Source of the DNA: Octopus vulgaris
Taxonomy: Eukaryota
DNA length: 64,000 bases
Direction of reading: 5' to 3'
Assembly: GCA_951406725.2 (NCBI GenBank)
Contig: OX597822.1
Coordinates: 68,200,001-68,264,000 of the forward strand
A model generated the notes under the pieces. That model had not been told where the DNA came from. It worked only from the letters and a program-made list of their open reading frames with translations, and searched no databases. A program made the translations under genes and the position numbers. Positions 1 through 64,000 of the stretch are shown here, one piece after another. Each line of letters begins with the position of its first letter. Position 1 is the first letter of the stretch.

Positions 1-674
1 TGGTTTGCTTGCTCGTTACCGTTCAACTCATGGACACAAGCAACGAAAAATGGTGCCTGTACATCAATATGAAGCAGAGTAAAGAATGGCTTAGTCCCGG
101 AAAACAAGCGTCACCGTACGTGAAACAAGATCTTCATCCGCGTAAAACAATTTTGTGCACATGGTAGGACTGGAAAGGGATTTTCCATTACGAATTGCTT
201 GAACGGAACCAAACGGTCAACGCGGAACTCTATGTTCAACAGAAGGAACGACTCAACACGGCTATTCAAGAGAAGAGACCTAATCGGCAGCATGGAGTTC
301 TTCTGCTGCACGACAACGCCCGCCCTCTTATCGCCAATATGACCAAGGAAGCCATTCAAACGCATGGCTGGGAAGTGCTGCCACACCCACCGTACTCTCC
401 TGATTTGGCACCAACGGATTTCCACCTCTTTCGATCTCTTTCAAATGCTAAGCGTGGAGTTTCGTTCAATAGTGATGCAGAATTGAGAGCTTGGTTGGAT
501 CATTTTTTCTAGTCGAAATCAGTTGATTTCTACCAACGAGGTATTGAAAATCTTTTTGAACGTTGAGAAGTTGTAAACAAGGCTGAATACATTATTGATT
601 AATTAGTTGGTATTTTTTATTAAACCTTTTAAAAAATTTAAATTTCAAAAAGCGGTGAGAACTTAGTTGCCAAC

Positions 675-678
<4 letters not shown>
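1..678 (+). mobile_element. Mariner (DD34D) transposon, 3' part with decayed transposase and right TIR; 5' part lies outside the window
   Basis: ORF 195-512 contains LLHDNARP and HPPYSPDLAPTDFHLF (mariner catalytic motifs), with premature stops. Ends in AAAAGCGGTGAGAACTTAGTTGCCAACCTAA followed by TA, which runs into (TA)n. Confidence 0.93.
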
Positions 679-742
<64 letters not shown>

Positions 743-749
743 CAGACAT

Positions 750-1582
750 ACTGCGGTAAATATATTGTCTAAATTATACAAAAATAAAAATAACACTGAC
801 ATCTCATTTTAACAAACATATTTACCAAAATCACATAAAAATATCTTGAAATACTTAGAGTAAATTTATTCAATAAAATTGCCATTGTTTCAAACGACTT
901 CGGAATCTCCTACAAATCTTCTGGACGGTCCCCTTGTTTAAGATGGTCAATGCTGCCATAACCCTTGCTTTCAGTTCATCTTTGCTGTTACAAAGAGTGT
1001 TGTTGTCTCTTGCTCACAGCAAAGGGGTTGCAATCTGGGGAGTTAGGTAGCCAGATGGTTGGGGTGATGTGGTCGCAGAAATTGTCTAACAACCATGACT
1101 GGGTTCTCCTGCTTGTGTGACATGGTGCAAAGTCCTGTTGCCAGACATAGGATCTTCCACCAGCCACCCTCTTGACCCAGGGAAACACTACCTCTTGATG
1201 TAGGCCTCTGCGTTGAGTCTGAGGCTGTGTGGGAAGACGAATCGAGGCATAACGTCGCCATCAGTAATGATCACACCGAACACCATGATATTGACTAGAT
1301 GTTTGATTTTCATCACTCACTGTAAATGTCCTCAAATTGCACTTTCATCAGATTGTCACCCAAACACTCTGAAATGTTCGTATCAGAGCTTCAGACGCGA
1401 ATGCCAAGCAGTACAGCATGTCGTTTCCAAATTTCTAGCAGAGTTGCGTCATGGTACTGATTTTCTCACAGGCAGGCCCAACTGGCCCTAATATACTGTA
1501 TCGTCGACAAAATCAGAAACAACCAATGCGCATGCGCGAAATTAAGAATGTAAAATGGGGACAATTTATCCATTGAACCCTG
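750..1582 (-). mobile_element. Tc1/mariner-superfamily remnant (maT/DD37D-like), internally deleted
   Basis: Minus ORF 988-1188 reads YVWQQDFAPCHTSRRTQSWLLDNFCDHITPTIWLPNSPDCNP (QQD-x-AP-H and W-PNSPD-NP motifs). Terminus CAGGGTTCAATGGATAAATTGTCCCC at 1582 abuts TA. The other end is degenerate. Confidence 0.75.
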
Positions 1583-1699
1583 TATGTATGTCTATATGCG
1601 TGTGTGTGTGTGTGTGTGTGTGTGCGTGTGTGTGTGTGCGTGTGTGTGTATGTATATATGCATGTATGTATGCATATATGTATGCATAACTTGTACTTT

Positions 1700-2000
1700 T
1701 TTCATTCAGTCTACGGTCATGTTGAGACACAGTCCTGAAGAATTCTTAGTTGAATGCAGTGATCCTTGTACTTATGTTGCATTTTCTAAAACTGGTATTA
1801 TTGAATCAGTTTCTCTTACCGAACCGCTAAGTTACTGGGACAAACCATACACAAAGACACACGACGGGTTTCTTTTCAATTTCCGTCTACCAAATCTACT
1901 CACAAGATTTTGGTCGACCTGAGGCTAGACTAGAAGACATTAGCCCAAGGTGTCACACAGTTGAGAAGCAAACTTCTTACCTTACAGCCACGCCTGCACC
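1700..2000 (-). mobile_element. SINE family A (tRNA head, CORE-like body), decayed copy
   Basis: Matches the intact copies at 24036 and 62094 (CCGAACCGCTAAGTTAC; TTTCCGTCTACCAAATC; CCCAAGGTG). Confidence 0.75.
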
Positions 2001-2042
<42 letters not shown>

Positions 2043-2088
2043 GAAAAAAAGTCAAGATAGAAAATGCTAAAATAATTTTATAAAAAAC

Positions 2089-2132
2089 ATTTCAGTACCG
2101 GTTCCAGTCATTGAGACTTTTTCAACTGTAAC
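2089..2132 (-). ncRNA. Minimal hammerhead-like motif (U3-A8 core variant, ACCGGT stem III), A13G in this copy
   Basis: Minus strand: CAG-TTGAAAA-AGTC tcaat GACT-GGAAC CG GTA-CTG. Stem I CAG/CTG, perfect 4-bp stem II, GUA cleavage triplet. Confidence 0.55.
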
Positions 2133-2272
2133 AATTAAATAATTAAATTTAGAAAAATTAAAAGAAAAGTTTTTTTTTAAGAATATTTGTATAGCGTTCA
2201 AATACAAGTGGCATTTTCCTTGTTTCTGCCTGTCTCTGTCTCTCTTGTTTACTCTTGTGGGTTCCAGGTCCT

Positions 2273-2312
<40 letters not shown>

Positions 2313-2733
2313 ACACACACAAGTGCATAAGATTGTAGATATTTAGTATACCTTACATAGGTCGCAGGCGGTCTTCTCAGACAACTCAGAGACACAATGC
2401 TAGAATATATAAAGAGTTAATATTACTCTTATACCAATGATTAAGTGTTAGGTGAACCTTGATGGTTCTCATAATCACTACATTTGACATTAGTGTCGAT
2501 AACTCCAATGGCTAAAGCACTGGAAACTATAAAATCTACCATTTTATTTCTTAAATAATCGAATAATACTCTTTTATAATTAAATTCTAAAGCATCCAGC
2601 CATGAATTCGATTAACATTTTATCTATAAGTGTACAAACATAGATATAAACCTGATTACATAGACTCACCCTCAAACACGCGACCACATGCAAACACACG
2701 CACGAACACTCACACACACACGCATCACACGCG

Positions 2734-2772
<39 letters not shown>

Positions 2773-2775
2773 TTA

Positions 2776-2815
<40 letters not shown>

Positions 2816-3057
2816 TGAATATATATGTATTAGGTATTACGGATTACGTTGTTTCAAGTTTGTTTTTATCGGAAGTGGTGTGCTGTTTATATATACATAT
2901 AGACAGATGACTCCGGGTTCAAGGCACAGGCGTGGCTGTATGGTAAGGTGTTTACTTCCAGTTTTAGTTTCACAACGTGGCACCTTGAGAAAATGTCCCG
3001 GACCAATCAAAGTTTCGTGTATGAATTTGGTAGACAGGAGACTACAAGAACCCTATG

Positions 3058-3620
<563 letters not shown>

Positions 3621-3683
3621 TATGGATATATATATATATATAAAACTTACTTGGAAGAAGATGCGTGCGTTCGATCATATAAT

Positions 3684-4029
3684 AACAATTTAGTAAATAA
3701 AATATATGCATACATACATACATATATGTACATACCTACATCTATATGTATATATACATGCATATATGGGTACAGGATACCACAAATAAACGTAGAACAC
3801 AACGAGAAACGAAAACATAAAAACAAAACAAGGAAACGGACTTCTTTTTAACAACGAAAAAACAGAGTACAAGACAAACAACAGGAGGGACATTCCCCTT
3901 CTTCAATTGCCCCTGTTTCGACTCATTGCGTGTTTCGAAGGTAAACCCATATATGCATGTATATATACATATAGATGTAGGTATGTACATATATGTATGT
4001 ATGCATATATTTTATTTATTGAATTGTTA

Positions 4030-4030
<1 letters not shown>
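3684..4030. mobile_element. Fold-back insertion: about 85-bp inverted arms around a 170-bp spacer; putative Penelope-like fragment
   Basis: 3684-3771 is the reverse complement of about 3945-4030 (both ORFs read [15 protein letters not shown]). The spacer has GAAAC-N9-GTC on the minus strand next to the right arm. (TA)n follows. Confidence 0.6.
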
Positions 4031-4089
<59 letters not shown>

Positions 4090-4102
4090 ATTATATAGAA
4101 GG

Positions 4103-4153
4103 AGCTTCTACAGGACTAGTACTGTTTCATTCAAGAGAAATCTTCAGGAAGCT
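4103..4153 (-). ncRNA. Type-I hammerhead ribozyme motif, intact core
   Basis: Minus strand: AGCTTC-CTGAAGA-tTTC tctt GAAt-GAAA-CAG tactagtc CTG-TA-GAAGCT. 6-bp stem I, stem III loop with palindromic ACTAGT, GUA site. Base of stem II is a U-U mismatch. Confidence 0.75.
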
Positions 4154-4509
4154 ATTTAACAAGAATTGTATTAGCATTTATACATTTAGGCAGGTTTAAA
4201 GGAGTGGTGGTGGGGGACTTTTTGGGGGTAGGCATAGCGCAAAATATCATACTTGGGGGAGTGGTCAAGGAGTCAGTGGTAAGTTAGATGAAAGAATAGA
4301 TAAATAAAAAAATAAAAAAATAAAAAAATAAATAAATATATTTTTTTTTATTTTTTTATTTATCTATTCTTTCATCTAACTTACCACTGACTCCTTGACC
4401 ACTCCCCCAAGTATGATATTTTGCGCTATGCCTACCCCCAAAAAGTCCCCCACCACCACTCCTTTAAACCTGCCTAAATGTATAAATGCTAATACAATTC
4501 TTGTTAAAT

Positions 4510-4559
4510 AGCTTCCTGAAGATTTCTCTTGAATGAAACAGTACTAGTCCTGTAAAACT
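4510..4559 (+). ncRNA. Mirror copy of the hammerhead motif with damaged stem I
   Basis: AGCTTC-CTGAAGA...GAAA-CAG tactagtc CTG-TA-AAACT; the 3' strand of stem I is mutated from GAAGCT. Confidence 0.6.
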
Positions 4560-4570
4560 CCTTCTATATA

Positions 4571-5013
<443 letters not shown>

Positions 5014-5024
5014 AAAAACAAAAA

Positions 5025-5055
<31 letters not shown>

Positions 5056-5560
5056 TACATACAATAGAGTGAGAGAGTACATAGCTAAAATATTTGCTAT
5101 GCACATAAACTATACTGCTATTTAACAGTGTAGAAAGATCCACGTTCCAGAATATAAGGGTTTGTACAAATGTCAGTCTTTTGTGGTTACATTCTTTTTA
5201 TTAGGTGAGCCACAAGAAGCGGAGTTATGCACATGTCTTTTGCAGGCTCTTTCATACCGCTCGCTTTGACGCAATTGTTCTCCAGTATCTTCAGGAAAAT
5301 TTCGGGTTGAAAAGGAACCGATAGGAGAGAAGAGTTAAACGGGTGCAGAAGACACAGCTTACCAAGAGGCATACAAGGTTCAGCTCTAACGCTTAAATAC
5401 TGGAATTGCTTGTAGTTGCGTGTGCATATATGTATGGGTGTTGCAAATGTTGTTTTTGTTGCTTAGCCCCAAATGGAGCCTACCTTTAATAAAATTAGCA
5501 CAATTTAAATGCATAATTGTAGACTTAACTCTTCACATGGTTTAACTCTTGGGCGTAAAC

Positions 5561-5883
5561 CAGTGATTATCAACCTGGGGTTCATATAAAATTTTCAAGG
5601 GTCAATGCATGCAAAATAGTAAATTGAGAATCTACAGTTGTATTTTAAATGTCCGTGGAAAAAAATTTGCTTTAGATGTATTTTTTGCAAGAAACGGCCA
5701 TATTTAATTCTCAAATGATTTACGTAGCTCAAAATGTTTCTGACCACTGGAACATTTTCTCTCAGGGAATGTTTTTGCAAACCTAAACCTACACAGGTGA
5801 ATGTATGAAATATATGGGGGTCCACCAAAATAAAATTTAAAATCAAAGGGATCCAGCGGTAAAAAGATGGTTGAGAACAACTG
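5561..5883. mobile_element. hAT (Charlie-like) MITE
   Basis: TIRs CAGTGATTATCAACC and GGTTGAGAACAACTG; 8-bp TSD GCGTAAAC (5553-5560) and GTGTAAAC (5884-5891). Confidence 0.88.
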
Positions 5884-6142
5884 GTGTAAACCATTCAGAG
5901 CTCGGAGGCCCTGGAATATGATGACTTAAACTGCCGTTTTCCATCTGAGCCGTTACATATTTTAAAATAACCAGACCTTTTGCTTTTCACATAGATTCCA
6001 AATTTATTCAATGTGTCCTTTTTTCTTTCGAAGATTGTAGATCACATTCTGGAGAGGAATTGGTGGCTAATTCTAGAATGCCAAGCGACATCATAGAGAA
6101 TCCTTAGTTAGCTTCAGTATGCGTACATGTGTGATCTTTTGT

Positions 6143-6181
<39 letters not shown>

Positions 6182-6543
6182 TGCGTGAAAGAGAGATGTG
6201 TAAATGTGTGTGTGTGTATGTGTATATGAATGTGTGTGCGAACTGACGTTGTGTGGGACATATGTAATTAAAATATCGACTGTGCAGTCAAGTAGAACAT
6301 GCATTTAACGCTATGTAAAATCCGTGCGGGTATATATATATATATATACATGCATATATGTGTGTGCGTATGCATGTATATGTATATATGTATGTAAATA
6401 TAGATTGATAGGTAGATATACGTATACATATATAGATAGAGATATATATATTGTCCTCCTACTCTCTCTTTCTCTTTCTCTCTCTCTCTCTCTCTTTCTG
6501 TATGTACGTGCATGTGTATGTATATATATATATATTTATATAC

Positions 6544-6598
<55 letters not shown>

Positions 6599-6740
6599 GC
6601 ATATATATACATGAGTGTGTGCGTAAGTGTACGTATGTAGATATGCACACGTGTGTGTGTGTGTACACCTGTCTCAATACCAATGTGTAACAAACAGCTA
6701 TCTGCTGTTGTTGCGGACTCTATTACAGTAATTTATGTAC

Positions 6741-6774
<34 letters not shown>

Positions 6775-7189
6775 CGTGAGAAAGAGGGGAAAAGCGAGAG
6801 AGAGAGAGAGAGAAAGGGAGGGGGGAACGCGCATGCAGCAGTTTATGACTCAGCTTAGGAAACTCGGTTTCAAAATTTGTCACATGATCCTACGTCATTT
6901 CCAATGGGATATCACTAGTTATTGCCATCGATGCAATACTGTTTTAAATACTGTTTAGTGGTGATATATTTTCTAACGTCTGTATGCCGTCAATTTGCAG
7001 AGGATTTAAACAAGTACCAGTTACGCACCGGGGTCGATGTAATCGACTTAATTCCCTTTGTCTGTCCTTGTTTGTCCCCTCTATGTTTAGCCCCCTTGTG
7101 GGCAAGAAGAAAATAAATATGCAGAGAATGAGCGGCACTTAGGTGTGAATGGCTATAAGAGGTTTGCCTCAGAGAATTCATTTGCATCA

Positions 7190-7356
7190 CTTACACGTTT
7201 CAGTCATTTGACTGCGGCCATGCTGGAGCACCGTCTTTAGTCGAACAAATCGACCCCCAGGACTTATTCTTTGTAAGCATAGTATTTATTCAATCGGTCT
7301 GTTTAGCCGAGCTGCTAGGTTCCATGGACATAAACACACCAACATCGGTTGTCAAG
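7190..7356 (-). mobile_element. SINE family A 3' part
   Basis: GTTTCAGTCATTTGACTGCGGCCATGCTGGAGCACCG is the reverse complement of the tail at 62440-62490. Confidence 0.85.
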
Positions 7357-7523
7357 TAAACTCAGGCAAAAGTTGAAATCCCACTCAACTTGATATTCAT
7401 TAACTTGTCTCTTCTCTCATTATAATCACACCATCAGTAAATACACCATTATTATTCTTAAACCTACATCAAAATAGCAATTTTATTTTAATATAAACAA
7501 AATATGTGCATATATATATATAT

Positions 7524-8465
<942 letters not shown>

Positions 8466-8882
8466 AAAACGAATGGCCACAAAAGTGGATTCCTAGACGC
8501 TAGAGATTGACGTCAAATCGCCTTACCACAAAGAGTGTGTTCTCAAGAAAACAACTCAGTAAACGCCAAAATGTAAAAAAAAATAAGCAAAGCAAATAAA
8601 AATTTACAAAATAAAACTATTACCTACGTATTATGATTTTATTATTAATACTTGCAAAATACAAGTATCTATACATCATCAGCGTAGCCTGTCGTATTTC
8701 AAAACATATTCTCACAGAACTATACACAGAGACGTTTTCCCGAAAGGAAACTCATGTACAGTTCTACAAAATATATTTGTGGTATTTTTCAAATGTCTTC
8801 ATTTTGGCGCGCTACTGCTGGAAACAACCCTGCAGATAATAAATTACCGCAGTTAATTTACCGGTTTGGGAACATTGCTATT

Positions 8883-9199
8883 GGGGTAGGTTTTCGATCA
8901 AAAGGGATCGTAAGAGGGAAAGAAGAAAAAAAAAGAAAAAAAGGAAAAGAAACAAAAAAAAAGGAGAAAAAAAGAAAGGAAAAAAGGGGAAAAAGAAAAA
9001 AAAGCGATCAATAGGGATCGTGTATCAGTGATAGATAGATAGATAAGTTTCTTTATTGGCCACACAGGGCTGCACACAGATGGGACAAGTTACAAGGTAG
9101 AGCTTTTCTTTTGGGGGAGAAAAAAAAGGTGGCGTAGGTTTTCGATCAAAAGGGATCGTAAAAGGGGAAAAAGAACAAAAAAAAAAGAAAAAATAGATA

Positions 9200-9200
<1 letters not shown>
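8883..9200 (-). mobile_element. Two tandem truncated LINE-like 3' UTR pieces in (GATA)n
   Basis: GTAGGTTTTCGATCAAAAGGGATCGTAA occurs at about 8886 and 9134. The minus strand ends ...GTGGCCAATAAAGAAA (9048) followed by (TCTA)n. LINE origin is inferred. Confidence 0.55.
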
Positions 9201-9246
<46 letters not shown>

Positions 9247-10417
9247 TGTGTATGTATGGTTTATAGATTAGAGGCAGGAATTCTTTGCATAGAATACACT
9301 TTGTTGTGCTCGAGAAATTTAAACTTGACCAGACAGAAAAGTAAATGTAAAGACAAGTAAGTATTTGATATTTTTTGTATATCGATTTGCCCAACTTGTA
9401 AGTATATGTATGTGTGTATTTGTATAATTCAGAGAAAATGGATATGACTATATATTAGCTATTGGCGCCGGAAACAGCCTTTGTAACGTATATTAATTAG
9501 CATATCCAACTTAACTTCAGCGTGTTATTTAAACACTGTAAGCTGTGCATCTAGTATAGACGTTGAATGTCTGAAAGCACAGATTATATCGGCAGACGAA
9601 ATTTTGTCAACACCGGTGAATGGGACTGTTGTAAAATGTGATTTCAGCATAATTTGCAGTTCCTAAACAACAGGAAGCTTTCCACCGAATACCAGATCGA
9701 AATTCCGTCAAAGCGATAATTTGCACCCAGACTGCCAGTTTTTGTGACATCACAAGGGACCCAGATTTATATAAAACGTGTATAAGCTCATTAATGACCT
9801 AAGGCGGGAGAGATTATTTGTTGAGGATGATGAACTAGATGAGACACGGAGGACATTCCACTGAGATCCATTTCTCTGAATGAAGAATGGAAGAAAACAT
9901 TTCATAATATTTTATATACTTACAATTTCGTTTTCATTTTTGTTCTATTGTATGTCAGGTATGGGGTATAAAATGTAGTGGAGTTAACGAGAAGAGGAGA
10001 TATTGGTGAACAGATAAAGGAATGGGTGGACAGTCTGTACGCTTCAAGCTTACTTGTATACGTGTGTATATATATATACATATGTATAAGAGAGTGTGGG
10101 ACGGTTGGGGGTTGCGTATAAGGCAAATTGGATGTAAATATGTGCGGTGATAGTTTGTATGTTTTTGCGTTTTTTTCAGGAAAGGTAATGACATAAGTAT
10201 GTGTGTATGTGTTTGCTTGTGAATGTATGTATGTATGTAAGCATTACATGTGTATATGTGTGTGTACGGGGGTTTATTTGTGTAATTACTACGATCATTC
10301 ATTATCCGTCCTTTACAGTCTCAACCACTTTTGTCTTCTATGGTTCCTCTGTCGTTATTTTTTTGTTTTGTTTTTAGTTTCTCTGAGAATTACATGTGCA
10401 TGCACTCCCTGACTGCC

Positions 10418-10454
<37 letters not shown>

Positions 10455-10499
10455 TTTCTTTCTGAATAATCATTTCCATTTTGCACTTGGTCCCACATT

Positions 10500-10610
10500 C
10501 TCATTCAGACACAAGCATATACGAATATATATAGATATATATATATGTGTGTATATATATATATATATAGATAGATAGATAGATACATACATACATACAT
10601 ACATATATGC

Positions 10611-10656
<46 letters not shown>

Positions 10657-10743
10657 ATGTATGTATATGTATATACATGTATATATATATGTATGTATAT
10701 ATATATACATCTATCTATAAATATATATACATATATATATTTG

Positions 10744-10800
<57 letters not shown>

Positions 10801-10870
10801 AATATATATGTATATATATATATATACATGATATATGTACTCATATAAATGATGTATTACGCATATATGG

Positions 10871-10913
<43 letters not shown>

Positions 10914-10969
10914 CAAATACACAAAAACATATATATACATATATACGCATGTATGTATATATATGTATG

Positions 10970-11008
<39 letters not shown>

Positions 11009-11060
11009 GTATGTATATACGTATGGTTGTTGTTATGTTTGCATATACATAATATATATG
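10500..11060. repeat. Compound (TA)/(TATG)/(GATA) microsatellite field
   Basis: Directly visible. Comparable fields lie at 4576-4806, 6330-6660, 7818-8032, 13395-14150, 33240-34620, 42980-43620, 44790-45800 and 51190-51770. Confidence 0.97.
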
Positions 11061-11259
11061 CGCATACAAATGCACGTCGCATTCTACTCACTCAGTGTCC
11101 GATGTAGTGATGCGGAAGCAGAAGCGGCGTGTCGCGCCAGCATTTTCTAAAGCAAGAACCGAGCGCGCTAAAATACCGTTTAATTGTCAGCATTCATTTG
11201 TCGCCCTTCATGTTGCCTGCTTTTCCACACGACTGCATTGCTTACACTGTGTACTACCA

Positions 11260-11288
11260 GCACCACCATCACCACCACCACCACCACC

Positions 11289-11343
<55 letters not shown>

Positions 11344-11374
11344 TTAATAATGATAATAATTATTATTGTTGTTG

Positions 11375-11409
<35 letters not shown>

Positions 11410-11413
11410 ATCA

Positions 11414-11453
<40 letters not shown>

Positions 11454-11850
11454 CATAGTGGTCGGTATCATGTGACAAATACAAACTTTTAAGCGCCAGT
11501 CGTGCATCGGTTGCATTTTTGTGCAATGTCGTCGGGATCAAGTTCTGTTTGTGAATCTCCATGACAACAACTGTTGACAGAAAGAATGGCATCTTGGGCA
11601 CATGGTGGCGATGGTGAGCAGTGGTGGTGTTTTGAACACACACATTCGATGGTGGCAGTATGTAGCGAAATTATGGCTGCGGTGGTGGTAGTGGTGGTGG
11701 TGGTCGTCGTCGTCGTCGTGATGGAGGAGGTGATGGCGGGTGGTGGTGGTGATGATGATGCCGATGATGACAATGATGATCATGATGATGGCGGCGGTAA
11801 TGATGACAACGATGATGATAACGACGATGATGGTAACGATGACGATGATA

Positions 11851-11881
<31 letters not shown>

Positions 11882-11985
11882 TGATGACGACGATGATAAT
11901 GATGATGATGACGATGATGACGATGACTGTGATAACGATGATGATGATGATGACGATAATGATGACGATGACGACGATGATGACG
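11260..11985. repeat. Compound trinucleotide microsatellites (CAC, CTA, TTA, GGT, GAT/GAC)
   Basis: Directly visible; explains the poly-H, poly-T and poly-D ORFs. Confidence 0.95.
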
Positions 11986-12088
11986 CGGCATTTGATTCGA
12001 CGTTCTGTGCTTTGAGTTCAAATCTTGCCGAGATTAGCTTTACACTTCTACGTTGCGGGATCGATAAAAAAATGGTAGCTGATTTGGT

Positions 12089-12611
12089 GGCACAAGGTCC
12101 GAAATTTTGAAGGAGGGGGTCAGTCGATTAGATGGACCCCAATATGCAACTGGTACCTAATTTATCAACCCTGAAAGAATAAAAGGCAAAGTCGGCCTCA
12201 CAGAGAGGACAAACAAGGACAGACAAACGGATTAAGTCGATTATATCGACCCCAATGCGTAACTGGTACTTAATCGACCCCGAAAGGATGAAAAGCAAAG
12301 TCGACCTCGGCGGAATTTGAACTCAGAACGTAACGGCAGACGAAATACTGCTAAGCATTTCGCCTGCATGCTAACGTTTCTTACTTTTTTACTGCCGACA
12401 AGGGGCTACACACAGTGAGGGCAAACAAAGACAGACAAACAGAGTAAGTCGATTATATCGACCCCAATGCGGAACTGGTACTTAATCGACCCCGAAAGAT
12501 TGAAAGGCAAAGTCGACCTCGGCGGAATTTGAACACAGAACGTAGCGGCTGACGAAATACCGCTAAACATTTCGCCAGGCGTGCTAACGTTTCTGCCAGC
12601 TCACCGCCTTA
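12089..12611 (-). mobile_element. Tandem array of three family B (Meta-domain-like) SINE units
   Basis: Repeated ATCGACCCCGAAAGGATGAAAGGCAAAGTCGACCTCGGCGGAATTTGAACTCAGAACG; single head AAGGCGGTGAGCTGGCAG at the right end. Confidence 0.9.
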
Positions 12612-12618
12612 ACAACAT

Positions 12619-12873
12619 AACAATATAAGATCCACAATGTTGACAACAACAACTGAGACAACAACAACTACTACAATAAGATACACATTTGCTACAATAA
12701 CAACAATAACAAGGAGAACGACGATTATTATAACATAAATAACAACAACAATATAAGATCCACAATGTTGACAACAACTGAGACAACAACAACTACTACA
12801 ATAACATACACATTGGCTACAATAACAACAATAACAAGGAGAACGACGATTATTATAACATAAATAACAACAA
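12619..12873 (+). repeat. Two-copy tandem duplication of about 128 bp in a CAA-rich region
   Basis: AACAATATAAGATCCACAATGTTGACAAC...GGAGAACGACGATTATTATAACATAAATAAC occurs twice with few differences. Confidence 0.9.
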
Positions 12874-13391
12874 CAGCAGCAACAAAGCATAAGATCAGCA
12901 ATGGCGAAAACGGCGAGAACAACATCGAGAACAACAACGACGATGGTGACCATATGAATAACAACAACAACATGACAAGATAAGCTCGACAACTATAACA
13001 GGGAAACAACTGCTAATATATCAAAACCAAAGACATCAGCAATAACAACAACAATATTGCAAGGAACAACATGAAGTAAACCACGCCCACAACAACAAAA
13101 AAAGACTTCAACGTCATCAACAGCAACAGCAAAAACATCCACGAAACAACAAAAGCAACACCAACATCTGCTAGTTAACAAGGAATAGGTAGGGATCGTT
13201 TAAGAGAGGATAAGAGGATATAGCGGTATAGGTAGGGGATCTACTAAAGAAAGGTCACATATGCCTTCCCCGTGTAGAATGTGTTAGGAGGGAGAGGGAG
13301 TCTTTAGATTGCATGCAATTAGCAATATCAACAAGCTCAAAATGGTGGAAATTGCTTGCGTATAAACAGCTTATTATTCGGCTAATATACA

Positions 13392-13522
<131 letters not shown>

Positions 13523-14056
13523 CTCGCATACAAACATGCATCACATACATAACCACGTATACATACATGCTTACGTATGTACGTACAAAGCATGTATGCA
13601 TATATATGTGTGTGTGTGTGTGTGTGAGTGAGTGTGTGTGTGTGAGGTTGTGTGTGTGTGTACATATACCTATGTATGTATGTATATTATATATATATAT
13701 ATATGTGTGTGTGTGTATGTATGTATATGTATATATATATACATATATATATACATATATATATATATACTTCAGGCTACTGTTCAAGCCAAGGATATAT
13801 ACATAAATATATATGTATATATGTGTGTGCGCGTGAGTGTATATACACATATATATATACACACATTTATTCTACAATCCTTGTCAATTATATAGCTCCA
13901 GCTCTGTAACACATTCCATGCATACACGCAGCTCATACACAAACTTACACACACACCTATACCTGCATATGTGTATATACAAATATATATAATATCCATA
14001 TATATATATATACATACATATATACATATATATGTATATATATATATTGGATATAT

Positions 14057-14118
<62 letters not shown>

Positions 14119-14619
14119 CTTCTAATTTATATATATATATGAACAAATATACAAATACAACTCGCTGATGTATAAACGACTAATGAACGTGCACTTTTAT
14201 GTATTGTGTTTGTGTAGTGAGTGTGTATATGAACGCGCATGTGGGGTTTTGTTTCTGTTTGTTTTTTGCACGACACATGTGTGGTGTGGAGGTATTTATG
14301 TGCACAGATGTCCGTGATAGATTGAGGTGCACAGATGAATTGACTCATAGGCATTCAGACATAGCAGATTATCAGATAGACAAAGCCAGGCTGACAGACA
14401 AACGGACAGACAGACAAACCGGCAGACAGACAAACAGACAAACAGACACGTAGACGGACACACGGACAGACAAAGGATAGGGAAAGGGGTACAAATACAG
14501 ATATGCAACAGACAGAAAGTTGAGACGGAAAGCGATGCATGCTGTCATACATACATACATACATACATGCATGCATACATACATACATACATACATACAT
14601 ACATACATACATACATACA

Positions 14620-14653
<34 letters not shown>

Positions 14654-14884
14654 ATTACATACATGATTACATACATGCATACATGCATAAAACATTCCGG
14701 AAGTTTTCATGTACTAAAGGCATGTCTACACGTGTGTAGACATGCAAACATGTGTATGTGAACAGATTTATAAGTAAAAACATGCTTGTCCCCACCCTCA
14801 ATGCATTGATATAGAGGCGTTTAGACATGTGTATACCTGTGCATACAAACAACCACATCTTGAATATATGTGTATGTATATATT

Positions 14885-14939
<55 letters not shown>

Positions 14940-15059
14940 GTGTGTATGCTTACATAAATACATATGTAACATAAAAGATTTGTTTCCAGGTTAGGAACTA
15001 GCTCTTTCTCCATTGATGAGAAATGAGAGAAATGCAATCAGGATACTATATACATACAC

Positions 15060-15400
<341 letters not shown>

Positions 15401-16180
15401 GGGTGTACGCTATTTTATTTATCCCCCTAATTCTAAATTTCTATAATAATTTGTTCATATAACAACTCATATCTTGTATAAAGTATTTGGCAGTAAAGAT
15501 CCGACCCGACCACCACCACCAGGAGCGGATCCGACTCTCAATAGAGTATAAACATTGCGTAAAAGGACACGCTGAGTTTCTTATTTTTGTTGACGCTGTT
15601 GTTGATGCTGATGCTGACAGTGTTGTTGATGTTATGTAGCTCTGGGTCAGCTTTCATCAAGCACGTTGGAAGTCGGTTTAACTTGTAGGATACAATCCAC
15701 AAATTTATTACTTCATGCTTTCGCCAAGCTGAGGACCATATTGTAGACGCTGATGTATCATGAGTAGTTGTACTAACAGAAAGACCGCCCTCCGGGCGGT
15801 TTTCTGCTAGCCCCTTGATAATATTTTCACATTTAATTCCCAATTCTAATAATTTTTACATCTTACGTTTTATTATTTCTTTGTATAATAGTGCTCACTT
15901 GCTTAGTATATATTTTCATTGTTTTGTCACAGTCATAATCTCTCTTTTTTAAACAAACATCACGGTAGTCCAATAACGGAGGGGGAGCAGATTGTCAAGT
16001 TTTACCTTCCACTCAAAGCAACATAAAAAATTCATTTCAGCAGCCCATCTGGAAACTTTGCAGTGGGTGTATGTGAGAGAGAGAGCGGGGAAGAGAGAAC
16101 ATTGCAAACAATGAAAGAAATAAACATGAAATGAAAAAAATCGTATAAATAAAAGGCATAACTATAGATGTATACGCCCC

Positions 16181-17405
16181 CGACTTTGTTACCTCATAAC
16201 ATCCAGAAAAATGGATACTTTTTCACGAAATTTTCTACAAATACCGCTTATGTATTGTTGTTTCAATGTATATAGGAATTTATGGGAAAGAATTTTTCCG
16301 AGGGAGTGGAGAAAGGAGTTTTGCAAAATTCACACGATCCGACTTTTTCCCCCATCACTTTCAGGAAAATGGGTATCTTTTAATGAAAGCTTATACAAAT
16401 CCCTTTCAACTTGCATAGATTACGATTATAAAGAAATTTGTGGGGAAATTTTTTCCGAGGTGGTGGGGAGAGGAGTTTCAGTAAAACTTAGTTTTTGATC
16501 AGGAAGACCAAATAACTTAGAACTACTCTGTTTTGACGAGGATTTTCCCCATTTTTTAAACCACAACCTTCGAAATGATGGTGTTGTGGGGAGAGGGGTC
16601 TTTGTATGAAAAAATTTTGAAAACTTTTTTTACAACTCCCTCCTCTCTCATCATTTCACTCCGGAACTATTTGAAAGATTTTTTTTTTGCACTTCAAAAC
16701 CATGGGAGGAGTCTTTTCGGTAAAAAAAAAATTGTTAATATTTTCAGAGGGAAAAGTGAGTGATTTAAAGGAGATTTGGCTGTTGTTTCTAGCACATCCA
16801 AAGACAACCGTCCTCGTTTCTTTATCAGTCTCGTATATATTGATGTTTTTCAGTATTTTCCCCCATAAATACATTTATATGCTACAAAAAAGAAAATTTG
16901 AATGATTTTTTTTTTTGCAACCCTACTCCCAGCCCCCGATTGCTCCTGTTTCAAATATTGGAGAGCCTGAGAAAGTCGTTGCTGGCATTTATCTACAGTG
17001 ATTTTTAAAAAGAGTTACGTAAACGATGCTTCATTTTAATAGCATACTTTTCTGTTAGAAAATGTTCTTTCATACACACACATGGCTTCGCTTGATTGAG
17101 GTAAGGTAAACATTTCGATTACAATTTTTGTTTTTGTTGCCCATATTCCACCAATGGACCACACGTATGTTACTTCGGCATCATCATTCCATAGAATGTG
17201 TTTAATGGAAGAAAAATATTGAAAAAACATCAATAGATGTGAGAGTGAAAACGGAGGTTGGTTTGGGTTGTGCTAGAAACAACAGCGAAACCTCCCTTGA
17301 ATTGGTGACCTTTTCCTCTGAAAATATTTTCAATTTTTACCGAAAAGGTTCCTTCTATGGTTTTTAAGTTAAAAATGAAAATGGCCAGAATCGGTCCGGA
17401 TAGTT
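16181..17405. mobile_element. Old non-autonomous DNA-transposon-like remnant with tandem and inverted subrepeats
   Basis: Two diverged direct units of about 160 bp (16181-16339, 16340-16497) and diverged inverted arms at about 16691-16820 and 17247-17370. Confidence 0.55.
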
Positions 17406-18254
17406 ATTGTAAGGCTTATAGCGTTCCCAACAGCCATAAAAACAAAATCACTTCTTTTTTTTTTTACAGAAATTATTCCGGTATATTAAGAAATTTTCAT
17501 TCAATAAATAATGTTTTTGCATTACGTATATATTAATAGAATAAACTGCCGGTTTTCCAAACAGTGAATTAAAACTTGAAATGAAAACATTAAAATAGAG
17601 AGTGAGAGACTTTGCAAATGAAAATGGAATACCCCGAAGTGAATGCAGCAAATTTTTAAATTTGTGAAAAATTGAAGTTCAAAAATTCAATAAAGTTCAG
17701 AAATCGAAATTATAGGAAATTTCTTGGAACATGAATTTATAAAAAAGTTTCTGGACGGTCAAGCCTTTAATAAATTGCTTTCTTTTAGTACTTTTAGTAG
17801 CTGCTACATACCAGCTTTCTCCATTATAGTATGGAAGCAGCTTTCTCCATTATAGTATTGATGCAGTTCAATGTTAAAGCTTGGACGTGTACCGTCTCCC
17901 GTATCCGTTTGCATCTTTGATCATCAAATTCTCAGGGTGGACACAGAAGTAACAAACAAGGATCTGGACTCGATCTGAAAGCGACGTTATATTTAATACT
18001 TAATGGTGTGCATCCCAGCGTAGTCCTTGGAACTAAAGAGGCTACTGGTGTTGCAGCTATTTCTACTTATATGTGTGTTCTATGTCCGACTAGAATGAGC
18101 AAAAAAGATTGAGATTTTAGAAGGCGTTGGAATTGTTTTCAATGTCGCTCTTGTGGGTGTAGCTGGATGTTTGGTGGGGTAATTGAAGATTGCCGTGGAA
18201 ATAGGTTGTACTCTTCACATTTCTTTTTAAGTTGTGATATTTTTTCGTTACAAA

Positions 18255-18862
18255 AGCGCGTGGCTTAGTCGTTAGGGTATTCGACTCTCGATCGTAAGGT
18301 TGTGAGTTCGTATTCTCGGTAGCATGTTGTGACCTTCGGCGGAATGGCCAGGTTGCCAGCTTGCCTGATGGCAAGTGGGCCCTTGCGCCATTAGAATCCA
18401 TACAGGGGAGCCCATGTTAGTATCTAAGTGGCCCATCTCCTCAAGTTTGAGAAATTTTTATTCACTCCTGGAAGAATGCAATAATTATTTCAGCCTGGCT
18501 GTGTTTGCAGACAGTTGAAAAGAATACTTTTAACCAAAAAAAATTAAATGATAGCTTATTTGTTGCAGGTGGGCCCCCTTAGTTTCCTAGCAATCAATAT
18601 TTTGAGACCCAGTCCGCCACTAAGCAAAACACTTTATTTCATGTTGCTCTAGTTCACTCAACTGGCAAAAATGAGTTGTACCTGTAATTCAAAGGGTCAA
18701 CCTTGTCACACTTCTGTGTGTCGTACTGAATCTCCCTGACAACTACGTTAAGGGTACGCATGTCTGTGGAGTGCTCAGCCACTGGCATGTTAATTTCACG
18801 CGCAGACTGTATCGTTGATCGCATCAACTGGAACCCGCGTCGTCGTAACCGACGGAGTATCA
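18255..18862 (+). mobile_element. SINE family D head with module E tail, interrupted by a MITE
   Basis: A box TGGCTTAGTCG and B box GAGTTCGTATTC. The CORE-like GTGACCTT|AAGCAAAACACTTT is split by an insert. Tail ends CGTCGTAACCGACGGAGT. Confidence 0.85.
18337..18621. mobile_element. hAT-like MITE nested in the SINE
   Basis: Imperfect TIRs CGGCGGAATGG and CCAGTCCGCCACT; removing it restores SINE continuity. Confidence 0.65.
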
Positions 18863-19106
18863 GCTATTTTTCGTTGCATAAGTGATCTGCATGCGTGGCC
18901 TTTGTACAACCTGTGATGTATAATCCGCTCTTCTTTGTAGCTTGATTTATTGGGATTTTTGTGGGAGGCCAAACAGGAGTGATAATTGTGATTGGTCTCA
19001 AGCTTTACAGAACGTAATGTTTGTAATTTGTGCGTTAGTGCATAGATGAATGATAGAGTGGAAAACTTTTCTGATGTTGATAGTAGTTAGAATTTTGCAT
19101 ATACAG

Positions 19107-19677
19107 CAAGGATCCTCAAACATTTTCTTCCGTTGCACCCCTTCAAGCCCGGCTGTGTTGGTCTACCTCGTGTGAAAAATTCAGTGTAAAATAAGTGGAT
19201 ACGTTAAAACAGAAATAGGCAGGTATTTAGTATTAATTTAATTTAACCTGAAGAATTCACCCCCATCACATCATGGTTAACTTTGCTTTTCATTCATAAT
19301 TTATTATTCCCCTACTCTAAAAGTTTTCTGGTCTTTTTTTCCTATATAAGAAATCAATTTTATTTCACATTTTTTAATAAGCTGGATTAGATTGGCTTTT
19401 TCTAATAAGTAACTTAATTTTAAGCACATATTCAATTTTGGACACGCGCATATCATTCTCAATTCACATTCTTACACAGGATTTGTTTTGGTTATAAAAC
19501 ATTGCTGAAAACCCTTGTTCACAACAGCAAAAGGTTCTCCATGCTTTTTGAAGACACACGCATTTTTGCTTGGTTGTGATTAATTCAAAATTCTAGTGCC
19601 CTTACAAACTTCGCGTATCCCAACAATTTTTCTTCTGTACCCCCAAGAGTTACACATACACAGTTTGAGAACTCCTG
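19107..19677. mobile_element. hAT-like MITE, old
   Basis: TIRs CAAGGATCCTCAAAC and GTTTGAGAACTCCTG; TSD not recognisable. Confidence 0.6.
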
Positions 19678-19806
19678 GTCCAAGGGGTTTCTTTGTAGGA
19701 TCAGTCATTATTTGCAAGGGAGACTAGAAAATACTTTGTTGGTTAACAATAGTGATTTGAATGTATGTTATAGTTTAGAGAGTGGAGTAATAGATGGGTT
19801 GTGAAT

Positions 19807-20046
19807 GTGCCTGGCCTAGTGGTTAGGGTGATACACTCACCATCTCAAGATCGTGGTTTCGATTCCAGGTCCTGGAGATGTGTTCTTGAACAAAACACTT
19901 CATTTCACATTACACCAGTCCCATTCAGCTGTAAATTAGTAAATCTGCGATAAAATGGCCTCTCTTGTTCAGGGGGTAAATGCTGTGATCTCGGCCATTA
20001 ATACGTAGTGGAAACCGGGTAACCGGCCCTACGAACCCCAGGACTC
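19807..20046 (+). mobile_element. SINE family D, V-domain-like tail
   Basis: TGGCCTAGTGG and GTTTCGATTCC boxes; TTCTTGAACAAAACACTT; tail similar to 31195-31430 and 32216-32375. Confidence 0.75.
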
Positions 20047-20105
20047 AAAACAGTAATGTCCAGTGGCCGCTGCTGCTGTTGTTGTCGTTGATGATGATCA
20101 TGATG

Positions 20106-20136
<31 letters not shown>

Positions 20137-22061
20137 CGACGACGACGACGATGATGATGAAATTATGGGTTAGTAATGACAAGGATGATATTCGAAAACT
20201 TCTGGTATAGTCGAGTAAATTGCCTCTATTGAATGAAACTATTTTATCGACAGCGGAAGGATGAAAGGCGAAGTTTGAACTCACAACATCAAAGACCGTT
20301 ACTAAATAACGAAAGGTATTGTATCAGACGCTCCAATGGTTCTGCTGGTTCACTGCCCTAGAATTATCCAACATTGATTTCGAGCATATGTGAAAAGGCA
20401 ATGAATATGGTGGTGGGCTATAGCCGATGAAATCGACTCTAATACTTAGCTTCTACTTTATTACATCAACCCCGGAAGATGAATGGTATAGATGACTTCA
20501 GCAGGATTTGAACTCAGAATATAAGTTAATACCATTAGTTATTTTGTACGACATTTCTATCAATCCACCACTCTGAATTAGCTAATACCAATACTTTTAC
20601 AACAGAGGTTGTCACTAACGCAGTAACTCTAGGATTCACTGAAGTATAAAGTATGAATGATAGATTTATGACAGAATACTACGCCAGTCTATTGTAGACA
20701 ACATTGCTAAAATGTTTCGTAACTATTCGCTAGAATCTGCTGAAGCTGAAATGAGATACAGAAAATTATGTGCTCCGTTCGAGAACATAAATATAACTTG
20801 CTCTTGATTTGAACACAAGATCTACGAGTTGGTGAACCAGTATGTTAACCACTCAACCATTTCACCTCATAAATAGTGCCATCTAATATGTTTCAGTCCA
20901 ATCCAAGTGGACAACTGCGCTTATCTTTTGAACTGTGTTTCTCTGCAGTCAGTGAGTGGGAGAACGGAGAAAGTGATTTAACGCTTGGCTTTTAACAAAT
21001 ACGTTAACAATAGAAAGCATGGTGGTTTTACGTTCTGAGTTCAAATTCCACCGAGGTCGACTTTGCCTTTCACTCTTTCGGAGTCGATAAAATAAGTACC
21101 AGCTGAGTAATCGCTGACCTTGTGCCGACATTTAATATCAATATTTATCTTTATCTTTCACTGAGAGTGGATGTTGTGTTGGGAGACAAATCTTACCAGT
21201 TACTGATAAGAATATTTCTTATACTGCGAGGGATTGTTTTTTTTTCCCTATCTGTTTCTCTTTTCCATTTTCTTTTTAGTTGCACGAGTGTCCCTGGGTG
21301 GGAAGTTAATACAAGGGAGATGATAATTTCTTCTGGTATTTGGCAAGGCTTGATGTCTGAATTTGAAATTGAAGTATGCATAAATCACGCATGTTAGTTT
21401 ATTTTTTATTCTCTTATTTATTTGGGTGGAGGGCATATTTATTATGAAGGTCTTAGAATTTCTAGACAATGAAAATAACGTACAATACTATTTCGTTCTT
21501 TTTAGAAATCTTCAGAGTAAATACGTTAGTTTCATATACAGTTTATCACTGTTATATTATAAACAGTTGTTCTTTTATGTTTTGGTCAGCTGTCCTTTGA
21601 CATGTAAATAACTTTAAATATTGTTAGTTTATATTTATTTTGCCAGGAGCTGCAATTTGGACCCGTTGGTCTAATGAGTGGTTGCTTTTTGAACTTTGGA
21701 CTAGTAGTTCTTTTGCCATTTTCAAATTCAATTCCTTTGTGTTTTTCTTCTCTATATTACATATTTATTTTGCTAATTTATCAGCATTATCTATAGTAGA
21801 CATTGGGGTGATGGGTTAGCAGAATCGTCTGACCCACTTTTCCTAAAACTCCTGACTTCGTGCCAAAATGTGTAACCAATATTTATAGTAGATTCTGATA
21901 CTTTTCTTTTTACTTTTATTAATCGTATATTTTTACTTGTAGCAGATATTAATACCAGCGGGGCAGGTTTTGGCTGATTAAAGTTGTCGTTAGCTATGTA
22001 CTTATGAATTGTCTCAGAGATAGCTTTGATATAACTGCCTGTGTTATAAGCTTGTTAATAT

Positions 22062-22508
22062 TCTTTCTAATTTTAAGGCAGTGAGCTGGTAGAATCGTTA
22101 GCACGCCAGGTAAAATACTTAGCGTCACTTCGACCATCTTTGTTTCGAGTTCAAATCACGCCGAGGTCGTCTTTGCCTTTCATCCTTTCGAGTCGATAAA
22201 ATGAGCACCAGTTGAATACTAGGGTCAGTGTAATCGACTTAATCCCCTACCCCCGAACAAGCTGGCCTTGTGCCAAAATTTGAAGCCAATATTCATTCTA
22301 ATATTAGCATAAAGCCGGTAGTTTTGAGGGGAGGGGAAGTCGATTACATTAACACCAGTGTTCAACTAGTACTTTATTTTATCGACCCTGAGAGGATGAA
22401 AGGCAAAGTTGAGCTCGGCGTGATTTGAACTCAGAACGTTTAGAGCCAGAAGAAAAGCTGCAAAGCATTTTGTCCGCCGCGCTAGCAATTCTGCTAGCAC
22501 GCTGCCTT
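22062..22508. mobile_element. Two family B SINEs in opposite orientation, one nested in the tail of the other
   Basis: Plus copy about 22074-22290, minus copy about 22300-22508. The pair is flanked by the 18-bp direct repeat TTATAAGCTTGTTAATAT (22044-22061, 22508-22525). Confidence 0.85.
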
Positions 22509-23407
22509 TATAAGCTTGTTAATATGAGATTCTTGATAAGTTGACGTATATAAACATTATCGTTATGCGTGCGTATAAACACACGTAGAGACAGTCACAC
22601 TAACAAACAAACACGCATATACAGAAAGTAGGAATATAAAGGAGGAAGGAGAGACGTTGTGAGAAAGAGATGTGTATAAAAACAAAAAGATGGCAGAGAG
22701 AATGGATTGGTAAGTGAATGTGGTAAGGGTAATAACATACAAAGAACGTGCATTGGTGAGAGAGGGAGATAGAAAGAGAGAGAGGGGGGAGGAATATGGA
22801 GCGCTTGGAAGGAAATAGAAATGTAAGATGAGTTAAGCGTTTGAGTTATGAAAGAAGGGAAGAGGGAAAATTTATTAGTGAGAGAGGAGGGAGGAGGAGA
22901 TGTAATAGAAAAGGTGGGGGATAAAGGACAGGAAGTGATGAGACGAAAGAGACAGACAGAGAAAGAGAGAGAGAGATCTTGGATGTGAATACATTAAAAT
23001 AGAAAAAGAGACGATGGTTTTGTGTGTATGGGTGTGTATTCGGCGCATGCATGTGTGTATATGTGTGTGTGTATATATGTGTGTGTGTGTGTGTTGACTT
23101 GTGCTTATGTGGGTATATGCGTAAGTTTCCAGGAGTGCATGAGCACCCATGCGTGTGGTTTTGTTTGTGTTTGTGTGTGTATATGTGCGATTATAAAACT
23201 TTGTAAAAATTTGCGTGAACGTGAGTCCGGATGGTGTGTATGTTGTTTGTGTGTGTATGTGTGTGTGTGCGTGTATGTGTGTGTATGTGTGTGTGTGAAA
23301 GAAAGAGAGACAAATAGAGAGTGTAAGAGAAATATTTGTGTGTATTAATAGAAGAATGTATACGTATCGGTGTGTTATTGTGTATATGTGAGTTCTGTAA
23401 AACTGTG

Positions 23408-23490
<83 letters not shown>

Positions 23491-24035
23491 CACTAGAAGT
23501 TATTAAGATTTGTTCATTAAATTGCCATTCACTGCCGGACCCTTGGCCGCCATATTGCGTTTTATTCAAACGGAGATTGTCAAAGCGGTTTCCGTTGAAC
23601 AAAGCCTGTAATTGGGAAATCGTCCAATGCTTAATCAGGAAACACTAAACACCGTGTCACGTGACATGAACTTGCCGCTGACAACGTTCTGTGGTGATTG
23701 CATTAATTTCTTCTTTTCGTGAATGTGATTTCTGTAGTTGTTGCTGTTGTTGTTGTAGTTTTTGTTGTTGTTCTTCTTCTCTTCCTCCTCCTCCTTCTTC
23801 TTGCAGTTGTTTACCTCTAACTTAGCCCTGATCAAGTAGGCCTATATTTCAAAGACTTCCCAACTGTCTTCATTATGAGGAACTACATTATCAAATGTGT
23901 CCCCTTTAAAAAAAGCCATAATGTGATTTATAGAAGATTTGACTGCTATTTCTACCGTGGAACGAGTGGAAAGATTGTATAGTCGCTGTGCATAGTGACT
24001 GTTTGCGTGGAAGATCGACTTCAATTTTCCTTCAT

Positions 24036-24462
24036 AGGAGTGGTTGTGTGGTAAGTAGCTTGCTTACCAACCACATGGTTCCGGGTTCAGTCCCACTGCA
24101 TGGCACCTTGGGCAAGTGTCTTCTACTATAGCCACGGGCCGACCAAAGCCTTGTGAGTGGATTTGGTAGACGGAAACTGAAAAGAAGCCCGTCGTATATA
24201 TGTATATGTATATATATATGTATATGTGTGTTTGTGTGTCTGTGTTTGTCCCCACCTCCCAACATCGCTTGACAACCGATGCTGGTGTGTTTACGTCCCC
24301 GTAACTTAGCGGTTCGGCAAAAAGAGACCGATAGAATATATATTAGGCTTACAAAGAATAAGTCCTGGGGTCGATTTGTAAGACTAAAGGCGGTGCTTCA
24401 GCATGGCTGCAGCCAAATGACTGAAACAAGTAAAAGAGTAAAAGAGTAAAAGAGTAAAAGAG
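24036..24462 (+). mobile_element. SINE family A, full length
   Basis: Head AGGAGTGGTTGTGTGGTAAG, B box GGTTCAGTCCC, CORE-like ACCTTGGGCAAGTG, internal microsatellite, (GTAAAAGA)n tail. Confidence 0.92.
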
Positions 24463-25723
24463 TATTACCCATATTCATACGTCTGCATATGAACAATATT
24501 TTGCATTTTTGTCGAATACGTTGAAATGTTGTGTAGAGATGCTACAGTTTTGCATAAAGCTCAGGATGCGTTTAGCAAGTACATTTATATATAGGGCTGC
24601 TGTTTCAATCACGATCTTGTTCAACGATATTTAATTCTGTAATTCTTTAAACTGTTTCAGCTTTAAAGATGTGGTCATGCTGGAGCACCACCCTTTTGAT
24701 AATTCACAAATCTTTCGTTTTTCAATTAGAATAGAGAGATGAAATTGCATCTAACCTGGTCGGAATGCAGAATGGAGCATATACTGTGTGTATATGATTT
24801 TATACATATTTATTTTCTGTGAGTCCCATCGACCATTTGCAATTGTTATCTTTGCTCTATAAGTTCCTTCGTAAGGCCCATACCGTCGAGGGGACAGAGC
24901 GTGGTATTATTGTACTTCCATGCTGATGATTGAGTATTGCGTCATTCTTTGTATGACCTTAGTTGAGATTGGATATTTTGTATATAGTTTTATTTTGTCA
25001 CCTGTAACTAACATTATTATGTTTCTATTAAAGAACTTACAACACTTATGTCTCACGGAAAAATGTTTACTTCTCGCAGACAGGATGTTACTGATTGTAT
25101 TAGACTCTATGTTTTAAATATAGTGTAAGGTTAAACCAATTTCTTTACTCCTTCTACTAGGTTATGGAGCATTTTCCACATATTCTATTTTCTTTTATAT
25201 CTGTAACTGCTTCTTAATAATGCTTCATTGTATTAGGATGTAACTCGATTGGATATGTTCCTGTATGAGAACAGGTTGGATATTATCTCACACTGTCTAT
25301 CGAGCTTAGAGACCTTAGAGAATAAACTAAATATTAATTTGGATTTCTATAGGAGTAGGCTATACTTATAAAGTTTTATACAATATGTTTTATCTTGTTG
25401 AAAGGAGCGGCTCTTAGTAATGGGAAACGAGTCACGTAGGAGTAGGAAAATCTTTATAAGCAAGACAGCAATTTACAAAAGTCAGTCGAAATTCTGTGCC
25501 TTCTATAATAGCATATGCTTTGAATAATCCATTGTCTGCGTTGGCTCAGTTTAGCATAATTTTCTATTGTGGTAGTAGCGAGGAAGTATCAATCCTACTC
25601 AATGATGGTTCAGCTCCATAAGATTGATCTTCTTGGCAATATCTGAAATATTAACAATTGTTAGATCAGTGTTGATTGTTATGTTTAAGTATAAATCCTT
25701 AATTAGGCATGGCTGTGTGGAGA

Positions 25724-25883
25724 AGTGTTGGCATGGCTGTATGGTTAAGAAATGCGATTTGCAAACACGTGGTTCCGAGTTCAGTCCTGCTGCACGATAC
25801 CTTGAGCAAGTCTCTTCTGCAATTGCCGCGAGTACCAATGCCTTGTGAGTGAATCTGGTAGACGGAAACTGCGTTGAAGCCCG

Positions 25884-25972
<89 letters not shown>

Positions 25973-26170
25973 TGTGTGTGTGTTCTTCCAACACCGCTTG
26001 ACACCAAAGGTTGGTTTGTTTCCGTTTCCATAACATGGCGATCTGGCAACAAAGAATTCAATTAAAGAAATGCCAGACTTTAAAATAAGTACTGGTATTC
26101 ATTGCTTACCTAAACCCTTCGAAGCGGTGCTCTAGCATGGCCGTATTTTAATGATCAAAAGCAGTAAAAG
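25724..26170 (+). mobile_element. SINE family A, older copy with expanded (TG)n
   Basis: Colinear with 24036-24462. Confidence 0.85.
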
Positions 26171-26459
26171 ACAAAAAATACTTATAAAATTATTTCTAAA
26201 TTTGTCTATAGTGACGGACTGTCAGACCGTCGTTCCTATAAAGTCCTATGCGAGATGAGTTTATCAATTTCTTATGAATATCCGCACAGAACATATCACA
26301 GCATGAGATTTAATTGATTAGCTTCGGTTAGGTGGTAAAGCGTCCTTTAAAGACTAGAAACCCACCATTTTTCTTAAACATTAATGGTTATGGTTCCATT
26401 ATGTCGAATTGGATGAATATACAGTCTAGACTTTCCGTTAGTAAAGCACTTAACTACAG

Positions 26460-26535
26460 TCCATGGGCGTATGGTGTAGTGGTTAAGAGCGAAGGCTACT
26501 AACCCCAAGATTCCGAGTTCGATTCCAGGCAGTAA

Positions 26536-26570
<35 letters not shown>

Positions 26571-26752
26571 TCGAAAAATACCTTAGGAATGAGGGCCCAG
26601 GTTCGAAATTTCCCCCAAGACACCTAATGAAGGCTCGAGGGTATATCAGCCGAAACGTTGTGTTAACAACAAACAAGATGAGGACAAATTTCCGTCGAAT
26701 GTAAATAATGTAAATAATGTGCATAATTCCTCATCTCTTAAATATAGAACTG
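26460..26752 (+). mobile_element. tRNA-headed short element carrying a hammerhead motif and a 3' hairpin
   Basis: A box TGGTGTAGTGG (26472-26482), B box GAGTTCGATTCC (26515-26526), (AAT)n spacer, HHR motif, AGATGAGGA/TCCTCATCT stem. Candidate TSD TACAG (26455-26459, 26753-26757). 3' half matches 53355-53492. Confidence 0.8.
26619..26664 (+). ncRNA. Minimal hammerhead motif with AACGTT stem III; G5A in this copy
   Basis: GACAC-CTAATGA-a-GGCT...AGCC-GAAA-CGTT-GTGTT. Stem I GACAC/GTGTT, GUU site, stem III without a loop (formable only in a dimer). Confidence 0.65.
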
Positions 26753-27399
26753 TACAGCCTCGCTGTCTATTTCTTCAGAACTAATGCTGATGAATACAAT
26801 GAGGTACTGGAGAAAGTTATAGAGAAAGTGGAAAGTCATATGTGTTGTTGAAACACATAAAGCTCATATAACTCAAGGATGGATGCCGGGAAATCTTTAG
26901 GATTATATAGCACCAGACTAGTGGCCTCCGTGAAGCGTTGGTGAAAAGGAGACTAATCGACATCCTCGTATACAAGGTCACAAATGCATTAAGTCTGCTT
27001 CAAACCGGGAACAAATGCGTAAATATATACCTGAATAACATCTCATTCCACTGTTATATATTTACGATTACATATACATAGCGCATTATAGATATTACAT
27101 CATGAAGTAAAGCACTATTTTATGTGCGTGCGCCTGTCTGTAGGTATATATCGACGTATGTGTACATAGATGTTTGTGTGTGTGTGTGTGTGTGTGTATA
27201 GATACCTAAATACATTAACACTGACATATTTTTATAAAACAAAACTGCTAAATCTGCCAACAAACACTTTTTCGTTTTCCCTTCTTTCAGTTTCACTTTC
27301 ACTTCATCTGCTTCCTCTTGCTCTTTTTTTATACTCGTTCCTCTTCTTCTTTATCTTATTATTATCACCATTATTATTACCATTACTGTATTTTTATTT

Positions 27400-27461
27400 T
27401 TATTATCTTGTTTTTAGTATCATCAGCATCATCATTATGATTATTGTTATTATTATTATTA

Positions 27462-27513
<52 letters not shown>

Positions 27514-27601
27514 CATCATCATCATCATCATCATCGTCATCATCATTATTATTATTATCATCATTATTATTATCATTATCATTATTATTATTATCATTAT
27601 T

Positions 27602-27690
<89 letters not shown>

Positions 27691-27728
27691 CATCATCATC
27701 ATCATCATCATCGTCATCATCATTATTA

Positions 27729-27786
<58 letters not shown>

Positions 27787-27830
27787 CATCATCATCATCA
27801 TCGTTATTATTACCATTACTGCTGCTGCTG
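27400..27830. repeat. (ATT)n/(ATC)n compound microsatellite
   Basis: Directly visible. Confidence 0.97.
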
Positions 27831-28086
27831 CAGTTTATAAGTGGACAATAAATCATGTGACGGCAATCAAAGAAACCTCACGCCAAGTGAGAATTATGGT
27901 CAATGTGTACAGTTAAATGAGGTCCACATCATCCATCACTTAAACTTCGCTACTATTATGATGTGTAGGAGGCAGTTGCTCCCAACCTGCTCCTACATTT
28001 CCAATCGCTTTCTTCTCTATTTCTGTTCTATTTCTTTCTTTCTCTCTTTCTTCTTTCGCCTTCATTTCTACCGTTTGTACCACTCT

Positions 28087-28139
<53 letters not shown>

Positions 28140-29270
28140 TACATACATAGATATATAGATATAGATATATATTATGTATATATATATATATGTACATATG
28201 TATGCATGTTTATGTATGTATATGTACGTGTGTATGTATGTATATGTATATACATATACATGTACATGTATAAATATATATATATGTATATATACAAATA
28301 CATTTAATATATTATATATATATATACATTTACAAATACGTATATATAGGCGTGTATGTGTATGAGTGAGAGTCACACTATTTGCCTCTGTGTGCGTATG
28401 TATGTATATATGTATGTATATATGTGTGTATATTTATGTAACATTAAACATTGTGAGATCCAATTTAAGACGAGTGAATCATATTTCCCAGCCAGTATTG
28501 AGTCAGGTATCCCGCTAACCCACACCACCTTCACCTTCAAAAGCAAACCCACTGCTAACAACATTGCCAGTTAGGCCATAACCAACATCATGAACAACAA
28601 CTCGAATATAATATCCAGCAGCACAAGCACGACATAACTATCCAGAACCACAAATACCTACCATCACTAACCTTTTTATTTACCACTACCAACACCACCG
28701 CCTTACCCGGAACCATCAACATCACCAACACCACTTCTGAGTCTAGCATCGCCAACACCAGCTCTATCGAGTACCACTAAAGCCACCAACGTCCACTTCT
28801 TTACGCAACGCCACCTATACCAAAACCACTACCTCATTACCGAGCTCTGTGTTTCTATACAGGGCTACCAACACCACCAAAATCACCAAGCTATCCAGTG
28901 ACACCAACGCCGCCTTTTTATCCAGCATCATCAAAACCACAACAACAACCACCGCCACCACCACCACCTCTCTCTCTCTCTCTCTCTTTCTCTCTCGCCC
29001 TCTGGCACTAGTGACGCTATCTCTTTATCCAGTGCCTCCAATGTTGCCTCTATATCCAGTGCCACCAACACCTCCTTTCTGTCCAGTACCACCAGCGCCA
29101 TCTCTTTAACATCATCTACACCAGCAGTAAACCACCAGTCTCACCATCATCACCGTCGCCACTATCGGGACCACATCTCTACTGATACGCTCTTTCTATC
29201 TCCATCTTTCTTTCTCTTTCGCTCCTTCTCTCTCTTTATCTTTTTTTATCTTTTTTACTATCACATATCC

Positions 29271-30071
29271 TTTTCTACTCTAGGCACAAGGCCCGAATTT
29301 TGGGGGGAAGGGGCCAATCGATTAGATCGACCCCAGTATGCAACTGGTACTTAATTTATCGACCCCGAAAGAGATGAAAGGAAAAGTCGACCTCGGAGGA
29401 ATTTGAACTCAGAACGTTAAGACAAACGAAATACCTATTTCTATTTCTTTACTGCCCACAAGGGGCTATACACAGAGGGGACAAACAAGGACAAACGGAT
29501 TAAGTAGATTATATCGACCCCAGTTCGTAACTGGTACTTATTTAATCGACCCCGAAAGGATGAAAGGCAAAGTCGACCTCGGCGAAATTTTAACTCAGAA
29601 CGTAGCGGCAGACGAAATACCTATTTCTTTATTACCCACAAGGGGCTAAACATAGAGGGGACAAACAAGGACAGACAAACGGATTAAGTCGATTACATCG
29701 AACCCAGTGCGTAACTGTTATTTAATTTATCGACCCCGAAAGGATGAAAGGCAAAGTCGACCTCGGCGGAATTTGAACTCAGAACGTAGCGGCAGACGAA
29801 ATTCCGCTAAGCATTTCTCCCGGCGTGCTAACGTTTCTTATTTCTTTATTGCCTATAAGAGGATAAACATAGAGGGGACGAACAAGGACAGACAAAGGGA
29901 TTAAGTCGATTATATCGACCCCAGTGCGTAACTGGTACTTAATTCATCGACCCTGAAAGGATGAAAGGCAAAGTCGACCTCGGTGGAATTTAAACTCAGA
30001 ACGTAACGGCAGACGAAATACCGCTAAGTATTTCGCCCGGCGAGCTAACGTTTCTGCCAGCTCGCCGCCTT
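29271..30071 (-). mobile_element. Tandem array of four family B SINE units
   Basis: Four copies of the Meta-like core; junctions at about 29435, 29621 and 29838; one complete head at 30071. Confidence 0.93.
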
Positions 30072-30225
30072 TTGACCACCACATATCAAACCACTGCTGT
30101 CAATGCACTACTATAATGCCACGATAGTAAAGGAAGCTTACTTGTAATGTTTCTACCGAGTAGAAATATCAGCTAAAAGTCCTTAGCAAAATGGACACCT
30201 TGAATAAGGTAGTTCTTAGCACACT

Positions 30226-30542
30226 GGCATATTCGGCTACGACGACGAATGGTCCAGATGGTCCTATCAACGGAACAGCCTGCTCGTGAAATTAATGTGC
30301 AGGTGGCTGAGCACTCCACAGACACGCGTACCCTTAATGTAGTTCTCGGAGAGATTCAGCGTGACACAGAATGTAACAAGACCAGCCCTTTGTAATACGT
30401 GTACAACTAATTTTTGCCAGCTGAGTAGACTGGAGCAACATGAAATAAAATGTCTTGCTCAAGGATACAACGCACCACCAGGAATCGAACTCATGACCTT
30501 ACGATCGAGAGCCAAATACCCTAACCACTAAGTCACGTGCCT
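30226..30542 (-). mobile_element. SINE family D head with module E tail
   Basis: Colinear reverse complement of 18255-18862 without the MITE. Confidence 0.85.
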
Positions 30543-31194
30543 TCACTCTTAGTACAATACGTCTGAAGAAAATAGTGGATAATAGGTGACAGTTTACAGT
30601 TGCAGCACTTTTGTTCATAGTCAACTGGAATTATAACTAAATTGGTGCTAAACAACAACAACATCAATAATAAACACTCATCGCCATCAGATACAGAGAA
30701 GGCGTCTATTATGAACATTCGATCTGATAGAAATAGCAACCTAGTATTGTTCGATTCACGCACAGTCGGAAGGCTACCTCGGATATTGTAGTCCCTTGAT
30801 ACATTCGTCATCAGTAGCAGGCAGCTACAATCTTCATCCACTCATTGCAGGTTTCTGAACCAACATTGGCCCTATTGTTGAATTATCGGATTTTTTTTTT
30901 TTTTTTTTTTTTTTGTTTCATTGGCAGAGTTTGAACTCAGAGCGCCGAGAACCAGAAAAAAATATCATTAAGCATCTTGTCCGGTCCCCTAACAATCTCT
31001 CAATCAACTTTTCTCGAATGTTAATTTCTTTACTGATATCAAGCGAGCACTAATCGGGAAGACCGCGAATTCCCTGTCTTTGTTTTTTAATTGTATTTTT
31101 GCTACCTGCTTTGTTGAGAATGATGAAAGAGTATTGGCCATGATCTTTACAGTCTCTTGGAGATGCTATTAATTTCCGTTTGGGTAGTCCACAT

Positions 31195-31430
31195 TAACTC
31201 GTAAGGAGCATAGGGCTGGTTTCCTGGTTTCTCTAGTGTATATATATATATATATATTCTTAACTGGACAGGATACGAGTCCGTCGCAGGATTTCATATT
31301 CTTACCAAGTGAGTGAACTGGAGCAACGTGAAATGAAGTGTTTGGTTCTAGAACACAACGCATCGCCCGGTCCAGGAATCGAAACTACAATCTTACGATC
31401 ATGAGTACATCCTAGCCACTAAGCCACGCG
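31195..31430 (-). mobile_element. SINE family D, V-domain-like tail
   Basis: Minus strand GTGGCTTAGTGG...GTTTCGATTCC...CCTGCGACGGAC; sister copy on + at 32216-32375. Confidence 0.8.
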
Positions 31431-31879
31431 ATTCTACAAAATCTTCCGTTTACACTCATGTAAATTACCACTTGCAGATGTGAGAAGGGATAAGATTGCA
31501 GATGGCCGACATTTTGTAATGGAACAACAGGGCATAGTAAAGACCGCAAGGTAAGGAAAAGGAGAGGACAAGAGATAATGAGTCGGGATGCCTCGGGGAT
31601 TGAAGTATGAAACCAGCCACCTACATACCATAGATTATTGCCAGTTACGGTAACAGAGTTATTCTCTATATTTTTCTACATTTATCTCACAGCATTGTAG
31701 ATATAGTATGGTTAAATAATGAAGTGAAGCGTGACATGTTAATGTCTAGTGAGATCGTTGGACAAACTGTAGAAATTTCACAACCACAATCTCACTTAGA
31801 CATCGACTAGCCACGGTTTACTGCTTTATCAAGGAGTTTTCGACTTGCTCTTTTTCTACTACCTGTCCTTTTGCTTGAA

Positions 31880-32130
31880 TGGTTGGGTAGGTTCTTGCAT
31901 GTTGATGCTTACTGGTGTTTGTTGATGCTTATTGTTAAGCCTTCGCTCAAAGTTAGAACCCTTTTCCCATATGCGTTAGGAAAAACGTTAGTAATTTACT
32001 GAGAATCTCAGTAACTGTCGTCTTATCTGCGTACTGAAGTTCAATTGCTGATGCTGTCGTGGACTTTGCTCTAGCTCGGGGCTGTCAGGGTTGAATAGAT
32101 TAACATCTGAGGCGAGTATTCCCATACTAA
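31880..32130 (-). mobile_element. RTE-type LINE RT remnant, highly decayed
   Basis: Minus strand gives SDVNLFNP, RARAKSTTASAIELQYAD (ELQYAD at 32025-32042) and GLTISINK, resembling RTE/Bov-B RT motifs. Confidence 0.55.
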
Positions 32131-32765
32131 ACGCGAGCAGAACTGAAACGAAGGGGGTAAAAAGCCTAGCATCATAATAACTATATATTCTTTTCAGGCG
32201 TATATATATTCCTGTCTGGCTTAGTGGTTAGGGTGTTGGACTCCTGATCGTAAGATTGTGGTTTCTATTCCCGGACCAGACTTCATTTTACGTTGCTCCA
32301 GTTCACTCACTTGGGAAAAATGAGAAATCCTGCGACGGACCGCTGTCCTGCCCAGGGAAGATTATAAATACGCCATAAAAATTATTTTCAACTCAAATTT
32401 CAAACTAATCTGTTTTAGAAAACGGATTTCGGATTTTGGGCTTCATGTTTTCATACAGACATTGCGTGAATGCAATGAATTTTTGTGGAAAGCCATAATA
32501 GGCTTTCAATGGGCTTTAGGGTTTTCGGAATCAAAGGCCTTGATGAGGTCAAAAAAAGCCAATGGAAAATATTGCGTTAGCCACAGTATATTTTCCGTTG
32601 ATGGAGAACGCATATAATCGTTATGGATAGTATCTCTGGAAGAACGAAAACCATATTGATATTAGGAAAGATGTGTCTCCGATCGTGTAAGAAGGTAGTT
32701 TATGTGTGTGCACGCGTTTATATACGTCTGTGTGTGTGGATGTTTTGTGTATGTATTCGCTAATG

Positions 32766-32797
<32 letters not shown>

Positions 32798-32923
32798 TAT
32801 CACATAAATATGTAAATATATAGTCATATGTAAGCGTTTATGTATAAATATATATCTCGTATATAGATAGATAGACAAATAGATAGATAGATAGATACAT
32901 ACATACATACATACATACATACA

Positions 32924-32957
<34 letters not shown>

Positions 32958-33447
32958 CATACATTCACCAATACCTAACAGATATCAGAAATCAGACACA
33001 TATTCGCAAACACTTTTCCACCCCTCAAGAGAGGTGCGTTGACATCACGTGATTTTCATTTGTAGACGCCATTACAATATTATCAAGTGTACCCCGCAGT
33101 GATTTTAGTAACGAACAACGTAAAATATCTATTTTTTAAATTACTTCGTCACTGCTTTCTAATAATAATTTGACAACAGACATATATAATGTATATCCCG
33201 CAGGTCATACAGCCTTTCTTATGCCAAATTAACATGCGTATATATGTATATATATATATATATATAAATGCTTATATATTATATATATATATATAGTATT
33301 ATATTTTATATATATATATATATTTAAAATGTAGATATTTTATACGTGCGCATATATTCATATATATAGATGTTTGATAGATAGGTAGAAATATATAAAT
33401 AGAAAAATAGATAACACAGATATATATACACATATATGAATAGGTAA

Positions 33448-33488
<41 letters not shown>

Positions 33489-33560
33489 TAAATATGTAAA
33501 TATATACATACATATATATATACGTATATATATATATGTATGTGTATATATATGTATACA

Positions 33561-33603
<43 letters not shown>

Positions 33604-33707
33604 GTATATATGTATATGTATATGTCTATATATATATGTATGTATGCGTGTATATATATGTATATATATATGTATGTATATATGTACATATATGTGCATG
33701 TATGCAA

Positions 33708-33742
<35 letters not shown>

Positions 33743-33925
33743 TGTATGTATGTATGTATGGATGGATGTATGTATGTATGTATGTGTGTGTGTATGTATG
33801 TATGTATCGAGAGAGTTTCTACGTAACTGTGCGTTGAATAATGGGAGGAGTGGCTGCGTGTGTTGATAATTATAGAATAATATAAGATATACATACATGA
33901 ATATATTTGATATATATGGATACAT

Positions 33926-33987
<62 letters not shown>

Positions 33988-34174
33988 ACAAATATATACA
34001 TATATTTATATACAAAAAAAAACATGTACGCGCACGTATGTGTGCGTGTGTATACACATATACCAGTAAAGACACTTTGAAGGCCATATTTCCCATACTT
34101 CCTCCCACACATTAATAGTATACTCCATACACACTTACATACGTGTGTATGAATATAAATGACTCTGTGTGTTT

Positions 34175-34212
<38 letters not shown>

Positions 34213-34290
34213 GCAGATACACAAAAAGAAAAATGAAAGACAAAGAATTCAGCTATCTTTATATATATCCCACTGATTAAAGAACATTGT

Positions 34291-34357
<67 letters not shown>

Positions 34358-34378
34358 ATATATGTATGAATATATATA

Positions 34379-34447
<69 letters not shown>

Positions 34448-35157
34448 TATATATATATTTATTTATTTATATTTATATTTATATATATCATATATATATA
34501 TATATCATATATAAACATCTATCTGATATATTCATATACAAATACATGCATGGGTACTTAGATACACACACACACACACACACATATGTATGTGTGTGTG
34601 TGTGCAAATATAACTAATATATATGTGCGTGTATATGTTTGTATGTGTGCGTGCGTGCATATGTGTGTGTGTGTACGCGCGTGTGTGTAGAGGGAGAGAG
34701 AGGGTGATGACTTCCCTCCTACATCTTCTCTTCTCTTCTTAAAGAACTCGGGTGATTTGTATTCGTTTTAGCTGACGGCCCTTATTTTATTCCCAGTAAG
34801 GGAATAAACAGTATGAGAAAGTTCATTTGAATTATCTCCCTATCTGTTGCTGATTTTTTCCATTTCTATATCTGAGGGACCTTTTAACCCCTACAGCTAA
34901 GAAGGAAACTAACACCGCTGTCGCCCTTTTTCAAACTCCTCCTTTCCGTTTTTACCTGTATCCTCTCTTTTCTCTCCCTCTCTCTCTCTCCATCTTTCTC
35001 GGTACCTCAATTTCTGTCTCTGTGTATTTCTTTCCTCTCACGTTCACTCTCACTTTCTCTCTCTTTCTCTCTTTTTCTCTCCCCCCCCCTCTCTCTCTCT
35101 CTCTCTTTCTCTTTGTCTCTATATTTTTATCCCTTCCCAAGAAAGTCTTCAATTATT

Positions 35158-35524
35158 CTCTACTCTTTTACTTGTTCCAGTCAGTTGAAAGCGGCCATGT
35201 TGGAACACCGCCTTTAGTCGAGCAAATCGACCCCAGGACTTATTCTTTGTAAGCCTAGTACTTATTCTATCGGATCTCTTTTGCCGAACCGCTAAGTTAC
35301 GGGGACGTAAACACACCAGCATCGGTTGTCAAGCGATGTTGGGGGGACAAACACTATGTAAAATGTTAGAGAAAGAAACCTAGTTGTTTCTTACAATACA
35401 TACTAATACATACGTCTAGATGAAAATTTTTTCAAGGAGCCTTTATTAACTATTTTGTTAAATGGGCCCCTAAAATTTTTATATGGACCCCAGGGGCCAT
35501 ATAGACCTCGGTTAAGAATCACTG
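35158..35524. mobile_element. SINE family A 3' part (minus) abutting a hAT MITE end
   Basis: Family A tail 35158-35352, then sequence ending GGTTAAGAATCACTG followed by the Charlie-type target GTCTAGAA. Confidence 0.7.
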
Positions 35525-35973
35525 GTCTAGAATCTTTCAATGTGATGCCCTGACATGGCCGCAATCCAAGAATGACACAAGTAATGCAATTACAGGATAT
35601 TCCTAATTACTTCCAATTATATGCCATCATCATCTACAGAACCATCAGCCGCTGGAGTGTGGGTGGGTCCCCCATCCGGTCAGTTGAGCATTAATTATGT
35701 CAGTAGTGTCTCGTATACTTTACGACATTGCAGACACAAAAAGAAACCTTCCACCAGCTTCTCACAGCGCAGCTGCCAAACCAATTCATATAAGTTTTAT
35801 TATTCTGTAATTCAGTTATTCTGTTATCGGTTTTAGCCAGAGGCTGTTGCTATACTTTTGGCATCACCATTAGTGCAAATGCTTGATTATTTTAGAGAAA
35901 CTATAGAAACAAATTGTATGTTTATGGGCAGAAGTCCTGAAATTTCGGGAGCAGAAGTTAATCCCACCAGCTT

Positions 35974-36654
35974 TTAATTACCTCCGGCTTAGCATAATGT
36001 TTTCAGTCGCGTTTGTTTGTTTGCTCGTTTGTCTGTGGAGAAAATATCTCAAGAATCGTTGAATGGATTCGGATGAAACTTTTAGAGATGTTTGGCCTTG
36101 TAACTGGCACGAACTGATTAGATTTTGGGATCGATCCGGTACCGGACAAGGATTCTGGAGTAATTTTCCTGTTTTTTTTTTACTTAATTTTTGAGAGTGG
36201 TCGGATTCATATTTAGTATTCTTGTTTGTGAGAGCAGTCGATTTTATTTCAGATTCTGGATTAGTTTCTATATTTACTTTAATTTACATGATTACAATCT
36301 TACGTTAACTTTCAAGTCTTTCTCAATTATATCCCTTTAGACTGTAACTATTTTGAATGGTGAATTTGTTAACTTTGGCTTGTATTAGATAAAGTTAAAC
36401 TATTTATTGCTGTTATTAAATTTTCTACAGCCACCTTCACATTCCATGACTAGCATTGGGATCAACCAGGATTCTGGATTCTTTTTTTCTTTTTTTTTCA
36501 CTTAATTTTTGAGAGTGGTCGGGTTCATTTTTAGTATTCTTGTTTGTGAGAGTAGTTTCAGATATTCTCATTTTAAAAATCATCTCCAGCTAATCGTTGA
36601 GAGGACGTTGGTGTTGCCTTGGCGGAGGTTTGCCCTCTCTGAGTGCTCTTGTTT
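35974..36654 (+). mobile_element. Helentron-associated non-autonomous element (HINE/DINE-1-like)
   Basis: Subterminal inverted repeats ACCTCCGGC and GGCGGAGGT, (GTTT)n after the 5' repeat, 3' hairpin GCCCTC-TCT-GAGTGC, T-rich ends, internal 90-bp direct repeat (36149-36240, 36468-36560). Confidence 0.8.
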
Positions 36655-36659
36655 GCATT

Positions 36660-37250
36660 TATTTTAGTGTATCAACCCCGAAAGTATGAAAAGCAAACCC
36701 GCCTCGGCTGGATCTGAATTTAGAATATAAAAGGCAAGGGGCTAATCGATTATACTGACCACAGCAGCTCTTAGTTTGTCGAAGTTTTTAGTTTACAGGT
36801 ACTTTATTTTATCGACCTCAAAAGAATGAAAAGCAGAACTGGGCTCGGTTGGATTTCAACTAAGAATGTAAAGAGGGAGGGACTTATCGATTAAACTGAC
36901 CCCACTAGCTTTTAGTTTGTCGAAATTTTTTATGTACTTTAGTTTATCGACCCCAGAAGGATAAAAAGTAAAGCCGATCTCAGCTGGAGTTTAACTCAGA
37001 ATGTAAAGAACCGTAACGTTTTAAATATCTCAAATCATTTTGTCCGATTGTTTAATAACTCTGCTAATTTGTCAAGAGAGGGAGGGAGAGAGAGAACAGA
37101 ACCAGCATTCGTAGCATGAGACTGGTTTTTATTTATTGATCTTAAGGGTATGAAAAGCACAGTTGGCCTCGGTATGATTTGAACTCAAGGTACAGAATCC
37201 AAATACCGTAAGATATTTTATCCAATACTCCAACGAGCATTTCGTTGCTT
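36660..37250 (-). mobile_element. Old tandem family B SINE units
   Basis: Four degenerate ATCGACCCC..GAAAGGATGAAA..GAACTCAG cores. Confidence 0.7.
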
Positions 37251-37499
37251 GTTGAGTAACATATTTACACCATCAGAATGTATCATTGCCTCATCTGTCA
37301 TTCAAACCAGGGCACAGAGTCACCTTCGTATCACCTCTGCATCACCTTCGCGGCACCTCTGCGTCACTTCTGTGTTTATCCTTTTCGCAGACAAAAGAAA
37401 AATAATAGAAAGACAAATATAAACAAGACAAAAGGTAAAAAAAAAAAGCAAAATATTGGTGCTAATTATTTCATGCGAATTATTGTCATTTTGTGATTG

Positions 37500-38062
37500 C
37501 GTTGTTATTGTTATTGTTGTTGTGCTGCTGTTGTTGTTGTTGTTGTTCGTTCTTGTTGTTGTTGTTCTTGTTGTTGTGGTTCTTGTTGTTGTTGATGTTG
37601 TCGTCACATCTTGTCTTCGTCACCATTTCCTCATCCAAAACTGCTGCTTCTGTTACATCTTCCGTTAACATAAACCAACACCACCAACACCATCGACACC
37701 ACCACAGCCACTGACATCATCATCACTACCGTCGTCCCCACCGTCACCACTGCCAGCAACACCACAACAACCACTGCCGCCGCTACTACTGCTGCCACCA
37801 CCATCATCGCCACCACCGTCGCCGCCACCACCGTCGCCGCCACCACCGCCGCCACCGCCGCCGCTGCCACTGCTGTTGCTATCACCATCAGGGCCAATAC
37901 CACCATCACCACTACTATCACCACCGCCATCATTCCCACTGCCACCGTTGCCGCCGCCGCCACCGTCCGTGGTGGTGGAGGAGGAGGAGAAGGAGGAGGA
38001 GGGAAGGTGGGAGAGCAGTGGTAGTGGTGGTGGTGGTGGTCGTCGTCGTCGTAGTGGTCGTG

Positions 38063-38111
<49 letters not shown>

Positions 38112-38370
38112 AGGACGACGACGGCGACGAAAGTGATGATGATGATGATGATGACGATGACAATGGCGAAGACATGGTGAAGACGACGGCGAAGACAACG
38201 GCGAAGACAACGGCGAAAACGACAATGACGTTGACGACAATGACTACCACGACAGCGATGACAATGATGATGATGATGGTGATGACAATGATGATGACAA
38301 TGATGATGATGACGACGACGACGACGACGACGATGAGGATGATGGTGATGATGATGACGACGGTGATGAC

Positions 38371-38426
<56 letters not shown>

Positions 38427-38540
38427 CGACGATGATGATGATGATGATGATGATGATGATATCGACGAAGACAATGGCGAAGATGATCATCATCATCATA
38501 ATCATGATGAAAACAAAGAAAAGAAGGAGGATAACTTGAA
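37500..38540. repeat. Compound trinucleotide field (GTT, CCA/CCG, GGT/GTA, GAT/GAC)
   Basis: Directly visible. Confidence 0.95.
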
Positions 38541-38653
38541 CAACAACAACTGCAGCGTTCTCAACAACACTAATGTTATAATTGCTCAAAATCCAATCTG
38601 CTTTCTGTATAGTTGTTAATTAATTGCTATTCTGAGTAGGATTACCAGTTACG

Positions 38654-38743
38654 AACTAAGTTCCTACGCACGTTTCACCATTATGCGTATTAAAAGCCGT
38701 GTAGTAGATGTTGAAAATGCTCAACCTTCCTCAGAGAACAGTT
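38654..38743 (-). ncRNA. Hammerhead-like motif with enlarged (about 51 nt) stem II region
   Basis: Minus strand: AACT GTTCT-CTGAGGA-N51-GAAA-C gtgc G-TA-GGAAC tt AGTT. Core intact, bulged 9-bp stem I, GUA site; stem II pairing imperfect. Confidence 0.55.
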
Positions 38744-38744
38744 T

Positions 38745-38803
<59 letters not shown>

Positions 38804-39141
38804 TAGAAGATAGAACTTCAGACAATGTTCCTCGTGGCCTAACTTCGGCTGATTGTCTTTTAAATATCAGCAACGAAAAACTCGCGTTAATAATTTTTGA
38901 AGTTTCAGTATTCAATAAGTTATACATAACTCTTATTTCTGTCTTCAATGCAACCCTTTTCTTCTGCTTGTTTACACTTAAGTGTTCGTTCTATGTATGT
39001 ATGTATGAATGTATGTATGTATGTATGTATGTATGTATGTATGTATGTATGTATGTATGTATGTATGTATGTATGTATGCATGTTTGCATGTATGCATGT
39101 ATGCATGTATGCACATAATGTATAGTAATAGAAAGATAGAT

Positions 39142-39187
<46 letters not shown>

Positions 39188-39196
39188 GTAGGTAGG

Positions 39197-39277
<81 letters not shown>

Positions 39278-39894
39278 GTACATACATGCATGCACAGGTA
39301 TATATTTATATACGTATGTATCTCTCGCACACGCACACAAACATACACACACGCACGCATATTCCACAACCAAACCTACGCACGCACACACACACACACG
39401 CACACACACACAGACACATACGCGCGCATACATTCACGCACGATTAGAATGTGTTTATGGTTCTACGCACGCAATACGCATTCAATACACATTTTCTGGG
39501 ACGTACATAGCGTTTATATATAAATATTTTAGAAACTAAATCCGGTATCCGGATTGATATTCAATCCACATAGATATTGATGATTCTTCTTTGACGTCGA
39601 GGTTCCGCTTAAGATCTGATTCTGATTATGGTAAATAAAGAATGGCGTAAGAAATATGGCTTTAGACTATCTCAAATCCATTTCCAGTGGATTGTTCGAT
39701 CAGCTAATAACCCATATTGACCGATGGTAATATTTCAAAAATACTAGAATCGTGTATATCAGAATTGATACGGAGCTTGACAAAATACTTTTCTGTACTT
39801 ATCTATGTTCTTTTCACGATTTAAGTTCAAATCCTATCAAAATTAATTACGTCTTTTATCCTTTCGGGGTCGATACTACACGAGAACAATTAAA

Positions 39895-40060
39895 AACGGG
39901 AAATTACCGGCGGTAAGGAAATAATGCGTTCCAGAAAAGGTTGCTGTGACGCGAAATCTTGTAACATGAAATTAATTTTCATTTTATAAAGTGATAATAC
40001 GTTCCCAGGGATTTTTCTTGAAAGAAAACCGACAAAACAACCAAGAAAAATATACAACTT
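39895..40060 (+). mobile_element. Tc1/pogo-like MITE fragment; related copy inverted at about 47200-47408
   Basis: CGGGAAATTACCGGCGGTAAGGAAATAATGCGTTC...TTATAAAGTGATAAT matches the reverse complement of ATTATCACTTTATAA...GAACGCATCATTTCTTTAACGCGGACTATTCCCG|TA. Confidence 0.6.
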
Positions 40061-40192
40061 ATCACTTTTATGTAGAGGAATATTTTCTAAAACTACAGTG
40101 AGGTACCTGGGGCATGTCTCCTAGACTCGGTCCGACCAAAGGCTTGTGAGTGGATTTGGTAGATGGAAAATGAAAGAGGTTTCTTATATATA

Positions 40193-40815
40193 CGAGGTCT
40201 GATCAATAGTATCCGGACAGTTGCAATAGCAACGAAGCTAAAGCACGTAGAGTAAAGCTGCTTGGCACAGATTGACTATGAACTCTCCTGTGTCTGTGCA
40301 TTACGTTTTAGCATTCTAGCTCACTTCCGCTGTTTGCAGCAGTGCTTGGAAGGAAGGTGTGTAGCGTGTGATCGTTGCATTGACCATGACAGAGGAAGTT
40401 GTCATGGCGATACCTGCTCAGAGACCTACGCAAAGTTGCAGAAAGTGCATAGAGAGGAGGGTATGAGCCACACACAAGTATACGAGTGGTTCAGACGTTT
40501 CCAAGATGGCAGAAAAATGTTAATATTGACGAACGTTCTGGGAGACCCGCAACCAGCAGAACTAAGAAAATCATCACCGGTGTGCGTGCAGCTGAGAGGG
40601 GAAATCATCGAATTGCCATCCGTAAGTTATCAGATTATGTTCAGATTTATTACCATTCAGTTCAGTCCTTTATCACTGAAGATTTGGGTGAGACGCGTGT
40701 CAGCCAAGTTTGTGCTAAAACTGCTTTCAGCTGACCACAAAGACACTCGGGTTTCTGTTGCACAATATCTATTTGATTGCACCGCGAACGATGAATACTT
40801 TTTGAAAATTTTGCG
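40193..40815 (+). mobile_element. Mariner 5' half (TIR and HTH region), truncated
   Basis: TA|CGAGGTCTGATCAATAGTATCCGGAC start; QVYEWFRRFQDG, IDERSGRP and RRVSAKFVLKLLS across frames. Confidence 0.9.
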
Positions 40816-40954
40816 TAGATCGACTTTACTTTTCATCTTTTCGGGGTCGATTAATTAAGTACCAATTGCGTACTGGGGTCGATCAAACGACTGGCACTCT
40901 CCCCAAAACTTTGGAGCCTTGTGCCTAAAGTAGACAAGAATATTTCAGCGTTTG

Positions 40955-41490
40955 TAAGGCGGCGAGCAGGCAGAAACGTTAGCACACCGAGCGAAAAGCT
41001 CAGCGGTATTTCATCTGTCTTTATGTTCTGAGTTCAAACTCCGCCGAGGTCGACTTTGCCTTTCATCCTTTCGAGGTCGATAAATTAAGTACCAGTTGCG
41101 TACTGGAGTCGATCTAATCGACTGGCCTCCTACCCCAAAATTTTAGGCCTTGTGCCTAGAGTAGAAAAGAGCATTTACTTGAACGGTAAAGGACTTAGTC
41201 AAAAATTGTTTTAGATACACGCGCGTCCGTGTGTGTGCGCGTAAACATACGTATGACTAACATTACATAAAATAATTTTTTCTACTATGGGCACAAAGCC
41301 TGAAATTTTAGAGAGGGGTTTAGTCGTTTACATAGACCCCAGTATACATCTGGTACTAATTTTAGCGACTCCGAGCGCATGAAAGGCAGAGTCGACCTCG
41401 GTTGAATTTGAACTCAGAACGTAAGAACGGACGAAATGACTCTAAGTATTTTACCCTGCGCGCTAACGATTCTGCCAGCTCGCCGCCTTA
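40955..41490. mobile_element. Two family B SINE monomers, + (40955-41170) and - (41280-41490)
   Basis: TAAGGCGGCGAGC heads; GCCTTTCATCCTTTCGAGGTCGATAAATTAAGTACC core. Confidence 0.88.
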
Positions 41491-41771
41491 TCATTACATA
41501 AATTAATGCCATGACGGTTACAAGTTTTGACGTTTCTGACAAAGTCCTTCTTCATTGAAGAGGAAACTTTTGGCGCGTATTTCACAACAGTTATAACAAA
41601 ATGTTTCCTCTCTTTTAAGCTGGTCTTTCTGAGGAACACCAGAAATTACACGGACACACAAACACATACACACATTCACACTCCCCGACGCGACACCGTA
41701 ACTTTCTTTTTTATGAAGAAATGGAACTTTTTGCTGACACAAACGAACGCATGCCAGCCTCTTTGAATTCC

Positions 41772-41810
<39 letters not shown>

Positions 41811-41858
41811 AACCTTTATTCCATCATATGCATGCATATATACGTGTGTGTGTATATA

Positions 41859-41901
<43 letters not shown>

Positions 41902-42218
41902 CATATATATATGTGTATAGGTATGTATGTATACACATACATATATACATGAAAATGTCTACGTTAATTTATATATGCATATATGTACATACATGTGTAT
42001 GTACATATATGTATGTGTGTGTGTGTGCATGTGTGCGTGTCTGTAGAAAAGAACAAGAGAAAGAGAGAGAGAAAGAACAATGAAAAGATACACATAAAGA
42101 GAGATATCAAAACGAGGCGAGAAATTTAAATGAAAAAAAAGATATAAAAAGACATAGTTGCACATGAAATATAGGACACACAGGCTTTAAAACGTACATA
42201 TACACGCATAGAGACATA

Positions 42219-42720
<502 letters not shown>

Positions 42721-42980
42721 CAACGACAAAAATATTCGAAGTTAAGTGTTAAAGTAAAATTTACAAAACAATAATGTAATGAAAGTAATAAAAAAAATTA
42801 TTCACAAAATAAATAATATTGAAAAAGAGATATATCTGATAGAAATATTTTTTTGAAGAAAAATTGTAAAAATGAATATAAATTATAGAGCTTAAAGCGG
42901 AATTGTAATTTATTTGTTGAAAAGTATGTAGTGATCTTTCTGGAATTGTGAGCAACGATGATTGTGTTTGCGCTTTTATA

Positions 42981-43104
<124 letters not shown>

Positions 43105-43155
43105 CGTGTGTGTTTGAGTAGTATACAAATGTCTGTATGTGTGTGTATACATATG

Positions 43156-43208
<53 letters not shown>

Positions 43209-43260
43209 TTATATCTAAATATATACATACATATGTATAGGTATATATATATATATGTAC

Positions 43261-43298
<38 letters not shown>

Positions 43299-43440
43299 AT
43301 GTATATACGGATGTGAATGTGTGTGTATATATATTAATGTATGTGTATAAGCTTGTTATCATATGTGTATGCTCGTGCGTTGAAAAACTATACATATATT
43401 TTGTCTCATTCACTCTCTTATTCAATCAATATATGTGTGT

Positions 43441-43503
<63 letters not shown>

Positions 43504-43507
43504 TACA

Positions 43508-43540
<33 letters not shown>

Positions 43541-43908
43541 GAATGTATGTATGTATATATATGTATGTTTGCACTATGTATGTAAGCATGTATGTATATA
43601 TACCTATATGTGTATTATATGTGGGTATATATGTGTGCATATGTGTGGGCGTGTGTGTCGGCATCTCAGCATTACGGCTGCGTCATGTTACAGGATTTTG
43701 CGCTTACAGGATACGGTCTGTAATTTCGCTCTTACGGCAACTTGGATAAACTCTAAAAATTTAAAAATTTTACATTCTTAACTCCAAAATCGCTTCTTGA
43801 CATTTCAGCTAAGATCAAAATAATCGGCAATTTTTTTAAATACAATCGCTATACATACACAAATGTACACATACACTGTTTGAAAATCTATATTTACAAT
43901 CTATTGGT

Positions 43909-44286
43909 GGCACTCCGTCGGTTACGACGACATGGTTTCCAGTTGATCCGATCAACAGAACAGCCTGCTCGTGAAACTAACGTGCAAGTGGCTGAGCACT
44001 CCACAGACACGTGTGCCCTTAACGTAGTTCTCGGGGAGATTCAGCGTGACACAGAGTGTGACAAGGCTGGCCCTTTGAAATACAGGTTCAACAGAAACAG
44101 GAAGAAAGAGTGAGAGAAAGTTGTGGTGAAAGAGTACAGCAGGGTTCGCCACCCGCCTCACTCCCGCCGGAGCCTCGTAGAGCTTTAGGTGTTTTCGCTC
44201 AATAAATACTCACAACGCCCGATCTGGTAATCGAAACCGCGACCCCACGACGGCGCGTGCCCTAACCACTGGACCATTGCACCTCC
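43909..44286 (-). mobile_element. SINE family C head with module E tail
   Basis: Head matches 60228; tail matches 18690-18860 and 57819-58018. Confidence 0.9.
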
Positions 44287-44495
44287 ACTCACAATCCATA
44301 CATAAATACACACATACATGTGTGGAGTGTATGTGTGGTACATAAAGTGAGTACGCGCATCTGTGTGTGTCAGTGCGTATGTGTATGTAATTATGCGTAT
44401 GCGTCGCCTTAATCACATAATGAGTGAAGGATGAATTTTTTCATTAAATATTTGAGTCTGTGTTTGCGTATGTTTAGTTGATCACAATGTGTATC

Positions 44496-44552
<57 letters not shown>

Positions 44553-44670
44553 AAGAGAGAGTGTGTGTGCATGTGTGTGTATTAATGTTTGTTTTTATTT
44601 TCACTTATAATAGAAACAGTTTTACACAAATTTGATGGGTTACTCTATACATTTGTAAAGTACAAGTTTA

Positions 44671-44787
44671 TTATTTTTATACAAAAATGTTGTTGACAGT
44701 GACATCGAAGTTTCAGCCAGTGAATCCGACGATAGCTTAGTTGACCAAAACTACGAAGTCACTGTTAATAACATTCTTGTATAAGAA

Positions 44788-44790
<3 letters not shown>
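44671..44790. mobile_element. 120-bp fold-back next to (TA)n with hammerhead 3' halves
   Basis: 44672-44714 is the reverse complement of 44747-44790 with mismatches. GAAACTTCGATGTC (minus) and AAAACTACGAAGTC (plus). Confidence 0.6.
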
Positions 44791-44854
<64 letters not shown>

Positions 44855-44859
44855 TACAT

Positions 44860-44920
<61 letters not shown>

Positions 44921-45087
44921 TATATACACACACATATATATATACATATATATATACATATATATATATACATATATATCTATATACATATATATATACA
45001 TACATACATATATATATACATATATATATATACATATATATATACATACATACATATATATATACATATATATATATACATATATAT

Positions 45088-45134
<47 letters not shown>

Positions 45135-45136
<2 letters not shown>

Positions 45137-45263
45137 GTTGAATGATGTAGTTGAATCTGCATAATGTACACCTTATTCCTTCGGAATTAGGAATATGCAG
45201 CCTTCGAAACATACGTCGAGAATAAAGGATATTTGTTAACTAGTCGTTCAACTCCATTCTTTC
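45135..45263 (+). mobile_element. Short insertion in (TA)n with hammerhead 3' half and short inverted 5' end
   Basis: CTGCATA...TATGCAG stem, then GAAACATACGTC (45206-45217). 45136-45155 resembles the reverse complement of 45236-45253. Confidence 0.45.
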
Positions 45264-45347
<84 letters not shown>

Positions 45348-45496
45348 TATCGTTAATTAAAATACCGATCTTATCAGGTGGCCAGCATGGGAATAAAAAT
45401 ATCAAAGGTAATAATTATTATTAAAATCATAATTAAGGGTATCTAAGAGATACCTCCATGGTAGATATTGCAGTCAAAACTTGACTCTAAAACCAC

Positions 45497-45551
<55 letters not shown>

Positions 45552-45742
45552 CAATTAAGGACAACTACTTAATAAGGAAAACTTAACAAGAAATTGTCAG
45601 GTAGATAGCGTAAAAACCTCATAAGAGAAAAAATTTCGAAAATAATTATTTCTTATTGAACATATTAATTTATATATAGAGGGCATTATACATACATTAT
45701 ACATACATTATACATACATTATACATACATTATACATACATT

Positions 45743-45812
<70 letters not shown>

Positions 45813-46595
45813 ATATATATATATATATTGGCCTGCTCGCTAAGCCAGCGGGGTGGCGTCATTCGAAGGCTAAAACAATGCGAACGCATTGTGACCAGCG
45901 ATGTGTAACAACATCTGATGGTCTGGTCGGTCACGTGATCACGTGTTATATATATATATATATATATATAAATATGCACCAACTTCACCACAATCTGTCG
46001 ACCTGTCAACATCAAAATCAGTACAACCGTCGATACTACTAACCAACAAACTCCTAAATAACCAACAACAACAACAACAGCAACAGTAATATGAACGCAA
46101 TAATGGGATGTTTTTAAATATTGAATGAAATGACTTTCATCTTAGTATTATGTTTGATTTGAAACTAAATAATTGATAAGAAGAAAATGAACATCGTCAA
46201 TATAAACATTATCCCAACCATTCCCATATTAACATTACCCCACCGTTAACAAACCACCAGCTTCTGGATAACCGACTGGAAACAACAACAACAATATCAG
46301 CCTGATAGGAATATCTGTAGCTACGTATGTTGTATGTCAACATTAGATATTATGTGAATAGAGTGTGGAGATTTTATATTTAAAGTCAGGGATGTATTGG
46401 GTGAAGTACTAATAACCTTTGTAACACCTTAACTAACTATAGTAATTTATTATTTCCAGTACCTCATTCATTTTGCTCTCACAAAACATTCCTTCCCTGA
46501 TGCTATTTTTTACGGCATATTCATTGTAAGTATACCCACAATTCAAGATGTGTAGAAAGAAACATGCAAGTGGAACTGAAGGTGATAACTATGTT

Positions 46596-46994
46596 CTTTT
46601 CTACTCTAGGCACAAAGCCCGACATTTTTGGGGGGGCGGGAGCCGGTCGATTAGATCGGCCCCAGTACGTAACTAGTACTTAATCCCCGAAAGGATGAAA
46701 GGCAAAATCGACCTTGGTGGAATTTGAACTCAGAACGTAAAGACAGACGAAACACCGCTAAGCATTTCGTGCAGCGTACTAACGTTCCTTATTTCTTTAT
46801 TGCCCACAAGGAGCTAAACATAGAGGGGACAAACAAGGACAGACAAAAGGATTAAGTCGATTACATTGACCCAGTGCGTAACTGGTACTTAATTTATCGA
46901 CCTCGGCGGAATTTGAACTCAGAACGTAACGGCAGACGAAACACCTCTAAGCATTTCGCTCAGCGTGCTAACGTTTCTGCCAGCTCGCCGCCTT
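46596..46994 (-). mobile_element. Two-unit family B SINE array
   Basis: Junction CTAACGTTC|CTTATTTCTTTATTG at about 46787, as in the other arrays. Confidence 0.88.
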
Positions 46995-47585
46995 TAACTA
47001 TGTTTTCACTTAAAGGGGTGATATGCAACAAGCACCAAACAATTTAGGGTAAGTTCTTTGCCTTGTGACTCTCATTCCACTATTATATCCCCACTACAGT
47101 AGCCAACATCTTTTGGTCATTTGTATTCTATCACGATACTATTCCCAAAACGTATTTCTCTTCAAATGTTTAGATATACGCATATTGTATGATTACAAAT
47201 TATTATTTTCATGCAAAAAAAAGGATGTGGTTCTGTTGGTCATTTTTGTTGTGTTTAATTTTCCTTCGAAAATATCCGCCGAAAAGCATTATCACTTTAT
47301 AACATGAAAATCAATGGGAAAATAATTTCGCGTTACGGAATTTTGTATTACGGTAAGTTTTTTTTTTTTTTGAAGAACGCATCATTTCTTTAACGCGGAC
47401 TATTCCCGTATATCTATATCCATGCATATAAGTATATTTACTGATCTGTTTCTGTTTGTCGACCCGTACCTTATATCAATTTATCATTTTCTATAAATTC
47501 ATTTCTTCAAAGAGGATATTGTTATGTGTCTATATCTATTTCAATTATCAATTAGTCTACCGCATATTTGTTTATATATGTCTAG

Positions 47586-47662
<77 letters not shown>

Positions 47663-48295
47663 CACACACATACACATATTCATTTATATGTGTGTATATA
47701 TGTGTACGAATAATAAACACACAATCTTACGTATCTATCTATAAATCTATATAACTCATTTTTCATTCGTCCTCGTTACTTTTGTATATGTGTATATCTG
47801 TATACGCATATCACTGTGCGTGCTTATCTCAGTGTTTGTAACTTTGCATGTGTATATGTTTGTATGTATGTTTGTGTGAGTGTTTATGTGTTTGCGTGTG
47901 AGTGCTTTTGCGCATGCGTTTATGTGTGCTTATTAAAGTTATGTGCGTGGGCAAGGTATAATTTTCCAATTCAGTAAATGTATTCTCGATTTTACCTGAA
48001 GCCAAAATAGAAAGAAATACCAATATTTAAACCTATTAATGTCTTATATTAAAACTTTTTTTCTGTTTCTAATTTCAGTTGAACTCTGAAGAGAAATGAA
48101 CGCTTCACTTCCAGAATGTTTCCATGAAGTTTATCTCATTTTCTGATCTTACTAGTCCCGTCAACAGTGTATGTAGGCATGGCTCAATGGTTAAGAAGCT
48201 TGCTTCGTAACTGACGGTTCTGAGTTCACTTCCACAGCACATGGTTCCGAGTTCAGTGTGTATGTATATATGCACCGAAAGCATATATAGAAAGT

Positions 48296-48712
48296 TTACT
48301 CTTTTTTCTCTTTTACTTGTTTCAGTCACGTGAATGCGGCCATACGGGAGCACTGCCTTTAGTCAAGCAAATCGACCCCAGGACTTATTCTTTGTAAGCC
48401 TAGTATTTATTCTATCGGACTCTTTTGCCGAACCGCTAAGTTACGGGGACATAAGCACAACAGCATCGGTTGTCAAGCGATGTTGGGGGGACAAACACAG
48501 ACACACAAACATATACACACACAAACATATACACACACATACATATATATATATACATATATACGACAGGCTTCTTTTAGTTTCCGTCTACCAAATCCAT
48601 TCACAAGGCTTTGGTCGGCCCGAGGCAAAAGTAGAAGACACTTTACACAAGGTGCCACGCAGTGGGACTGAACCCGGAAACATGCAGTTGGTAAGCAAGC
48701 TACTTACCACAC
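48296..48712 (-). mobile_element. SINE family A, full length
   Basis: Reverse complement of 62094-62501. Confidence 0.9.
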
Positions 48713-48762
48713 ACAAATACGAACTAATATAGTTCTTAAATTTGACCGAGGGAGGGAGACTG

Positions 48763-48829
48763 GTTCGCTGGTGTAAAAGTAACACAGTCGCGTTAACAAA
48801 AGGATGTGGGTTCGAGTCCCACGCGGATA
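48763..48829 (+). pseudogene. tRNA-derived sequence (pseudogene or head of an unclassified element)
   Basis: Acceptor-like GTTCGC/GCGGAT, D arm GTGT..ACAC, perfect T arm GTGGG-TTCGAGT-CCCAC; anticodon arm does not pair. Confidence 0.55.
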
Positions 48830-49010
48830 GGAAAGCCTTCTTGTTTCTGTCGAAGGCTTATATGCCCCATTATTAGACTATTTTCCTTAATCATTGCACG
48901 GTGATCGCCATAAGCTTTAAGCTCATATAAAAATACGGGATTGTAAAATATGGCGCCGTATAACAAAATCATTCGCACGGAAAGCATATATATATATATA
49001 TATATATATA

Positions 49011-49776
49011 CGAGCAAAACGCCCCCCGTCCAATGGACGGTGCTGATTTGTCAAACTTTAAAACCAAATTTTCTCAAAACAACTTGTCCGACCGTCCCAT
49101 AGGCCTCCCCCTTTGAGAAACACTGATTTAGCCTAAATTTGAGACACCAGCAAAAAAAAAGAAAAACAATAGACTTTTTTTCTATTACAAAGAAAAACGA
49201 TTTTATTCACACAAATATGCAACCGAAAAGTTTAAAGTACCAGTATGGCAGGAAAGAAACGTGCCTTTAAGCAGTACAAAAACAACAAAAAATCGAAGGT
49301 GCAGTTATGTACAAGTTGACGGAAGAAAAGCAGGAGAAAGACGATGCATGCAAATGGGTTAACTGGAGGTAAATCTAGATGGAAAAGCATAATGAATTTA
49401 TGAGAACGTACCTGGGACTATAATAGGTTTATCCGATAAAACATGTAGGAAATCAACTTGGGGCAATTTTTGATGAAAAACAACAACCTAGGGAACTAAG
49501 TAACTAATTTTAAGCTAACTTACTTTACGGGATGTTCAAGGGCATGGAAAAGCTAGTGGCAGCAGCTGATGTACTTGCGCGTACAAATGCACGTTCCCAC
49601 GGCTTTATCGATCGCATTCTCACCTGGAATCGATTTTTGTAATTTTTTTCAAGACTTATACACACCCTGATACCGTCGGTGTCTACATATCAAATTTGAG
49701 CGCAATCGGATGGAGGATGCCCGAGATCCTAGAAGACACACACACACAGACTGACAGAACGATTTTATATAATAGA
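49011..49776 (-). mobile_element. Non-autonomous Helitron
   Basis: Minus strand starts A|TCTATTATATAAAA followed by (TCTG)/(TG)n, and ends with hairpin CCGTCCA-T-TGGACGG (49026-49040) then CTCG|T (variant of CTAG). Confidence 0.8.
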
Positions 49777-50099
49777 TAAGCTTTCCGTGCGAATGTTAAC
49801 GACTAGGCGGTCAGGCGAGTATACTGGCAATAATGTGACAAAATTTGAAATATTGTATAGGTAAATGCAGCTGATCGAATTTACGTTGTTAAACGTGTTG
49901 GAAGAGTAAGAAACCGGTCCTGCATTATCCGATTCTAGGTTGTCCATTTATCGAATGTTCTTCCTAGAGGTAAGACAAATTTTTCACACACACATCTTTG
50001 CCAGCATATACGCAGTGAAGCTTTACAACAGCGTCGTATTTGTATCGATTGCTGTTTTCCAGTAAATAAATATTGGTGCTTTGTTGTACCACTCATCTG

Positions 50100-50172
<73 letters not shown>

Positions 50173-51202
50173 GAATTCCTATATTTTTCGTCACCCAAAT
50201 TCACTCACATGGCATCGGTCGACCCAGGACTATAGTAGCAATCATTTACCTAAAGGGCTACGCAGTGGTACTGATTCCGAAACTACGCGGTTGCCAGGTT
50301 GCAAAGCGAGCTTCTTAACACAACCAAACATTATACGAAAATATTGCTGTGGTTTCATTTGGAGTGGACCATGGCTATAAAATAGGCTTGTAATATAGAA
50401 ATATATTCCTTTTATGTCCATTTCAGTTTGTGGTCCTCAACTATTTTTTGCCTACGGAGCCCTTTGGTTCCTGTTTTATTATACTGGTCCTCCATTGCCA
50501 TTCGATGTTTCCGTTTTATTCGTGTAAATTGAAAAGTAAATTCCTGTCACTACAACTCAACAGTTTTTGGGTGTTGCCGAAAAAGCACCACGTTATAACG
50601 ACTGTTTTTGAAAAATAGATGGATGGATAGATAAAGAAACAAAATAGAAACAGAGATTAATCCTAAAATGATAACGGGTAAGAGGCAAAAATACATGTCC
50701 AAAAATAGGAAGAAAGGTTGGGGGGAAGAGAAAGAGAGATAGAAAAAAATAGCAAGTGATAGAGAAATCGGGTGAAGGAGAGGAGGAGGAGGAGGAAAGA
50801 AGAAAAACACGGCATGACAAATGAGACAAACGAGAAGGAATGAAAAAAATAGACAGACCAAAAGACGAACAGACAGACTTGAAGAAGAAGAAAAAATTGA
50901 AAATAATCGTTTGCAGATTAGATTGCATCATTCATCTCTCGCCTCCGCCTCACCTCCATTACAGTTCAAGACATTCTTCACCACCAGCAATAACAACAAC
51001 AACAACAACCAACAATAACACAACAGAACCAACCATCACCGTCACCACCACCACCGCCACCACCGTCCAAACCATCGTCATCACCGCCACTATGTCCAGC
51101 TTAGACATAGAAGTAATTATTTTTAGTGCTTCTAGTTATTGTTTCCGTTCTAAAACTAACTCACTAAATGTACCAACGAACAAACGAGAATGTATGTACA
51201 TA

Positions 51203-51324
<122 letters not shown>

Positions 51325-51585
51325 TACAGGGTGATTCATATTGTAGTAGGAATATATGTATGTATGTATGTATGCATGTATGTATGTATGTATGTTTTAC
51401 TTTTCTCTAGTTTCACCTCAGAGCTGCGGCCATGCTGATGCACCGCCGCATGTATGTATATATATATGTATATATACATATATATATATAAAGTGTATAT
51501 ATAAAAATGTATATAAAATGTACATACTATGGAGTATATATACATATATACATACAAATATATGTGCAAATGTCTGTGCATACAT

Positions 51586-51639
<54 letters not shown>

Positions 51640-51701
51640 CATATTTATATACGTGTATATACATATATATATATATACATACATATATACATATTATATG
51701 C

Positions 51702-51765
<64 letters not shown>

Positions 51766-51792
51766 GGATATATATAGTATAGTGTATATGTA

Positions 51793-53114
51793 CGAGGGGG
51801 CACCCAAAAGAAACCGGCATTTTCCAATATTATTTTATTCACTTAGTTTTACATGTTTACACTTTTACCGCCTTCAAAGTATTCTCCATTTGAAGGAATT
51901 AATCGGTCCCGACTCGTTTTCCACTGTTCAAAGCAGTCCTGGAATTTTTGCGAAGTGATGCCTTTTAACACCGCCTTCGATTTTTGTCTCAGCTCTTGCA
52001 TCACTGCAAAACGTTTTCCTTTAAGGACTTTGTTCATTCCAGGGAATAAAAAACGTCGCAAGGGAGCAAGTTCGGATGAATAGGGAGGGTGGGTAAGCAG
52101 AGCTATGCCATTTTAGGTCAAAAACTGTCCTTCAGTCAAGGTGGTGTACACAAGCGCATTGTCGTGATGAAACTACAACTCTCCACTTTTCCACAGTTCG
52201 GTGCGTTTCGGTTTCACTGCGTCTTGCAAATGCTTCAGAACTGCCCAATAGAATGTCTGGTTAGCAGTTTGCCCAGAGGGAACAAATTCTGTGTGGACAA
52301 TTCCTTTCGTATCGATGAAACAAATCAGCATCTTCTTCGCATTGGACTTCACTTAACGCAGTTTTTGGGGAGGTGTGGTGACATCAAACGCCTCCATTGA
52401 CTTGATTGTTGCTTTGTTTCCAGGTCGTAGCTGTAGCATCGGCTTTCGTCACCAACGATAACTGTTGAATAAAGGTCCGGATCAACATCCAACTATTCTT
52501 TCAGTTCACGACACTCATTCAGTCGTGACTGCTTTTGATCTTCCTTCAACAAGCGAAGCACAAATTTTGCTGCAACTTTTTTCATTCGGAATTCCTCGCT
52601 CAAAATTCGTTGGCAGGAGCTTCATGACACACCAGTTACATCAACAAGTTCGTCAGTTGATCGGTGACTGTCCTCCAAGATCAGTTCGTGAATTTTCGTG
52701 ATGTTTTCATTAATTCGAAAAGTTGACGGTCGCCCTGAATGATGTTGATATTCAAGCGACAAGTGACCATTGTTAAAGCGTGAAAACCACCCGTAAACTT
52801 GTGTTTTGCTTATGGCAGCGTTCTTGTAAGCTTTATGAAGCTCGACAACTGTTTCGGCCGCTGTTTTCCCCAGCAGAAAACAGAATTTCACGGAAGCACG
52901 TTATTCCTTCGTTTCAGCTATCGCAAAATCGATGAACAGGGGAGAAGCGCAGCAAAACAAAGACGCACCACGTGACAGTACGACTACACGCAACGACATT
53001 GGTCAGAGACTGATGCCTGAGGCTCGCATCAAGTGACTTCTAGCGGCGGGAGCCTGAACAACAACGGGCTTGTCCCGCAGAAAACGTTTCCGGTTACTTT
53101 TGGGTGTCCCCTCG
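51793..53114 (-). mobile_element. Full-length 1322-bp mariner element with pseudogenised transposase
   Basis: 25-bp TIRs CGAGGGGGCACCCAAAAGAAACCGG and CCGGTTACTTTTGGGTGTCCCCTCG, TA on both sides. Motifs KFCFLLGK, QVYGWFSRF, GDES, HHDNA, HPPYSSELAP and NGEYFEG with stops and frameshifts. Confidence 0.95.
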
Positions 53115-53354
53115 TATGTGTATGTACGTGTGTTTGTATATGTATTTGTATACGTATCCATATATGTATGTGTGTATGTGTATTAACAGTATATACATTA
53201 ATAACAGAAAATAATTGCATCAACCATAAATACGATTCCACAAATAATTAGAGGAAGCACAGTCGACTGTCAGGTGACAATGAAAGAGGACTGTACCGAA
53301 GGGAAAGAGGACTGTACCGAGTCTAGTACTACACTTTTAGAGAAGGGAACAGTT

Positions 53355-53492
53355 CAGTTCTATATTCAAGAGATGAGGAATTATTTACATTATTTACATT
53401 TGACGGATATTTGTTCTCATCTTGTTGTTAACACAACGTTGTGTTAGCAACAAACAAGATGAGGACAAATATCCGTCAAATGTAAATAATGT
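53355..53492. mobile_element. Fold-back copy of the 3' half of the 26460-26752 element with 12-bp TSD
   Basis: Arms hinge on AACGTT (53435-53440); flanked by AAGGGAACAGTT at 53343-53354 and 53493-53504. Confidence 0.88.
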
Positions 53493-53711
53493 AAGGGAAC
53501 AGTTGTTTAAACCAATCCCAGTACTTCAAACGTGCTATCTCTATAAACCCCAGACGGATGGGAAAATCGACCGTGTGAAACGTAAAACGGCGTAATTCAA
53601 TAAAGCCAAGCATTTTATGCGACACGCTACCGATTTTTCCACACCACATCGACTGCCGTTTGATTGTAGACTACATTGCTTTTTCGCTTCACCTTTTATT
53701 TCGTTTTTTTA

Positions 53712-53745
53712 TTCTTGATGAAGGACTTTTGTCTGAAATATTGAA
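53712..53745 (+). ncRNA. Decayed minimal hammerhead motif
   Basis: TTC-TTGATGA-a-GGAC tttt GTCT-GAAA-TATT-GAA. AATATT could be CpG-decayed AACGTT. Confidence 0.45.
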
Positions 53746-53759
53746 CGCTCCTCATATTA

Positions 53760-54110
53760 GACACAGCTTTGGCTGTGTGGTTAAGAAGGTCGCTCTGCAA
53801 CCACATCACTTTAGGTTCAGTCCTCCACTACATGGCAACTTGAGCAAGAGTCCTCTACTAGAGCCCTAGGCTGAACAGTGCTGTGTGAGTTGATTTGGTA
53901 AGCAGAAACTGTGTGGAAGCCTGTTTCCTCCTTCGCCTTGACAGCCATTGCTAGTTTGTTACATTCCTGTAATTTTAAGGTTTGGCAAAAGAGACAGTTA
54001 ATCTAAGTACTAGATTTACAAAATAAGTCGATTCACAAAATAAAACCACTGAAGCCCTTCAAGACAGTGCTCCAGCATGGCCGCAGTCTAAGGACAATAA
54101 CAAGTAAAAG
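53760..54110 (+). mobile_element. SINE family A, old copy
   Basis: Colinear with 24036-24462. Confidence 0.75.
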
Positions 54111-54841
54111 AAGAATATTTTTGTATTGATTGCTGTTTTGTCGGAGTTAAGTTAAGAATTAATATTTATTTCAAATTTTGGCACAAAGCCAGCAATTATG
54201 GGAAAAGGACAAGTGAATTACATCGACCCCAGAGAGTTCAACTGGTACTTATTTTATCGACTCCGAAAGGATTAAAAGGCAGTGTCGACTTCGGCGGAAT
54301 TTGAACTCAGAACATTAAGACAAACAAAATGCCGCTGAGCATTTCGCACGGTACAGTAACCAACTCGCCGCCTTATTTACATATCACCTATATTAACATT
54401 GTTTTTATATAATTTAGCACAGATGGACGATGTGACAGAAAATTCGTTGGAGTATTAGGAAAAAGGCTTTGCGGCATTTCTTCTGGTTGTTTACATTCTT
54501 AGTTCAAATCCGACGAAGGTCAAACTTTGCCTTTCATTCATACAAGGGTCGATAAAATAAAATATCAATTGAATGCTGGTCAAATAATCGACTAACCTCC
54601 TCCCACAAATTTCTAGCTCTGTGTCTATATTAGAAACAATCATTAAATCATGAAACCGGAAAGGACACCGCAATGCATGCTTGTTAGCTTTTTAATGTTC
54701 CCTGTGCATAAGGCAGCGAGCTAGCAGAATCGTTAGCACACCGGGCAAAAAGCTTAGCAGCATTTCGTCCATCTTTATGTCCTGAGTTCAAATTCCGCCA
54801 AGGTCGACTTTGTCTTTCATCCTTTTGGAGTCGCTAAACTA

Positions 54842-54963
54842 CAGGGGTCGGCAAAAGTAGGTATACAATTGTTTAATAAGAGCGGAATGTTCTTTTGATT
54901 TCTTTATTTCCTTCTTAGGATCAGAATACACAGCAACTATATACCTACTTTTGTCTACCCTTG
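54842..54963. mobile_element. 122-bp Tc1/mariner-type MITE nested in a family B SINE (54709-55030)
   Basis: TIRs CAGGGGTCGGCAAAAGTAGGTATA and TATACCTACTTTTGTCTACCCTTG, TA on both sides; removal restores the SINE core. Confidence 0.88.
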
Positions 54964-55547
54964 TAAGTACGAGTTGAGTACTTGGGTCGATGTAATCGAC
55001 TTAGCTCTACCCCGAAATTTCTGGCATTGTATTCTCTGTTCATTCCGAGCTCTGTGAGTCTCTGTTCAAGACCTGCTCCTTCATCAGAAACGATGATACT
55101 TCTGTAAAGAGATATAGCTGACAAAAATTATTAGCAATTTGTAAAACCAATGGAGATATTTAATTTTCTCGGTCCGATCATCCCTGTAAATTAGGAGTAC
55201 AGCAAAAGGAACTGATGGAATAAGTACCAGGCTGGAAAAAAAACAAGCATTGGGGTCCATTTTTTGACTAAAAACCCTTCAACGCGATACCCCAACACGG
55301 TCGCATCCCAATGATTAGAGCAAGTAAAAGAGAAATGATGAAAAGAATTTCTTTCAAATTATACCTTACCCTCTTTAATAAGGGACAGGTACATTAGATT
55401 ATGTAGCCCTAGGCAACCAATACCAGAAAGGACAGAGAAAACACTGTTGGAGCAGTTTTTTATGATAGGTCTGTTCATTGAGGGTTGAACTGGAACTAAA
55501 ACAGAAATAACAGTAACAACATCAGCAACAACAATAATAATGATTCC

Positions 55548-55759
55548 CAATTTTGGCACAAAGCCAGTAACTTTGCGGGGTCAAGTAGATTATATATCGA
55601 CCCCAGTACTCAGCTGGTACTTATTTTAACGACCTCCCGAAAGGATGAAAGGCAAAGTCGACCTCGGCGGAATTTGAACTCAGAACGTAGCGACGAGGGA
55701 AATACCGCTACGCATTCCCTCCAGCGTGCTAACTAACGACTCTGCCAGCTCGGCCGCAT

Positions 55760-55760
<1 letters not shown>
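55548..55760 (-). mobile_element. Family B SINE monomer next to (AAT)n
   Basis: Meta-like core and head present. Confidence 0.85.
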
Positions 55761-55850
<90 letters not shown>

Positions 55851-56024
55851 TAATGATAATGATGATAATAATAATAACAATAACAACAACAACAACATAA
55901 ACAACAACAACATCAATGTCAACAACAACAACATCAACAACAATAACAACAGCAGCAGCAATGGTAAAGGGCTACGGGACTAAAAATAATCCAGATGTCA
56001 AAAACAAAATATATATGTGTGTGC

Positions 56025-56074
<50 letters not shown>

Positions 56075-56586
56075 GTGTGTGTGTGAGTGCGTGTGTGTGT
56101 GTGTGTGTATGTGTGCGTGTGTGTATTAAAGACACCAGAATTTAAAATAAATTATGTCAATTTTATTTTTCTTTCTTTACTACTTTCATTTCTAAAAATA
56201 ATATTAATCATTTCCTTTTCGTAGCAACATGGATGAATATTTTGAAAGGGGACGAAGAATGAGAAGGGCGTTACAGAGACAGTTTGTAAAACTACAAGGA
56301 TGGCGGAGGTTGGTGGTGGGGTAGAATGCTCGAAATAACAACAACAACAACGTGACGATTGGGGGTGGGGGACAATTACGGAGACGATTTATATATAGGA
56401 ATAGGGGTCAAAATAACAATATCAACAATAGCAATAATAAAAAACTATAATAATGGAATGATTGGAGAGGAGAAAGGGATATTCTAAAGATGAATTAGGA
56501 AACAGTGAGAGGTTTCAAACAGTGACATCAACAACAACATCAACAGCTACAAATACTAATACTACTTCTACTACTACTGCTACTAC

Positions 56587-56918
56587 ATGGCTCAGTGGTT
56601 AGAGCGTCGAGCTTACGATCGTGAGGTTGTGAGTTCGAATCCCGGACCGGGCTGCGTGTTCTGTTCTTGAGCAAGACACTTTATTTCACGTTGCTCCAGT
56701 TGTTCACTCAGGTGTAGAAATGAGTTGCAAGGTCACAGGTGCCAAGCTGTATCGGCCCCTTTGCCTTTCCCTTGGATAACACTGGTGGCGTGGAGAGGCG
56801 AGGCCGGTATGCATGGGCGACTGCTGGTCTTCCATAAACAACCTTGCCCGGACTTGTTCCTGGGAGGGTAACTTCCTAGGTGCAAATCCCACGGTCAGTC
56901 ATGACCGAAGGGGGTCTT
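56587..56918 (+). mobile_element. SINE family D, full length, in (CTA)n
   Basis: A box TGGCTCAGTGG, Arg-like CTTACGA loop, B box GAGTTCGAATCC, CORE-like TTCTTGAGCAAGACACTT, distinct tail. Confidence 0.88.
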
Positions 56919-56919
56919 A

Positions 56920-56990
<71 letters not shown>

Positions 56991-57248
56991 CACTACTACT
57001 ACTACTACTACTACAACTACTGCTGCTGCTGCTACTACTACTGCTACTAAAACTCCTACTATACAGCAATAAGTGGTGGGTGTTGAGATAGGCGAGTTAC
57101 ACATTTTTAGGAGTTTGTAAAACAATAACAACAAAAGCAAACTGCAATAATGACAAAAACAACTAGAAAAATGAAAGTGACAGCAACAACAACAAGATCG
57201 TCGACGATGACAATAACAATAGTAACAAAACAACAACAACAATAATGT

Positions 57249-57796
57249 GGAGGCGCAATGGCCTTGTGGTTAGGGCAGTGGACTCGCGGTCGTAAGAACG
57301 CGATTTCCATTTCCAGACTGGGCATTGTGTTTATTGCTCAAAAACACCTAAGCTCCACGAGGCTCCCGCGGGGTGGGGTGAACCCCGCTGTACTCTTTCA
57401 CCATAACTTTCTCTCACTCTTTCTTCCTACTTCTGCCACAAAGCAGAGGAACCATGGTGTAACCCACTATGGTGTGGTAAAACTATCAGACCCTAGTCTA
57501 GATTGCGAATCCTCTGTACCTCAGGATGGTTCAGCTCTCCACCCGTTAAAAGCCACCGTTTACGGAATGAGGATAACAACGTAGCTTTCGCGCCCGTGCA
57601 ACTGCCAGTCTATCGCGTTTGGTGGGTGGATCTTCAAGTTACCACACGCATTCTTAGTAGCTTAGAGAAGAAGAAAAAGAAGAAGAAGAAGAAGAAGAAG
57701 AAGGAGAAGAAGAAGAAGAAGAAGAAGAAGGAGAAGAAGAAGAAGGAGAAGAAGAAGAAGAAGAAGAAGAAGAAGAAGAAGAAGAAGAAGAAGAAG
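57249..57796 (+). mobile_element. SINE family C head followed by an unrelated 230-bp tail and (GAA)n
   Basis: Matches 60228 up to about 57430, then diverges; ends in about 130 bp of (GAA)n. Confidence 0.7.
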
Positions 57797-57818
57797 ACAG
57801 CAACAGTAACGACAACGT

Positions 57819-59330
57819 GGCACTCCGTCGGTTACGACGACGAGGGTTCCACTTGAGCCGATCAACAGAACAACCTTCTAGTGAAATTAACGTTGAAGTG
57901 GCTGAGCACTCCACAGACACGTGTATCCTTAACGTAGTTCTCAGGGAGATTCAGCGTGACACAGTGTGTGACAAGGCTGGCCCTTTGAAAATACAGGTAC
58001 AACAGAAACAGGGAGAAAGATAACTTTGACATCGTCAGCATTTGAACTCAGAATGTAGAAAGCTAAAAATGAAATACCGCTTGGCATACGATTTGTGGCT
58101 TTAATCCACCGTCTTTGCTCCTGTAACGATAAAATAATTAAATAAATATCGGTTTTAAATTGTAACATAAGGCCAATAGTTACGGGGAAGGGGTAAGTCA
58201 ATTACATCGACCCCAATGTTTAACTGGTACTTTTTTTGTTGCGTTTTTTTTTTTTCACTCCGAAAAATATGAAAGGAAAAGTCGACCTATGCGCAATTTG
58301 AATTCAGAATGTAAAGACAGACGAAATGCTGCTAAGCATATTGTCCGGCATGCTTAACGATTCTATCAGTTCACCGTTTTAAATAAGTAAATATATTAAT
58401 TAATTAATATCGTTTAAAATTTTTACCCAGCATGTTAACGAGTCTGCCAGCTCACCGCCTTAAATAAATAAATAATCAAATACCTTTATTCTTTTACTTG
58501 TTTTAGTCGACTCTAGCCTCGGGCCGACCAAAGCCTTGAGTGGATTTGGTAGACGAAAACTGATAGAATCCCATCGTTATATATATGTATATATTTGTGT
58601 ATGTGTCTGTGTTTGTTCCCCATCATCGCTTGACAACCGATGTTGGTGTTTTTACGTCCCCGTAACTTAGCGGTTCGGCATAAGAAACCGATAAAATAAG
58701 TACTGGGACTACAAAGAATAAGTCCTGAGCTCGATTTGCTCGACTAAAGGCGGTGCTCCAGCATGGCCGCAGTTAAATGACAAAGTACCAGTTGAGTACT
58801 GGGTTCGATGTAATTCCTGGCCTTGTACCGAAATTTGAAACCGATGGTTATTTGTGGCTGTGTGGTGAGAAGCTTGTTTCCCAACCACATGGTCCTGGGT
58901 TCAGTCCCACTGCGTTCCACAAATAAATATCGGTTTCAAATTTCGATACAAGACCAGGAATTACGTCGAACTCAGTAATCAAGTGGTACTTTTTTTATCG
59001 ACCTTGAAAGGGATGGAAAGCAAAGCCGACTTCGGCAGGGTTTGAACTCAGAACGTAAAGATAAGTGATATGCCGCTAAACATTTTACCCAGCATGCTAA
59101 CGATTCTTTTCTACTCTAGGCACAAGGCCCGAATTTTGTGGGGAGGGGGTCAGTCGATTAGATCGACCCCAGTACGGAACTGGTACTCAACTTATCGACC
59201 TCGAAAGGATAAAAGACAAAACCGACCTCGGCAGGGTTTGAACCTAGAACGTAAAGACGGGCGAAATACCGCTAAATATTTTACCCAGCATGCAAACGTT
59301 CTGGCAGCTCACCATCTCAGCTAAATAAAT
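57819..59330. mobile_element. Pile-up of SINE fragments (module E, several family B, family A)
   Basis: Module E 57819-58018; family A 58490-58780; family B cores at about 58200, 58990 and 59190. Confidence 0.8.
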
Positions 59331-60192
59331 AAATGAATCAATAAATAAATGAATAAGATTCTGAGGTCGATAAAATCGATAACAATACCACCACATCCCC
59401 ATTTCACAATGCCGCCACCATTCACACGCATTTCGGTGATTGGCTTGCCAGGAGCTCACCTTCTGCTCCGTGTTGCGCTCTCCCCTTATCTAATATAAAT
59501 TATATTCAGCATGCAGTAATCTCTCCCAGGCAATATCAGAAAACCATGATAATTAACAAATACTTTCTTTTCAACATCAAAGTAAACAAATAGCAAGAAA
59601 TCGATTAAATCAATTATGATGTTTTCCCTGGAGGGCAAGCTAAATATATAATTTGTCTTATCTATTTAAAATATTTAATAAAATATCGATAAAAATATTG
59701 TTTGTATCTAATGTATACATACATGTGTGTGTATGTGTGTGTCTGTATAAAAGTTCATAAGTCAGAGCAAGTTTCAGAGAACATGCACAGAGGCAAAGAA
59801 AAATTGATGTTTTAGTATAAATTTTGTTGTTGCTTTTGCTTTCGGTTGGTAAAAAATGCATTATATTAAATATGGTAATAATTAAAACGGAATTACCTGT
59901 TGTTAATAAAGCTTCTTAATTGCTCTATCAAAGAACGTTTATAAGGAAGAGAATCGCGATAATCAGATTGAGCAGATACGAGTTTTGAAAACATAAAAGT
60001 ACATACAGATATTATAAAGAATAAGTGATTGCAACGCGAATATGTGCTCTTAATGTAATATTTATACACGCACGCACACGCACACACACACACACACACA
60101 CTCACACACACACACACACACACAAACAAACAAACACACACGCACACACATACACACACACACACATATACGTGTATACATATATATATATA

Positions 60193-60227
<35 letters not shown>

Positions 60228-60229
<2 letters not shown>

Positions 60230-60538
60230 AGGCGCAATGGCCCAGTGGTTAGAGCAACGGACTCGCGGTTGTAGAATCGCGGTTTCAATTCCCAGACCGA
60301 GTGTCGTGAGTGTTTATTGAGCGAAAACTCCTAAAGCTCCCCGAAGCTCCGCCAGGGGTGGTGGCCATCCCTGCTGTACTCTTTCGCCACAACTCTCTCT
60401 CATTCTTTCTTCTGTTGGCCTGCTCGCTTAGCCAGCGGGGTGGCGTCATTTGAAGGCTAAAACAATGCGAAACGCATTGTGACCAGCGATGTGTAGCAAC
60501 ATCTGATAGCCTGGTCGGTCACGGTGATCACGGTGATA
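60228..60538 (+). mobile_element. SINE family C, full length
   Basis: GGAGGCGCAATGGCCCAGTGG head, B box GTTTCAATTCC, tail ending (CACGGTGAT)2. Confidence 0.9.
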
Positions 60539-60876
60539 TCTATATATATTCTTTTACTTGTTTCAGTCACTTGACAGCAGCCATGCTGGAGAACCGATAT
60601 ATATATGTATATATGTATGTGTGTGTGTGTGTGTGAGTATAATTTCAATTAGCAGAAGTTACCAAGTAACTCAAGAGCCAAAAGTTTCGTGTATGCCACT
60701 TGCCAGTTTGAGAAGTGCTATGCACTTAACTCTCAGCTCTTAAGTCACTTTGCGACTTCTGTCGATCAAAAAATATTATACACACATATTGAGGTAGTGC
60801 TCCAGCATAGTCGCAGTCAAATGACTGAAACAAGTAAACGAATAAAAGATTTAAAAAAACACATGTATTTCTTTTA

Positions 60877-61130
60877 CGTGATGTCACGATGGATAATATT
60901 GCCTAGTAAGCGACAGCAGGTTACATGAGTCGAATGTGTGTGTGTGTGTGTGTGTGTATGTAGGTATGTAGGTATGTATATATGTATGTATTGTATGTAC
61001 GCATGTATTTATTTATGTATGTATGCATGTATGTAGTATGTATGTAGTATGTATGTATGTAGGTATATATGTATTTATTTATGTATGTATGCATGTATGT
61101 AGGTATGTATGTAGTATGTATGTATGTAGG

Positions 61131-61164
<34 letters not shown>

Positions 61165-61370
61165 TGTAGGTATGTATGTAGTATGTATGTATGTAGGTAT
61201 ATATGTATGTATTATGTATGTATGCATGTATGTAGGTATGTATGTTATGTAGGTGTATGTATGTTAAAGTAGAAGTTGAGCCGAGTGGAGAAATGAAAAA
61301 CAAAAAAAGGACATTCGACTCATGTAACTGCTGTCGCTTACTAGGCAATACTATCCATCGTGACATCACG
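60877..61370. repeat. 60-bp inverted repeats (60877-60937, 61311-61370) around a (TATG)-type microsatellite
   Basis: CGTGATGTCACGATGGATAATATTGCCTAGTAAGCGACAGCAGGTTACATGAGTCGAATGT and its near-exact reverse complement. Confidence 0.9.
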
Positions 61371-61438
61371 GGACCTTCCTCGACCAATTGCAGCCCATCT
61401 ATCGATAGCCGTCTTGGATTTCCTGCACCTGTCCGTTC

Positions 61439-61515
61439 ATTCGGATATCCCGTCAGCTTGAGGAGATAGGCTCTGTTAGGGGCTTGCGAAACTTGAAGTA
61501 GTACGGAATCCGAAT
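61439..61515 (+). ncRNA. Type-I hammerhead motif with extended stem I; C3U in this copy
   Basis: ATTCGGAT..CCGT ca GC-TTGAGGA-GaTAGGCTCT gtta GGGGCTTGC-GAAA-CTT g AAG-TA-GT ACGG..ATCCGAAT. Perfect 8-bp distal stem I (61439-61446 with 61508-61515). Confidence 0.65.
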
Positions 61516-61799
61516 CAAACTGTTTTGAATAATATATATATAGAGAGAAAGAGTAAAATTCATTTGCCAACGTAAAGTAGCAGTGCTTATTAGGACGATG
61601 TTACTACCTTTTTTTATTAGACCTAGGAAAACATCTTTTCCAGTTAGCTACCGACGCACAACTGCGTCCTTCTACCTCGAACTAAGGAGCTAATGACTCT
61701 ACTCAGCCTTAAACCGTACCTGCGGACCATAATTTCTGGTATGTGCGGATGTGTGCATACAAATATACATACACGCACGCACACACACACACACACACA

Positions 61800-63290
61800 C
61801 AGGTCATGACGATGAGCGAGAAACTCCGCTATCGCAAGCGAATTTTTGAGCGAGCCAGTATCAATCGCAAGTTTGCTTCCAACCCACAACCATTATGCAG
61901 AGAGATGAAGAAGGAAAATATTACCATTAAGAACCCTCCCTCCCAAGAAGATCTACAATCATTCTGGTCAAAAATTTGGAACGAAAAATGGGATTTCAAC
62001 CTGAATGCATCATGGTTAAATACAACTGAGAGAGAACACTGTACCAACACTAACAGTAAACATTCAAAATAGATGCAGGAACCTTCGCTATAGGTGCAGG
62101 AGTGGCTGTGCGGTAAGTAGCTTGCTTACCAATCACATAGTTTCGGGTTCAGTCCCACTGCGTGGCACCTTGGGCAAGTGTCTTCTACTATAGACTCGGG
62201 CCGACCAAAGCCTTGTGAGTGGATTTGGTAGACGGAAACTGAAAGAAGCCCGTCGTATATATATATGTGTGTGTGTGTGTGTTTATTTGTTTGTTTGTCT
62301 GTGTTTGTCCCCCCAACATCGCTTGACAACTGATGGTGGTGTGTTTACGTCCCCGTAACTTAGCGGTTCGGCAAAAGAGCCCGACAGCATAAGTACTAAG
62401 CTTACAAAGTATAAGTCCTGGAGTCGATTTGCTCGACTAAAGGCGGTGCTCCAGCATGGCCGCAGTCAAATGACTGAAACAAGTAAAAGAGAATAAAAGA
62501 GTATAGCAGTAAGCAAACTGCAGAAAGGGAAGGCACCAAGAATGGACCTAATAGTTGGATATTGGTACAAGTAGCTGATATTTTATAGAAACCAATTGAT
62601 ATGCATGTTCAAAAGGACTTTGGAAGGTCAGACTGATACACCACATACGCTTGATACAACAAGGACAAATCTTGTTGCCAGAAACGAAATCACCGAGGTG
62701 GTTGGAAACTGCGGGGGCCATTGGTTGCCTAAACATTATGTACAAACTGTACACAAGTTGCCTCAGCCAATTCCTCTAGGACCATTGTGAATCGAACAAC
62801 ATTGTGACTTATGAACAAGCTGGTGGAAAGAAGGGAGTGTGGGGATGTGCCGAACAAATTTTAATAAACAAAGCTGTACTGTCTGAAGTAAGAAAACAAC
62901 GCTTAAGCCTTGTGACAGTATGGCTTGACTATAACAAAGCATTTGGCTCTATCTCTCATTCATGGCTGTTGAAGTGCCTACCTTAATTGCTGCTACAGAG
63001 AGACTCTCAAAGACATGGGCAACTATTCTTACCCTTACAACTGAGAAAAGAATAATTGCTTCTAATAGTATTGGCATTTCAAAGGGAATATTTCAAGAAG
63101 ATAGTCTTTCTATACTTCTTTTCATTTTGGCACTGAATCTATTATCGTTCCTACTGCAGAAAACAAATGGTTACATGTTAAGATCTTCAACTGCCAGAAA
63201 TATCAATGTAACTCATAATTTCTTTGTAGACGACCTGAAGATTTGTGCCAAAAAACAACTAGAATTGATAACATTTTCAGTTGATATAGG
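61800..63290 (+). mobile_element. R4/Dong-like non-LTR retrotransposon RT region, decayed and interrupted by a SINE
   Basis: QSFWSKIW; KAPRMDLIVGYWYK; EQAGGKKGVWGCAEQILIN; VWLDYNKAFGSISHSWL; KGIFQEDSLSILLF; FFVDDLKI. Confidence 0.88.
62094..62501 (+). mobile_element. SINE family A, full length, young
   Basis: TSD TATAG (62089-62093, 62502-62506); excision restores the RT frame TFAIAVSKL. Confidence 0.93.
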
Positions 63291-63640
63291 TATAGTTGAG
63301 AGCAGTAGTCTAGACGGCTGAGGACAAATGTCCTCCATAGATCCAGCATAGTTTTCTGGTCCCTTCTTCTGAAAGTCTCAGAATCCATCTGGTCATTCGC
63401 CTGCACATGGCTGCCATCTTGCTGATATTGTATATGAAACGAGGCATTGATGCTCAAGCAATTTCCAGACCACACATTGTACTCAGATTCCTTTTGGTCT
63501 AAAGTGTCTTTGTTGTGGTATGTTAGCACAAACGGGCTGATAGCGGAGAGCTTGGAATTTTTCTGCATTAAATTGCATGCTGTTTTCTTCAGCCAATTTA
63601 AATATGACTCTATGACCTTTTGTCGAAGGTTAGCATCGAA
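63290..63640 (-). mobile_element. CR1/L2-type LINE fragment
   Basis: TFRRRDQKTMLDLWRTFVLSRLDYCSQL; upstream frame AEENSMQFNAEKFQAL, related to 3058-3480. Confidence 0.8.
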
Positions 63641-63761
63641 AGGTTCTTTACATATACATACATACATACATACATACATACATAGGGGGTTTTGACCTAC
63701 ACTATATTGGGATCCGGGCAAAACCCCACTAAGGCTACACTTGATATGTATATACATACAT

Positions 63762-64000
63762 AAGGCGGTGAGCTGGCAGAAACGTTGGCACGCCAGGCGA
63801 AATGCTCAGCGGTATTTCGTCTGCCGCTACGTTCTGAGTTCAAATTCTGCCGAGGTCGACTTTGCCTTTCATCCTTCCGGAGTCGATTAAATAAGTACCA
63901 GTTACGCACTGCGGTCGATATAATCGACTTAATCCGTTTGTCTGTCCTTGTTTTTCCCCTCTGTGTTTAGCCCCTTGTGGGTAGTAAAGAAATAGGTATT
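63762..64000 (+). mobile_element. Family B SINE, first unit of a probable array running out of the window
   Basis: Complete head and core; tail AAAGAAATA is joined to GGTATT, the same junction seen at 29435 and 29621. Confidence 0.88.

What the first reader, a model, noticed from the sequence alone, without database searches (positions are those of the whole stretch)
53343..53504. Integration snapshot: fold-back at the ribozyme palindrome within a 12-bp TSD
Between two AAGGGAACAGTT copies lies the 3' half of the 26460 element in reverse, from its exact 3' end (CAGTTCTAT) to AACGTT, then the same sequence forward for about 55 bp. The hinge is the HHR stem III palindrome, adjacent to the predicted GUU cleavage site. 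This fits target-primed reverse transcription from the 3' end followed by snap-back second-strand synthesis in one event. The hinge includes 3-6 nt upstream of the cleavage site, so the template was not simply the cleaved 3' product.
Basis: partly seen in the sequence, partly recalled or inferred. Interest (0 to 1): 0.75.

Follow-up and report, generated by a model that had tools for sequence, protein, structure and literature searches.

The report
Penelope retroelement stub with mirrored ends
This is a short stub of a very common Penelope-type jumping gene: two back-to-back copies of its end between a 12-letter duplication, a shape already described for this group; its meeting point is a rare one, and the family's other copies suggest that the element likely copies its RNA from both sides of the cut at once.

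Summary
The structure is real: 12-bp direct repeats around a 138-bp insert with arms meeting at AACGTT. It is a severely 5'-truncated insertion of a Penelope-like element (PLE; at least 6,178 copies) in the family's usual form. Of 88 tail-selected copies, 63 carry an inverted tail-less arm, and 42 of these 63 have a TSD (31 of 11-14 bp). This architecture is published. Snap-back cannot be general: the inverted arm reaches further 5' than the tail arm in 26 of 56 clean junctions, and run-off ends at the cut site fall on either arm (9 vs 8). Best reading: both target ends prime on RNA at the element's two start sites, and the two cDNAs join by microhomology. Arm ends pile up at a tRNA-like head and at the predicted cut, hinting at in vivo cleavage. 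This copy came from uncut RNA. No empty site was found. The scan noted this pattern and these readings before, in this and other genomes.

The parts
53343..53354 (+). Left copy of the 12-bp target site duplication
   Evidence: family TSDs are mostly 11-14 bp; empty site not seen
53355..53440 (-). Tail-bearing arm: element end from position -1 (tail end) to -99 (AACGTT); inferred cDNA primed at the tail start site
   Evidence: 83% to the 26460 copy; coordinate frame
53355..53386 (-). 32-nt PLE tail, present on this arm only
   Evidence: unpaired in the fold; 58 of 63 inverted arms in the family stop 24-46 nt short of the end
53435..53440 (.). Hinge AACGTT shared by both arms (hammerhead A14, stem III ACGU, U17); predicted cut sites at 53440/53441 on + and 53435/53434 on -
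   Evidence: rare hinge: 4 places genome-wide
53435..53494 (+). Tail-less inverted arm, ending in the AATGTAAAT repeats with 2 nt of microhomology to the right TSD copy; inferred second cDNA primed at the internal start site
   Evidence: 95% over 60 nt
53493..53504 (+). Right copy of the 12-bp target site duplication
26463..26752 (+). Second family copy in the window: begins at the tRNA-like head, then an AAT run, the hammerhead and the tail; no inverted arm and no clear TSD seen
26465..26539 (+). tRNA-like head with A- and B-box-like motifs (not called by ARAGORN or Rfam); family arm ends pile up at its start
26619..26664 (+). Minimal type I hammerhead motif (this copy has CTAATGA where most copies have CTGATGA); predicted cut after 26659
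   Evidence: read from the sequence; features as in PMC4209133 passages; no Rfam hit

Best explanation
This is a 5'-truncated Penelope-like element insertion (tail arm, inverted tail-less arm, 12-bp direct repeats) that was likely made by priming on the element's RNA from both sides of one staggered cut. Shown: the anatomy, the family, and the distributions of arm ends and TSD lengths. Inferred steps: (1) the element's endonuclease cuts both strands about 12-13 nt apart, leaving two 3' overhangs; (2) one overhang primes at the tail start site (-1), the other at an internal site 25-45 nt upstream in the AAUGUAAAU repeats, often with 1-4 nt of microhomology; (3) both cDNAs run toward the RNA 5' end, probably from the same RNA or source locus, and stop by run-off (tRNA-like head at -278; predicted ribozyme cut at -93) or prematurely; (4) two same-sense cDNAs can pair only through self-complementary or inverted microhomology, so they join at short palindromes and are filled in. 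Here both cDNAs passed the cut site, so the RNA was uncut, and they annealed through AACGTT; that is an uncommon outcome with no special role for stem III.
For: 63 of 88 tail-selected copies have an inverted arm; 58 of the 63 stop 24-46 nt short of the end. TSD of 9 bp or more in 42 of 63, 31 of them 11-14 bp, against 1.1% in shuffled pairs. Of 56 clean junctions (63 less 7 with several switches or gaps over 30 nt), the inverted arm reaches 15 nt or more further 5' in 26, the tail arm in 20, and 10 are equal. An end at the tRNA-like head with a partner at least 30 nt shorter occurs on the inverted arm in 11 and on the tail arm in 7. Among 85 oriented short fold-backs, base -93 is carried by the tail arm only in 9, the tail-less arm only in 8, and both in 2. 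A recurring junction keeps the mismatched -93 base (4 of the 20 one-mismatch hits; P about 0.002) and is seen on either arm (L047 against L061 and L162). In vitro the anole PLE protein cleaves and extends both strands, starts at two internal RNA sites that bracket the tail, and is predicted to be a dimer (PMC11167929).
Against: No empty site and no biochemistry for this family. The window copy is symmetric, so it cannot by itself separate the models. Later deletions at the centre of a symmetric hairpin could also make arms unequal in either direction, and some three-piece junctions (L086, L167, L190) fit that. The arms of one insertion share subfamily variants more often than shuffled pairs (0.0093 against 0.0037 +/- 0.0009 per site; 31 of 34 concordant at site -125 after dropping 2 rows with a third base), which snap-back also predicts and which argues against two unrelated RNAs. 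In the unbiased set the excess of ends near -93 is small (11 of 112 ends in -100..-81). TGTTAACA has extra flanking complementarity, so part of its excess may be independent of the ribozyme. The samples hold segmental duplicates (L101/L103/L104, L120/L121, L138-L140).
Confidence: 0.6

Rival explanations
1. One reading: one priming at the tail, then the cDNA 3' end folds back on itself and is extended toward the target; unequal arms elsewhere in the family come from later deletion at unstable hairpin centres.
For: This copy is perfectly symmetric at a palindrome. Arms share subfamily variants. Symmetric hinges at palindromes are common among short fold-backs (23 of 85). Central deletion of palindromes is a known process (recalled, no call).
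Against: The inverted arm holds sequence absent from the tail arm in 26 of 56 junctions. Run-off signatures fall on the tail-less arm as often as on the tail arm. A cDNA ending in AACGTT is predicted to leave GTT unpaired. AACGTT is no more used than a control palindrome.
Confidence: 0.25
2. Self-priming on an antisense transcript makes a hairpin intermediate that the endonuclease then resolves into the target (hypothesis in PMC3846280; tail by EN resolution in PMC8557442).
For: Explains palindromes at head-to-head junctions and could give unequal arms either way (passages).
Against: The two peaks of arm ends sit at features of the sense RNA: the start of the tRNA-like head and the first base after the predicted hammerhead cut. 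The in vitro PLE reaction is target-primed on sense RNA.
Confidence: 0.07
3. The stub is the remnant of a longer inverted insertion whose centre was deleted through the two AACGTT copies.
For: Most family insertions are longer inverted pairs, and both arms of such pairs contain AACGTT.
Against: Such a deletion creates a perfect palindrome instead of removing one. It does not explain why hinges peak one base from the predicted cut rather than at equal palindromes.
Confidence: 0.06
4. Assembly or library fold-back artefact.
For: Palindromes are a known read artefact (recalled).
Against: The arms differ by 2 substitutions and a 4-nt indel, the tail is one-sided, the direct repeats sit at the junctions, and the same build recurs in 63 of 88 copies.
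Confidence: 0.02

Closest known systems
EN+ PLE insertion unit with inverted pLTR, one-sided tail and TSD (Pen2a_Av of Adineta vaga, PMC3846280, passages; overview PMC8557442 Fig. 2 legend and passages)
   Same: Inverted 5' copy of the end, a 30-40-nt tail on one side only, a short TSD, and palindromes at the inverted junction. L230 is a full-length example with a 12-bp TSD.
   Different: Extreme truncation (138 bp); TSDs of 11-14 bp rather than the 8-10 bp of those passages; the papers propose antisense self-priming or EN resolution and, in the passages read, give no junction statistics.
Poseidon_Ac (PAc) of the green anole, in vitro (PMC11167929, parts 1-2 of 4 read)
   Same: Hammerhead overlapping the ORF start, reverse transcription starting inside the RNA at two sites that bracket the tail, both strands cut and extended.
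   Different: That study found ribozyme cleavage unnecessary in vitro and no RNA-seq ends at the cut; here genomic junctions cluster at the predicted cut in about 1% of copies. A tRNA-like head is not described in the parts read.
L1 twin priming (PMC11702581, passages)
   Same: Second priming from the other target end, discrete TSD, inversion junction closed by microhomology.
   Different: L1 arms are adjacent pieces of one RNA overlapping by 10 nt at most; here both arms copy the same stretch from two fixed start sites, and this is the majority outcome.
Minimal type I hammerheads of metazoan PLEs (PMC4209133, passages)
   Same: Extra base between 9 and 10.1, G10.1-C11.1 pair, palindromic 15.2-16.2, needs a dimer.
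   Different: The finding holds only the stem III / stem I 3' part of the motif; cleavage was not assayed.

Membership tests
EN+ Penelope-like element (Penelope/Poseidon type) | Single ORF with a PLE-type RT in the parent element | tested here: met
   L102 RT piece matches PF00078 at E 5.8e-08; the DKG and LRPIVS motifs are visible in the broken ORF of L230 (motif names recalled); weak PDB matches include TERT at E 0.18
EN+ Penelope-like element (Penelope/Poseidon type) | C-terminal GIY-YIG endonuclease | tested here: inconclusive
   The motif YSIPC..G.VYKGET.R.L..R..EH is read by eye in L102 and in homolog P0001 (assignment recalled); Pfam gave no GIY-YIG hit in 3 of 3 pieces or 4 of 4 homologs
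EN+ Penelope-like element (Penelope/Poseidon type) | pLTR that overlaps the ORF start, the tail being ORF sequence | tested here: met
   Open frame from -163 through the tail; in L230 the tail runs directly into the ORF
EN+ Penelope-like element (Penelope/Poseidon type) | Inverted 5' copy with a 30-40-nt tail on one side | tested here: met
   32-nt tail here; 58 of 63 inverted arms stop 24-46 nt short
EN+ Penelope-like element (Penelope/Poseidon type) | Target site duplication confirmed by an empty site | tested here: inconclusive
   12-bp repeat here and 42 of 63 in the family; no empty allele in 8 runs laid
EN+ Penelope-like element (Penelope/Poseidon type) | Clade placement by RT phylogeny | not tested
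   No tree was built; the clade is inferred from domain order only
Minimal type I hammerhead | Core CUGAUGA / GAAA / UH, stems I and II, palindromic stem III | tested here: met
   Majority sequence of 88 copies and its fold; Rfam gave no hammerhead hit
Minimal type I hammerhead | Self-cleavage | not testable with these tools
   Indirect only: at 10 of 23 places the element sequence stops exactly after base -93, 9 are compatible, 4 run past (hand count)
Stand-alone tRNA SINE | Independent non-coding unit not part of an autonomous element | tested here: not met
   The head-to-tail unit is the end repeat of the ORF-bearing element (L102, L103, L207, L230), although many copies start at the head as a SINE would
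L1-type twin priming | Inverted and forward arms are non-overlapping pieces of one RNA | tested here: not met
   The arms duplicate the same sequence; it works like twin priming but is not the L1 product

The most novel reading that the evidence does not exclude
PLEs insert by double target-primed reverse transcription as their normal route: a dimer primes both overhangs on one RNA at two fixed start sites and the cDNAs are joined by microhomology. The junctions of this family record in vivo RNA 5' ends, from a tRNA-derived internal promoter or processing site in the pLTR and from hammerhead cleavage. That would explain the inverted pLTR and tail of the class and show that PLE hammerheads cut in the germ line.
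Probability: 0.5. Interest if true: 0.65.

Novelty: new member of a known kind. Interest (0 to 1): 0.4.

Why it matters
The locus itself is ordinary for its class, and the special role proposed for AACGTT fails. Its family, however, is a large natural record for an open question: how PLEs form inverted ends and tails (called undefined in PMC8557442 passages) and whether their weak hammerheads cut in vivo (not seen in PMC11167929). The mirror symmetry of the two arms and the single-base stop at the predicted cut give direct predictions for the existing in vitro system. I found no paper making this junction argument in searches; most subscription papers and all supplements were unseen.

Tried and rejected
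Empty site: 8 coded runs were laid. No joint skipping the insert was among the 15 joints shown (41 not shown), and one search listed none. Contigs of X4, X18 and X7 run from the right arm into the flank, but with under 31 element letters, so they only hint at the filled allele. Runs of organism C do not cover the flanks. Uninformative either way. Rfam found neither hammerhead nor tRNA, and ARAGORN found no tRNA in 10 of 10 loci, so both motifs rest on reading the sequence. The 16-mer AACGTT search gave 34 places against 60 for its control, and 3 non-family loci among those inspected, so it was replaced by the 26-mer test. Pfam and PDB searches did not name the endonuclease. Shared variants between arms do not separate the models. 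Enrichment of ends at -93 in the unbiased 56-junction set alone is too weak to count. The paper on dimeric PLE hammerheads was not held; I saw it only as cited in PMC6466107. A stand-alone SINE and an assembly artefact were considered and rejected (see membership test and rivals).

Full report
Observation. A 12-mer at 53343-53354 and 53493-53504 brackets 138 bp made of the family's end in reverse (53355-53440) and the same sequence forward (53435-53494), sharing AACGTT. The arms differ by two substitutions and a 4-nt indel. The strand folds into one long hairpin (z -14.9) with 32 unpaired bases at the left.

The family. The window lies in a 2.8-Gb animal genome; an octopus is my inference from recalled repeats and size, not a tested result. 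A 22-mer of the element's end has 6,178 exact matches, about 15,600 copies after calibration (34 of 86 tail-bearing copies hold the exact word). Longer copies continue upstream into an AAT run, a tRNA-like stretch and an ORF with RT (PF00078) and a C-terminal endonuclease-like motif read by eye; Pfam did not name the latter. L230 is a full-length copy with a broken ORF: 12-bp TSD, inverted tail-less end, then a short forward end whose tail runs directly into the ORF. So the 'exact 3' end' is the end of the PLE tail, an internal start site for reverse transcription, as shown in vitro for the anole element (PMC11167929, parts 1-2 of 4). The end repeat holds a minimal type I hammerhead with the features listed in PMC4209133 (passages); its predicted cut follows AACGUU, so the 3' product starts at -93, counting back from the tail end. 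Rfam did not detect it.

How common is the build? I took 88 of the 100 listed matches (all on contig C1, chosen by the tail only). 63 have an inverted arm within the 0.5-2.5 kb fetched, and 58 of these stop 24-46 nt short of the end. This is a lower bound: more appeared with longer fetches. TSDs of 9 bp or more were found in 42 of 63, 31 of them 11-14 bp, against 1.1% (at most 4.8%) in shuffled pairs. Inverted pLTR, one-sided tail, TSD and junction palindromes are described as the typical Penelope structure (PMC3846280 and PMC8557442, passages). The finding is a very short example of the norm.

The hinge test. Patterns for short fold-backs gave 103 places, of which the 93 listed were examined. 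One is symmetric at AACGTT; in 47 the longer arm ends at -96 to -92. Symmetric 26-mers with up to 2 mismatches number 4 for AACGTT (this copy included), 66 for TGTTAACA (-92 to -85) and 7 for the control palindrome GAAATTTC. Detectability is 0.38, 0.60 and 0.59, giving about 11, 110 and 12. Not all 66 were checked as family members; the reversed-pattern control was 0. It lies one base 3' of the predicted cut: where an arm reaches -93, the element sequence stops exactly there at 10 of 23 places (one ambiguous), is compatible at 9 and runs past at 4 (hand count). A junction that keeps the mismatched -93 base recurs in 4 of 20 one-mismatch hits. This suggests that cleaved RNA serves as template in roughly 1% of insertions. 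Against this, the excess is weak in the unbiased set and TGTTAACA has extra flanking complementarity.

Mechanism. Snap-back copies the first cDNA, so the inverted arm must be contained in the tail arm. In 56 clean junctions (7 of 63 dropped for several switches or gaps over 30 nt), the inverted arm reaches at least 15 nt further in 26, the tail arm in 20, and 10 are equal. 39 of 112 arm ends fall at -290 to -261, the start of the tRNA-like head; such ends with a much shorter partner occur on the inverted arm in 11 cases and on the tail arm in 7. Base -93 is carried by the tail arm alone in 9 and the tail-less arm alone in 8 of 85 oriented short fold-backs. The two arms thus behave as equivalent cDNAs made on sense RNA. 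This fits priming from both 3' overhangs at two start sites followed by microhomology joining, in line with the in vitro cutting and extension of both strands. For this copy, a cDNA ending in AACGTT is predicted to leave its end unpaired, whereas two such ends pair with each other. The main rival is symmetric snap-back with later central deletion; some three-piece junctions fit it, and arms share subfamily variants beyond chance, which both models allow if one RNA or one source locus feeds both arms. I put 0.6 on double priming for this locus and 0.25 on snap-back.

What was not shown. No empty site, no cleavage assay, no RT tree. The -278 end may be a Pol III start or a processing site; A-box-like motifs were found in 24 and B-box-like motifs in 13 of 29 heads, but ARAGORN calls no tRNA.

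Literature seen: PMC11167929 parts 1-2 of 4; passages of PMC8557442, PMC3846280, PMC4209133, PMC6466107, PMC11702581 and PMC13282606; part 1 of 5 of bioRxiv 10.64898/2026.07.22.740005 (no bearing on the junctions in that part). No supplements were read; they could hold junction data. Searches returned, by their listings, no PLE paper on twin priming and only PMC3846280 on self-priming of PLEs. Earlier notes of this scan, looked up after my reading was formed, report the same pattern and readings in this and other genomes; they are not counted as support.

Verdict. Real, a known kind of structure, and an uncommon hinge with no special role. The value lies in the family-wide junction record. Interest 0.4.

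Noticed in passing
family end repeat, e.g. window 26465-26539; L179, L181, L202, L197, L198, L219: The PLE end repeat starts with a tRNA-like head, and 39 of 112 arm ends fall at its start; many insertions are about 280-nt head-to-tail units without a run of four T, like a SINE embedded in its own autonomous element.
   Followed up: partly
window 53349-53359: The target end (ACAGTT) matches the element's tail end, giving tandem CAGTT-CAGTT. Possibly annealing followed by realignment, as telomerase does, or chance; one similar case (L189) among 88 copies.
   Followed up: no
window 26673-26738 and family: A stem GATGAGGA/TCCTCATC encloses 1-4 copies of an in-frame 9-nt repeat in which the tail-less arms end; it may be the structure that fixes the two start sites.
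   Followed up: partly
L175, L179, L181, L186, L200, L202: A subfamily carries CTGAAGA in the hammerhead core, usually on both arms and often with A>G at -56.
   Followed up: partly
L085, L179, L182, L190, L191, L194, L204: The AAT run inside the element is often interrupted by other repeats, some with LINE-like reading frames.
   Followed up: no
L084, L215, L117, L170: Junctions with short templated or untemplated inserts between the arms, like iterative microhomology-mediated end joining.
   Followed up: partly
window 53284-53320 and 53768-53900: A short tandem duplication left of the finding, and a tRNA-type SINE (recognised from memory) right of it.
   Followed up: no
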